Assembly: GCF_006345805.1 (NCBI RefSeq)
Contig: NC_043004.1
Coordinates: 2,604,001-2,668,000 of the forward strand
Direction: 5' to 3'
Length of the DNA stretch: 64,000 bases
Source: Octopus sinensis
Taxonomy: Eukaryota
Shown here: piece after piece, positions 1 through 64,000 of the stretch
How the letters are laid out: every line of letters starts with the position of its first letter
How positions within the stretch are numbered: the stretch's first letter is position 1
Made by a program: the position numbers and the translations under genes
The notes under the pieces: model-generated
The model's input: only the letters and a program-made list of their open reading frames with translations
Told to the model about the DNA's origin: nothing
The model's database searches: none

Positions 1-77
1 CGAACTCAGAACGTAAGGTGGGGGCGAAATGCCGCGAAGCATTTTTCCCGGCCTGCTAACGATTCTGCCTGTTCGCC
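1..77 (-). mobile_element. 5' tRNA-derived head of a family-B (Meta-domain) SINE, cut by the window edge
   Basis: Matches the head of the many family-B copies (gaactcagaacgt...gcattt..cccggc..gctaacgattctgcc). Confidence 0.75.
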
Positions 78-1076
78 GTCTTAACTCTCTGCATTATTAA
101 AAGAAAATACCTCCAACTAAAGTTTTGAGAGCCACAGATTTTTGTTACAAATAATTTCGACTGAGAAAACTTTTTAATTTTGTTCCGTGAGGGGAATATG
201 TTTCCTTTAGTGGCACCTGCAGCGATATTACTTATTCTTAGTGGCAAAGCCCTTTTCAAAACATATGAATCCCTCATTTAAGGAATACGGGGTTGATATT
301 CTGGAACAGCCTCTATGAAGTCGCTGAACCAACCTGCTAGACGTAGCAACCAAATCTTCCTCAAGCTACATTATTCATCTTGACTCTTAGGATAATTTTG
401 CTACGTTCTATAATAGCATTGCTTCTAATGTTTTTAATCATATGCCTGCTCGATCAACGACGACTTGTATAAAGACAACTGAATTTGTTTAACCCCAGAT
501 AACTACAAGGGATACAGTGGGGAAGATACGCTCCATCCAACGGTAGCCGTTTTACTAAAGGCTAGAATTGCAACAGACTAGCACTGTGTGCGTGCGCGCG
601 CGTGTTTGTGTTCATTCGCGTAAGCTGCATTATTTGGATGAAGGGAGTTTATCATAAGCAGAACTCAAGTGAATGTAGCTAAAAGTAGAAGGTCACGGGT
701 TGGTTATGGATGCAGCTCTCTTGGAATTTAATTCCACATACCATTGTAGACGAATACATATTACGAAAAACATTGGCGCTGATTCTTGATATCAATAGAA
801 AGCTAAACTGAAATTTGAAAAAATAATTGTATCAAGAATTAATTGAAAATGCTTTATAACGGGTGAAACAGCAATTATCACAAAGTTTTGTTACAAGTCA
901 AACGAATATTTCCTCCTGCCAAACAAATATTTTGAGAAGAAAGCAACACCAATTGCACTAAATAACAAATCTAATCCATGTAATTTCGTTTCGGTTTTTA
1001 CATTTTCAATTTTGTATCATTCGGGCGTTGTATTTACCTTTCCTTTCCTCGAGGGTCGATAAAATATGTACTTTTC

Positions 1077-1195
1077 GCGTAGCGTAGAAGCGTAGCGTAG
1101 AAGCGTAGCGTAGAAGCGTAGCGTAGAAGCGTAGCGTAGAAGCGTAGCGTAGAAGCGTAGCGTAGAAGCGTAGCGTAGAAGCGTAGCGTAGAAGC
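1077..1195. repeat. 13-bp minisatellite (GCGTAGCGTAGAA) x9
   Basis: Nine perfect head-to-tail units from 1077 to 1193, plus GC. Confidence 0.97.
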
Positions 1196-2190
1196 ACAAC
1201 TGCATGAGCTAATGTAAGAAATGATTATAGATCTGGTGTGGCGGTGATGCCAGAAAGTAGAACGTCGGAATAAATTATGAACTATATTTAATTTCAGCTG
1301 TCTATGTTCTCAGTTCAGATCTCACAAAGAAATAACTACTCTTCACCCATCTTGGTGTAGACACAACAGATATCAAACAAGTAGAGAGAGCAATTCAATT
1401 AACTATGCATTTTGTGGCCTTCTGCCAATGTGACAATCAAACATATTCTCTTGTTAGAAATAAGCTTACAGAATGATATATCATATGCGGCAGATATTAT
1501 AAAATCATTACGCAGTATATGCTGAGATGAAATATTAATTGAGCATATCATAATATAATTCGAATCGATTATGGGATTAGCAACGCTCTAAAGTGCAGAC
1601 ACATAACGAATACAAAATATATACTTATTTATGTGCTGTTACACTTATTAATGTTGATGATGTTGAGTTTGAATCAGCCGAGTCATAAAGGCACCAGATA
1701 ATCAGTAATTCATATTGTGTCATCACGGCATCATTCTGCTGTCCTTGGGCAATTAGCTTAAGGAAAGGTAAATATAGTATGATTTGGTTTACCGATTGCT
1801 GCGGTATCCTACAGAAATGAGTTCAATATTCTTGTTGGTATATTAATCATATTGTTACTTTTGCGTTTTATTCAAATGGAAAATAACTTCCAATTTTTTA
1901 CAAAATCTCCAAATGAGGAAGAAACAAGGAAGACGATACAACTTGTTGGATGCAGAAGAAAGCAATGCATGATTCATCCTCAGAGCTAGTACTTGCTCCT
2001 ATTGTTTACAACAAAAGTAGATTTCTCTCAAGATACTCAAGTACCAAGTGAAATTGCAAAGCCGAAGCCAAGATCCAGATTGAGTTTATCGGTCATCAAC
2101 AATATATTCGAATTATCACGACAGTAGTAATAATTTCCATCACTTGTTTATACTCAAATAGTTTCGATCTTGAAGTTTTGATGGTTTTGC

Positions 2191-2420
2191 TTAACTCTTT
2201 CGATACCAACACGGCTGAAACTGCCTCTCGCTCTGTAGTACAAGTGTCTTGTTTTCAAATGTTCTGAACTAAAATCTTCCACCAAACCTTAGTCACAATT
2301 TATGTCCTTAGCACTAGCTAAATGATAACTAAGTTATTTTACTAAAGTCTTTGTTATATTTTAAATTAATTGAAGGAAACATAGAGCATCTCAACAGAAA
2401 TATGGTAACGAAAGGCTTAA
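2191..2420. mobile_element. piggyBac-type MITE
   Basis: TTAA at both ends (2191-2194, 2417-2420). Imperfect TIRs CTCTTTCGATACCA / TGGTAACGAAAGGC. No ORF. Confidence 0.75.
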
Positions 2421-3145
2421 AGTGTAAAAGAAAAGCGGTGTTCATGGCCTTTGCTAATCTTCCTTATATGATAAACTTGATGGAGACGATCTACTTTTTA
2501 AACATCAACAGGGTTATGTTTGCAAGAAAAAGAGATTGTATATGGGGAGAATTTCAAAGAGATGCAATGCAATTCTAAGAAAGAATAGGTGGCAGATTTC
2601 ATTGCAGGAATAAGGAACTGAGATTTAATAAGCGTCAAGAAAGAGCGAGAAGAGAGACGTTTAGTTGAAGTGAGCAGAGAAAATGTTTAGTGATAATCAG
2701 AGGAGCAGAGGTCGATATTTTACTGATCGAGAAAACGGCGCTTCTGTGCAAAATTGGTTGTAGTATATTAGTGAGAGGATCTTTTTCAATTTGCTGAATT
2801 ACTTCGCTCTAGAAGTGACCTCGGTGTTTGTGCATGTACCACAATTTTGTTTCACTAAGAAATTCGGCAATACACGTCAAGGCTGGAATATTTCCTTGAT
2901 TTAAAGAAGAATTCTAGTTTTTCTAATATAGTTTTGGCAATGTTATATATATATAGAACCACCATATGATATCATGAGGCTCAGCAACAGAAATATTTTC
3001 AGGGGAAGATAAAGTTTTAAATTGTAATCGTTTTTATTAAAAGTAAATTACAACTTTGTACTTTCCTATTCACATAAACAACCGTATTTAGAATAAAGAT
3101 ACATGGAATTCTCACAGGATCTGTTTATATTTTTAGATACCATGT

Positions 3146-3641
3146 GGAGGTGCAATGGCCCAGTGGTTAGAGCAGCGGACTCGCGGTCGTAGGACCGCGG
3201 TTTCGATTCCAAGACCGGGCATATGAGTGTTTATTGAGCGAAAAAACCTAAAGTTCCACGAGGTTCCGGCAGGGGGTGGTGGTGAACCCTGATGTACTCT
3301 TCACATCTTCCTCTCACTCTTCTTCCTATTTCTATTGTACCTGTATTTCAAAGGGCCAACCTTATCACACTCTGTGTCACGCTGAATCTCCCCGAGAACT
3401 ACGTTAAGTGTAAACGTGCCTGTGGAGTAATCAGTCATTTGCACGTTAATAAATAAGCTGCGACGTTACTGCCAAGCTTTATCGTTTTTTTCCTTTCCAT
3501 TGAATAACATCGTTGGCGTGTAGAGAGGAAGTTGGTATGCATGGGCGACTGCTGGTCTTCCATAAACAATCTTGCCCAGACTTGTGCTTCGGGGTGTAAC
3601 TTTCTAGGTGCAATCATGGTCATTCATGACCGAATGGGGTC
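3146..3641 (+). mobile_element. tRNA-derived SINE family A, near full length (tail X)
   Basis: A box TGGCCCAGTGG and B-box-like TTTCGATTCC. Body shared with 19087-19561 and 43066-43437. Confidence 0.85.
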
Positions 3642-3904
3642 ACAACACAAAAAAAAACTGATGGCATAGTGGTGAAAAGCATAAAAAATTCTCACCTTAC
3701 GGAAGCAGAACCGAAAATTTAGCGGTACAAAACAAGAAAACTGAAATACTGAATTGATGGTTTTATTGGATTTAAGGTTTCACAGAACCTAGATTTTTAG
3801 ACACTGTAACTTAACCATTAGTTTAGTTTTTTAATTCCTCGGCCCAGAAGGTAATCATTTCGGATGGGGTACTGTTTGGTGAACTTACTAGACAGTGATG
3901 GCTC

Positions 3905-4105
3905 GTTGCCAACTTAATGTGGCAGTCCCAGGGAACAATGTTACTGTTATTTAGCCCCAACAAACACCGTTTCTAGTTGGCTACGCGACACAAGCGTTCT
4001 GTGTCCTTAAGTTTTCAAACAGGTGAGATAAGCACCTCAACAAAGCCAGCCACCAGAGACTAGTTTCAGGGTAATTGCCCATCATCAGTCTTGAGTAGCT
4101 TGGCC
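3905..4105 (-). mobile_element. Hammerhead-bearing non-autonomous element, family H2 (solo 3' end)
   Basis: Homologous over ~150 bp to both arms of the 63244-63664 fold-back; carries the hammerhead at 4053-4093. Confidence 0.75.
4053..4093 (-). ncRNA. Minimal type I hammerhead ribozyme motif (H2)
   Basis: Minus strand CAAGA-CTGATGA-TGGG(CAATTA)CCCT-GAAA-CTAG-TC-TCTGG: intact core, palindromic stem III ACTAGT, GUC triplet. Confidence 0.7.
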
Positions 4106-4194
4106 TTACTAGATGTCACTGCTAAACTGCTGTTGAAAACTTATAGAATATATTCACTGATCCATTTTACTAGACAGTAATGTTAGGTCATATG

Positions 4195-4409
4195 AAGGCG
4201 CTGAGATGGTAGAGGTATTAGCATGCCGGACAGAATGCGTAGTGGCACTTCCTCCGTCTTTACGTTCTGAGTTCAAATTCCGCCGAGGTCGACCTTGCTT
4301 TTTATTCTTTAGTAGTCGATAAAATAAGTACCAGTTGAGACCTGGAGTCGACGTAAATGACTTACCCATCCCCTGAAATTGCTGGCCTTGTGCCAAAATT
4401 TGAAATCAG
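4195..4409 (+). mobile_element. Family-B Meta-domain SINE monomer (tail 1)
   Basis: tRNA head, GTTCAAATTCC B box, degenerate GTCGAC..GCCTTTCATCC..GTCGATAAAATAAGTACCAG core resembling the Sauria/MetaSINE domain. Confidence 0.8.
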
Positions 4410-5859
4410 TGTTAGGTCATGTACTAACCTACCTAGTTTGTGAGACGGAAGTTTATGCCAAGTGCATTATGGTAAATAGATTATATCATGTATATTAGTG
4501 TTTGGTTTTCATGCGTATCTTTTCTAAACATTGATACAGCTATATTACTGGTTTTAGGCAGGAATCGATATCAAGATTGCACACCAACCTGTATTTTGAA
4601 CACACAGTAATCGTACTGCTTATGTATTTCAACATTGATTAATATTGAAAACGAAAATCATATACTTAGAAGTAAAGTATGAGTTTTTCCCGTTCCAAGA
4701 GGAACTATTAAAAGCATCAATGTCGTCGATCTAGGAAGCTCTGTGAAAAACCAGGATAACTTTCTACTTCTCCAAAATTGAAACTACATTCTGATCCACA
4801 CTAACTTCAATTCTATTCACAAAACTTTAGACACCTTTCAGATTTAAAATTCAGAAATTAAAAACAAAAAAATTATATCAATAATTAGTTGAGAATGCTT
4901 TATAACAGGTGAAACAGCAATTATCAGAATATAATTCACGACAAAAGAATTAGAATGAATTAATTGCTTATATTGAGAAGATACAAAATTTATTGTGCAT
5001 GTATAGTAGTATGTGAATGGTAACAAATACAATATATATGTAAATAACAAATGATAGTTGTCTATCCATATTAAATGCGACACAGCGTACAGAGAAATCG
5101 ATAACATTTGTGTAATAAAAACACAAGTTGTGTGAGATTGTATAAGTGCAGTAAATTATTGTATATAATAGAAGTGATTGAATAGAAGGTAATGCAGTCG
5201 TTTGTAGGAGAAATAAGTCGTCTTTGGAGAATTAGAGGATGGACTTGAGGCGGCTCACAAACAACTTTCGGATTGCTTTGAGACGTCAGTTTAAACAGAC
5301 GTGTTAAAATATGTATTCATTTTTCTTGTTCATTTGTTCTAGTAAATGCACTACGGCCATGCTTCAGCACTACCGTACAGAGTTGGAATCAATGACATTG
5401 ATCACAATACATATTTTTGTTGATTTTTTCTTTTATTTTATTATTTCATACAGTCATATTTGGAAACGTAAACTATGAGGCTATCTTCGTTCTGTTTTCT
5501 TTTTCTCTCTCAAATGATGTCAATGCACTCGAACACACGCATCCATGTATTCTTGTATTATGTGTATGTGCAGGTGTGTGTGTGTGTGTGTGTGGTGCAT
5601 CTGACATTTTCTCTTCTTCTGAACGCTTCCCTTCCATTGCAATGGTCAACCAAAAGACTGGACTAGGGAACGCTTGCCCTAATTGCCACGTAGCGGGGGC
5701 AGAGATTAAGCGGTTGCGAAGCGAAATTAACAAGTCAACTCTGTGCACCCTCGCTTCTCTTCTCATTCCCCCCTCTCTCCCTTTCTCTATCTCTCTCTCT
5801 CTTTCTCACTCACTATGTGTGCGTATACATACATATATATATGTATATGTTTATATATA

Positions 5860-5884
5860 TATATATATGTATATATGTATATAT

Positions 5885-5921
<37 letters not shown>

Positions 5922-5943
5922 TGTGTGTGTGTGTGTGTGTGTG

Positions 5944-5975
<32 letters not shown>

Positions 5976-6427
5976 ATATATATATTAAAAATACAAAAGG
6001 GACAAGAACGCAAAACATCCAAATAGACAATACAAAAAACACGGACAGATCATTCGAAGCCTTTAATCTTCAGTCAAGAACTGGATCATCCTCGCGATTT
6101 CGGCTGATTAATCTTGGGATTGCTCCAATCTGGCCAGCCCCAAGGAAAAACCAAGCCAAGAGCATTAGATTCCTCGGAAAAAGGATCGAATGTGTACGAA
6201 CAAGGACAGAAAAACGGACGATGTTACACGAATGTTATACAAAAAACAATAATAATACGAATATAAAAGCAAAAAAAAAACAATAATAAGAATAAGAATA
6301 ATAGGATATAACAACAGACGTCTTTCGACCAGAGACGAATTGAATTCAGCTGGCGTATTGAGTGAGAATTAAGCCTTACGGCAGACATGTATATGTATGT
6401 ATAAATATATATATATATATAATATAT

Positions 6428-6502
<75 letters not shown>

Positions 6503-6503
6503 G

Positions 6504-6544
<41 letters not shown>

Positions 6545-6980
6545 ATATATATATTAAAAATACAAAATGGGACAAGAACGCAAAACATCCAAATAGACAA
6601 TACAAAAAACACGGACAGGTCATTCGAAGCCTTTAATCTTCAGTCAAGAACTGGATCATCCTCGCGATTTCGGCTGATTAATCTTGGGATTGCTCCAATC
6701 TGGCCAGCCCCAAGGAAAAACCAAGCCAAGAGCATTAGATTCCTCGGAAAAAGGATCGAATGTGTACGAAACAAGGACAGAAAAACGGACGATGTTACAC
6801 GAATGTTATACAAAAAACAAATAATAATACGAATATAAAAGCAAAAAAAAAACAATAATAAGAATAAGAATAATAGGATATAACAACAGACGTCTTTCGA
6901 CCAGAGACGAATTGAATTCAGCTGGCGTATTGAGTGAGAATTAAGCCTTACGGCAGACATGTATATGTATGTATAAATAT

Positions 6981-7050
<70 letters not shown>
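5860..7050. repeat. Near-identical tandem duplication, period ~570 bp, bounded by (TA)n/(TG)n
   Basis: attaaaaatacaaaa... starts at 5984 and 6553; ...cggcagacatg starts at 6380 and 6951. Confidence 0.92.
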
Positions 7051-7055
<5 letters not shown>

Positions 7056-7376
7056 GTGTATACATGTATGTATACATACATACATTTGTGTATGAGATAA
7101 AAGTGACAATTTTACCTGTCATAAGAGAAAGCTATATGGAATATTAAAATGTTAATCTATTCATTCGCATTTCTCACATGTTAAATATCGCAATACATAA
7201 AATGGTAAAATGGGGGTCAGAATAAGTAGTGACCAACGTTATAAATATAAATGGTGTGAAGTCACACTTAAATCTTACACGAGAACTGTGTCACGGAGAA
7301 GACCCGCCATAAGTCTATTTCTTCCATTGATCAACTTGTAGTTTTAATCTAAATATTGCTTACATTGCTCAAGGAG

Positions 7377-7752
7377 CAAGGCCCGAAATTTGGGGGGAGT
7401 GGGGGTGAACGATTAGATTGACCCCAGTAGAACACTGGTACTTAATTTATCGACCCCAAAAGGATGAAAGGCAAAGTCGACCTCGTCGGAATTTGAACTC
7501 AGAACGTAATGACATACGAAATACCTATTTCTTTACTACCCACAAGGGGCTAAACACAGAGAGGAAAAACAAGGACAGACAAACGGATTAAGTCGATTAC
7601 ATCGACCCCAGTGCGTAACTGGTACTTATTTAATCGACCCCGAAAGGATGAAAGGCCAAGTCGATCTCGGCGGAATTTGAACTCAGAACGTAGCGGCAGA
7701 AGAAATACAGCTAGGCATTTCGCCCGGCGTGCTAACGTTTCTGCCAACTCGC
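7377..7752 (-). mobile_element. Family-B SINE dimer (tail-2 unit joined into a tail-1 unit)
   Basis: Two Meta cores; junction gaaatacc|tatttctttactacccacaagg at 7525/7526. Confidence 0.9.
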
Positions 7753-9159
7753 AGAGGAGATATATTCTGCCAGCTTTGCAGAGGAGATATAGTGCCAATT
7801 GAATTCGTTCCACTCTAAGCATGATCTTTATATTTGATTGGATGAAAGACTAAAAGACTTGGTGGAAGTTGATTGTAGAATTTTGAATGACATTTTAATT
7901 TCTAATTGAAATTTGGGTCTGTTATTCCGAAACATTTGATTGAATTTTACCGGGTACAAAAATTAAAGCTAGTAGAAAAAGGGATGCACTCCAGTTTCGT
8001 GATGGGTTCAGTAGGAAATAGAAATTGAAACTCAGAATCTGTTAATGGGCTCGTCTCAGAAAATCAGCTTCTTGCTCCGAATGGAAGGGGAAATAACTCA
8101 TATTTATTGTTATACATTTGTGTTTCCCGAGGCTGTTATAATTTTGTTGCTGTTGTCTAATTCTAGCAGTTTTCTACTTCAATGGCATTCCAGCCTTGAC
8201 GATCCCGTTGTTTTATTGTATGTCTAGGACTACATTTTCTAGTGTGTTCTTTCTTTTTTAAGACTGTTGCTTGTGAATTCAACAAATACTGTAAGCATTT
8301 CCAGCAGTGCTAGTGAGAACACAACAAAGACGGCGAAGCTCCCACGTTAACTCACACCGAAATTAAGCGATGTGAATTGATTCCCTTTGACTCACGTTGA
8401 AGTTAAGTGACGTGATATGACTTCAATCGAAAAGCACGACTTTCAGTCTGAATATAAGCATTTAACTTTCACCTAAAGATACAAAGTGAAGAAAAACTTT
8501 TGCAGTCGATTCGTGATACATGAATTGTGCTCGGCTTATCAAAACTGGGAAGGTAAGATATATAACCGGCCTTTGTGGAATTTTAGTTCGGAAAGCATTT
8601 TCTTTTGCGTTGTTGCCACAGTTGCCTGCTTTTCTCGCTCTAAATATTACAGTGTTATATACCATCGGTCAGGATAGGATCAAAACAAGTCAGTAACCTT
8701 ATATCAAGAATTGAAAGCATAACTGCGAATGAGAATCAGTTATGTAATAGTAGACTATAATTGTTTTTCTACAAGTTGGAATTATTCCAAAAGCAGATGA
8801 AGTCGCTTCGTTCGACCAGCGCCAATATTTTTTTACTTTATGTACTTGTCGGTAGCTTGCCTAACATAAAATAGAACAAACAATGACATTTTTATGAGTT
8901 CGTGCAACTTGCTAGAAATGGCACCTAAATGCCTCTCAAATCACACATTACCGTCTCAGAGAAAAAAATGAACGATTTAAACTTTAAATTTTAAAGTGTG
9001 CATCCTTCTTTTCAAACATCTATTTCATTACTGCTATTTAACAACTTCAACAAAATCAGGGCCTGTTGCAATCCATTCTTTATTATGTTTTGAATACAAT
9101 GGAAACTTGTAAGAGAAATGTATTAAAAACAAGACTGGCATCCCATCTTTTATGGCAGT

Positions 9160-9404
9160 GACCGTTCCTGGTGATCCGATCAACGGAACAGCATTCTCGT
9201 GAAAAAACAGGTGGTTGAGTACTTCGCAAACACACGTGCCCTTAACGTACTTCACAAGGAAATTCAGCGTGACACAAAATGTGACAAGGCTGGTACCTTT
9301 GGACTACAGGTGCAATTCAGTCCTGCGAACTAAGTGGACTGGAGCAACATAAAATAAAGTGTCTTGCTCAAGGACACAATGCGCTGACGGGTATCGAACT
9401 CACG
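9160..9404 (-). mobile_element. tRNA SINE with V/CORE-like central domain and family-A-like 3' half (tail Y)
   Basis: Minus strand gagttcgatacc...gtgtccttgagcaagacact...tgctccagtccact, followed by the gtcacgctgaat..tacgttaagggcac block shared with family A. Confidence 0.65.
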
Positions 9405-11424
9405 CCTTCAAAGTGAAGCATTATAACCTCCGGTCGAAGCTTTCATGCAAAGATAAATTGCCGAGAACTTCAATGAATCTCTAAACGTGTAAAGGAAACT
9501 AAAGAACTGAAATTAATACGAAATTAATATTTTTTTAATGTTTTCTAATTTATTTTGATATATTGGTTTCAAGTTTCAGCACAAGGCCCTCAATACTCTG
9601 GTCCTTATATACAAAAACATTATTTTCCATCTTACTGTTTTGTTTCGTTTTCAAAAATAATTTTTTTTTATGGTTTGTTATTGTTTATATTTTGAATTAC
9701 ATAGTCTTTTAAGTACTTAGAGCTTCGATGGGTCTCATTCTGAACCTGTAAATAAGTTTCTTCATCTTTTTTGAATCACAGAATCTTTGATCAGATCCTC
9801 AAAATCTTAGGTAACACATATGCATCTATACTTAGAAGAGATAAAGACATCCCGAATATTATTTTAGTAAATGTAAAGTGATTTCTTTTGTACCGTAAAC
9901 CATTTACCATTTCTGCGGTGCCTCCTCCTTCCCTTCATGCCATAAACACGTACTTAGTTTTTGTTTCTCATATTTTATTTTAGGAATAAATATATTCTTC
10001 ATATTCAACTTATAAGTTCAAAAGTAGTTTAGATTGCTGAAAAAGATCTACTTTTAAAGTTTCCGAACAAGATGTCAAGAATGTCCTGAAGAATAGAACG
10101 TTAGAATATTTTAAGCTTTATCGATATAACAAGTATATTAAAATCGGATGTGTTATTGGTAACGCCTCCATAAAGATGCAGCCTCCATCTACACACAAAT
10201 TCAATAAGAAAAACTTGATACTGATATTGTCTTCTTCCCATCTATAATATAACATACACACAAATATAAACCCCAAAATTATCGAATAAAATTCTTCCCT
10301 ACATACGTACTTTGCGTTGATGTATTTTACTATTAACAGCCGAAAGTAATTGTATCGCAGTAAAAAAATTCGACACAATTTCTGGAGGAATACACGGCTA
10401 TCATAGTTCTTCACAGACCTTCCTAGACCGGCGTCATTGATTCCATCAATGCTTTCTCTTGGAACAGCTTCTTTCACTCAAGCATTTCTCTCTCATAACT
10501 GGTGCCCAACTTGCTCCCAGAAGCAGAAGCCATTACAGAAGCTGAAGAGTGGATGTGAATAACTATATGCCAAGAGATCCGATAACTGCATAATGGATGC
10601 AGTCGACAAGGTCTTTATGTATAGGAGCATTCCCCAGATGGGACATGAATATTCTGTTGTGGCCCAGCTTTGAACTCTGTAGCGTACCGATAATTGTTAG
10701 GTCCCGATGTATCCTCTGCTCCAGAAGAGAAAATCCTATTGATATGATGCAGCTCTAGCTGTGTCACAGCTGTACTTCTGCCAGGATTCTCGATGATAGC
10801 GGAACCGAATAATCAGAGAGATTGTCTATTCTGGTTATGTTAAGGTATTGGTTTTAATTTTTTTCCTCCAGCTATTTTTGATTCTCGCATGGCACGCAAC
10901 ATGCTATAAAAAGCATATAAAAAGATAAAATTTATAGTGCAAGATGTTGAAAATTAGAAAAAAATCATAATTGTATACTAAGATAATTTTTTAATAAAAA
11001 ATACGAACTGCATGACGAGTGCAGTTGTGGAGATAACAGACTGGAAAAAATGTTTCAATCAAGCAAAGAAATTAGCAAAAATAAAGCACAACTAATTTAT
11101 TTGTGGTTGGATAGTGACGAAATGTCGGCAGTGCTGCACAGAAATATTATGTAACGGAGGAGAAATATAATTTAATCGATACAACTAATCAGAGAACAGT
11201 TATTCGATTTTCGCAAGAATCTGTACGTTTTATGTGTATAATATTTAGATAATCCTTCAGATTTTACATTTAGCTGCAGAATAATAATTGTATATATACT
11301 GAGTTCTTGTGAATTCTCAGTATAATTTATCTGGTCCAAGCCGCATGGCCCTCTCTTATTAGACCGCCTCCCCACCGTCCTCAGGGAAGTAGAGACTTAT
11401 TACTGCAGTGGAATATAACTTGAA

Positions 11425-11538
<114 letters not shown>

Positions 11539-11692
11539 ATGTATGTATTTATGAGTGTGTGGGTATTGAGGCTGTAAATCCGTTATATAGGCATAATGGT
11601 ATATATGCAATATTCCAACATCCTTTGAGTAAAATCCAAAAGTCCAACAGAGTTTAATACGAGTCCTTCCAATTATAGAGTTTATATGCGTG

Positions 11693-11749
<57 letters not shown>

Positions 11750-12390
11750 AGATAGGTCGCGTGATGCAAACTGAAAAATAGAATTAGAAACAAGATTCCA
11801 TATAAGTTCTTTGATTAATAATCGGCAGGAGTTACAGAGTGACTCAGGAGCACACCGTTTTGTGCGGCAGCACTTGTCAAAGGGGATTGAAAGCAATAGG
11901 GCATCTCCATATAGGGGTATACGTAAGACCTGGGAGAAACATTATGTTTGTTTAGGACTAAAAGCCTTCATGAACAGGAAAGCCTGAGAAAATACAAGAA
12001 ATGTTACACTGATCGAACATCAAATAATGATGTCAAGGATAATTTAATAAATGTATCGAGACAAAAAATGTCAGTTAATTAAAATTTCACCCGTGGCGAG
12101 GGAAAGGGTTTTTTCATATTATGACCAATTCTTATCATGGATAAGCATTGAGATAATCACAGATTATTAATCAAATTTAATATTAATTAGAATTAGAGCG
12201 AAGACACATGGGTGGGAATTTTAAGATCTGTATGAATCATTCCACTGAATATATTATTATTAATATTAACTTTAATTTTCATGCAGAGGAGGTCCCTGTG
12301 TATTTATACTTAGTTCATCTATCAAGTTAATAAGTGATTATATTTATTTACAAAATAAATATCTCGGGGTCTTTCTCTTTCGCGGAATAT

Positions 12391-12426
<36 letters not shown>

Positions 12427-12964
12427 ACACACACACGTTGCATACTAGACTGAAGAGGGCTAAAGAGGGTGAAACAGGCAAAGATTTGCTACCTACTTCT
12501 AAGCTTAGAGTCATGCCACGCTGTGTTAACCACAACCAGTACTAAATTAGTTTTAATTCATTAAAATATATATTTCCCGACTTCGTTTATAAACATTCAT
12601 AAGTATTATTTGATTTCAGCCTAAGCATAATTATAATTATTAAAATTTGAATTAATAAAAAAAACCTTTTAGGCTAAACGATGCATTTAACATAGACGGT
12701 ACTTGACAATTCGTTACGTGGAAAACAAAACGGTAAATTTTCCTGTAGAAACTATTTAAATTGAGCTCATCACTGTATATATCAGGCGTCATATTCATAC
12801 ATCGTATATATACACGATATGTATGTATATATATATATATATACATACATATATATATATGTATATATATATATGATATTCACATATATATGCATATATA
12901 TATGCACACATATATAAGTTGTTTATATATTTTTTATATGGTATATATATATATACATACACAC

Positions 12965-13015
<51 letters not shown>

Positions 13016-13110
13016 CAATACATATACTGTATACTGTATAAATATATATTTATATACTCGATGTATTTTTGAAACACACAATTATATATATATATATATG
13101 CGTGTGTGTG

Positions 13111-13175
<65 letters not shown>

Positions 13176-13309
13176 GAATCTTACTGCCGTTGCACGTCGT
13201 ACATGAAAATGTAATCCATAAGTACAACTCCTTATTTAAAAATCAATACTTTTTCACTGATCAATAATATTTGTAACTTATAATGTATTTTTCAGATGAC
13301 GTTTCCTTC

Positions 13310-13680
13310 CCTAGTACATGGTTCCGAGTTCAGTTCCAGTACGCGACACTTGGGGCGTGTGTCGTATATGGAGGAAGTCATGGGTTAAATAAACCCGTCG
13401 TGTGTGTCTGTGTGTGTGTATGTGTGTGTGTGTATGTGTGTGTGCATGTGTGTGTTTGTGCGTGGTGTGTGTGTGTGTGTGTGTGTGTGTGTCTTATTAT
13501 CTACGTTTGAACCCAACCGGATTTGATGTGTTTACGTCCTCGTAACTTAACGGTTCGGCAAAAGGGACTAAATACTCGTCTTTAAACAAATACTAGGGTC
13601 GATTCCCTCGACCTAGGTTCTCGAAGATGGGTGCCCCAGCGTGGCCAAGTTGAATTGAACAAGTAAACGATAAAAGATAT
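13310..13680 (+). mobile_element. Family-C CORE-type SINE with internal (TG)n, diverged
   Basis: Homologous to the 30193-30655 copy: head, (TG)n, gtaacttaacggttcggcaaaag, and gtgccccagcgtggcc tail. Confidence 0.75.
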
Positions 13681-13876
13681 TTGTTCGGTGTAGGAACAAC
13701 TGGGTCGTGTGGCCATTCAGATATATTTCCAACGCTAGACGACAAAAATATATGAAAGAATTCCTCTCTACAAATAATTTATTTCTATAAATCTGTCACT
13801 TCATTATCAAAATTACATATGAGAGTATCATAGTTTTATTATTTACACTGTGTGTGTGAGAGAGAGATAGTTATGT

Positions 13877-13910
<34 letters not shown>

Positions 13911-14689
13911 GTGTGAGCTTGATAATAATTATAGCCATTGAATAATAAAGTAGTTTGATTTTTACAAATATTACAAAACTAAGAGAATTTCAGATAAGAC
14001 AACGAAGAAATATTTAAACGTATATTTTTAATGATTACGATACCTACGACTTAAAATTCGCAATCCGTTTCAACACCTGGAAAGTAATAAACGCTGCTTC
14101 CTGAGTATACATTTTTTTGGCGTAACATTGTAAAATCCCAAATCTTACAAAACTGCTTCAAGCAATTATGAAGGATTCAATTTTTATCAATAAGCGCAGA
14201 AAGTGAGTAAGCATATATGTACACCTACATACATTTACGCATACATACATGCATACACAGATAAACCCATGTAGGTGTGGATACGGACGGACTCATGACG
14301 GACTCATGTATCATTGTATCAATATATACCCAGTGATATACCTATTTATTTGATTCGAGTGAGGCCATGATGGAGCACTATCTTCAGCATTTAAGACGAA
14401 CAACAAATTGACTGTAGTACATGTTTCAAGTATGATACTAAACCTCAGAAACGGTTTATTGCCGAAAGGCTTGAATACGAGAGCTTATACGAAATAATAG
14501 CCGTTGCCGGTTATTGTCAACCTATACACACGCGCGCGCGCAGACACACACACACACACGCACAATAGTTTACATTCAGAAACACACTAACACACAAAAA
14601 TACAAAGACCTAAATATATGTATATGTGTGTATATAAATAGGTGAATATATACACACATATACATATACATATATATATAGAAAGAGAG

Positions 14690-14862
<173 letters not shown>

Positions 14863-15070
14863 GAGAGATATATACTGCCAAAGATACATACATTCTTATC
14901 TTTCAAGTGCATGCATTCGTATATATCTATGTGGAAGAGATATGTATGTGTACATATACATTTAATTCTATCCGTATAAGAAAACAAGTATTAAAGTTGA
15001 AAACCAACACTGGGTCGTAGGTTTTTGCTCGTATTGGAGCAAAAGCGTAAACGTATATATATAAGGTGAA

Positions 15071-15228
15071 TTCAAATTCCGCCAAGGTGGACTATGCCTT
15101 GCCTTTCATTCTTTCGGAGTCGATTAAATAAGTACCAGTTATGTACTGGGGTCGAGGTAATCGACTTAATCCGTTTGTCTGTCCTTGTTTGTCCCCTCTA
15201 TGTTTAGCCCGCTGTGGGCAATAAGGAA

Positions 15229-15229
<1 letters not shown>
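15071..15229 (+). mobile_element. 5'-truncated family-B SINE (tail 2) abutting (TA)n
   Basis: B box, Meta core, and tail ttaatccgtttgtctgtccttgtttgtcccc...aaggaaata. Confidence 0.85.
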
Positions 15230-15293
<64 letters not shown>

Positions 15294-15314
15294 GACATAT
15301 GCATGTATATTAAA

Positions 15315-15356
<42 letters not shown>

Positions 15357-15722
15357 TACATTAAATATGTATGTGTGTGTGTGTGCCTGTATCATACTTA
15401 TATACACTCCCGTATATAGCAATATGTACATATAGATAGATAGACAGATAGATAGAGACAAAGGGATAGTTACGTACATACGTATATACACAAACAGAAT
15501 TACTTATATATATATATAAGCACACACACACACATATATATATATATATTCATAACATATATTTGTACACATGTATATGTGTATATATAAATATATATGG
15601 ATGGATGGATGGATATATATATATTCATGTGTATATATATATACATATATATACATATACATATACATATACATATATATGTATATATGTATATATTATA
15701 TATATATATATCATATATATAA

Positions 15723-15765
<43 letters not shown>

Positions 15766-15776
15766 GTAGATATATA

Positions 15777-15832
<56 letters not shown>

Positions 15833-15990
15833 TATATATATATCTATTGTATATATATATATTGTATATATATATATATGTATAAAAAAGGAAATGAAGA
15901 AAATGCTGACAAATAATTGAAGTAATTAAGTAATTTAATTAGGTGAAAGTTCTTTTTACCGGTTGCGCATTTGTTATGCTTATCAAAATA

Positions 15991-16047
<57 letters not shown>

Positions 16048-16528
16048 CTCATAAGAAACGAAATTGTTATAAAAGGGTGAGATAACTTAAGTGAACGGAT
16101 AATGATAGACAACAAATAGAATCTCGTTGATTTATCGATCAGTCTGATCTGATAAAATGGTGTAAGAGTGAAGAAGAGATAGATATTGATGGACTAATGG
16201 GTCAATCCTAAAGTAAGAATATAATTTATCATTTTAAATGAAAGTACTCTTTTTAAAATCAATAGATCGCCCACTCGTGAAGAAAATAGATTACCAACTT
16301 AGGTGTGTGGTTGTGTGTAACTGTGTATGAGTGCGTGTGAGTGTATGTGTGTGTGTGTGTGTGGAAAAACATGAAAAGATATACTGATGCGCATATATGC
16401 GTGTGCGTGTATATAATATATATATATATATATATGCGTGTAAAAATATACATATATATGTATGACTATGAATATATATATATATGTACATATATATATA
16501 TATATATATTTATCTATAATATATATAT

Positions 16529-16559
<31 letters not shown>

Positions 16560-16591
16560 CATAATATATATGTATATATATGGATATATAC

Positions 16592-16669
<78 letters not shown>

Positions 16670-17188
16670 TACGCACAGATATAAAAATATTACAGCAGAA
16701 TTCGGAATTCATGTTATATAATATAAATAAATGTATGTGTGAGTGAATGTATGTACATATGTGTGTGTACATTTGTGCGTGTGTATGCATTATGTATGTG
16801 TATACATATTACATATATGTGGTATTATGTCATATATGCTCTATATAATATATGTATATATATATATATATATATATTATATATCTATATATATATGTAT
16901 ATATATAATATATATTGTACATAAATATTATATATTGTTTATGCGTATGGGTGCGTATTCATGTATGTATTATGTCGCGTATGTATAGATTAACGAGTGT
17001 ATATGTATGTTTTAGTGTTAATAAATGTATATGTCTCCCTCAGATATTTTCTACGTTTTAATCAGTAACTAATAAACTATTCGAAAACCAGCAATATATC
17101 TTCAAGAATTGATATCGATTACAATAAACGGGTTTTTTTTTCTTATTTTATGATTATGTCTTAATTGCTGGGCAAGAAACTGCTGTAT

Positions 17189-17227
<39 letters not shown>

Positions 17228-17580
17228 TCTATTTATTGCAATGAGGCAACAATTAATTACCAATAGCGAACCATCAGATATTTCAATGTTGTTTCGACCA
17301 TATATCTCTTTATGCTTCTGGTATACTCTCTCTCTCTCCCTTTCTCTCTTTCTCTTACTCGCGCAAGCTCTCTCGCTCTCTCTTTCTCTCTCTCTCTTTC
17401 ACTCTCTTCCTCTCTCAAATCTTAATACTCGTTAGAAATATGGCAGTTACTAAATAGTTACTATGTAGGTATTAAGTATCTCTCTGTATCACACTATCTC
17501 TCCCTTTCTCTGTATACATGCATATATATTTATATGTATGTATTTATGTATATATATATGTGTGTGTGTGTGTGCATGCA

Positions 17581-17639
<59 letters not shown>

Positions 17640-18512
17640 GATATACACATACATATTGCATAAAGATGCAGTGTACTTATAAAGAAACCGAAGAAATACT
17701 CAATACCGTAATACAGTATGATCATTTTTGTAAACTCTGTTACCACCCCGATTTCCTGATACTTAAGCGTTTAATTGTTCGAGATTTTGAAGAACATACA
17801 CATATGTGCGTGTATGTATATATATGATTTCAATACGAAGCAAATAATTCTGATTAGATAGCTCTCTGGCCATTGCATTCCAATCAAATCTATTTTAGGA
17901 ACTAGCTTTTCCACCGTATCGTCTCTTTTATAGGAGAATGATGTGTCGTTTGAGTGATATTTGGATGTTATTTCTAGAAAGTTGAGTAACTTAGTCAAGG
18001 TTTATTCATTGGGGTTTTTTTCTTCTTTTTAGTAGAAACACTAATGAATTATGGTGACGAATTTCTTCCTTCATTGAAGGTTTGAGGATGTCTGAGACGA
18101 TAGAATGGACACCACCAGTAAGGCTACGGTATGTGTCCTACATCTGTAGTTGTAGCGTATCGGTATCCATTATAGATTATTCTCGATTGTTCTTCCCACA
18201 TAAAGACAATTACTTACAGCTCTATGCAGTGTATAGAGCCAGTTGTTGGCAGCCATGTTGAAGTGCTGCCTCCAAGAGTTTAGTCTATAATATATACTTC
18301 TACAGTTGATCTTAAATCTGCAATTTATCATACGCACACACTCACACACGCGCACATGTACACAAACATATGCGTGTATGTATATGACTGTGTGTAAATA
18401 TGTAAAAAGACAGTTTGTTTGCGTTTAGCATAAAACTAAATAGGCAGAAAAAGTGTGATTTTTTTCTTTCATATTGAAAGTATCTGCGTTAACAGCTTAA
18501 CTGATAAATATT

Positions 18513-18699
18513 ACAGTCCTATATTTAAGAGATGAGGAATTATGTACATTATTTACATTATTTACATTTGACGGATATTTGTCTTCATCTTGCTTGTTGT
18601 TAACACTACGTTTCGGCTGATATACCCTCCCGCCTTCATCAGGTGTCTTGGGGGAAATTTCGAACCTGGGTTCTCATTCCTTAGGTATTTTTCGATGTT

Positions 18700-18772
<73 letters not shown>

Positions 18773-18792
18773 TCACTGCTTGGAATCGAACT
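18513..18792 (-). mobile_element. H1 element (tRNA B box-(TAA)n-hammerhead tail), 5' truncated
   Basis: Co-linear with the copies at 45114-45559, 53576-53801 and 56921-57200. Confidence 0.9.
18602..18647 (-). ncRNA. Minimal type I hammerhead motif (H1), GUA triplet
   Basis: GACAC-CTGATGA-A-GGCGG(GAGGGTATAT)CAGCC-GAAAC-GTA-GTGTT. Confidence 0.7.
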
Positions 18793-19086
18793 TCACAGTT
18801 TTTGGTCTTTAATCAAGAAAAATGTGCTGGTTTTTAACTAAGGAAATTATAATCTCGTTGTCATCGTAACAGAAATTCCTTCATAATGTCTTCAATATTC
18901 CCCATCCTATCTACAGCATCATATTAAACTCTTCTTTTAGATTGTGTGTAACTGGAAATCAAACAAAATATTACTGTTGCATTTTGCAACGATATTCAAA
19001 TGAACGCTATGTAAGAAATGTCAAAAATTCGAAAAATATGTAGTAAAATATTGTTTACCTTATTTTGTCAATCATTGATATGTCGA

Positions 19087-19561
19087 GGAGGCGCAATGGC
19101 CCAGTGATTAGGGCAGTGGACTCGCGGTTGTAGGATCGTGTTTTCGATTGCCAGACCGCGCGTTGTGAGTTTTTTGAGAGAAAATACCTAAAGCTCGACG
19201 AGGCTTCGGCAGTGGGTGGTGGTGAACCCTGCTGTACTCTTTCACCACAACTTTCTCTCACTCTTTCTTACTCTTTCTCTAGTACCTGTATTTTCAAAGT
19301 GCCAGCCTTGTCACACACTGTGTCACGCTGAATCTCTACGAAGACTACGTTAAGGGTACACGTATTTGTGGAGTGCTCAGACACTTACCTCTTAATAAAT
19401 GGGCTGCGACGTCTCTGGTGCCAAGCTGTATCGGACTTTGCTTTTCCCTTGGATAACATCAGTAGTGTGAAGTGAGGAGGCTATTATGCGTGAGCGACTG
19501 CTGGTCTTCCATAAACAATCTTGTCCAGACTTGTGTCTCGGAGGGTAACTTTCTAGGTGCA
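19087..19561 (+). mobile_element. tRNA-derived SINE family A (tail X)
   Basis: Co-linear with 3146-3641. Confidence 0.85.
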
Positions 19562-20449
19562 GCAGTCACAACAACAAGATATATCTAACACGTCTTCTGA
19601 AGATGCTAAACCGCTTGCATATATTTCTTCTATTCTTAGATTATATTTTTAAAATTCCACGACTTACGACGCACCATTTATGGGCCATGTGTAATACACG
19701 CTCCACAATCACAAAGTTTTGTACAGTGCCAACTACGGAACTTCTTCATCCTTCCTAGAAATATTAACCCAACATCCCTTACTTTGATTCCTCTATGTTA
19801 AAAAAGATATCCGCACATTCATAAATGGCGTTCTAGATATAGAAAAAGGATTGAGAGGCATGACTGGAAAGCTTTAGATCAATCACAAGTATATATGGCT
19901 AAACAGCAACAGTCCGACATTTCAAGGTCGTTTGAATGAATTACAATCTCCCGGACAGGAACATCCTTCAAACAATTTCCCTATAAACACTGTCGTTTGC
20001 TACACAAGAAATGTATTGCTTACATGACTCAAGCCCAAGTTTCCAAAGAAATATCAATTTTCTTGCTACTATCAGCATCGTAGTCGTCGCTGTAGTCGTT
20101 CTTGTTGTGGTGATGATTTTATCCCAGTTCATCCCCGATCGGCTTCTAACAAGCAATGTACAAACTGTCCCTGGGTTTTATTTAACTTGTTATATATTTT
20201 ACAAGGTTGGATCATGAAGATCATTCGGCTACTATTTTGGTGCAGTCGATCACTTGCCTAATGGTCCCTAATATTAAACTGTACCAACATGAAGCGTTGT
20301 TGTTCGTTAGCCCCAGGTTGTACCTCACAGAGCAGACCAATGGTCATCTCATTTCAGGACAGTTTCTTTGATTATTTCGGGGACAATTTCTTTAAACTTG
20401 TGTCCACTTCAAACAAATGAAGCAACACTTCAGGACCCCAACACTTAGC

Positions 20450-20524
20450 AATGATTCGAATCCAACTACATTTCTTATTCAAAACAATATACTAGAATTT
20501 TCTCAATATGTACATATATATATA

Positions 20525-20591
<67 letters not shown>

Positions 20592-20670
20592 GTATATATA
20601 TATATATATATATACATACATATATAATATATATATATATATGTACATATATATGTACATATATATATAT

Positions 20671-20715
<45 letters not shown>

Positions 20716-20754
20716 GTATATATATATTATACATATATATATACATATATATAC

Positions 20755-20817
<63 letters not shown>

Positions 20818-20836
20818 TATATACATATATATATAC

Positions 20837-20881
<45 letters not shown>

Positions 20882-20910
20882 ATATAATTAAGATAATATA
20901 ATATAGATAA
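20450..20910. repeat. Long impure (TA)n microsatellite, representative of dozens of TA/CA tracts in the window
   Basis: Read directly from the sequence. Confidence 0.95.
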
Positions 20911-21059
20911 TATAATATTGTGTATCCAGACCGAGAACTACTTCAAAATATGAACCCCTACTTAGGACTTGAGTCTCTAACGCATCCAGGAGTTCATCAG
21001 GTCGGAAATTATTCGGTTGACATGGTACATAGGTATCTGAGAGTAAAATACTTCACAAC

Positions 21060-21250
21060 CGAACGGAACGCCAGTATATTGCAGGACTAACGTCCACTTG
21101 TTAATCCGGTGACTGGTGATGCCTATTTTCAGCTGAGTGGACTGTGGCAATATGAAAATAAGTATTTTTGCTCAAAATATACACCGCGACACCAAGTGTG
21201 GGATTCGAAACCTTACTTCACCTTTGGATCATGAGTCTAACAGCATAACA
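21060..21250 (-). mobile_element. Diverged V/CORE-type tRNA SINE
   Basis: cagctgagtggactg...aagtatttttgctcaaaata...ggattcgaaacc is similar to the head and central domain at 9330-9404. Confidence 0.5.
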
Positions 21251-21347
21251 ACCATAATATGTATATTTATATATATATATATATATAATATATATATATG
21301 TACATATACGTAAATGTGTGTGTATGTAAATATACATGTATATATAC

Positions 21348-21378
<31 letters not shown>

Positions 21379-22203
21379 TATATATAGATATATATATATA
21401 TATATACATACATATATATACATATGTATGTATGCATGTATCTATCTACCTATCTATTATATATATATGTGTGTATATAAGACTGTAATTTTGATGTGTA
21501 TATCAGCCAGATTTGAAATTGTCACTTGGTTTTTATAACATCGTTATTTTGTAGGGTTTTTTTTCTTCTTTTAGTTCGTTTTGTAATATTAGCCACCAAA
21601 CATTGCTCCGCCCTTCAACACCTCCTCACTGATGTAAACAACTACAACTTCCTCCATATTACTGATTCCCACCTCTCGTTGCCAAATGACATTTAATACC
21701 AGCTACCAGCATTTTCCTTTGACCCGTTGGCAAGCACAAACAACATTTTCGCTTCTCTCATCTCTCCCGATCACGTCCCATTTTATAGTAGTTATCTTCT
21801 CATCCTGCGGCCCTGTACCCTTTTATTCCAGATCCAACATCAAACGACACGCCTATGTCCGCACATCATTGCCTCAGTTATCATGCACTTTTTCTCTTCC
21901 TTTCATTGTAATTTTTTGTTTTTGTCTTCTGTTTTTGTTTTATTCTCACCATTGCAACAACTTTTTTTTTCCTCCATTATCCTCATCATTTAGATAACTC
22001 TTTCCTTCTCCCCTCCGATGATAATGTGAAATACCCAGCTCTTGTTCTAACTGCTAATACGCTTAACTTTTTCTTCATTCTCCTAAAAAACAAAAATTAC
22101 AGCACAACACTTTCTCTTCCTAACATTCTTTTCGTCTTCCCTGTTCTCACTCTCACTCCTCATTTTCCTGTTCTTAACTCTCTCTCTTTCCATCCTCTCT
22201 CTC

Positions 22204-22250
<47 letters not shown>

Positions 22251-23369
22251 TATGTATGTGTGTATATGTATATACACACAGGCACTCACATGGATACTAT
22301 ATACATATATATTGTCGTATATGCATCTATATGTATACATACGCGTTAATATGGTATGTATGTGTGTTCCTGTGTGTATGTGTATGTGTGTCTGTGTGCA
22401 TGAGGTGAAATCAGTCTGTTCTTTTATGCAATAGTACTCAAAAATAACCAACGGAGTCTAATTACACTCCTCTGAAAATGTCCATCAAATAAGTATACAT
22501 AATTCTATATAATCATTCCATTCTTCAGGTTACGAAACATATGTAAAGTGAAGAAATTAAGTGGAAAGTACTTTCCTTCCTGAGAAACCGCAATAACTAA
22601 AACGAGAGTACCACTATCTCTCAGTCTGTTCCAAACGAAAAAAAAAAAGAATCATCCTATGATCATTCACTTTATCATTGGTTATCGAGAAGGTAATATT
22701 CGACGTGTCCGGCGAACATATATTTAGTTGGAACGTCACTTTGGATATAAAACCGACCGGGACTGAGAAAGCCACCAAAGCGAGTGAAATGATATCCCGT
22801 CGGATAATTATCATTTTTAGAGGTATGGAAAGCTGCTCGCTATAAGGAATAGTTTTCCTTGGGCAAGGTATCTATATACTTGTAAGACTCACAGGAATAT
22901 AACGGAGTATATTGTCTCTTGTCTAAGGGAAGTATAACACGGAAAGAGCTCAACGCTTAACTTATAAAATAACTATAAATTACGCGATGCCAAAACTTCG
23001 CGCACTCAAACACACACACACATAAAACATATGCATGCACACATACATACAAGTGTGTGTATACTCATACGCATGTATTTATAGTTATATACAGTGGCAG
23101 TTTGATGCCAATTTGCTCAAGTTTGTCTATAAATATATGTACATATTTATGCATCTGATATATGTACCTGCACTTATACATGCATGTATGCTGGAATATA
23201 CATATGTATGTATGTGCTTCTTGTTAGTTATTTCTGTTCTTGTTAGTGTAAGAGATTGTTACTAAATATAAAACAAACTTTCGTTGCTAATAATTCCAAA
23301 GAAAATACAATGTTTTACTTGCTGAAATTAAGAAAAGTCTCGCATACTTTTATTTTGTCGTTTCACATT

Positions 23370-23785
<416 letters not shown>

Positions 23786-24449
23786 GTTTCTGGTTCCTGC
23801 GTCTATGTTTCTTCTAATTGTTTCCTAATAAAAATTTCTTTCGAATATCAGCCTTTTTTCCAAGATAAAATTCTGTCTTCCACAGAAGGAAACCTGTGAC
23901 ATATATTGGTTGTCATCTCACACCTCTGTAAAATAATGATTGATATCGATTAATGTTTCTTTTTATTTCTTTTTTTTTACAAAGTTTTCTATCACACTCT
24001 TCTCGTGGCGTTTTACCTACCATCTTTTAGCTCTTGTTTCTGGATGATCAACTTGTACTCAAGCCTTATTTTATACTATCCCTCCCCATCAGAAAAAAAC
24101 ATTGTTTATGATTTATTTTTCACTCCTCTCCGACAAGCTCAGTTGTTATTTGTGCGTTTGCTTGTGATTAGCATCGCTATACCATTCATAGTTTTCCGTA
24201 GATCAACGATCCCTTTTCCTTAAGTATGTATTCACGAATTCTTCGCCCATTCAGAATGAAACTATTTGCAATTGTGTGCACACATATGAGACACTTTATT
24301 GTTTCATTGACAATCAAAGGTCATTTCGTCTGAACTTTGTTTACATCCTTCCGTCTAACATAGATCCGGTCACTGACTCTATCGATGTGCCAAAAAAAAA
24401 ATCAATGATGGTTAAAACTTTCCTCTACATCTGTCTGTTATCTTAAATG

Positions 24450-25790
24450 TTGGCTCTTGTACTGGATGGGATGTGGGCTTATTGAGTGAAGACAGCTCTA
24501 ACTTGCATAAATTCAAAAACTTATGAAGTATTCTTCTCTCACTCTAGCAACATTTTTGTAGATTCCAACATATTCGTAGTATTATCATTATATGCGGGTG
24601 AGATAGAACAGCTCCTGATATCATAGCCTTTGTCTAGTTTGCAATTCCTTTCGAACCACCTCACCTCAAAATGTGAACACATATTATGACCAAAGTCTCT
24701 TATCTTCTGTGGGACTGTTGTGAGTTGCTCTGCCTCTTGATATCGTGTTTATTAGAGGAACAAAGCTTCGATCCTTCGAAATAAAAGGTGTGGATGACAT
24801 TCATAGTTTTTCTTGGATTTAGGTTCTATCAAGAAGTCTAAGCATTTTCTCAAAGTTTCTGATAAATATTTCATTGCCAAAAAGAACAGCAGTATTACAA
24901 ATAAATTGCCACGTGGAACATTCATGTTGATAAAGTATAGCTATGGCTATGGTAGTTCTTACACGATTTAATAATAGATGATGGACAATGTTAGTGATAA
25001 ACGATGGAGAATTTCTTTTAATGGCTTAAGATATGGTAAATGGGATCTTGGAAAGGCAGAGTGACTAGACCCTGGTTTCATTGAGTGAAAGACAGAATGA
25101 AACGTTTTCTTATGAGTTTAGTTATACTGTCGGCAAAGTTCGCGATGCTGCTGGACTTAAAGACAGATTTGTCGGTGAGCATCGGTGGGTCATAACTTCA
25201 TACCACTGTCTCTACTCTTGTCAACTCACTAATCACTACATCTACAGCAGTGATTTTAGAGAAATATTTTCATACATCCTTTATACACTTTGTACATACG
25301 ATGTTATGAGCCTGTAGAATTTTGTCGTAGATATTTCAAGGTTCCTAGACATGATGTTTTCTGTTAAACTGCTGACCTGTCTAAATTAATGAACTCAGTA
25401 TTCACTTCCTAAAGGGCTGATGGGAATGTTTCTGTACAAAAATTTCCTCTTCCAGTAACCGACTATCAGAGTTCTCTGCGGCAAATATGTGTTCTGTATT
25501 TCTGCAACAGCCGTTAGGAGTTTTACCGGAGACGTCATATATTGTAAAAGGGTGTTTATATATTATTCACTGTATGTCTTATTTATCCACCCTGCATTGC
25601 AGTTGCGCTGCTTCTTTCATTCTGGATCCCTCCTCTCCCCAACGGGGCTCCGAATCCTCTTGGGATGAATGTGTTAGAATCTTGATATAGTCTTTCATGC
25701 CGCTATATTCAGTTTGGAAATTCCAACTAATACTTGATAGTCCTACGATTTCCCAAAATAAGATTTTGGCCTGCTACCCGTAATTTTTGT
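24450..25790 (-). pseudogene. Possible highly decayed non-LTR retrotransposon ORF2 (RT) remnant
   Basis: Minus-strand IRSCSISPAYND resembles the RT motif GxRQGCxLSPxLFN; many stops and frameshifts; weak. Confidence 0.3.
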
Positions 25791-25915
25791 TTAAAAGCAG
25801 TCGGTGCAACAGGTACCCTAATCGTTGACTCATATTTTTGAGGGTCTATGATAAAGCCGTAGCTTGAGAGTCGTGAATCCATTATTCACGTTCCACTTAA
25901 TATTATTTTCTACTC

Positions 25916-26524
25916 CAGGCACACAGCCCGAAAATTTTGGGGAGGTGGTCCAGTCGATTAGATCGACCACAGTACACAACTGGTACTTAATTTATTGACT
26001 CATCCTCCCCTCTTCCGAAAGTATGAAAGGTAAAATCGACCTCGGCGGAATTTTAACTCGGAACGTAAAGACAGACGAAATATCGCAAAGCATTTCACGT
26101 GGCGTGGTAACGTTTCTTATTTCTTTATTGCTCACAAGGGGCTAAACATAGCGGGAACAAACAAGGACAGATAAAGGGATAAAGTCGATTACATCGACCC
26201 CAGTGCGTGACTGGTACTTAATTTATCGTCCCTGATAGGATGAAGGGCAAAGTCGACCTCGGCGGAATTTGAACTCAGAACGTTAAGAAAGACGAAATAC
26301 CTATTTCTTTACTTCCCACAAGGGACTAAACATAGAGAGGACAAACATAGGTATTAAGTCGATTACATCAACCCCAGTGCATAACTGGTACATAATTTAT
26401 CGACCCCGAAAGGATGAAAAGCAAAGTCGACCTTGGCGAAATTTGAACTCAGAACGTAGCGGCAGACGAAATACCGCTAAGCATTTCGCCCGGCGTGCTA
26501 ACGATTCTGCCAGCTCGCCACCTT
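25916..26524 (-). mobile_element. Family-B SINE trimer
   Basis: Three Meta cores with junctions at 26116/26117 and 26301/26302. Confidence 0.9.
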
Positions 26525-27536
26525 AACTTTCCACTTTCCATTTAATATTATCGATGTTTCTTCGCTGTATATTCTTTTTCTTTTTCTTCTTTAGTTTTCC
26601 GAAGAATATGATCTTCGTTTGGGTGTGTGTTATCATTTCGATCACTCTCACTAAATCTCATGTTAACGCATAATTGTAAAACAATATAGTAAAACATTCA
26701 ATGTACACAAGCTGGGATTTTCGCTTTATGGCGGTTGATTATTTTGTCCTGATTTGATCGATCAATGACTACAGCAATCAATAGGATTTTCCCATCGCCT
26801 TGTGTGCTAATAGGTTTTTCATTTAGTATATTGTTGATGGAAACAGTGAAGTTTTTAAATTATTGCTGGGATTTGCATTTTGATATATTTGAAAACTTGA
26901 ACAATTTCGATATGTTCGTAAACGGTGAATACCTCGACTTATAATGGCGGTGTTCATATCTCTATGTTAACGGTTAATATTTTGATTGTTTCTCATGATT
27001 TAAACAATTTTTCCAGGACTGAATCGATGATTTTGCTGGCACTGTTATCTATTGTCCACTTTTGATGGTTGAATTTGCTACCTAGAACAATATATTTCTT
27101 AACCAATTCTACTTGAAATATAAGGAGATAAGATATTTAGACCCGAATAGTCCTTCAGTTTCTTCGTATGATAGACCAAGATGTCTTCTGTAATCATTTT
27201 GTTTACTTCTTGCAGGTCTTGGCTTCATTCTAAAACTTAGATTGTAGTTCACCCCATCGCTCAACGACCGGTGATATCTGTTTTCTGCAGTTCCGGTCTT
27301 TCTACGTCCAATACATTAATATTCTACGCGATGTTGACCGGTTTAATTTTATTGCTTCGTAGCTGCAAAGATATTCTTTAAGAAAGCCGTATTCTTTGTA
27401 CAAATACAAGCAAGATCACAATACTTTTTTCTTCTACCATTTGTATATTAATGATAAAACTTCGAGGGACAACATTCTTGGCTCAAAATGATAAATAGTC
27501 TCCTGAAGACACCTAAACACATACATACATATATAC

Positions 27537-27571
<35 letters not shown>

Positions 27572-28696
27572 TGTATGTATGTATGTATATATGTATGTAT
27601 GTAACCATATATGTGTGTTTGCATGTATGTATGCCTGTATGTATATACAACAGATGTTTCAATAGGTGTTCATTGATATTACCAATCGACTTTCGTTATT
27701 ATATTGGAGAATATCGTGTTTCGTACAAGCTTAACATTTAAGTGATCAAGTTAGGAAGGTCGATATCATTAGACAGATCAAGTTCAGAGCTAGATAGCTC
27801 TTCGTATTATTCACACACTGACAGGGAACATAGGTCTGGCGTTCATGATATATATAGACTGACAAACTCCTGCATAACGTGATGAGCATTTTACAGAAAA
27901 AAAACTTAAGTGCAACAACATCGTTTCATGTATATGAATTTAAACTTCTAATCCTGTATTGAACGTTTTCTTACGATCTACGTTTATGTTCAAACAGAAT
28001 AGCAAGGATTCTATTTGTGTAACACAAAAAAAGCACACGCGCGCACCTCCACACACGCACCTGGTACACATGCACATACACATATATATATAAGTGTGAG
28101 TATGTAAACACATACATATACATATATATATACATATATACACATACATGTATGTGTATGTATATATATATGTGCGTATGAGTGTATGTGTATAATTATA
28201 CAAACGCATACATATATACATATACATATATATATATATACGTATGATGGTATCGAGATAATCAGGCAGCTAAACACGATTAGGCTTTACATATATAAAC
28301 GTTGCTCCAGCTAAGGCGGTGTTTCAGCATAGCTGTAGTCAAATGACTGAAACAAGTAAAAGAATACAAGAGTATATGCATATTCACATATAGATACACA
28401 TACATATGGATACATGTCACTCCATATATACAGAAGATAAGCATATGTACGCATACATATATATATTTATGTATATCTACATATATTTAGACACATATCT
28501 TTAATTGTAGCTTAAAATATACAGAATACATAGGGAAGGCAAATATTTTGAACACGACACCTGTTCCTGGAAGCTCGGAATTACGTAATAATCGTAATGT
28601 TAATGATTAGCAGATGGTGTGTGCAAAATAGAGTATACATACACATTACATACATGTGTGTGCATACTTGTATGAGTGAGTCGTTTAATACACTTT

Positions 28697-29085
28697 TATT
28701 CTTTTACTTGCTTCAGTCATTTGATTGTAACCATGCTGGTGCACCGCCTATTAGTCGAACAAATCGACCTCAAGACTTATTCTTTATAAGCCTAGTACAT
28801 ATACTATTGGTCTCTTTTTCTGAACCGCTAAGATACGGGACGTAAACACGTCATCGGTTGTCAAGTGATGGTGGTGGGACAAACACTGACACATAAATAC
28901 ATACATGTGTGTGTGTGTACATATAATACGACAAGCTTCTTCCGGTTTCCATTTACTAAAGCCACTCACAAGGCTTTGGTCAACCCGAGGATCTAGTAAA
29001 TGCCCCTTGACGAAGGTGTCACACAGTGGGCCTGAACTCGGTACTATGTGTTTTGGAAGCAAGCTTCTTACCACACACCCACTCA
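28697..29085 (-). mobile_element. Family-C CORE-type SINE, diverged
   Basis: Co-linear with 30193-30655. Confidence 0.8.
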
Positions 29086-29655
29086 AAATGTGACATCCTT
29101 TAAGCATTCCATTCTACTCTCATGCAACACATAAAATCTTGAAGTCTCAATAAAAGTACAAATGTCATGACAACTGCATATAAACTAATATTTGTCAAAG
29201 AAGTGTGTCAAAATCTGGAATATATATGATGTGAAAGTTCTCCGTTTATAGCATTTTTCCATGCATATTTCAATACAGGTTAACTGTTGCTAGATGTTGT
29301 TGGTAATTTACATGTTCCTATAAAGTGCCGGGTGTCACAATAATACCATAGTGGCCTTCTTGATGAATCTACGCGTGAGTTGTGTGTTTGATTCAAGAAA
29401 GCCTAACTGGAAGCCAATTCCATATAAAACGACACAATACTTTATACGACTATAGAGAGAGACGCACGGAGACACTAAGGATGTACATGTATACATACAT
29501 AGATGTGTCTGAGTGAGTGCGTGCGTTGGGCTTCGTGTCTATTACTTCTATCAAAAGCTGGAAGCTGATTCTGAATATCTTCTCGGTTTAAGCTGTCCAT
29601 TGTACATAATTGATATACACACATATATATTTTTACATACACACGCATATATATG

Positions 29656-29729
<74 letters not shown>

Positions 29730-30077
29730 AAAAATTGAGGGAGATAAATTAATATTAATTTTAATATGAATTTAAAACCAGTAGTCCAGCATTCAAAAAA
29801 TCTGAGGAGTCAGAGAAAATTCAAATATATGTGTATATTGGCAGGGCTGGCCTGCTAGGTAGCCGGCCAGAATGCTAGAAGAAGATCATCAACGATCGAA
29901 CTACAAGGGAAATTCTCTAGAGGAAGAATTCAGCGAACACCAGAACCAACTTTGGCGGGCAGGACATATACACTCACATATACACACCGTCTCACACAGA
30001 CACATGTATATATATTGGACCGCTGAATACGTTTTTTTTCTAAATTCTTTCTTTGTCTATTTTCTCATATTCCTATC

Positions 30078-30190
30078 CGTAGGCTCGAAACGTGAAAGAC
30101 AATTTCATTTTTCTTAAGCGTCAAACTAATACACTCGCTTGTTATTGAAACACCTCTCTCCGTCTTTTGTTTTTTATTCTATAAATTTCA
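30078..30190 (+). mobile_element. H5 element 3' end with truncated hammerhead-like motif
   Basis: cgtaggctcgaaacgtgaaagac...gcgtcaaactaatacac...cgtcttttgt is homologous to 46305-46430 (-); the CUGA core is missing. Confidence 0.6.
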
Positions 30191-30192
30191 GC

Positions 30193-30440
30193 TCTTTACT
30201 CTTTTACTTTTTTACTCTTTTACTTTTTTACTCTTTTACTCTTTTACTTGTTTCAGTCATTTGACTGCGGCCATGCTGGAGCACCGCCTTTAATCGAGCA
30301 ACTCGACCCCAGGACTTATTCTTTTGGAAGCCCAGTACTTATTCTATCGGTCTCTTTTGCCGAACCGCTAAGTAACGGGGACATAAACACATCAGCATCG
30401 GTTGTCAAGCAATGCTAGGGGGACAAACACAGACACACGA

Positions 30441-30483
<43 letters not shown>

Positions 30484-30655
30484 CATATATACGCCGGGCT
30501 TCTTTCAGTTTCCGTCTACCAAATCCACTCACAAAGCTTTGGTCGGCCCGAGGCTATAGTAGAAGACACTTGCCCAAGGTGCCACGCAGTGGGACTGAAC
30601 CCGGAACCATGTGGTTGGTAAACAAGCTACTTACCACACAGCCACTCCTGCGCCT
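30193..30655 (-). mobile_element. Young full-length family-C CORE-type tRNA SINE with (GAGTAAAA)n-type tail
   Basis: Head aggcgcaggagtggctgtgtggtaag, B-box-like ggttcagtccc, CORE-like gcaccttgggcaagtgtcttct, internal microsatellite, tail ggcggtgctccagcatggccgcagtcaaatgactgaaac. Confidence 0.92.
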
Positions 30656-31212
30656 ATATACATATATATATACACACACACCAACTCACATATACATACT
30701 CCGACTTACGCGCGCAGACACACACATACATTTGCACAAGCACAGACGCACACACTAACACACATACATAAATATACACATACGAGACACGCACACTAAC
30801 ACATACACACATACGCACACGCGCACACACACACACACATACGCACACGCACATATATATGTCGCAAGAATATGGATTCAAAGAATCAAACAAAGCTTAC
30901 ATTTAGCTCTCCGCCAAGTGCATGGCTAACAAGTAGGACCGTGCTTAAGGTTAGGATGAAACCTTAACGTCGTTATGAATATCCAGGAATTATAATGGTG
31001 GACTGTATGCATACATATGAGAAACGAATTTAGAGAATATATTTTTTTCCATTGTATTTATATATGGGTGTACATGTCAATTTATATGTATATATTATAT
31101 ACGTATGAATGGTGATGTAATGCCAATTATATAACTAACATGAATCATGAAACAGCTGTAAAGAAATGAAATAAACATCAATTGTCTCATTTCATTTCCC
31201 TTATATATGTGT

Positions 31213-31255
<43 letters not shown>

Positions 31256-31415
31256 CGCATATTTGCCATTTGAATATGGCTAACCCCTAAGGGTGGATGC
31301 TACTGTAGTTTGTAGCCCCAGGAAGATATCTCCTCCAGCTGGCTATAGACACACTATCTGTGTCTTCTCAGTATTTGTGAAGGGGAGTCATCCTCCCCGT
31401 ATTCAACTCATGATA

Positions 31416-31460
31416 CACACGGATCCGAGTTTCAAGGTGTTTACCTTTCATCAGCGTGTG
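31416..31460 (-). ncRNA. Type I hammerhead ribozyme (H4, minus copy)
   Basis: CACACG-CTGATGA-AAGGT(AAAC)ACCTT-GAAAC(TCGG)ATC-CGTGTG: perfect stems I and II, AUC triplet, one stem III mismatch. Confidence 0.8.
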
Positions 31461-31689
31461 ACAATCATGGTTGTCGACGAGAAGTCAGCTCCCTTCACAA
31501 ATACATATACTTTTTCCAGTGTCGATTGACACTGATAATGAAAAAGTGAAATCACGATGTGTTACCGCTACTGTATATAACTCGCTCTGAGATTTATCAT
31601 TGTTTGATTTCACTTTTTCAATATCAGTGTCAATCGACACTGGAAAAAGTATATGTATTTGTGGAGGGAGCTGACTTCTCGTCGACAAC

Positions 31690-31755
31690 CATGATTGTCA
31701 CACGCTGATGAAATGTAAACACCTTGAAACTCGGGTCCGTGTGTATCATGAGTTG
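31690..31755 (+). ncRNA. Type I hammerhead ribozyme with extended stem I (H4, plus copy)
   Basis: CATGAT-tgt-CACACG-CTGATGA-AATGT(AAAC)ACCTT-GAAAC(TCGG)GTC-CGTGTG-t-ATCATG. Predicted cut after C31737. Confidence 0.85.
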
Positions 31756-31952
31756 AATACGGGGAGGATGACTCCCCTTCACAAATACTGAGAAGACACA
31801 GATAGTGTGTCTATAGCCAGCTGGAGGAGATATCTTCCTGGGGCTACAAACTACAGTAGCATCCACCCTTAGGAGTTAGCCATATTCAAATGGCAAATAT
31901 GCGTCACGATGTGTTACCGCTACTGTTTATAACTCGCTCTGAGATTTATCAT

Positions 31953-32018
<66 letters not shown>

Positions 32019-32052
32019 ATATATATATATATATACATATAAATATATATAT

Positions 32053-32108
<56 letters not shown>

Positions 32109-32142
32109 TACATATATACGTATATATATGTATATGTATATA

Positions 32143-32377
32143 CAATAATCCCTCGACTATCGCAGGTGTTACGTTCAAAAACACCCCGCGATAGATGAAA
32201 AATCTGCGAAGTAGAAACAGTACTGTACTGTATATTTTTTTTATTATTTTTGTAATTAGTATATATTATTTTTTATAAATGGCAAACAACACCGTGGAGG
32301 AATCGACGTAAGCTTATATAATAAATCCCGATGGGTGAACCGCGATAAGTAAACCGCGATATGGCAAGGGACTACTG
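32143..32377. mobile_element. Tc1/mariner (pogo/Tigger-like) MITE
   Basis: TA flanks; imperfect TIRs CAATAATCCCTCGACTATCGCAGG / CCGCGATATGGCAAGGGACTACTG. Confidence 0.75.
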
Positions 32378-33121
32378 TATAAATGAATACCTCATTTCTT
32401 CTAATATATAATACCTGTACATCACCTCCAAACCTTCTCATAAATACATATATATACACACACACATATATATATATATATACACACACACACAAATTGT
32501 ACGTATATACTAGTATATACATTCAAATAAACACACAATACCATATACACTTATCCATGCACGCAAGCAAGCTCACATGTACAAATATACATCACGTGCA
32601 AGAAGGATGCATATAAATGTTTTTTTGTATCTTTTACTTTGTAAGTTTGTGTTTGCACGGAAATTGTGTATACGCTTTTCGCGCATTATTTGTCTCTTCT
32701 CCATTTTTATTTGTATCCAATTCAGTTCTTTTTCCGTTTCCTTTTTCTTTTGTTGCTTAAGATACACTTCTTTTCTCATTATTTTCATTCTTTAATGGCC
32801 CTTTCCGTTGCTCCTGTTTATCATTTGTTGTATATTCTGTAATTCAGTTTTCAGTTGAGTGAACGACAAGGATTTACAAAACTCTTACTTCATTCACTTG
32901 CAATTACCATTCATTAACAGATGTAATTAACCGAGATCATTGCAGATTAATTATAATTTTATTACTGATTCTCTATTAAGTACTTTGGTACTTTTCTGCT
33001 TTCCGTATATTCTAAAGCATGTATATGTGTGTGTATATTGTGCGTGTCTCCATGTTCGTTACTATGTCGAGTTGTCGATACAGTAATAAAAAGAATAGTG
33101 AAAGAATTTGGTATTAAGCAG

Positions 33122-33332
33122 AAGGCGGAGAGGTGGCAGAGTCCTTAGAACGCCTGGCAGAATGCTTAGCGCTATTTCGTCCGTTTTTATTTTCTGAGTA
33201 CAAAATCAAAATATACTGAGGGCGACTTTGCCTTTCAAAATTTGGGAGTGGTACCTGTTGAATAATGGGGTTGGTGTAATGAACTTATTCTCTCGCCCGA
33301 AATTGCTGGCCTTGTGCTAAAATTTGAAACAA
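33122..33332 (+). mobile_element. Old family-B SINE monomer
   Basis: Head aaggcggagaggtggcaga, degenerate Meta core, tail aaattgctggccttgtgctaaaatttgaaac. Confidence 0.75.
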
Positions 33333-33561
33333 ACATTAAGCAGAAATATTAATAATTTCTGCAGAGTACATGTTCTAAGAATTAGGGTTACGGCGTCTTC
33401 GAAGACTCGTCCTAATAGCTTTCCTCGAACCGTGCAAAGAAATTTAACAGGTCGAAACTCCGCGGTGACTGTCTTCTCGTAAAAGTATTATATACACACA
33501 CACTCACTCACACACGTGTGTGTGTTATGTATGTTTATATATATATATATATATATATATA

Positions 33562-33919
33562 TGAGTAACAAAGATGTATAAGCTTCAATTCATTACAGCC
33601 GTTTCGAGGGATTCCTTTAATTAATCAATGAAAATATTACATCATTACAAAGAAAACCGTTCTCATCAGATGACCGCATAGATTCCAAGCCTAAATAGCA
33701 AGTTAGATATTTAAACATATTCATATCATCAAGAGAGAGCAAATATTTACAATGTTATGAATATGTTTAAATATCTAACTTGTCCTTTATGCGTGAGGTC
33801 TATGCAGTCATATAATGAGAACGGTTGAATTTGTATTGATGTAATGCTTTCATTTACCAATTAAAGGAATCGCTCGAAACGGTCATAACGAATTGAAACT
33901 TATAAATCTTTGTTACTCA
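33562..33919. mobile_element. H3 fold-back: ~164-bp inverted arms, each with a hammerhead-like motif
   Basis: Arms at 33562-33725 and 33756-33919. Minus arm reads GTCAT-CTGATGAG...CTC-GAAAC; plus arm reads ...CTC-GAAAC-GG-TC-ATAAC. Confidence 0.75.
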
Positions 33920-35885
33920 ATAATATGTTGCTCACTCACCCTGGAATCTGCGCTTCGGAAGTATTTCTAAAGTATCTTTTTATAAAGTACATGTCTGAGC
34001 GAAGAAGACTGGATTTATTCACTGAGTTGGATCGTGCCATGACTGTATGAATATCGGGTGGAAAAAATTCTATGTAGGGTTTGATAATCACCAAATATTG
34101 TCTGATTGTGCGAATAAGTTTGTCCTAACGAGATGCCTCAATTTAAGCACCTCATTCAAATGACTCTAAATTACATTATATATCTGTCTGTCTATATATA
34201 TATATATTATATATATATATATATATTATATATATATATAATATATATATATATATATTATATATATATATATAATATAGATATAGATATAGATATATAA
34301 TTTTTGAAGAGGATAACAAACGTTATAAACAATTATATATTCGCTGCATCGGAAATCTGCAATGGCTCCATAACTACCGTCTCGGCTATAACCTTGGATC
34401 CCTAGTAATCCGTTACAGCATTTACCTACCGTACCTAATCCATTTCCGTCAAAATACACGCTATTAGATTACAAACGGTAGGACACATTGGATCATGTAG
34501 GGCTAAATGGCCGAATGGTCCTATTGAAAAATATATTGGTCAAAGTTCTGCTCGATCGGTAGTGACTCAGTGTTAGCCAACAGCAATATAACAGCAAGAA
34601 GTACAAAATTAATGATTATATCTAATTAACAATATATATCACATTCAGTAGCTATTCGCAAAGTTGCTGTCGCTGTTGTACAACAGCCTCAAACCACACA
34701 TGAATGAGCAAATGGATGATAGATTATATATTTCAACCGTGACTATCACGTCCTTTTATTTCTCGATATAGTGTACTCTGAATTACATAATTATTTTTTT
34801 GTGATTATTTATTAGGAAGATGAATTATGATTTGAGGGAGATTTGGCAGTTATTTCTAGTGATTCGAACTACCACTTAGAGGCTCTTCGTTGAAGTAAAT
34901 CATTATAATGCAACAACTGTTTTATTAGCGTAGACAGCTGTTTGGTTGGGTTGGCTGAAAGTAACATCTGAGAATCAAAACAACACCTGAACAGGTGTGG
35001 TAGTTTTGACTACAGAACTAAACACCGGATGAATATCGATCCGGCAATTAAACTTCAGCTACGAAGTGTCTTACGGAATATTAATTTGTATTAAGGGATT
35101 GCTGCGCTTAGATCTGATTTCCTACGGAGAGAAAGAGAAAATAAAGACAAATATTGGATCGGTTGTTGGGTCGTTGAAAAGACAACGATAGTTTAGTATT
35201 GATTAAAACTGGAAATGTTGCAACTAAATTAATATAGCCAAGTTAATGACACTGAATATGACATAACTTGATCATGAAGAAGATCAAGGATCACATCAGA
35301 AAAGAAAAACCTTAGTCGAAGAAATTTAAGATAAATATCGAAACTTGTGCTCAGAGAAATATTTTCCTTTACACTTGAAGAAAATATAAAGGCAAATATA
35401 GATTCTTGTTCCCCAGTTGGGATAAAAATAGATCGTAAAAATATAACTGATAAGTCACTAAATCTTATCCTAAATCTCATCAAGGCTGCGTAAATATGTC
35501 TTACATGATTTTCTTTATTGAATGTGCTTGCAATTTTTATCAGGAGAAACTAAATCCTATTTAATGCTTTCATGTGTAAAGTATACTGAATTATCAGAGC
35601 ATTACATATAAATATATGAACAGAACAGAAATCTCACATTTTCAACTCCCTAACAGAGGAGTGAAGACAGAGGCCTATTCTCCGTGTTAAATGTATTGAT
35701 AAAATAATTGTTATCTTACAGAAGCAACCACGAAATTTCGTAGGTAATTAGGAACCATCGCTCGGCGACGTTGAGAGTTCTTCGCCACCAGGTGCCTTCA
35801 TCAAGTAGAAAGAGCAGGTAAGTTGATCTCGAATCACAAATGTCTTTAAAAAGATGCAGGGCTTTATAATAATGTATTCTAAAGC

Positions 35886-36068
35886 AGCGAGCTGGCTGAA
35901 ACGTTAGCGCGTCGGACAAATTGCTTAGCGGCATTTTCCCCAGGTCTTATGGTGCTGCCGGCGTCATTTTAGCCTTTCATACTTTTTAAACTAAGTATCA
36001 GTCGAGCACTGTGGGTGACCTAATCAACATAGCCAAAATTGGGGCCTTGTTCCGAAATTAGAAACCAT
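35886..36068 (+). mobile_element. Old family-B SINE
   Basis: gcgagctggctgaaacgttagc head; tail aaattggggccttgttccgaaattagaaac. Confidence 0.65.
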
Positions 36069-36331
36069 TATAGTGACTTGGTGTGAAACGATTACAGACG
36101 AGTCGGAGATAACCGATAACATCGACATGAAGCAAAACTTCACAAAATGGTTTATATGGCGAAGAGAGTATCAACGTTTAAAAATTCTTTTCAGTTGTTT
36201 ATTGAGATCCTCATGAATATTTATAAATGTCTCCATGGTGACATTCATTGTACATCAACAGTAATAGGGTTCGTTTTAAATGGGATGAGCCGGAGCAAGT
36301 AGCTGCACCAATGACCTACGTAATACATACA

Positions 36332-36367
<36 letters not shown>

Positions 36368-36653
36368 ATGAGCGTGTGTGTGAGTGACCTGTAATACAAT
36401 ATGTCAGTTTTCCAGCTAATTCTCTAAGACCCCCCACACACACACACACACACACACTCTATAAGAATGCAAAAAAACTTTTGGAATTTAGGTGAGCTAT
36501 ACCCATCGATTGTTTCATTACTTTATCGATCCAGAACAATAAAAGTAAGATTTTGAGCATTTATCGGTAAGTAATCTAACCATATTACGACAGAGCAATT
36601 GCGAAATATTATTATTATTATTATTTTTTTATTATTATTATTATTATTATTAT

Positions 36654-36715
<62 letters not shown>

Positions 36716-36743
36716 TTAATAATAATAATAATATTTTCTACTG

Positions 36744-36905
36744 TAGGCGCAAGGTCTGAAATTTGTGGGAACAGGCTAGTCGACCCTGAAAGGATGAAAT
36801 GCAAAGACTACCTCGGCGGTATTTGAACTCAGAATATAGCAAGTCGGAATAAATGCCGCTAAGCATTATTTCCGGTATAGTAATGAAACTGACATTTCGC
36901 CACCT
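36744..36905 (-). mobile_element. Family-B SINE with internal deletion and (ATT)n tail
   Basis: Meta core fragment and head; adjoining (AAT)n at 36658-36732. Confidence 0.75.
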
Positions 36906-37109
36906 TTATAATAGTAATGTTTTTAATACAGACAAAAAAGGACCTATAATTTGGAAAAGGAACAATGCTTGATTATACTGACCCCAATTCTTCACAGCTA
37001 TTTATTCTGCCCGTTGTAAATTAAGTACTAGCGACAATGAAATCGACTCTTCCCCTTCACTTAATTTCTGGTCTTCTGCCCATTTCTAGAATGAGTGTAA
37101 GTATAATCG

Positions 37110-37491
37110 TTTCTGCTATAGGCACAAGGCCTGAAATTATCGGGAAGGGGGCCAGTCGATTAAATCGAGCCCAATTACACAACTGGTACTTAATATATCG
37201 CCCCGAAAGGATGAAAGGCAAATTTGACCTCGGCGGAATTTGAACTCGGAGTGTAGCGAAGGGCGAAATACCTATTTGTTTACTACCCACAAGGGGCTAA
37301 ACACAGACAGGACAAACAAGGGCAGACAAACGGATTAAGACGATTATATCCTCTTCAGTGCATAACTAGTCCTTAATTTATCGACCCCGAAAGGATGAAA
37401 GGCAAAGTCAACCTCGGCGGAATTTGAACGCAGAACGTAACGGCGGACGAGATACCGCTAAGCATTTCATCCAGCGTGCTAACGATTCTGC
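37110..37491 (-). mobile_element. Family-B SINE dimer
   Basis: Two Meta cores; junction gaaatacc|tatttgtttactaccc at 37272/37273. Confidence 0.9.
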
Positions 37492-38433
37492 TATACTGAC
37501 ACATTTGATTGGAATTACAAGTGTCCAGAATGGATTTCAGAGAGAGGAGAGAAAGGAGAGAAATGACGAGGAGATCCAAAATGAGAAAGAGAATGGATAG
37601 GAAAATAAGGGACAAGAGAAGACGAGGAAGTAGGAGAAGCGGAAATGCGAGACAAGAGGTGAGGGAGAGAGGGGGGGCAGGAGATTGAGATTTACAGAGA
37701 GACTAAGAACCAGATTATTTCATCAAAGACCATTGTTGTAGCGTCCATTGTCGTATTCCATCTTTAATATTTTCATGTCGAAACCCGTCGAGATCGACTT
37801 TGACTTTCATCTATCCTGATCGATAGTACTTGAACTGACATCGGGTTTCACGATTATACCCAGTCCTAAAATTTATGGCCTTCGGCCAGCAAGGTGTGGG
37901 TCTTAATTATTAATCGATTAACCTCTCTCAACGAATTTCTGTCCCTGTGTTTATAATGTTCCAGCTCGTAATTTCTAAGTTCAAATCCCAGCGTCAACTT
38001 TGCTTTTCATCATTTTGGGGTCGATAAAATAAAGCAGCAGCCATGTACTGGTATCAATAGTATTGATCAATTATCTCCGATCTCCTAAAATTGTTAGCCA
38101 TTGTCCGAAAGTCCACACAATTATCATTATCAACGTCACCTTTAATAATTGAATAAAGACTTCCGGCAAATCCCTGGGTTTGTGCCTATCCTAGAAAGTC
38201 TTGCTTCCCTTTTGTTTGCACTATTTTCCTGACGGTCAGAGTGTCAGACATCCCGATACTTATTCATCTCTTCATGAGTTCAAATAGAAGTGAGGTGAAT
38301 TTTGCCTTTCGTCTTTCTTCGGTCGATGAATAAAGAACCAATCAATTACTTGAATGATTTATACTCCTTTCATTACGGTTTCAGATTTTGTGCCTATGTA
38401 AGAAATACCATTTTCCTTCAAGTAAATTCACCC

Positions 38434-38850
<417 letters not shown>

Positions 38851-39384
38851 TTGTGCGTAAAATACAGGGAGCAACTGCAAGTATTCTTAGAGTGTCATGA
38901 AATACTTAAAAATTAAGGAATTAATTACATTTAAGGTGTCTGTTGAGGTTTGATAGATTGTTATACCCTAACAATTATTTGCCAGTTGGTAACACCATAG
39001 CTGGAGAAATGTTCATGCAAAATAAAATTTCAGTTATTATAAATTAACCAAATCTTTGCGATTCTTGTTACTTACAAATATTGTGAAGATGATTCGATTA
39101 GCAATGTACGCAATAGGACTTTTATTTACACTATGCATATTTGGAACTTTCTCGTTTGTCAGAATAACAAAATCATTGGTGAAAAGCCCACAGAATAGAA
39201 GTTATCTCCCTTTTGTGTTTGACTTCTACTTCCACGGACAGACGAGTTTGCCTTTCTCCACTCTCAGAAGACTTCTTGTAGAAGGATGAAACCAAAGGAA
39301 GTGGATATGGTCAACATGACCATCCTCAAATACAACAATATCTGTTTCAACACACGAATTCACATCAAGAATCTTACAAAACGA

Positions 39385-39399
<15 letters not shown>

Positions 39400-39431
<32 letters not shown>

Positions 39432-39656
39432 TGAACGTGTATGTCTTTGTGGCAGTGTTTATACCCCATCACTGCTTGACAACCGGTGCTGGTGTGTTTA
39501 CGTCCCCTTAACTTACTGGTCCAGCAATAGAGAATAATAGAATAAATAGCAGGCTTTTAATAAAGAATTACTGGGGTTAGTACTTTCGACTAAAATTCTT
39601 CAATGTGGTGCCCCAGTATGGCCAGGGTTTAATGACTCAAAACAAATAAAAGAAAA
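39400..39656 (+). mobile_element. 3' half of a family-C SINE
   Basis: (TG)n followed by ccatcactgcttgacaaccggtgctggtgtgtttacgtccc...gtggtgccccagtatggcc. Confidence 0.75.
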
Positions 39657-39859
39657 TGAAAAAAATATCAGTATTGTCGCAAAAGTGTGGCTTGTTATGC
39701 AGAAGCCTTCACTACGGAGAGAAAACGATTGGCGACGATAATTTGACAGCTGAAATATTGGCTGTTAATCCTTCACGCGATCAGACCGAAGAGAAAATCC
39801 ATTGTGTGCGCGTGTGTCTGTCTCTGTATGTGTGTGAACGTGCGCGTGCGTGTGCGTGA

Positions 39860-39898
<39 letters not shown>

Positions 39899-39908
39899 AT
39901 ATATATAT

Positions 39909-40196
39909 ATCACGTGATCACGTGACTGACTAGACCATCAGATGTTGTTACACATCTGTTTTAGCCTTTGAATGACGCCACCCCGCTGGCTAAGCGAGCA
40001 GGCCAACAGAAGAAAGAGCGAGAGAAAGTTGTGATGAAAGAGTACAGCAGGGATCACCACCCTCTGCCGGAGCCTCGTGGAGCTTTTTTTTAGGTGTTTT
40101 AGCTCAATAAACACTCACAACGCCCGGTCTGGGAATCGAAACCACGATCCTACGACCGCGAGTCCGCTGCCCTAACCACTGGTCCATTGCGCCTCC
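39909..40196 (-). mobile_element. Family-A-headed SINE with alternative tail Z ending in (TCACGTGA)n
   Basis: Head ggaggcgcaatggaccagtggttagggcagcggactcgcgg; 3' half differs from 3146-3641. Confidence 0.85.
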
Positions 40197-40201
40197 ACGT
40201 G

Positions 40202-40262
<61 letters not shown>

Positions 40263-40309
40263 TACATATATATATGTGTGTATGTGTGCAAATATATGTG
40301 TGTGCATTT

Positions 40310-40510
40310 ATTTGCGTGTGTGTTTGACCCCCACCATCACTTGACAACAGACTTTGGTGTGTTTACGTCGCCGTAACTTAGCGGTTCAGCATAAGAAACC
40401 GACTGAATAAGTACTACGATTAAACAGTTTAAGTTCTGTGGTCGATGTGTTCGACTGAAGGCGATGCTCCAGCATGGCCGCAGTGACTGAAACAAGTAAA
40501 AGAATAAAAC
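40310..40510 (+). mobile_element. 3' half of a family-C SINE
   Basis: cccccaccatcacttgacaac...gcgatgctccagcatggccgcagtgactgaaacaagtaaaag. Confidence 0.8.
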
Positions 40511-40888
40511 AATATATATACATACATACATGTATTTATGTACGCATATATGTAAGTATACATACGTACACACGTACATACATACATGTACTCCCACACA
40601 TATACAGACACACACGGGGTTTGGACATCACTTGCAAGATTGTAATACTACATGTCCTACGTTGTCTCTGAGACTTACGCCTCGACAAGTCGATTAACGG
40701 AATACCAATGGATGCCTTTTGATGCGAGGATCTTATAAACTCAGCAGCAAACATTCTCACAAGGAAAGCCGAAGCATAACGCGGGTTCTATGCTGTAGAA
40801 GACGCTGCAAAATCCGTCTTTGGTTGATATTTCCATGGTTAGCGTGGAAAAATTGGAAATAAAACATGTTGTCGGTATCTCAAATGGG

Positions 40889-40988
40889 NNNNNNNNNNNN
40901 NNNNNNNNNNNNNNNNNNNNNNNNNNNNNNNNNNNNNNNNNNNNNNNNNNNNNNNNNNNNNNNNNNNNNNNNNNNNNNNNNNNNNNNN
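40889..40988. other. Assembly gap (100 N)
   Basis: Run of N. Confidence 1.
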
Positions 40989-41616
40989 AAACAAAGAAAA
41001 AAATAGAGTACAGGACATACAAACAAGGAAATTTTCCCCTTCTTCAGTCGCCTTAATTTCATCTACTCCACGTTTCGAAGGTCAGGCGATACATGACTTC
41101 AATGAAATTTTCCTTCCCGCTGAAATCAAATTAAAAAAATTTGAGATTTTTTTGCGGAGGGGTAAAAATGGTAACAAAAACGGACAGTAACAAACAACAG
41201 TACAAATATAAACAGGACAACGGAGAATAACAGTAAGCCAAACGAGATAAAAAATTTTTTTTACGAACGCTGTTCTTTGGGATATATATATATATATATA
41301 TAATATATATATATATATAATATCTATATGCATATAACCAACTTCACGGCAGGAGGTGCAGATGAGGGCAGCTGCATCGAACTCTCTCATGCACCAAATG
41401 GCAATTGCTAATAAGCGTTCGTGAAGTAAAATCATGTAGCAACACCAAATGGCGGTGCCCCAGCATGGCCACAGCTTGAGAGCTGAAACTAGATAAATAA
41501 ACAAAAAAAAATTTTAATAAATATATAAATATATATATAACATCTGTACACCACTTCAGATAATCTAAGCACATCCATAAATAAATACACACATATCTTT
41601 CTTTATGTATGTGTTT

Positions 41617-41652
<36 letters not shown>

Positions 41653-41789
41653 AAATTGCTTGCACTACAATGGCTTCTATTCGTTATTGATTTCTCGAGT
41701 CATCCGAAAACGACCAAGTGTTGAAATTAACGAGAAAATTTAAAACAACGGTTTAAATTTTCAATTTCGTTGGTACTCTTACGAAAATA

Positions 41790-42800
41790 GTGTCCTCGAT
41801 GACTGTGTTGCGGTGATCGTTAGACGGATGTGCTTCAGCTGAAAGTATTTTTAAAAGTTATACAATTTCTTTTAGAAAATTAGGTTTGAATGGAATAAGT
41901 GTGTCGAAACATTTACTGATAGTGCTGCAGCTATGACAGGGAAAACAACTTGATTTCACGGGCCAGACAAATCTGTAAACAAAACTCCGATCACTTTCAT
42001 GCGTTGCATTATTCATTAAGAGGTTTTGATGGCTAGAAAAATCTCTATATATCTGAATGCATTGTTACAACATAGAGTTAAGATCATCATCTTTCTTAGA
42101 CATCATGTACTAAATAGTCACCTCTTCTTAAATTGAACAAGAATGCGTTGGATCTCAAATGAACAACGTTTGTTATGACTATCAGAATTTAAGACCTTCT
42201 CTTAAATCCAGGTTTGGATAATTGTTTCATAAAGATTCGTTATGGAAATTGTACCATTTGTCGGATGTTTATGGAAAATTGAATCATCTTAATATATCTC
42301 TACAAGGAGAGAACACCAATATCTTCTACGTAAATCTAAAAATCACGATTTTACAAAATAAATTCAAATATGGAAATTCAAAATAGAAAATGGTGAAATA
42401 GAAATGTTTTCATATAAAAATGGTTACATATTTGATAATTCATTGAATATTGGATTTGATCAAGAAACTAATTATTGATTATTTGGAGTCTAGAAAGCAA
42501 TTCCCAGAAATATTTTTGCCAGAACTAAAGAAGAGCCAAATTGATTAGCTCCAAACTCCATTCTTAGAGTAAATAGATGAGAGTGTAAAATAACTATCGC
42601 TAAAAGTTCAGGAAGAACATATAGAAGATCCCAACGGTACACCTTTTAGCACTGAATATTCTACGAACAGTTTAAACATTTTATGACATGGAGTTTGTTT
42701 TTAATTTCTATTGTTGAAACAATTCCTTTCGTCAATGGATTTTTGCAAATCAGTATTTTCGGTGTTAACTGGAATTAAAACAAAACATTGAAATTACTTT
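41790..42800 (+). pseudogene. Decayed hAT (Buster/Charlie, ZBED5/ZBED8-like) transposase
   Basis: Hand translation gives FEWNKCVETFTDSAAAMTGK (catalytic D), RCIIH*EVLMARK (CxxH), LYHLSDVYGKLNHLNISLQGENTNIF and FCKSVFSVLTGIKTK (dimerisation region), with stops and frameshifts. Confidence 0.85.
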
Positions 42801-43065
42801 GAGCCCAACAAGAACAAATATTAAATCAATTTTTGGTTTGTTGTGCAAAAAAGGAAACAAATATGTCCTTCTAACTAAGCTTACTTCTTTCACGTTTTAA
42901 CAAATTTGTATTTAAAAATTCTTTAATGTTAGTTTTTTTATTGTTTTTGAAGAACATGACTGCTGCGATGAATTTTGGCACATTCTCTGTAATGTTCTTT
43001 AACGATAATTTCGAAATTGATTTTTCTTTGAATAAATGTTTATTCTGAAAATTATCTTTTCTGTG

Positions 43066-43437
43066 GAGACACAATGGCCCAGTAGTTAGGGCAGAGGAAT
43101 CACGGTCGTAGGATCGCTGTTTCGATTCACAAACTGGCATTGTGAGTGTTTATTGAGCGAAAACACATAAAGCTTCACGAGGCTCCCGCAGGGGATGGTG
43201 GCGACCCCCGCTGTACTCTTTCACCACAACTTTCACTCTTTCTTCCTGTTTCTGTTGTACCTGTATTTCAAAGGGCCAAACTTATCACACTCTGTGTCAT
43301 ACTGAATCTCTCCGAGAACTACATTAAGAGTACACGTAACTGTGGAGTGCTCAGCCACTTGCACATTAATTTCAGGAGCAGGTTGTTCCATTGATCGGAT
43401 CATCTGGAACCCTCGTTGTCGTCAACGACAGAGTACA
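43066..43437 (+). mobile_element. Family-A SINE with tail Y
   Basis: Family-A head and body, then ggttgttccattgatcggatcatctggaaccctcg, shared with 9160-9404. Confidence 0.85.
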
Positions 43438-43789
43438 ATGATTTTCTTTTCTGTTCTTTTTTAAAAAACACTTTCTTTCATTTATTGTTTATTGGATGTC
43501 TCATTCGGGTCTTGCTACTGATTTTTGTTTATTTAATCCTTCTCCGAAAAAGTATTATTTAATTGGGCAAAAGAAAAACTATGCATTTTACTTTTGTTAT
43601 TTAAATGAGAAGAGGTCCATTTAATTCAATGTCGTCCATTTCTTAAATCACAAAAATATATACAATTTAGTTTCCCTGGAAGAATAATTGATATGTAGTT
43701 TAACCGTTTGTCTATCGAAAGCAATGTTTTTTTCTAAGAATCCTTGCCTATTGTTAGATGTACAGTTACTCTTGTTTCATATGTTCTGA

Positions 43790-43833
<44 letters not shown>

Positions 43834-44992
43834 ATATAATAATAATAATATATAATAATAATATATAATAATAATAATCAATAATAGTAATATAATAATA
43901 ATAAAGGGTGAATTTATTTTAAATTAATTAATTAATCAATCACTTAATTAATAATTTCACTAAGTAGATCGGTACGTTAAAAAATAACCTTTATAGTTAA
44001 AATTATACAAATATTATAAACATAATTATAATTGCCTTCACCACATACCGAATTTAGAAATAGGAGTTAAAATTCCTTTTCTGCTACTATAAGAATCTCC
44101 ATGGCAGTAACATACATTTTTACGAAGGCAAAGAGAAAAACAATGAATCAACACGACCAGGATTAACTATATATGCGTTTCGAGATTAAAGTGATTTAAA
44201 TTTTACTTACTTCTCTCTTCAGTATAGTATTTCCAATTATACAATTTTTAAGTGCTAGGGCTAAATATGCACACAATCGAGCGACATTATGTAACAGATA
44301 TCCAACCAACACTTCCAAAATTTACAGAGCCGAATGTGAATACACTATTCATACTCAGTATTCTATCATGGAGTAAATTATTATTGGTATAAATGTGAAT
44401 TGGATATAGAAGCTGGAGCTTTCGTAACAGGTGTCCGTAGTAATCCTCTTTCTCTTTGATTTTCAAAGAGATATTCATGACAGCTGACTGCTATGATGGT
44501 ACATACTTTCTCTTGTCTGTCTCAGACAACAATATTCAGACTGATATATTTGCACTTGACTGAAGTGTTGGTGGGAATGTTCCACGAATAATTCTTGCAT
44601 TCTATTTACATATGTATTCAACAGCCGGACGATTCTTTATATTTAACTAAAGAGAGTCTTTTCGTCTTTTTTAGATCGCATTTTATATTATGTTTGCGAC
44701 AACGTAATGAAGCGTTAGAAAGAGTACCCCGATGGCACTTCTGGGTATCTGCTGATGTCTTTCACAGAAATGTAACATAACCGACATCGACTCATTTCTT
44801 TATTTTGCTTATTATATCCATGCACAATCCTTTCTTGGTATGCTGAGCGTTTCGCTTCCAGGTCTTCTTTAATATCTGTTCATCGAGCTCCATTTTTATG
44901 GTAGGTCTTCAGCAAGAGCGCTTCCAGAGGAACTTACTAATGACCGATATGTAGGATGGTCTTTACTTCACTTTTCAAACGTAGGTTAATGT

Positions 44993-45198
44993 ACAGTTCT
45001 ATATTTAAGAGATGAGGAATTAAGTGCATTAATTACATTTGACGGATATTTGTTCTCATCTTGTTTATTGTTAACACAACGTTTCCGCTGATATACCTTC
45101 CAGCCTTCATCATCCAGCGGGCATATGGCGTAGTCGTTAAGAGCGCGGGCTACTAACCCTAAGATTTCAAGTTCGATTCCAAGCAGTGACCTACATAC

Positions 45199-45236
<38 letters not shown>

Positions 45237-45330
45237 TAATAATAATAAAATAATAATAATATAATAATAATATAAATAATAATAAAATAATAATAATATA
45301 ATAATAATAATAAAAATAATAATAATAATA

Positions 45331-45375
<45 letters not shown>

Positions 45376-45559
45376 CAACAACAACAATATCGAAAAATAC
45401 CTTAGAAATGGGAACCCAGGTTCGAAATTTCCCCAAGACACCTAATGAAGGCTGCAGGTTTTATCAGCCGAAAAGTTGTGTTAACAACAAACAATAATAT
45501 CCGTCAAATGTAAATAATGTAAATAATGTACATAATTCCTCATCTCTTAAATATAGAAC
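44993..45559 (+). mobile_element. Full H1 element (45114-45559) preceded by an inverted copy of its own 3' tail (44993-45112)
   Basis: A box TGGCGTAGTCG, B box GTTCGATTCC, (TAA)n, and a mutated hammerhead at 45437-45482. The ends read acagttctatatttaagagatgagg / cctcatctcttaaatatagaac. Confidence 0.9.
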
Positions 45560-46019
45560 GGGAAGTGATATGTACATTAATGAGCTCAGCTGACCGTTGA
45601 TTATTCTAATGCTAAAGGGAATTTTCAATCACCTATAGAGTTTGTATGTTCATTTACATGTATATGCATTAATCCATACAAATATATGTATTTATATATG
45701 TACAGGCATTATATATGTACAGGCATTTATATATGTAAATAGATATATGTGTGAGCATATATGTTCATAGATATACATGTGTATATTCCTTTGTCCTTAT
45801 TTTTGTATGTGCTGTCAGAGGGAGGCTACACCATATTCGGAGGCTCTCTTCACTGATATCAAACCACCTCTACCTCACTTATCTCTCCTTCAGTAGAATC
45901 TATCGCGAAACGTTACACCACCTTCCTTCCCTTCCCTGAGCGTCTGCTAATGCTTTACATGTACCACGTCCTCGCGTTGTTTTTTTTGTGTCTTTTCTTC
46001 GTTTATTTTGGGTGGGGTA

Positions 46020-46106
<87 letters not shown>

Positions 46107-46304
46107 TAGTATATTAAAATATATTAAATACATTATAATACAGGTGGCCCGTTAGCAATTAAAACCTAAAGGCAAGTTAATACACAAGGGTACAAATTTG
46201 TACTACCATTGCTAGAAATATGAGTAAAAAAACGACTCGAATAGCTACACAAAGCAGTAACATCATGAATTGACGTAAAGCAAGTGAGAGTATATATATA
46301 TATA

Positions 46305-46424
46305 TATGGAAAATTCAGAAAAAAAAAGACGAAGACAGGTGGTGTATTAGTATAACGCTCGGGAAGTGAAATAGTCTTTTACGTTTCGAGCCTACGCTCT
46401 TCAACAGAAAGGAACACATAAAGA

Positions 46425-46430
<6 letters not shown>
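46305..46430 (-). mobile_element. H5 element 3' end with hammerhead-like motif (46376-46412)
   Basis: CTTT-CTGTTGA-A-GAGC(GTAG)GCTC-GAAAC-GTA-AAAG: stems intact, A6->U in the core. Confidence 0.55.
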
Positions 46431-46461
<31 letters not shown>

Positions 46462-48189
46462 TGTGTGTGTGTATGTATGCATTATGTATGTATGTATGTA
46501 TTCATGTATGTATGTATGTTTGTTTATATGTATTTTATACCTGTATTCGTTTGCGTTATTTATAAAGGTCTGTCAAATAAAAACCACAAGTATTACATAT
46601 TCATCCGGAAAGTAAGATATCGCAGTCAAGCATACACATTGCTGTGTAACTACACATGCACACACACACACTCACACAGTGTTGGAATCTGAGAGTTATA
46701 TTGAAAGACATGAAGTAATAACAACAAACAGTTTCTCTCTTTTTTTCCCTCTCTCTCCCTCTGAGCCTGATTCCGTGTGTAATGTATAATTTGACGAGAA
46801 TAGTTTTGCATACATGTGAATAAAAACTAAGAAATATACAAAAATTGAAATAACACCTCTATTTTTTTTTCTTTATTGAAACGAATGAAGTGAAAATTGT
46901 AAATTTGATTCGGTTAGATCCAAAATTTATTGATTCAAGTGGAATTTCAAAAATGCTTATAGTAACAGTTTCTATGCGAATCAGCGAAAGGAATCCAGAT
47001 TTTAGCGGCTTTTGCTCCGAATTTGCATTAAACATTCAAACGCTAATGAAAATGCATGTAACCATTACAAACACGTTTGTAAGTAGCTGAAGCGGGTTTT
47101 TTTCCCTACAAGGGGGATGCTATGGAATAAAGGGGACATGGTGTCTACTGATAGAAGCTTATGATCACTATATATTTTTCAAATAATGTTTAATTTACTG
47201 GCTTTCTAAAATTTGTTACGCCTATGTCTACACTATATAATCAAATCCCCAAAGCCAGACGCTGCGTATTAAAAGCATTTTTAAAGCACCCCCCCCCACC
47301 CCATTTTACCTTTTATTTAGAAAGTATCATTTTAACATCGCTGTTTTGTATCAATCTAAACATTGAATTACGTATGTCTGATAAGTGGCAAATCAAAATG
47401 GTCGAGTTGTAGACACAAATTGTAAATGGATTTATTATTTGTTAAATAAGAATAAAATAAACAATGACATAATGCAAATGTCTTACAGGAAGCTTTTTAC
47501 ACTCGTACACTCACAATTTGACATGTATATACGCTGATATTATATACATTTCTAACTTTGACACAATGACATACATTTGCAGTGAAGGGATACAGTTGAG
47601 TTTATTGGCGCCTTGAAATAAGGGATTAAGTCAACTCCAGCAGAATTTGAACGAATTATGTCTTAACGTATGTTAGTCATATTAAATTTACTATAATTGT
47701 GAGCAACAAGCGGAGCTTAACAGTCGAACAAATAGGGCGTCGAACAAATATAATTTTTTTTATTTGATTACAGCACTTTACGTTCTTCGTTCCAACCCTA
47801 CCAAATTAAATTTCACTTCCATCTTCAGAGTTACAAAAAAATATATGTATATTTAGTTGATAAATGTAGCTGGCTCGGTATGGTTGAATAAAACTCCAAC
47901 GTGGAGGCCGCAGCCCATTCACCGAAGAGTATAAAAGAATTTTAAAATGGTGAAGAGTGTCAAAAGGTAAAGCACGAGTGTATATTACCTTCGTGATCAA
48001 TTCCCCTGCCTGCTGTATTTGGAACGCTTCTGTAACATTCTAGAGTAGTAAATGCTGCTAGCCCCTACGTTAGCTCCCTTAGTTCTGTGGAGAAATGGAA
48101 TGCTATAAGCAGTCCCACAGAACCCACTCCTAGTATAGCTTAGCCAATTATAATAGAAAGAAATAAAGAATACCAGATTCTTTTCTACT

Positions 48190-48366
48190 TTTCTACTAAA
48201 GGCCGGAAATTTGGGGGGAGGGGGCCAGTCGATTAGATCAACCCCAGTATGCAACTAGTACTTAATTTATCGACCCCGAAATGATGAAAGGCAAAATCGA
48301 CCTCGGCGGAATTTGAACGTAAAGACAGAAATACCGCTAAGCATTTCACCCAGCGTGCTAACGTCT
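48190..48366 (-). mobile_element. Family-B SINE monomer
   Basis: Meta core and head. Confidence 0.85.
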
Positions 48367-48571
48367 CACCAGTCACAGCCTTAGAAAGGATACAAGATTG
48401 ACTCCATTATACTAAATTGATATAAATTTATCAACCTCAAAAGGTTGAAAGGAAAATTTGACCTCTGTGAAATTTCAACTCACAACACAAATAAACATCG
48501 AACTATTTGCCCGACGCTCAAGCGACATATTCATGGGGTCAATAAAAAGTAATACAATATATACACATCCC

Positions 48572-48978
48572 AAGGCGGTGAGCTGGCAGAAACGTTAGCA
48601 CGCCGGGCGAAATGCGTAGCCGTATTTCGTCTGCCGTTACGTTCTGAGTTCAAATTCCGCCGAAGTCGACTTTGCCTTTCATCCTTTCGGGGTCGATGAA
48701 TTAAGTACCATTTACGCACTGGGGTCGATGAAATCGACTTAATCCGTTTGTCTGTCCTAGTTTGTCCCCTCTGTGTTTAGCTTCTTGTGGATAGTAAAGA
48801 AATAGGTATTTCGTCTGTCTTTACGTTCTGATTTCCAAATCCACCGAGGTCGACTTTGTCTTTCATCCTTTCGGGGTCGATAAATTAAGTACCAGTTGCG
48901 TACTGGAGTCGATCTAATCGACTGGTCTCCTCATCAAAACCAAAAAAATTGGGACCTTGTGCCTAGAGTAGAGAAGAG
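48572..48978 (+). mobile_element. Family-B SINE dimer
   Basis: Junction aaagaaata|ggtatttcgtc at 48804/48805. Confidence 0.9.
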
Positions 48979-49280
48979 CATATAGATATCCCTCCCACAT
49001 CCAAAACCTTTCATTTGTCAAACTGATTCCATATTCAAAACCATTGTGTTTACCCTTAAAGTAAGTATTCATTAACATCCGTTTCTCTTTTGAATATCAT
49101 TTTTGCTTGGTCGAATTTCCCTTTTATCCTTTTGGCGTCCATAAGACAAGTAACAAGCAATCTGTGTGGCAATTGAACCTACTCTGCGCTTCTTTAAAAT
49201 ATTTTGACTTAGTAGTGTTTACGTTAGAAAATATATTTTCCCGAGGTATTAAATATTTAATCAAAAGTATTTATGGTAAT

Positions 49281-49586
49281 GTGGAGGCACATGGCCTAGT
49301 GGATAGAGCAGTGTGCTCGTGTTCGACGGATCGCGCGTTCGAATCTCGGACCGGGCGATGTTTGTGTTTATGAGCGAAACACCTAATCTCCATGCCACTC
49401 CAGCAGAAGGTAATTGCGAACTTCTGCTGACTCTTTCGCCACAATTTTCTCTCACTGTTTCCGCCTGCATATTGCAGCTCACCAGCGACGGACCGATGTC
49501 CCGTCTAGGTGGGGAACCTATACACCAATGATACCCGGAAGCCAGCCTCTATGGACTAGGGGTGGCTCGACAAGGAACAAACAACA
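49281..49586 (+). mobile_element. Family-A-related SINE with tail W
   Basis: ggaggcacatggcctagtgg head; gcgacggaccgatgtcccgtctagg tail, related to 56327-56505. Confidence 0.7.
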
Positions 49587-49683
49587 CTTATAGCAATGCG
49601 ATTTTAGAATTATCTTTCATTGCCGAGTTTCATATTTCTGGACACGCATTTTCGTTTTTAGGCTCTCATTTTCGTTTTTAGGC

Positions 49684-49831
49684 TCTGAGTTCAAATTCCA
49701 CCGAGGTCGATTTTGCCTTTCCTCCTTTCGGGGTCGGTAAAATAAGTACCAGTTGAACACTGGGGTCGATGGATTCGACTTGTTCCTCACCTCCTAAAAA
49801 TTGCTGGCATTGTGCCAAAGTTTGAAACAAT
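49684..49831 (+). mobile_element. 5'-truncated family-B SINE
   Basis: B box, Meta core, tail 1. Confidence 0.85.
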
Positions 49832-50764
49832 TATTGTAATTGGTTTCCTACAGTAATGGAACGGCAGCAATTTGTGGGTATTACAATTATTAACTATATC
49901 AGCACCATTAGATAACTGGTACCTACTTTATCGATTCCACTAGAAATTGAATTCTAAATTAATTCGGAAGAAAATGTTAAGCTTCTGGCAGCACCAACGC
50001 CACCACTACCACCAACACGTCCATTATAATAATGTATTTTTCCAACAGCGACACAAAGTCAATGTGGGAAGAAGAAAATACTGTTGATAAAATTGTTCCA
50101 CTTAATTTATTAGACTTTCGAAATTAAAAAGGAACCGGCATAGAAAGGGAGGTAACTAAATAGATTACTTGATATTTTCCGGAACGAAAATACTTTGATG
50201 TTTACAGATCAAAATATTATTCTGGTGTTTAACGATCAAAGTACTTTAATGCATTAACGATCAAATGTTTCGATGCTTACTGCAAAAATCTGTGGCAGTA
50301 AATCGTTGATGGCAGTATTTTCAGAAGGTTGCACATCGGGAGAAGGAAAAGGCGAAATGTATTAGGAGACTTTGCCGATAAAGGAAACTCACGCAGACAC
50401 CAGGTTTTCTATTGACATTTATGTCATTGCTGATGTTTTGCTGTGAACGTCTGTTTGTTGTTTATCGAAACTCTTTCTGAGGCAATTGAGAATCTGCAAC
50501 AGAATGACTGAGAGAGGAGTGCTTCGTTCAGAGCATAGGAAATGATACACGGCAAGAGTATTAAATGGCCGGACTAGAGTAGATTTGAAGGGTTTATCAG
50601 GTAAGAGGGGCTGGAATGAAGAAGTCTATAAAGTACCGATAGAAAAGACGATGAAAGCAAACTATATAATTGTTAGTAACTATGTAGAATCAGAGTGAAT
50701 ACTAATTACTGATCAAATTACAAATGTCGAATGCATTAGGGATTTACGAAACCTGAAAAGCCAG

Positions 50765-50925
50765 CAACGCTTCACAACCGGAGTTGATGTGCTTAAGTCC
50801 CCGTAACTTAACAGTTCGGCAAAAGAGCCCGAAAGAATAAGTACTATGATTTAAAAATAAGTCTTGGTGGTGCTCCAGCATGGTCACATTCAAATAACTG
50901 AGACAAGTAAATGAATAAATAAATA
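50765..50925 (+). mobile_element. 3' fragment of a family-C SINE
   Basis: ccccgtaacttaacagttcggcaaaagag...ggtgctccagcatggtc. Confidence 0.75.
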
Positions 50926-50938
50926 ACTTCAAAGTAAG

Positions 50939-51535
50939 ATTGGCTTCAAATTTTGGTACAAGGCCACTGATTTCGGGGGCGAGGGTAAGATTATCACATC
51001 GAACACTATGTGCAACCCCGAAAGGATAAGTCAACCCGGCGGGTATTTGAACTCAGAACGTACGGTCTGAAGAAATGCCTATTTCTTTACTACCCACAGA
51101 GGGCTAAATACACAGGGGACAAACAAGGACAGACAAACGGATTAAGTCGATTATATCGACCCCAGTACGTAACTGGTACTTATTTAATCGATCCCGAAAG
51201 GATGAAAGGCAAAGTCGACCTCGGTGGAATTTGAACTCAGAACGCAGCGGCAGACGAAATACCTATTTCTTTATTACCCACAAGGGGCTAAACACAGAGG
51301 GGACAAACAAGGACAGACATAGGTATTAAGTCGATTACATCGACCCCAGTGCGTAACTGGTACTTAATTTATCGACCCCGAAAGGATGAAAGGCAAAGTC
51401 GACCTCGGCGGAATTTGAACTCACAACGTAAGCATTTCGCCCGGCGCCCTAACGTTTCTGCCAGCTCGCCGGTCTGAAGAAATGCCGCCAAGCATTTTCC
51501 CGGCGTGGTAATGATCCTGCCAGTTCGCCATCTTT
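50939..51535 (-). mobile_element. Old family-B SINE (13-bp TSD) containing a young B dimer (51080-51469, 17-bp TSD)
   Basis: ACTTCAAAGTAAG at 50926-50938 and 51536-51548; CGGTCTGAAGAAATGCC at 51063-51079 and 51470-51486. Confidence 0.9.
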
Positions 51536-52532
51536 ACTTCAAAGTAAGGCTGAAAGCACTTCATGTCTTCCTGTAAACTACTTACTCCTCGGTGTTAGCC
51601 ATACAATTAAAATAAACTTGTCGGTTTTATTTAAACTTGTTACAAAAAAAAAACATAGAAAAAAAAGTAAGCCAGTATTATTAAGCCAGCGAATTTCAGC
51701 CTATTAAGGGTGTATCTTGCTTGAGAATGTTGGAAGATATTCAGTTGTAGAATAAAGCTCGTTAAGACATTGGTGTCTAGGGAAGAGTTTTAATTAAAAT
51801 TGATTAAATGATGTATCTAGAGAATTGTCTTAATCATAGTATATGGAAGGGACGATTGAAGCAACTCTATGTACAATAATTTCGCTTTCAGGAAGCAAAT
51901 CGCAATTAATTGGAAGGAAAAGAAAGAAGATAAAAATGTCTAAATATAGATAGATTATGACAAATTTATAAAGAAAATTAAATGGAAACAAAATAAAAAG
52001 AAAAGTATGGAAGTGTATTAGACGTATTTTTCGGAATGTTTCTCTGCTGTCATTTAATAGGTGAGAACTATCTATAAAAAAGAATGGAGATAAATTTTCA
52101 CACTTGGAAATTAGATATTTCTATTTAAAACACAGTAAAAGTGAAAGACGTTTCCAAGTAACAATTTAAAGGGCTGGACGCAATAACAAGAAACAACAAA
52201 AGTGTAAATGTTGAAATGAGTCACTTTAGGATGAATAGATTCTGTATTTCTAAGTAAAGGGTTATTGGTTCGAATACGATCACTGTCAAAGTGGTGATTC
52301 GTTGGTGAGGGAATTTAATCACACAATCAATTGCAATTATTTTAGACATATGCATGCATTCGGGAATCCCTCATGAACTAAATGCATTTGAAGAAATGTG
52401 CACTTAACGAGTTTTCAATTAGCCGGCTGTCCTGGGTTCAAATCTCCTGCGAATATAAATGATGATGCACAGGCTGAGTTGATGTATCAAAGCAACTTTG
52501 GCAGTGATGCTCAACAACTTTTGGTCTCAGTT

Positions 52533-52905
52533 TTTTTGGCACAATGTCAGCAACTTCGGAGGAGGAATAAATGAATTACATCGATCCCAGTGATAAACTG
52601 GTGCTTATTTTATCGACACCGAAAGGATGAAATGTAAAGTCGAGCTCGGTGGAATACCTATTTCTTTGCTACCCACAAGGGGCTAAACACGGAGGGGACA
52701 AACAAGGACAGACAAACGGATTAAGTCGATTAGATCGACCCCAGTGCGTAACTGGTACTTAATTTATCGACTCCGAAAGGATGAAAGGCAAAGTCGACCT
52801 CGGCGGAATTTGAACTCAGAACGTAGCGGCAGACGAAATACCGCTAAGCATTTCGCCCGGCGTGCTAACGTTTCTGCCAGCTCACCGCCTTCTCGGTGGA
52901 ATACC
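52533..52905 (-). mobile_element. Young full-length tail-2 B SINE (52659-52891) inserted in an older B copy with a 14-bp TSD
   Basis: CTCGGTGGAATACC at 52645-52658 and 52892-52905. Confidence 0.9.
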
Positions 52906-53575
52906 AGTCTCGAATAATATCAATGAAATATACCGTGTCGTAGAATACGTCTTTATGCAGTGAATAATCTGTAAAAGAAAGAATGGTTCTGTTGAATTGC
53001 GGAAACAATCAACAGTCATGCAGTTCTGTTAAGCTCAACAGTAATAATTTACAGCGAAATCTCTTTACAGAATCTCTTTACAGTAGTAAGAAGTTTTTGG
53101 TATTAAAAAAATGCTGCAACAATTGCATAAGGAAAACCTTTAGATTTAGAGGTCGTAGACAGATGCCTTATCTGTTTGTTTCGTTTTGAATGGTATTCAT
53201 TTCTCCTTAACTCTTTTTCCAATTCCTAGCATACTCCCAGTTCCTTTATTTTGCACTGATATTCTTAGACCAAATCTCTTTCTGCTAAGGACTTCGGTCT
53301 TCCCTTTCTCCAGTCCCCTTCTTTGCATTTTCTTAATACCATTCTTCCAATTTCGATTATTCTCTCATTCACTTTTCTACACGGACGAACCAAAAGGGCT
53401 AGAAACGTTTTATTCTCCTAACAATAATTACCCTTCTCGAACACTCATATAAACCTTTCTCCGTTTCGGATTTTACACTGCAATATCTGATGAATATGGA
53501 CAATTTTGACTTTAATACTGAATGTCACCTAAAATATATCTACTACCTGGTAATTAAGTGTCAGAGAAGGAATTG

Positions 53576-53980
53576 TTCATTATTTACATTGTCCTCATCT
53601 TGTTTGTTGTTAGCACAACGTTTCGGTTGATATACCCTCCAGCCTTCGTCAGGTGTCTTGAGGGAGTTTCGAACCTGGGTTCTCATTCCTAAGGTATATT
53701 TTAATGTTATTATTATTATTCAGATCACTGCCTGGAATCAAACTAGGAATCTTGGGGTTAGTAGCCTGCACTCTTAACAAACTACGCCATATGCTCGTGG
53801 CAATTATGGAGTGAATTTTAGGGCTTATTAATCAAATATTTTCCTATCCTTCCATAACACCGGTTCCCATATGCTATTCATATCTGAACTCGGTCTGCTT
53901 AGGAAATTGTTGTGTCCTAGCATATGTGCTGCTTCTTTTAGTTTTCGTATTTTCCAGTGGTGTTCTCTGTCTATTATTTT
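53576..53980 (-). mobile_element. 5'-truncated Penelope-like element: GIY-YIG C-terminus, tRNA-like head, (TAA)n, hammerhead tail
   Basis: ORF tail at 53828-53980, head starting at ~53801, hammerhead at 53612-53657 (CTGACGA core). Flanked by a 9-bp direct repeat AAGGAATTG (53567-53575, 53981-53989). Confidence 0.8.
53828..53980 (-). CDS. C-terminal 50 aa of a Penelope-like GIY-YIG endonuclease (fragment, no start codon)
   Basis: Open frame KIIDREHHWKIRKLKEAAHMLGHNNFLSRPSSDMNSIWEPVLWKDRKIFD** resembles the PLE endonuclease end KILxxExxWxxRKxKEAxHI...LNR...IWxPLL. Too short for the ORF track. Confidence 0.75.
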   Translation of the reverse strand, partial: KIIDREHHWKIRKLKEAAHMLGHNNFLSRPSSDMNSIWEPVLWKDRKIFD

Positions 53981-56326
53981 AAGGAATTGCTGCTAGTTAA
54001 TTTTATCAATTTAGTGAGTCGAGAGATCATTTGAAAGACTAGGTTCGTATGAAAATTAATTGAAATAAAAGAATTCCTTGGCATAAAAAAGATTTTGGTC
54101 TTATGAGATATCCTTAGCAAAAATATTTGCGTGGGTGTATGATATTATACACACGTAGTTAAGGAGAATTAGTATTATATTTGCCATTGACCAGTGCTAC
54201 CTATTTTCTCCCTGTATGAGCATTTAAAGTTGACTGTTAATGGTCACGGCTTTAAGTATGCTAACTGGCTTTATTTTCCATGCGGATAATATATCTGAAT
54301 AATTTCTCACGAGAATTTAATATCTAAATTATATTTTCACATCAGTTTGAGTAATTCTTTTATCATTATTTAATGATTCTTTCATCACTAATTAAGCAAA
54401 TACGTCGAAGGCCATGTTTCGCTGACGATGTTTAATAAGATCGGATACACAGAATTGTCTCCCTTACCTACTACAATAATTTTAAAATATTCCTTATTCA
54501 TTAACACTGAGTTTCCTCATACATAAGTTAATGTATTTGTTTAATGCTCCCAGCATTAATATATTAACATTAACTGCTGTTTTTTTTTTGTTTTGTTTTT
54601 GTTTTTTTGCTTATCACATTTCTAATTAAGTTTTCTTATTTCTAGTATAAAGTATTTATAAAGTATATGTCATGCATGGTACTTTCCTGTTATTGTGGAA
54701 TAGTTCACCATAGTAACCAAATTTCTGTTCTGTCTATCTTTTCCAGCGATTCTAGCAGATGTTGCCACTGTATTAAGTATTGTATTACATCTACATCTGC
54801 TGTAATATAAGTCATTTCAAGTTAGATTTTAACAGACAGCTTTAGAAGGAAAACGCGTGAAAAAAGAGAAAATCTTGCGTTCTGGTTGCAGGATGGAATA
54901 TGACAACAATGGATTGTATCGAAGGCGACGAAAGAACTTGGGATGGTCATCTGAAATGGAAGCGAGGAGTTGAACAGATGCTAACTAATAGAACTAAATC
55001 CATCAATCAAGAAGAAATAAATGCTTGTTAAAAATGATTTCAGATGAGAATAAAACACTTTATTGAACAGTTTTGAGGCCATGACTTCTTTTTTGCTCTC
55101 CCTCCTCTTTTCCCCTTTCCATTTATATCACACCACATACGTTCTCTTCCTTTCTCTCTTATCCTCTCCTTCATTAACTTTATTATTCTCCTCTATTCCA
55201 TTCGGATTTTGGTTTCGTTTTTATTTTTATTTTTATTTTTATCTTCCTCATTTTTCGAAACTATCCCCCACTATGTCTTCCGCCTAACAGACGTTTCCCT
55301 CCGACTCTATTATCACTTTCTAGCGGTCACTGCCAGTACTTCTAGCAACGATTTAAAATAGATTTGCAAACAAAAACAATTCGAGACAATTTTTTTTTTC
55401 TTTTGTAAAAGATTGAACAAAAACAAACGAAAGGGACGTCTACATTTTTTTATATATATATTTTCAATTATTCTTTTATTTGTTGTATTTATTTATTGTT
55501 TGGTTTCACTGTTTAGACGCTGCATACAAATCCCATTTAGAGTGGCATTGTTACAGCGGGAATCACATCATATTGGATTATCGACAAGGTCATCTCAATG
55601 ATTACCTGTGAAACAATACCAACTCTATGCTATTTATTAGTTTTCCATGAGACGTCAGAACAGGTCGATGTTTCAGCTGAAACCCTTTTTTTTTTTTTCA
55701 TTTTTTGTTATATATATTTTCATTTTTTTTCTTCTTTTTATTTCCTTTTCTTGGATTCTACTCGACGTATCGCTCGCTTTTCACAACGCAACAAACACAA
55801 ATGACTTCTATTGGCAGACGCGTTGATAAAAGGATTATGGTCTCTAAATAAACTCTTCCTAAATATAAAGAAAATACAGCAACACTACTAATTTGAAACA
55901 TAAAAAACCAATACATTCTTTTTTCATTATGAACCCCAGCCCCTCCTCACTTTTTGCTACGATCCAAAGTCTTTTCTCTTTGCTCACTTTCATATTTCTC
56001 TTTTCTAATCTACGCACTCATTCAATGAGTTGATATTTTCCCTCCTATCGCTCTACTAGCAGTTTGATTTATTTCCATCTTCAACTTCCTCTCATTATTC
56101 TTCATATAAAATACAACAAAATAACCTTGGCAACGTGTCACTGATCTGAAAAGGGTCAGAGCTTGTCACCTTATTTAAACTCTTTTATATTTTTATATTC
56201 TTAAGGCATTTGGCAGATAAAATATTTAGCAGGACGAGTTTATGTCGATACTGAAAAAGGCGTAAAACAAACAGATTCGGCGTCGCAGCGATAGGTTTCA
56301 GACATATTTAACAGCGACTCCTGCTG

Positions 56327-56505
56327 AACTCTTTTGCCCCAACTTTCTCTCACTCTCTCTTCCTGTTTCTTGAGTAACGCTGCGATTGACTGGCGTCCCG
56401 TCCAGCTGGGGGAAACACATTCACCACAGAAACCGAAAAGCCGGGCCCATGAGCCTGGCTACGCTTGAAAAGGGCGCAAAATAAATAATAAAAACAAGTA
56501 AATAA
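56327..56505 (+). mobile_element. 3' half of a family-A-related SINE (tail W)
   Basis: caactttctctcactct...gcgattgactggcgtcccgtccagctggg...aaataaataataaa. Confidence 0.65.
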
Positions 56506-56993
56506 GAATAACACAAAGTTAGTTTCTGAAGTGCTTTTGATGCTTCTTCCCAATACGCCATTTGTAGTGATAAGATTGAAAGGAGTTGCCTCGGCAAATT
56601 TATTGGTGTCAACAGTATTCTTCTAGATATGTGGGTAGTACTCTAATATTATTGATACCCGTACTCTCTTTAAAGAGTCAGCTATTCAGCTGGGACTTCA
56701 CAAGCAATTTTGGCAATGTTAATATATTTCCAGCATAAACTTTTATACCACCACTTGGCAATGACTGTCAATTCGGAGCCCAGTTAGAGTAAAATACATA
56801 GAAAATATTTCTCCTCATTTCCCCGGCTTGTTCTCCTTTTAGATTTACATTAAGCTGAAGAGCTCTAAGGAGAAGTTTAATTCTGCACAAAATGAGACGA
56901 ATGTTGAATCAAATAAATTTACAGTTCTATATTTAAAAGGTGAGGAACATTATTTACATTTGACGGATATTTGTCCTCATCTTGTTTGTTGTT

Positions 56994-57039
56994 AACACAA
57001 CGTTTCGGCTGATATACCCTCCAGCCTTCATCAGGTGTC
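56994..57039 (-). ncRNA. Consensus-like minimal type I hammerhead motif (H1), GUU triplet
   Basis: GACAC-CTGATGA-A-GGCTG(GAGGGTATAT)CAGCC-GAAAC-GTT-GTGTT. Confidence 0.72.
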
Positions 57040-57272
57040 TTGGGGAAATTTCGAACCTGGGTTCTCATTCCTAAGGTATTTTTCTATATCATTGTTATTA
57101 TTATAATTATAATAATTATTGTTATTATTTACGTCACTGCTTGGAATAGAACTCGTATTCTTGAGGTTAGTAGCCCGCGCTCTTAACCACTCATGCCATT
57201 ATGCTCTTAACCACTATGCCCACGGGCATATGGCATACTGATTAAGATTCCGAGTTCGATCCCTAGCAGTGA

Positions 57273-57319
<47 letters not shown>

Positions 57320-57360
57320 GTAATAGTAATAATAATAATAATAACAATAATAATAATAAT

Positions 57361-57770
57361 ATCTTGGCGAAAGAGTTTGACAAGCTCAGAAAATATAAAG
57401 ACCTGCTCATTGAAATTGAGAAAATGTGGCATCTCAAGGCGGTTACAATACCAGTGATCGTAGGAGCACTAGGATTGATCAAGAAGGGAACCGAAAATTA
57501 TATGAGAATGATCCCTGGCTTACCATCCCTGCAAGAAGTACAAAAGATTGTCTTAACTGGTACATCACACGTATTGAGAAGAGTATTGTCGATGTGAGAA
57601 CTATTACTACCCATGTATTGTAATTTAACTTTAAAAAAAATGAACGAACTAGTGAGTTTAGTTTAATGGCCTACCAATGTATACTGTGAGTTTCTTTGCC
57701 CTAGGAGTCGGGAAGACACTCGGCAAGAAATGGAAGCAAATTTAAAAGAAGAAAAAAAAGATAACAATAA
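57361..57770 (+). mobile_element. 5'-truncated Dong-like LINE inserted in (TAA)n
   Basis: ORF end, 3' UTR hairpin TTTCTTTGCC...GGCAAGAAA (57691-57730), A-rich end; TAA/CAA repeats on both sides. Confidence 0.8.
57364..57597 (+). CDS. C-terminal fragment of an R4/Dong-clade non-LTR retrotransposon (restriction-like endonuclease end)
   Basis: KLRKYKDLLIEIEKMWHLKAVTIPVIVGALGLIKK...QKIVLTGTSHVLRRVL matches the K..KY..L..E...W....PV..GALG...QK..L.GT..ILR pattern of RLE C-termini. Confidence 0.85.
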   Translation: MAKEFDKLRKYKDLLIEIEKMWHLKAVTIPVIVGALGLIKKGTENYMRMIPGLPSLQEVQKIVLTGTSHVLRRVLSM

Positions 57771-58763
57771 CAACAACATCGAAAAATACCTTTGGAATGA
57801 GAACCCAGGTTCGAAATTTACCCAAGGCAAATGATGAGGACAAATATCCGTCAAAGGTAAATAATGTAAATAATCCAAATAAATTTGTTCATAAAGCCAG
57901 ACTTCATATAATGGATTTAGTTTTGTATATCGGTAGATTTATATCCTGGCTTCAACTTGACAATTGAGCAGTTTTCAATCCTCGTTTGTATCACAAATTA
58001 AATGAATCAGGTTAAACAGAAACCTAAAATATTCGAGAAAATCTTTGCAATTATGCTACTTGCAGAATTAATTCCCTATCATACATATTGACGCTAAATC
58101 AAGTCCTCGAAAGACTTCATCAGAATTGTTTAAAACGTATCACAAACATCGGGTGGAGAGTTTTACACCTGGCCAGAAGCTCTGAAACCAGCTGGCTGCC
58201 TTGGTATGGAAGTTCACTTGATCAAATATCATACGCAATAGGTTAGTCATGTCATCTGTTTTTCTTTATGATTTAAAGTTTGCAAAGCAAATTAATTATT
58301 GGGAATTGGTTTTCGAGAAACGTCCCCGGCATTATTTCGTGGTGAAGTTATAAACAGTAAACTTAAGTCGTTCGCATCGTTTACACAAAATAGGGGTCAT
58401 TTTAAATGAAATTCTCGACAAATTTCCGAGCACCAAATGAAACAAAATTCGAAGTCGGCATCAGGCAGTCACATAAGTGTTCATAGACGGGAAGTTAACA
58501 TACCTGATACAGGTGTATCATTATAGGAAAATATGCTTAGGCATGAAACTTAATTGATGGTAATCACACACACACACAAAAACACGCATATTTACATATA
58601 CATATATATGGTCACATGCATATATATATATATACATGTATATGTATATGTGTGTGCGCCTGCGTGCGTGTACGTATGTATTGCATATACTGTACAAACT
58701 AAATATTTTTACCTTCCACATCCATTCATAGAAATAAACATTTGAATATATATACATACATGC

Positions 58764-58769
<6 letters not shown>

Positions 58770-58797
<28 letters not shown>

Positions 58798-60113
58798 ATG
58801 CTTGCGGGCGCGCGTGCACAGACACACAAACGTACACAAACACACACATATACTGATACACACATGCACACAGACATTTATACATGCAAGCTTACACACA
58901 TGTACTTTATGCACACAGATACATACATATGCAAGTACACCTATACACCACTACAGACATATATACAAACATGCTCTGTCTCTCACTCATTCAATAATCT
59001 CTCACCCTCTCTCTCTCTCTCTCTCTCGTCAGCGGACACCGTCCATTTCTGTGATTAAAGCCGAAAGCATTAAATTCGATATAATTACTAAAACTTCGTT
59101 CTTTCCAATAGAAATCGTTAAGTAAAAATCTCTCCTTAAAAACCCAAGAATCTCACAGCGGTTCTTTTTATAAGCAATGATATAAATAGTTTATGGAAGG
59201 AAATCTGAGGTGGTTGGCTTTGTAAAACATTCCGCGCCACTACAGTTCTTAAATGTCGCGAACCTAATGTAATGTGACAAACGTATGTGACATTCATTAT
59301 CATAGAAGGAAATGTTGCAGAAAATTACTATTTTAGAGAAATAGATGTTGTTATAAAGAGGCAAAATGAGAATCAGATCTTTTGCAAACGTCGAATTTTC
59401 CTTCAATGCATTCTGATCCTTATGCTGCAAAACATATGTGTGTGTGTGGTGTGTGTGTGTGTGGTGTGTGTGTGTGTTTATGCTTGCGGGCGCGCGTGCA
59501 CAGACACACAAACGTACACAAACACACACATATACTGATACACACATGCACACAGACATTTATACATGCAAGCTTACACACATGTACTTTATGCACACAG
59601 ATACATACATATGCAAGTACACCTATACACCACTACAGACATATATACAAACATGCTCTGTCTCTCACTCATTCAATAATCTCTCACCCTCTCTCTCTCT
59701 CTCTCTCGTCAGCGGACACCGTCCATTTCTGTGATTAAAGCCGAAAGCATTAAATTCGATATAATTACTAAAACTTCGTTCTTTCCAATAGAAATCGTTA
59801 AGTAAAAATCTCTCCTTAAAAACCCAAGAATCTCACAGCGGTTCTTTTTATAAGCAATGATATAAATAGTTTATGGAAGGAAATCTGAGGTGGTTGGCTT
59901 TGTAAAACATTCCGCGCCACTACAGTTCTTAAATGTCGCGAACCTAATGTAATGTGACAAACGTATGTGACATTCATTATCATAGAAGGAAATGTTGCAG
60001 AAAATTACTATTTTAGAGAAATAGATGTTGTTATAAAGAGGCAAAATGAGAATCAGATCTTTTGCAAACGTCGAATTTTCCTTCAATGCATTCTGATCCT
60101 TATGCTGCAAAAC

Positions 60114-60150
<37 letters not shown>
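58770..60150. repeat. Near-identical tandem duplication, period ~680 bp, bounded by (TG)n
   Basis: tttatgcttgcggg at 58795 and 59477; ...gcaaaacatatgtg ends at 59440 and 60120. Confidence 0.93.
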
Positions 60151-60153
<3 letters not shown>

Positions 60154-60523
60154 ATACATGCACGTATATATGTATGTGTATGAGAGTAAGTACATGCGTA
60201 TGTATATATTTATGTATACATGTGTGTATGTGCGTGTGTGAGTGTGCATGCGTGTATGCGTGCACGTGTGTAATGTGTATGCGTAGATAAACGCTATGGG
60301 TTTTATCAGTTTTCATCGAACCTTCTTTCATAGAAAGCGACAAGTTTATAATTGAACGACCTCTCGATTTCTCCCCACCCCTACGTCCCACACCCCGCCC
60401 CGACAAATACTTGAGTTTCAAATCGATAGTGGAGTGGAATAGTTGAACTGTCTGGGTAGAATATCCGAATACCTCCTTCCAACGAAACGTCCTGTAACGC
60501 ACAGAGAATATTGCTTGCGTGTG

Positions 60524-60565
<42 letters not shown>

Positions 60566-61080
60566 CACACACATATATATATACACACAGACACAGACAG
60601 AGAGACATACATACATACAGCGAAGGAGACGAAGTGAAAAACAATGAAAGAGAGGTACAAGCTCTCCATAAACGAATATATATATATATATATATTCATT
60701 TATGGATATATGTATGTGTGTGAAGTATGTAGGTACACATTAGGAGGTAGTACACGTGGACAAAAACATATCGACATGCGATATATATATATTTACATCT
60801 ATGGATTTTTCTACTTATGCATGTGTTTGTCTTTGTGTGTGCGCGCGCTTGTGTATGTGTAAATGATACCTCTGTATCAATTAATAACTAACCAACAACA
60901 TACAGTGCGACATATACACAACATTCTACGAAAACGGAGTCAGGGACACAATATACAATTATATATATACGTACGTCTAAATTTCCATGGTAATACAGAT
61001 GCACAAAATTACGCAGTAAAATGAAAAATACCGTAGTACAATGAAAACTACGAGCGCAGAGCCCTAGAACATTCTTAAGT

Positions 61081-61265
61081 ATTTTTCTCTATTCTAGGAA
61101 CAAGGCCCGAAGTTTGGTGGGAGGGTGCCAGTGGATTCGATCGACTCCAGTATGCCGACAGGTAAAGTCGACCTCGATAGAATTTGAAATCAGAACATAA
61201 AGACAGACGAAATACCCGGTAAGCATTTAGCCCGGCGTGCTAACGATTCTGCCAGCTCGCCACCT
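61081..61265 (-). mobile_element. Family-B SINE with internal deletion and 16-bp TSD
   Basis: TAGAACATTCTTAAGT at 61065-61080 and TAGAATATTCTTAAGT at 61266-61281. Confidence 0.85.
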
Positions 61266-62643
61266 TAGAATATTCTTAAGTGTTAAACATGGAAAAGTAC
61301 AGAAGCGATAATTAAGCCTGGGGAAGTATAGATCAAGAAGAAAATCAAAATTAATATATCACCGCTGAAGTTAAAAATTAAAAACTAAAATAATAAGAAA
61401 TTCCATTTTTAAAGTTTTTTTTTATTTTCACTTAAAAGTTTAAAATGAAATACTCAAGATGTTATTTATCTTCAATTTTAGTGAAAAGACTAGCTGCCTG
61501 CAAATTTACTCATGAAAAATATTTTACAAATTTATATATTCAAAAATTATAAAATAGTAATTTAAACAAAATTATAGTTCGTAAGTTTTATAAGAAAACC
61601 TAGAGTCGTATCTATATGTAACACTCAATTTTTTCGTTAGCCTTAATTTTTTTAAATATTTGTCTAACTGTAAATAGAAAATATTGCGTTATCTGATAAT
61701 GCAAACTTTAAAGAAATTAATTCTTTTGTTTCTTTAAAAAAGTTTATTTTGCTCTGTCTTGTACTCTGTTGAATTACATACATTCCACATGAGTTTAATT
61801 TTAGAATATAATATTTGTGATATCAAATTTTGAGCTAATGAGTTTTGTTCAGAAAATAGCATTAAAAAAGCCAATACAATTCTAAAAATAAAGCAGATAT
61901 GCTCTAGCTTAATAGAAAGAAATTTTTTAATAAATATATTGATTTAATTTTTTCAGATTGCAAAGGAAAGCAAAAAAAAAAAGTAGTGCGCATAACATTT
62001 GATGAGCAATTTTAGAAATTTATTTAGCAAATTCTAACTTCAGCAGCAATTTACTAAGTTTTATTTTCTTCTTGTCCTTAAATTTTCTGTACTTTTCTGG
62101 GTTCAATATTTAAGAATATTCTACGATTCTGCGCCCGCATTTTTCATTCTAGTCCGCTTTTTAACAGCAACTCTTCTATTATTATAATTAATCATATTTA
62201 CTTTTATAATTGAAATAATGATAATGATGTAAATAATTTTTTAACTACTGACTTTGTTCAAACTTAGAAATTTTCTTTGCCTAAAACTTAACGCAAGATT
62301 AATAGCAGCATATCTGGTATAAATATATTTTTAAACTATAAAATAATGTTATATTCTAATTAAATAATTAAGAATTACATTTTTAATGAGTGAATTTTTC
62401 ATTTTGTTATGTTTTTAATATGTATTATTAAAATATTATTAAAATATGTATTATTATTATATAAAATAATATATACAATGATACAAATTAATATTAAATC
62501 GCGAAAATATCATAAATTCTTTTAAGCTTAATGTTTTTTGATGAGGTTTTCTCCAAATTATTCGTCTCAATGAATTGTTTCTTTTGAGTTCAAATGATAT
62601 TATTTTTCTTAAAAAGACAAAAGTATTTTGCTTCATAAGAATT

Positions 62644-63078
62644 ATCACCTTCTTTTTCCGTCACTTAAAACCAATAAAACATTTTTGTGTCTAATATTTT
62701 TTGACAAGGTTTTCACCATTAGATTCTACTCATAAAGCTCTTTCACCTAAAATAAAACCTGAACGCAGAATAGCTGTGAAGATTTGCTAAATACCCTTAG
62801 AAAAACCGTAGGGAAGAAGCCAGAAAGTCGTTATAGAATATCGAACTCCGCACCTATCAAACTTCAGGTACGAACTCTCTACCATTAAGCCCTGTAGTCC
62901 AAGAACACCAGCTACCGTCTTTTATAATGTTAAATATCATAAAATGACAGAAATATTTTGATTTGTTAAAATGATCACCCTTCTTTTTTCGTCACTTGAC
63001 GTCACACCACATTTTTTGCAGCTAATAATTTCGACAAGGTTTTTCACCGTAAGATTTCTCTTATAAAGCTCTTTCAGT
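62644..63078. repeat. Diverged ~105-bp direct repeats flanking a tRNA-like head (62835-62900, minus)
   Basis: tcacc(c)ttcttttt(c)cgtcactt...gacaaggttt(t)tcacc...ataaagctctttca occurs at ~62644-62750 and ~62975-63078. Confidence 0.6.
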
Positions 63079-63243
63079 TGAACTATAGCTGATTGTGGAT
63101 TTGTATTTTGCTTCTTCTTTTTTCGTTATCGAACTGACTAAATACTGAATTAATCTGTTGAACAAAATCATGTTTCGAAAATAGGAATAAAACATTTCTA
63201 AATCTCTCAGAGAGACTTATAGTGTAGCAGCACGATAAAATGC

Positions 63244-63664
63244 TATGTTGTCAACTTAATGTGACATTCCCATAAAAGGGAAGAATGCTACTGTTATTTA
63301 GTCCTAGGAAGCACCGCTTCTTGTCAGCCTTGACACATTTACTGTGTCCTTATGTTTACAATGAGAGAGATAAGCACCTCGACCCAGCAAAGCCAGTGAA
63401 TGTATTTCACTTGGATTATTATATGTTTACAGAGGCAGACAGGCATCGACAGCTAACAAGCCATGCTACTCCAGACTGATGACGAGCAATGATTCAGAAA
63501 CTAGCTGGTTGCTGACTTTGCTGGGTGGAGGTGCTTATCTCCCCCTTTGTAAACATAAGGACGCAGGAAATGTTTCAAGGCCGACAGGAAGCGGTGCTTC
63601 CTAGGGGTAAATAGAAGTAGTATTCTTCCCTTTCATGGGACTGTCACATTAAGGTGACAACATA
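63244..63664 (+). mobile_element. H2 fold-back: 153-bp inverted arms with a hammerhead in the loop
   Basis: Arms at 63244-63396 and 63512-63664; hammerhead remnant CCAGA-CTGATGA-CGAG(CAATGA)TTCA-GAAA-CTAG-CTGG at 63471-63508. Confidence 0.85.
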
Positions 63665-64000
63665 CCACCACAAAAATAATGTTTGTTTCCCTTATTAGAA
63701 TGGAATCTGTTTCATGTTACATTTTAAAGAAATTAATAAGTGGGTTTGTTCTTTTGAATTTTGCTTTCTTCCGTGATCAGAGGGGTCGAATCCAGATTAC
63801 TTTCGTGTGTATTCAGTAATGGAAGTATATTTTCTATATTTGTTTTGTTTTAATGTTTTCTTATATTTCCGTTTGACATATTTCTTCAACTAATTAAAGA
63901 CATGTGTATTTATGTCGGAATTGTCTTATATCGTACCTGTTATATCTTGGGAAAATGGCGTTTTATGATATGAATTTTCAATTTTGTTCTGCTGAAGAAC

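What the first reader, a model, noticed from the sequence alone, without database searches (positions are those of the whole stretch)
53567..53989. Penelope-like retroelement whose pseudo-LTR contains a tRNA-derived Pol III promoter and a hammerhead: source of a PLE-driven SINE
Seen (minus): an open 50-codon frame KIIDREHHWKIRKLKEAAHM...LSR...IWEPVL ends in TAA TAA. About 26 nt later the H1 unit begins: tRNA-like head (A box TGGCGTAGT, loop CTACTAA, degenerate B box that is GTTCGATTCC in the 45114 copy), (TAA)n, hammerhead with CTGACGA core, and tail. A 9-bp repeat AAGGAATTG, which also overlaps the element's tail sequence, flanks it and suggests microhomology priming. The same H1 unit occurs without the ORF at 18513, 45114, 56921 and 57220. 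Established: PLEs encode RT plus GIY-YIG and carry hammerheads in their pLTRs; SINEs normally pair a Pol III head with a LINE tail. Inference: a PLE captured a tRNA promoter in its pLTR, so the pLTR doubles as a self-transcribing, self-cleaving SINE. I do not know of a description of this arrangement, but I could not check the literature.
Basis: partly seen in the sequence, partly recalled or inferred. Interest (0 to 1): 0.92.

Follow-up and report, generated by a model that had tools for sequence, protein, structure and literature searches.

The report
Penelope retroelement end doubling as SINE
This is the broken-off tail of an octopus-type Penelope-like jumping gene; the non-coding stretch after its gene (Pol III promoter-like boxes plus a small hammerhead ribozyme) also spreads alone as a short parasitic repeat, linking a SINE-like element directly to a Penelope-like partner.

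Summary
On the minus strand, 53980-53825 is the last 50 codons of a Penelope-like element (PLE) RT-endonuclease ORF. About 28 nt later comes the "H1" unit: A and B boxes at tRNA spacing, (TAA)n, a minimal PLE-type hammerhead, an AC-rich hairpin and a tail. Other H1 copies lie at 18512-18793, 44993-45559 and 56921-57875.

The ORF-to-H1 junction is not a one-off. An independent Octopus sinensis copy (L007) has it at 80% identity. L009 shows ORF tail, spacer, leader and next ORF in tandem. Diverged relatives (L001, L002, L005) carry a homologous box-bearing module and hammerhead. H1 is therefore the PLE's inter-ORF region (pLTR).

Solo copies carry PLE insertion marks: an inverted dimer with an 11-bp target duplication, and short and long tails. 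Three full-length arms start 5-7 nt upstream of the tRNA-like module, where a Pol III start is expected.

Two things are not shown. tRNA ancestry is unproven: Rfam and ARAGORN find nothing and the module does not fold. Pol III transcription and ribozyme cleavage were not testable. Solo copies could also be by-products of PLE transcripts.

No searched paper describes Pol III boxes in a PLE pLTR. Schistosome Smα SINEs and PLE-derived retrozymes are the close precedents. I class it as a new variant of a known kind.

The parts
53981..53989 (-). 5' copy of the 9-bp direct repeat CAATTCCTT, directly abutting the 5'-truncation point of the ORF fragment
   Evidence: Homology to the O. sinensis copy L007 starts at TTAAAATAATAG, so the 9-mer is not ORF sequence.
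53825..53980 (-). Last 50 codons plus TAA TAA of the PLE RT-EN ORF (C-terminal end of the endonuclease domain; keeps the family-invariant Glu of ..IIDRE..)
   Evidence: It is 94% identical in DNA to L009, 93.7% to L010 and 91% to L012 of O. sinensis.
53797..53824 (-). Spacer GCCCTAAAATTCACTCCATAATTGCCAC between the stop codons and the head; homologous in L007, L009, L005 and L001
53722..53796 (-). tRNA-related head: A box TGGCGTAGTTT (53789-53779), GGC-TACTAAC-CC hairpin-like segment, B box AGTTTGATTCC (53744-53734, CpG-decayed), then CAGGCAGTGATC
   Evidence: The A-to-B distance is 44-45 nt, as in a tRNA gene. No tRNA call by Rfam or ARAGORN.
53706..53721 (-). Short (TAA)n tract. It is expanded to about 55-190 nt in the four solo copies.
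53658..53705 (-). Conserved box ..ACCTTAGGAATGAGAACCCAGGTTCGAAACTCCCTCAA upstream of the ribozyme; it contains a second B-box-like GGTTCGAAA
   Evidence: GTTCGA is also kept in the diverged relatives.
53612..53657 (-). Minimal type I hammerhead. Helix I is GACAC/GUGCU. Core is CUGACGA, followed by an unpaired A. Helix II is GGCUG/CAACC. Then GAAA and the palindromic ACGU. Predicted cut after U at 53617.
53576..53619 (-). AC-rich hairpin GUUGUGCUAACAAC plus the leader 'tail' ..AAACAAGATGAGGACAATGTAAATAATGAA. This is the start of the PLE 5' leader, where the insertion ends (short-tail form).
   Evidence: Literature.
53567..53575 (-). 3' copy of the 9-bp repeat CAATTCCTT: a probable target-site duplication that also resembles the long-tail sequence ATAATTCCTCAT
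56921..57222 (-). Solo H1 copy (long-tail form), the left arm of a head-to-head inverted dimer
57224..57875 (+). Solo H1 copy (short-tail form), the right arm of the inverted dimer. It is interrupted at 57362-57750 by a foreign retroelement 3' fragment inside its (TAA)n. The dimer is flanked by the 11-bp duplication CAAATAAATTT at 56910-56920 and 57876-57886.
44993..45559 (.). Inverted truncated arm 44993-45112(-), which stops inside the hammerhead core, joined to a full-length solo H1 at 45113-45559(+) with a long (TAA)n and an intact B box
18512..18793 (-). Solo H1 copy, 5'-truncated inside the head (starts at GAAGTTCGATTCC), long-tail form

Best explanation
The region is a 5'-truncated copy of an endonuclease-encoding Penelope-like retrotransposon in an octopus-type genome. 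It holds the last 50 codons of the RT-EN ORF and the element's whole inter-ORF region (pLTR).

The pLTR reads, 5' to 3':
- a ~28-nt spacer;
- a ~75-nt tRNA-related module that keeps Pol III A and B boxes at tRNA spacing but no longer folds;
- a (TAA)n tract;
- a conserved box;
- a minimal, dimer-type hammerhead;
- an AC-rich hairpin;
- the first 60-95 nt of the next unit's 5' leader (the PLE 'tail'), where PLE reverse transcriptase starts internally.

Inferred mechanism:
1. In tandem PLE copies, the pLTR supplies the ribozyme that trims unit-length RNA and the leader site that the RT recognises.
2. Because the pLTR also holds an internal Pol III promoter upstream of that recognition site, any pLTR can be transcribed alone. 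The transcript starts a few nt upstream of the module.
3. That short RNA carries the RT start site, so the PLE RT-EN copies it in trans.
4. The result is a 300-450-bp SINE-like element (solo H1).
5. A monomeric minimal hammerhead should cleave poorly, which would leave the SINE RNA intact.

Shown: the anatomy, the homology, the pLTR identity and the PLE-type insertion signatures.
Inferred: Pol III initiation, ribozyme activity and trans-mobilisation.
For: PLE identity:
- The peptide is 60-68% identical to 8 database fragments and 66% to an intact EN domain.
- RT remnants lie upstream in L001, L002 and L005.
- Full-length relatives of 826-834 aa carry RVT_1 followed by this C-terminal domain.
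- The domain's invariant Y..C.C...Y.GET.R....R..EH...H.....H...E matches the CCHH plus GIY-YIG pattern that Craig et al. call universal to PLE endonucleases.

pLTR identity:
- L007:12032-12385 (O. sinensis) is 80% identical to c53 across ORF tail, spacer, head and hammerhead. It is an independent copy that extends up to the ORF N-terminal region.
- L009 shows ORF tail, stop, spacer, an internal deletion, long tail, leader and next ORF N-terminus.
- L008 shows hammerhead, a 170-nt leader and the ATG.
- Heads are homologous in c53, L007, c45, L005, L002 and L001.

Hammerhead:
- The core is conserved in 14 copies, with N7 = U, C, A or G.
- There is an extra nt after A9, a G10.1-C11.1 pair and the ACGU palindrome. 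These are the published min-HHR hallmarks.
- Helix II is 94% paired, with CG<->UA and GC<->AU exchanges. At the true register 82% of cells are paired, against 23-51% when the register is slid.

PLE-type insertion of solo copies:
- An inverted head-to-head dimer is flanked by an 11-bp duplication that occurs only twice in the window.
- One arm has the long tail and the other the short tail, as in the literature.
- Inverted truncated arms occur in c45, L009, L011, L005 and L008.

Pol III reading:
- A and B boxes lie 44 nt apart.
- Three full-length solo arms begin within -7 to 0 of GGGCATA, 12-13 nt upstream of the A box.
- The B-box C is intact in three solo copies (c45, c18, c57b) but changed in the solo copy c57a and in both ORF-linked copies.
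- H1 has 0-1 T4 runs.
- The head does not fold (z = +2.1). This fits a promoter relic better than an RNA-structure role.
Against: - No tool recognises a tRNA in any head: Rfam at E<=10, and ARAGORN down to 80% thresholds.
- Only three full-length solo 5' ends are available, and two of them belong to one insertion event.
- In 115 kb of O. sinensis DNA fetched around PLE genes, no further full-length solo copy was found.
- Published minimal PLE hammerheads cleave poorly and were dispensable for insertion in vitro.
- GIY-YIG could not be confirmed by Pfam, a PDB profile search, hhalign against I-TevI, or AlphaFold2 (pLDDT 49).
- Two O. sinensis ORF-tail copies (L010, L012) break off 5-15 nt before the stop codon and have no pLTR.
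Confidence: 0.6

Rival explanations
1. Solo H1 copies are by-products of PLE replication, not an independent Pol III SINE. PLE transcripts that start at the pLTR's own (Pol II) start site already contain the leader RT-start site about 300 nt downstream. Initiation there would copy only the pLTR. On this reading the A/B boxes are a relic of an old tRNA-SINE insertion.
For: - PLE RT starts internally near the 5' end of the unit.
- L008 and L009 show that the solo 'tail' is the leader of the ORF.
- Cervera and de la Pena found thousands of lone min-HHRs and read them as truncated PLEs.
- Few solo copies were sampled.
- Boxes are decayed in several copies.
Against: - The common 5' end sits exactly where a Pol III start is expected relative to the A box.
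- All four solo copies share a greatly expanded (TAA)n, which the ORF-linked copies c53 and L007 lack. This suggests their own source lineage.
- The boxes are kept across PLE lineages that are 55-59% identical in protein.
Confidence: 0.27
2. The tRNA-like module is an RNA-processing signal. RNase P or RNase Z would cut at it and form the 3' end of the upstream PLE mRNA, as with other tRNA-like 3' processing elements. It would not be a promoter.
For: - It sits just downstream of the ORF stop codon in every lineage.
- Two O. sinensis copies end near the ORF end.
Against: - No cloverleaf is found. The minimum free energy is -11.8 kcal/mol against -18.8 for shuffles, and the acceptor and T stems do not pair.
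- ARAGORN and Rfam are negative.
- What is conserved is the boxes, not the pairings.
Confidence: 0.05
3. One-off coincidence: an unrelated SINE happened to insert beside a dead PLE fragment, and the CTGANGA...GAAAC string is a chance motif.
For: - The window alone holds only one ORF-linked copy.
- Rfam finds no hammerhead.
Against: - The same junction occurs in L007. The tandem context is seen in L009. Homologous pLTRs occur in L001, L002, L005 and L008.
- The hammerhead shows covariation and all min-HHR hallmarks.
Confidence: 0.03

Closest known systems
Penelope-like elements with minimal hammerheads in their pLTRs (Cervera & de la Pena 2014, PMC4209133; Frangieh et al. 2024, PMC11167929; Craig et al. 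2021, PMC8557442)
   Same: - RT plus a C-terminal CCHH/GIY-YIG-type endonuclease ORF.
- Partial tandems that form pLTRs.
- Inverted 5'-truncated arms.
- An optional 30-40-nt tail, matching two RT start sites.
- A min-HHR with an extra nt after A9, a G10.1-C11.1 pair, palindromic 15.2-16.2 and a short helix I.
- An AC-rich hairpin after the ribozyme.
   Different: - The pLTR here also carries a ~75-nt module with Pol III A and B boxes, plus a (TAA)n tract. No paper I could search mentions this for any PLE.
- The ORF start lies about 170 nt after the ribozyme (L008), not inside it as in the anole element.
Sm-alpha / Sj-alpha SINE-like elements of schistosomes (Ferbeyre 1998; Laha 2000; as summarised in PMC6765202)
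   Same: A short, non-coding, dispersed retroposon that combines a Pol III promoter with a hammerhead ribozyme.
   Different: - Sm-alpha has a canonical type I hammerhead with loop-loop contacts, and no identified autonomous partner.
- H1 has the minimal PLE-type ribozyme and is physically the pLTR of its partner.
Metazoan non-LTR retrozymes as non-autonomous PLE derivatives (Cervera & de la Pena 2020, PMC7229834; Li, Clavereau & Pollet 2026 preprint, 10.64898/2026.07.22.740005)
   Same: Non-coding, hammerhead-bearing elements related to PLE pLTRs and proposed to use PLE machinery.
   Different: - Retrozymes are head-to-tail tandem arrays expressed as circular RNAs, with no promoter described.
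- H1 copies here are dispersed singles or inverted dimers with target duplications, and they carry Pol III boxes.
Classical tRNA-derived SINE / LINE partnerships
   Same: - A head with an internal Pol III promoter.
- A 3' region identical to that of the autonomous partner.
- A defined 5' end and target-site duplications.
   Different: - The partner is a PLE, not a LINE.
- The shared part is the partner's 5' leader, reached through a tandem junction.
- The whole SINE pre-exists inside the autonomous element.
- RT start is internal, so no defined RNA 3' end is needed.

Membership tests
Penelope-like element (EN+) | Reverse transcriptase domain in the same ORF | tested here: met
   The window copy lacks it because it is 5'-truncated. 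Relatives have it: YVDDTF-type motifs in L001, L002 and L005; RVT_1 at E = 1e-11 to 1e-15 in 745-834-aa relatives whose C-terminus aligns with the window peptide; and PDB profile hits to RTs, including telomerase RT. PLE-specific RT phylogeny was not done.
Penelope-like element (EN+) | C-terminal GIY-YIG endonuclease with a CCHH motif | tested here: inconclusive
   The motif is present and invariant in relatives: VYxIPCxCGxxYIGET, R, EH, H-x5-H, E. The window keeps only the last part (IIDRE...). No statistical support was obtained: Pfam found nothing, the PDB profile searches found nothing for this domain, hhalign against I-TevI gave probability 0.2, and the AlphaFold2 model had pLDDT 49.
Penelope-like element (EN+) | Partial-tandem organisation giving pseudo-LTRs | tested here: met
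   L009 reads ORF tail, spacer, long tail, leader and next ORF. L008 reads hammerhead, leader, ORF and 3' pLTR.
Penelope-like element (EN+) | Hammerhead ribozyme motif in the pLTR | tested here: met
   14 copies were aligned. All four published min-HHR hallmarks are present and helix II shows compensatory pairs. Cleavage itself is not testable here. Rfam hammerhead models do not match.
Penelope-like element (EN+) | Optional 30-40-nt 'tail' and inverted 5'-truncated arms at insertions | tested here: met
   The c57 dimer has one long-tail arm and one short-tail arm inside an 11-bp duplication. Inverted arms occur in c45, L005, L008, L009 and L011.
SINE | Internal Pol III promoter (A and B boxes) in the head | tested here: met
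   This is met at sequence level only. TGGCGTAGTCG and AGTTCGATTCC lie 44 nt apart. The scan gave 5 hits in the window against 0.13 in shuffles, 2 of them H1. Both boxes are conserved across lineages. Promoter activity is not testable with these tools.
SINE | Head derived from a tRNA | tested here: inconclusive
   For: the box spacing, a CU-ACU-AA loop on a 3-bp stem, and an AGTGGTTAAG D-loop-like string (tRNA-Ser-like from memory, unverified). Against: no Rfam tRNA match at E<=10, no ARAGORN call down to 80% thresholds, and no cloverleaf fold.
SINE | 3' part shared with an autonomous partner; short, non-coding, dispersed, with target duplications and a fixed 5' end | tested here: met
   The entire unit equals the PLE pLTR plus leader. 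There is an 11-bp duplication. Three arms start within 7 nt of each other. The sample is small.
Non-LTR retrozyme | Head-to-tail tandem repeats, each with a type I hammerhead | tested here: not met
   In the window, copies are dispersed or inverted. No head-to-tail H1 array is present.

The most novel reading that the evidence does not exclude
A class of SINE whose partner is a Penelope-like element rather than a LINE. The Pol III promoter would be a standing part of the autonomous element's own pLTR. Every PLE insertion would then seed a potential SINE source gene, and internal RT initiation would remove the need for a defined SINE 3' end. If this is general in octopods, it could explain part of their very large 'unclassified SINE' fraction: SINEs make up 11.6% of the O. 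vulgaris genome, and 893 unclassified families are recently active (PMC13282606).
Probability: 0.4. Interest if true: 0.75.

Novelty: new variant of a known kind. Interest (0 to 1): 0.6.

Why it matters
SINEs are defined by their dependence on LINEs, and no accepted SINE class depends on a Penelope-like element. Two long-standing puzzles bear on this: which partner mobilises hammerhead-bearing SINE-like elements such as Sm-alpha, and why animal genomes hold thousands of lone minimal hammerheads.

Here the non-autonomous unit and the autonomous element are joined in the same copy. The partnership can therefore be read directly from sequence, and it can be tested in octopus genomes, where SINEs are unusually abundant. 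The arrangement also suggests a role for the dimer-only ribozyme: it would be active on tandem PLE RNA and silent on monomeric SINE RNA.

Tried and rejected
- Rfam at gathering threshold on the whole window, and at E<=10 on five sub-regions and loci: no hammerhead or tRNA, only chance hits.
- ARAGORN at default and relaxed thresholds: nothing down to 80%. The calls at 70-75% are not credible.
- Pfam on the peptide, the EN domain and RT fragments: nothing.
- PDB profile searches: only RT hits, none for the EN domain.
- AlphaFold2 on a shallow alignment: pLDDT 49, so no fold search was run.
- JGI metagenome scan for relatives: none.
- Depletion of T4 runs across the whole PLE sense strand, which would have hinted at Pol III transcription of the full element: 0, 0, 2 and 2 observed against 2.5-3.4 expected. 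Not significant, so dropped.
- Treating the 9-mer as plain element sequence. The 3' copy overlaps tail-like sequence, but the exact 9/9 identity at both junctions favours a target duplication with microhomology. This is unresolved without an empty site.
- L010 and L012 as counter-examples. Both ORF tails break off before the stop codon (L012 also carries another SINE inserted in the ORF tail), so they are uninformative.
Full report
**1. What is in the sequence**

All coordinates in this section are read on the minus strand.

- An open frame begins at 53980. It reads KIIDREHHWKIRKLKEAAHMLGHNNFLSRPSSDMNSIWEPVLWKDRKIFD and ends in TAA TAA at 53830-53825.
- After a 28-nt spacer comes a ~75-nt head. 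It has an A box (TGGCGTAGTTT, 53789-53779), a CTACTAA loop-like segment and a decayed B box (AGTTTGATTCC, 53744-53734).
- Next come a short (TAA)n tract and a conserved box.
- The string GACAC-CUGACGA-A-GGCUG..CAACC-GAAA-CGUU-GUGCU lies at 53657-53612.
- An AC-rich hairpin follows, then ..AAGATGAGGACAATGTAAATAATGAA.
- The 9-mer CAATTCCTT abuts both ends, at 53989-53981 and 53575-53567. It has 4 copies in the window against 0.73 expected, and the other two are unrelated.

A blastn search of the unit against the window, with alignments and direct reading, found four further loci without the ORF:

- 18512-18793(-).
- 44993-45112(-) joined to 45113-45559(+).
- 56921-57222(-).
- 57224-57875(+).

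**2. The peptide and the organism**

- The peptide hits eight short database proteins at 60-68% identity.
- Their contigs carry the rest of an element. L003, a Tara Oceans marine metagenome contig, encodes an intact domain: CVYSIPCSCGRVYKGETCRPLRVRLEEHRK...IIDREGHWKRRRLKEAAHML. This is 66% identical to the window peptide over 47 residues.
- L001, L002 and L005 have RT motifs upstream (GLAMGSPLSP..YVDDTF).
- A profile search of 1.8 billion representatives finds 6964 relatives. These include 745-834-aa proteins with the domain at the C-terminus and Pfam RVT_1 in the middle.
- Across them, Y..C.C...Y.GET.R....R..EH, H-x5-H and a late E are invariant. This is the GIY-YIG-like signature plus the CCHH motif that Craig et al. 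call universal to PLE endonucleases.
- No profile or structure tool confirmed GIY-YIG. That label rests on motifs and context.
- The only named relatives are Octopus sinensis proteins.
- O. sinensis loci match the window's ORF tail at 91-94% DNA identity, and another SINE of the window at 88%. The window is from an octopus or a close relative.

**3. H1 is the element's pLTR**

- L007 (O. sinensis CM016871.1) matches the window's ORF tail, spacer, head and hammerhead as one block. The match is 396 nt at 80% identity. L007 continues upstream to the ORF's N-terminal region, so it is an independent copy with the same junction.
- L009 reads, in order: 5'-truncated ORF tail, stop, GCCCTAAAATTCACT, an internal deletion, CATCTCTTAAATATAGAACTGTA, leader, and ..LARLSNHLTFLCRCRD.. 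(the next ORF). This is a partial tandem.
- L009 also shows that the 'long tail' of the solo copies is the PLE 5' leader.
- L008, from a more distant host, shows hammerhead, a 170-nt leader, the ATG, and a 3' pLTR.
- Diverged pLTRs in L001, L002 and L005 have a homologous spacer, a homologous box-bearing head and the same ribozyme.
- L010 and L012 break off just before the stop codon and are uninformative.

**4. The hammerhead**

- Rfam does not recognise it.
- It nevertheless has every hallmark that Cervera and de la Pena list for PLE minimal hammerheads: an unpaired nucleotide between A9 and G10.1, a G10.1-C11.1 pair, palindromic 15.2-16.2 (ACGU) with no helix III, and a short helix I.
- In 14 copies from five lineages the core is invariant except N7, which is U, C, A or G.
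- Helix II is 94% paired, with CG<->UA (4 sequences) and GC<->AU (1 sequence) exchanges.
- At the true register 82% of cells pair, against 23-51% when slid.
- Such ribozymes act as dimers, cleave weakly, and were dispensable for insertion in the anole element.

**5. Solo copies were inserted by PLE machinery and have a fixed 5' end**

- 56921-57875 is a head-to-head inverted dimer. It is flanked by CAAATAAATTT at 56910-56920 and 57876-57886, the only two occurrences in the window.
- Its left arm ends in the long tail (...AGAACTGT) and its right arm in the short tail (...GTAAATAAT).
- The roughly 35-nt difference is the PLE 'tail', now explained by two adjacent internal RT start sites.
- Inverted truncated arms recur in c45, L005, L008, L009 and L011.
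- The two c57 arms meet at TGCCC-AC-GGGCA. The c45 plus-strand copy begins at TCCAGC-GGGCA.
- All three full-length arms therefore start within -7 to 0 of GGGCATA. That is 12-13 nt upstream of the A box, where a type 2 Pol III start is expected (established knowledge).
- The copy at 53567-53989 instead runs on upstream into the ORF. It comes from a longer, element-length RNA.

**6. The promoter reading and its limits**

Evidence for:
- The A and B boxes are 44 nt apart, as in tRNA genes. A combined scan finds 5 sites in the window against 0.13 in shuffles. Two are H1 and three belong to another SINE family.
- The boxes are the best-conserved part of the head across lineages.
- The B-box C is intact in three solo copies (c45, c18, c57b). 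It is changed in the solo copy c57a and in both ORF-linked octopus copies.
- All four solo copies share a much longer (TAA)n than c53 or L007.
- H1 has 0-1 T4 runs.

Evidence against, or missing:
- No tool calls a tRNA.
- The head folds worse than shuffles (z = +2.1). tRNA ancestry is plausible but unproven. The lack of fold also argues against an RNase P/Z processing role.
- Pol III transcription itself is an inference.
- A serious rival remains. PLE RT starts in the leader, so any transcript that begins in a pLTR could yield a solo pLTR without an independent SINE lineage.

**7. The 9-mer**

- Homology to L007 begins right after the 5' copy, so that copy is flank.
- The 3' copy sits just after the short-tail end. 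It also resembles the long tail: CAATTCCTT-CTCT against CATAATTCCTCATCTCT.
- An empty site is needed to settle this.

**8. Comparison with the literature**

Already known:
- Hammerheads in PLE pLTRs, tails and inverted arms.
- Sm-alpha and Sj-alpha, which combine a Pol III promoter with a canonical hammerhead.
- Retrozymes proposed, and recently argued, to be PLE pLTR derivatives.

Not found:
- No paper holds SINE, Penelope, hammerhead and Pol III together.
- None of the PLE, retrozyme or octopus-repeat papers I read mentions tRNA-like boxes in a pLTR, or a PLE-SINE partnership in cephalopods.
- Subscription journals and Repbase or Dfam entries could not be searched.

**9. Verdict**

- The anatomy and the pLTR identity are solid.
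- The hammerhead is a standard PLE type.
- The Pol III-driven SINE mechanism is the best-supported reading (about 0.6), but it is untested.
- I rate this a new variant of a known kind, with moderate to high interest for transposon biology.

Noticed in passing
window 31380-31790: A ~410-bp palindrome. Each arm carries a canonical-looking type I hammerhead: CACACG-CUGAUGA-A-AGGU/ACCU-GAAAC-UCGG-GUC|CGUGUG, starting at 31454(-) and 31705(+). It is probably another PLE or retrozyme family inserted as an inverted pair.
   Followed up: partly
window 4088(-) and 63476(+): Two further CUGAUGA...GAAAC motifs with CCAG/CUGG flanks. They are weaker hammerhead candidates of a third repeat family.
   Followed up: no
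window ~3140-3400(+), ~39860-40200(-), ~49275-49600(+): A different SINE family with tRNA-type boxes (..AATGGCCCAGTGGTTAGAGCAGCGGACTCGCGGTCGTAGGATCGCGGTTTCGATTCC..). It is 88% identical to L007:17896-18158 in O. sinensis.
   Followed up: partly
window 57362-57750: A ~390-bp foreign insert inside the (TAA)n of an H1 copy. It has an open frame ending ..WHLKAVTIPVIVGALGLIKKGTENYM..VLSM* followed by an A-rich end. It looks like the 3' fragment of another retroelement that landed in a TAA microsatellite. That behaviour is Dong/R4-like (from memory), and Dong-R4 is listed as the most active LINE in O. vulgaris. Pfam finds nothing.
   Followed up: partly
L007:10001-12180, L005:3390-5660, L010, L008 (PLE sense strands): T4 runs are almost absent on the sense strand: 0, 0, 2 and 2 against 2.5-3.4 expected from dinucleotide shuffles, while A4 runs number 16-30. 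This is suggestive of terminator avoidance but not significant.
   Followed up: yes
L004:3252-4468 (ENA ERZ26693861): The last ~215 bp of the PLE ORF is amplified as a six-copy tandem satellite, with no pLTR.
   Followed up: no
L012:16290-16715 (O. sinensis): Another SINE with tRNA-type boxes (..GGCGAGCTGGCAGAA..GAGTTCAAATTCCGCCGAGG..), partly duplicated, is inserted into the PLE ORF tail. It is flanked by a GTATTAAGGA-type duplication.
   Followed up: no
window 57214-57234; L005:5793-5808: A short hairpin lies just at the start of the head: TGCCC-AC-GGGCA in octopus and TGTCC-AGCA-GGACA in L005, a compensatory C-G to U-A change. It may be a conserved structure, or the microhomology that joins inverted arms.
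   Followed up: no
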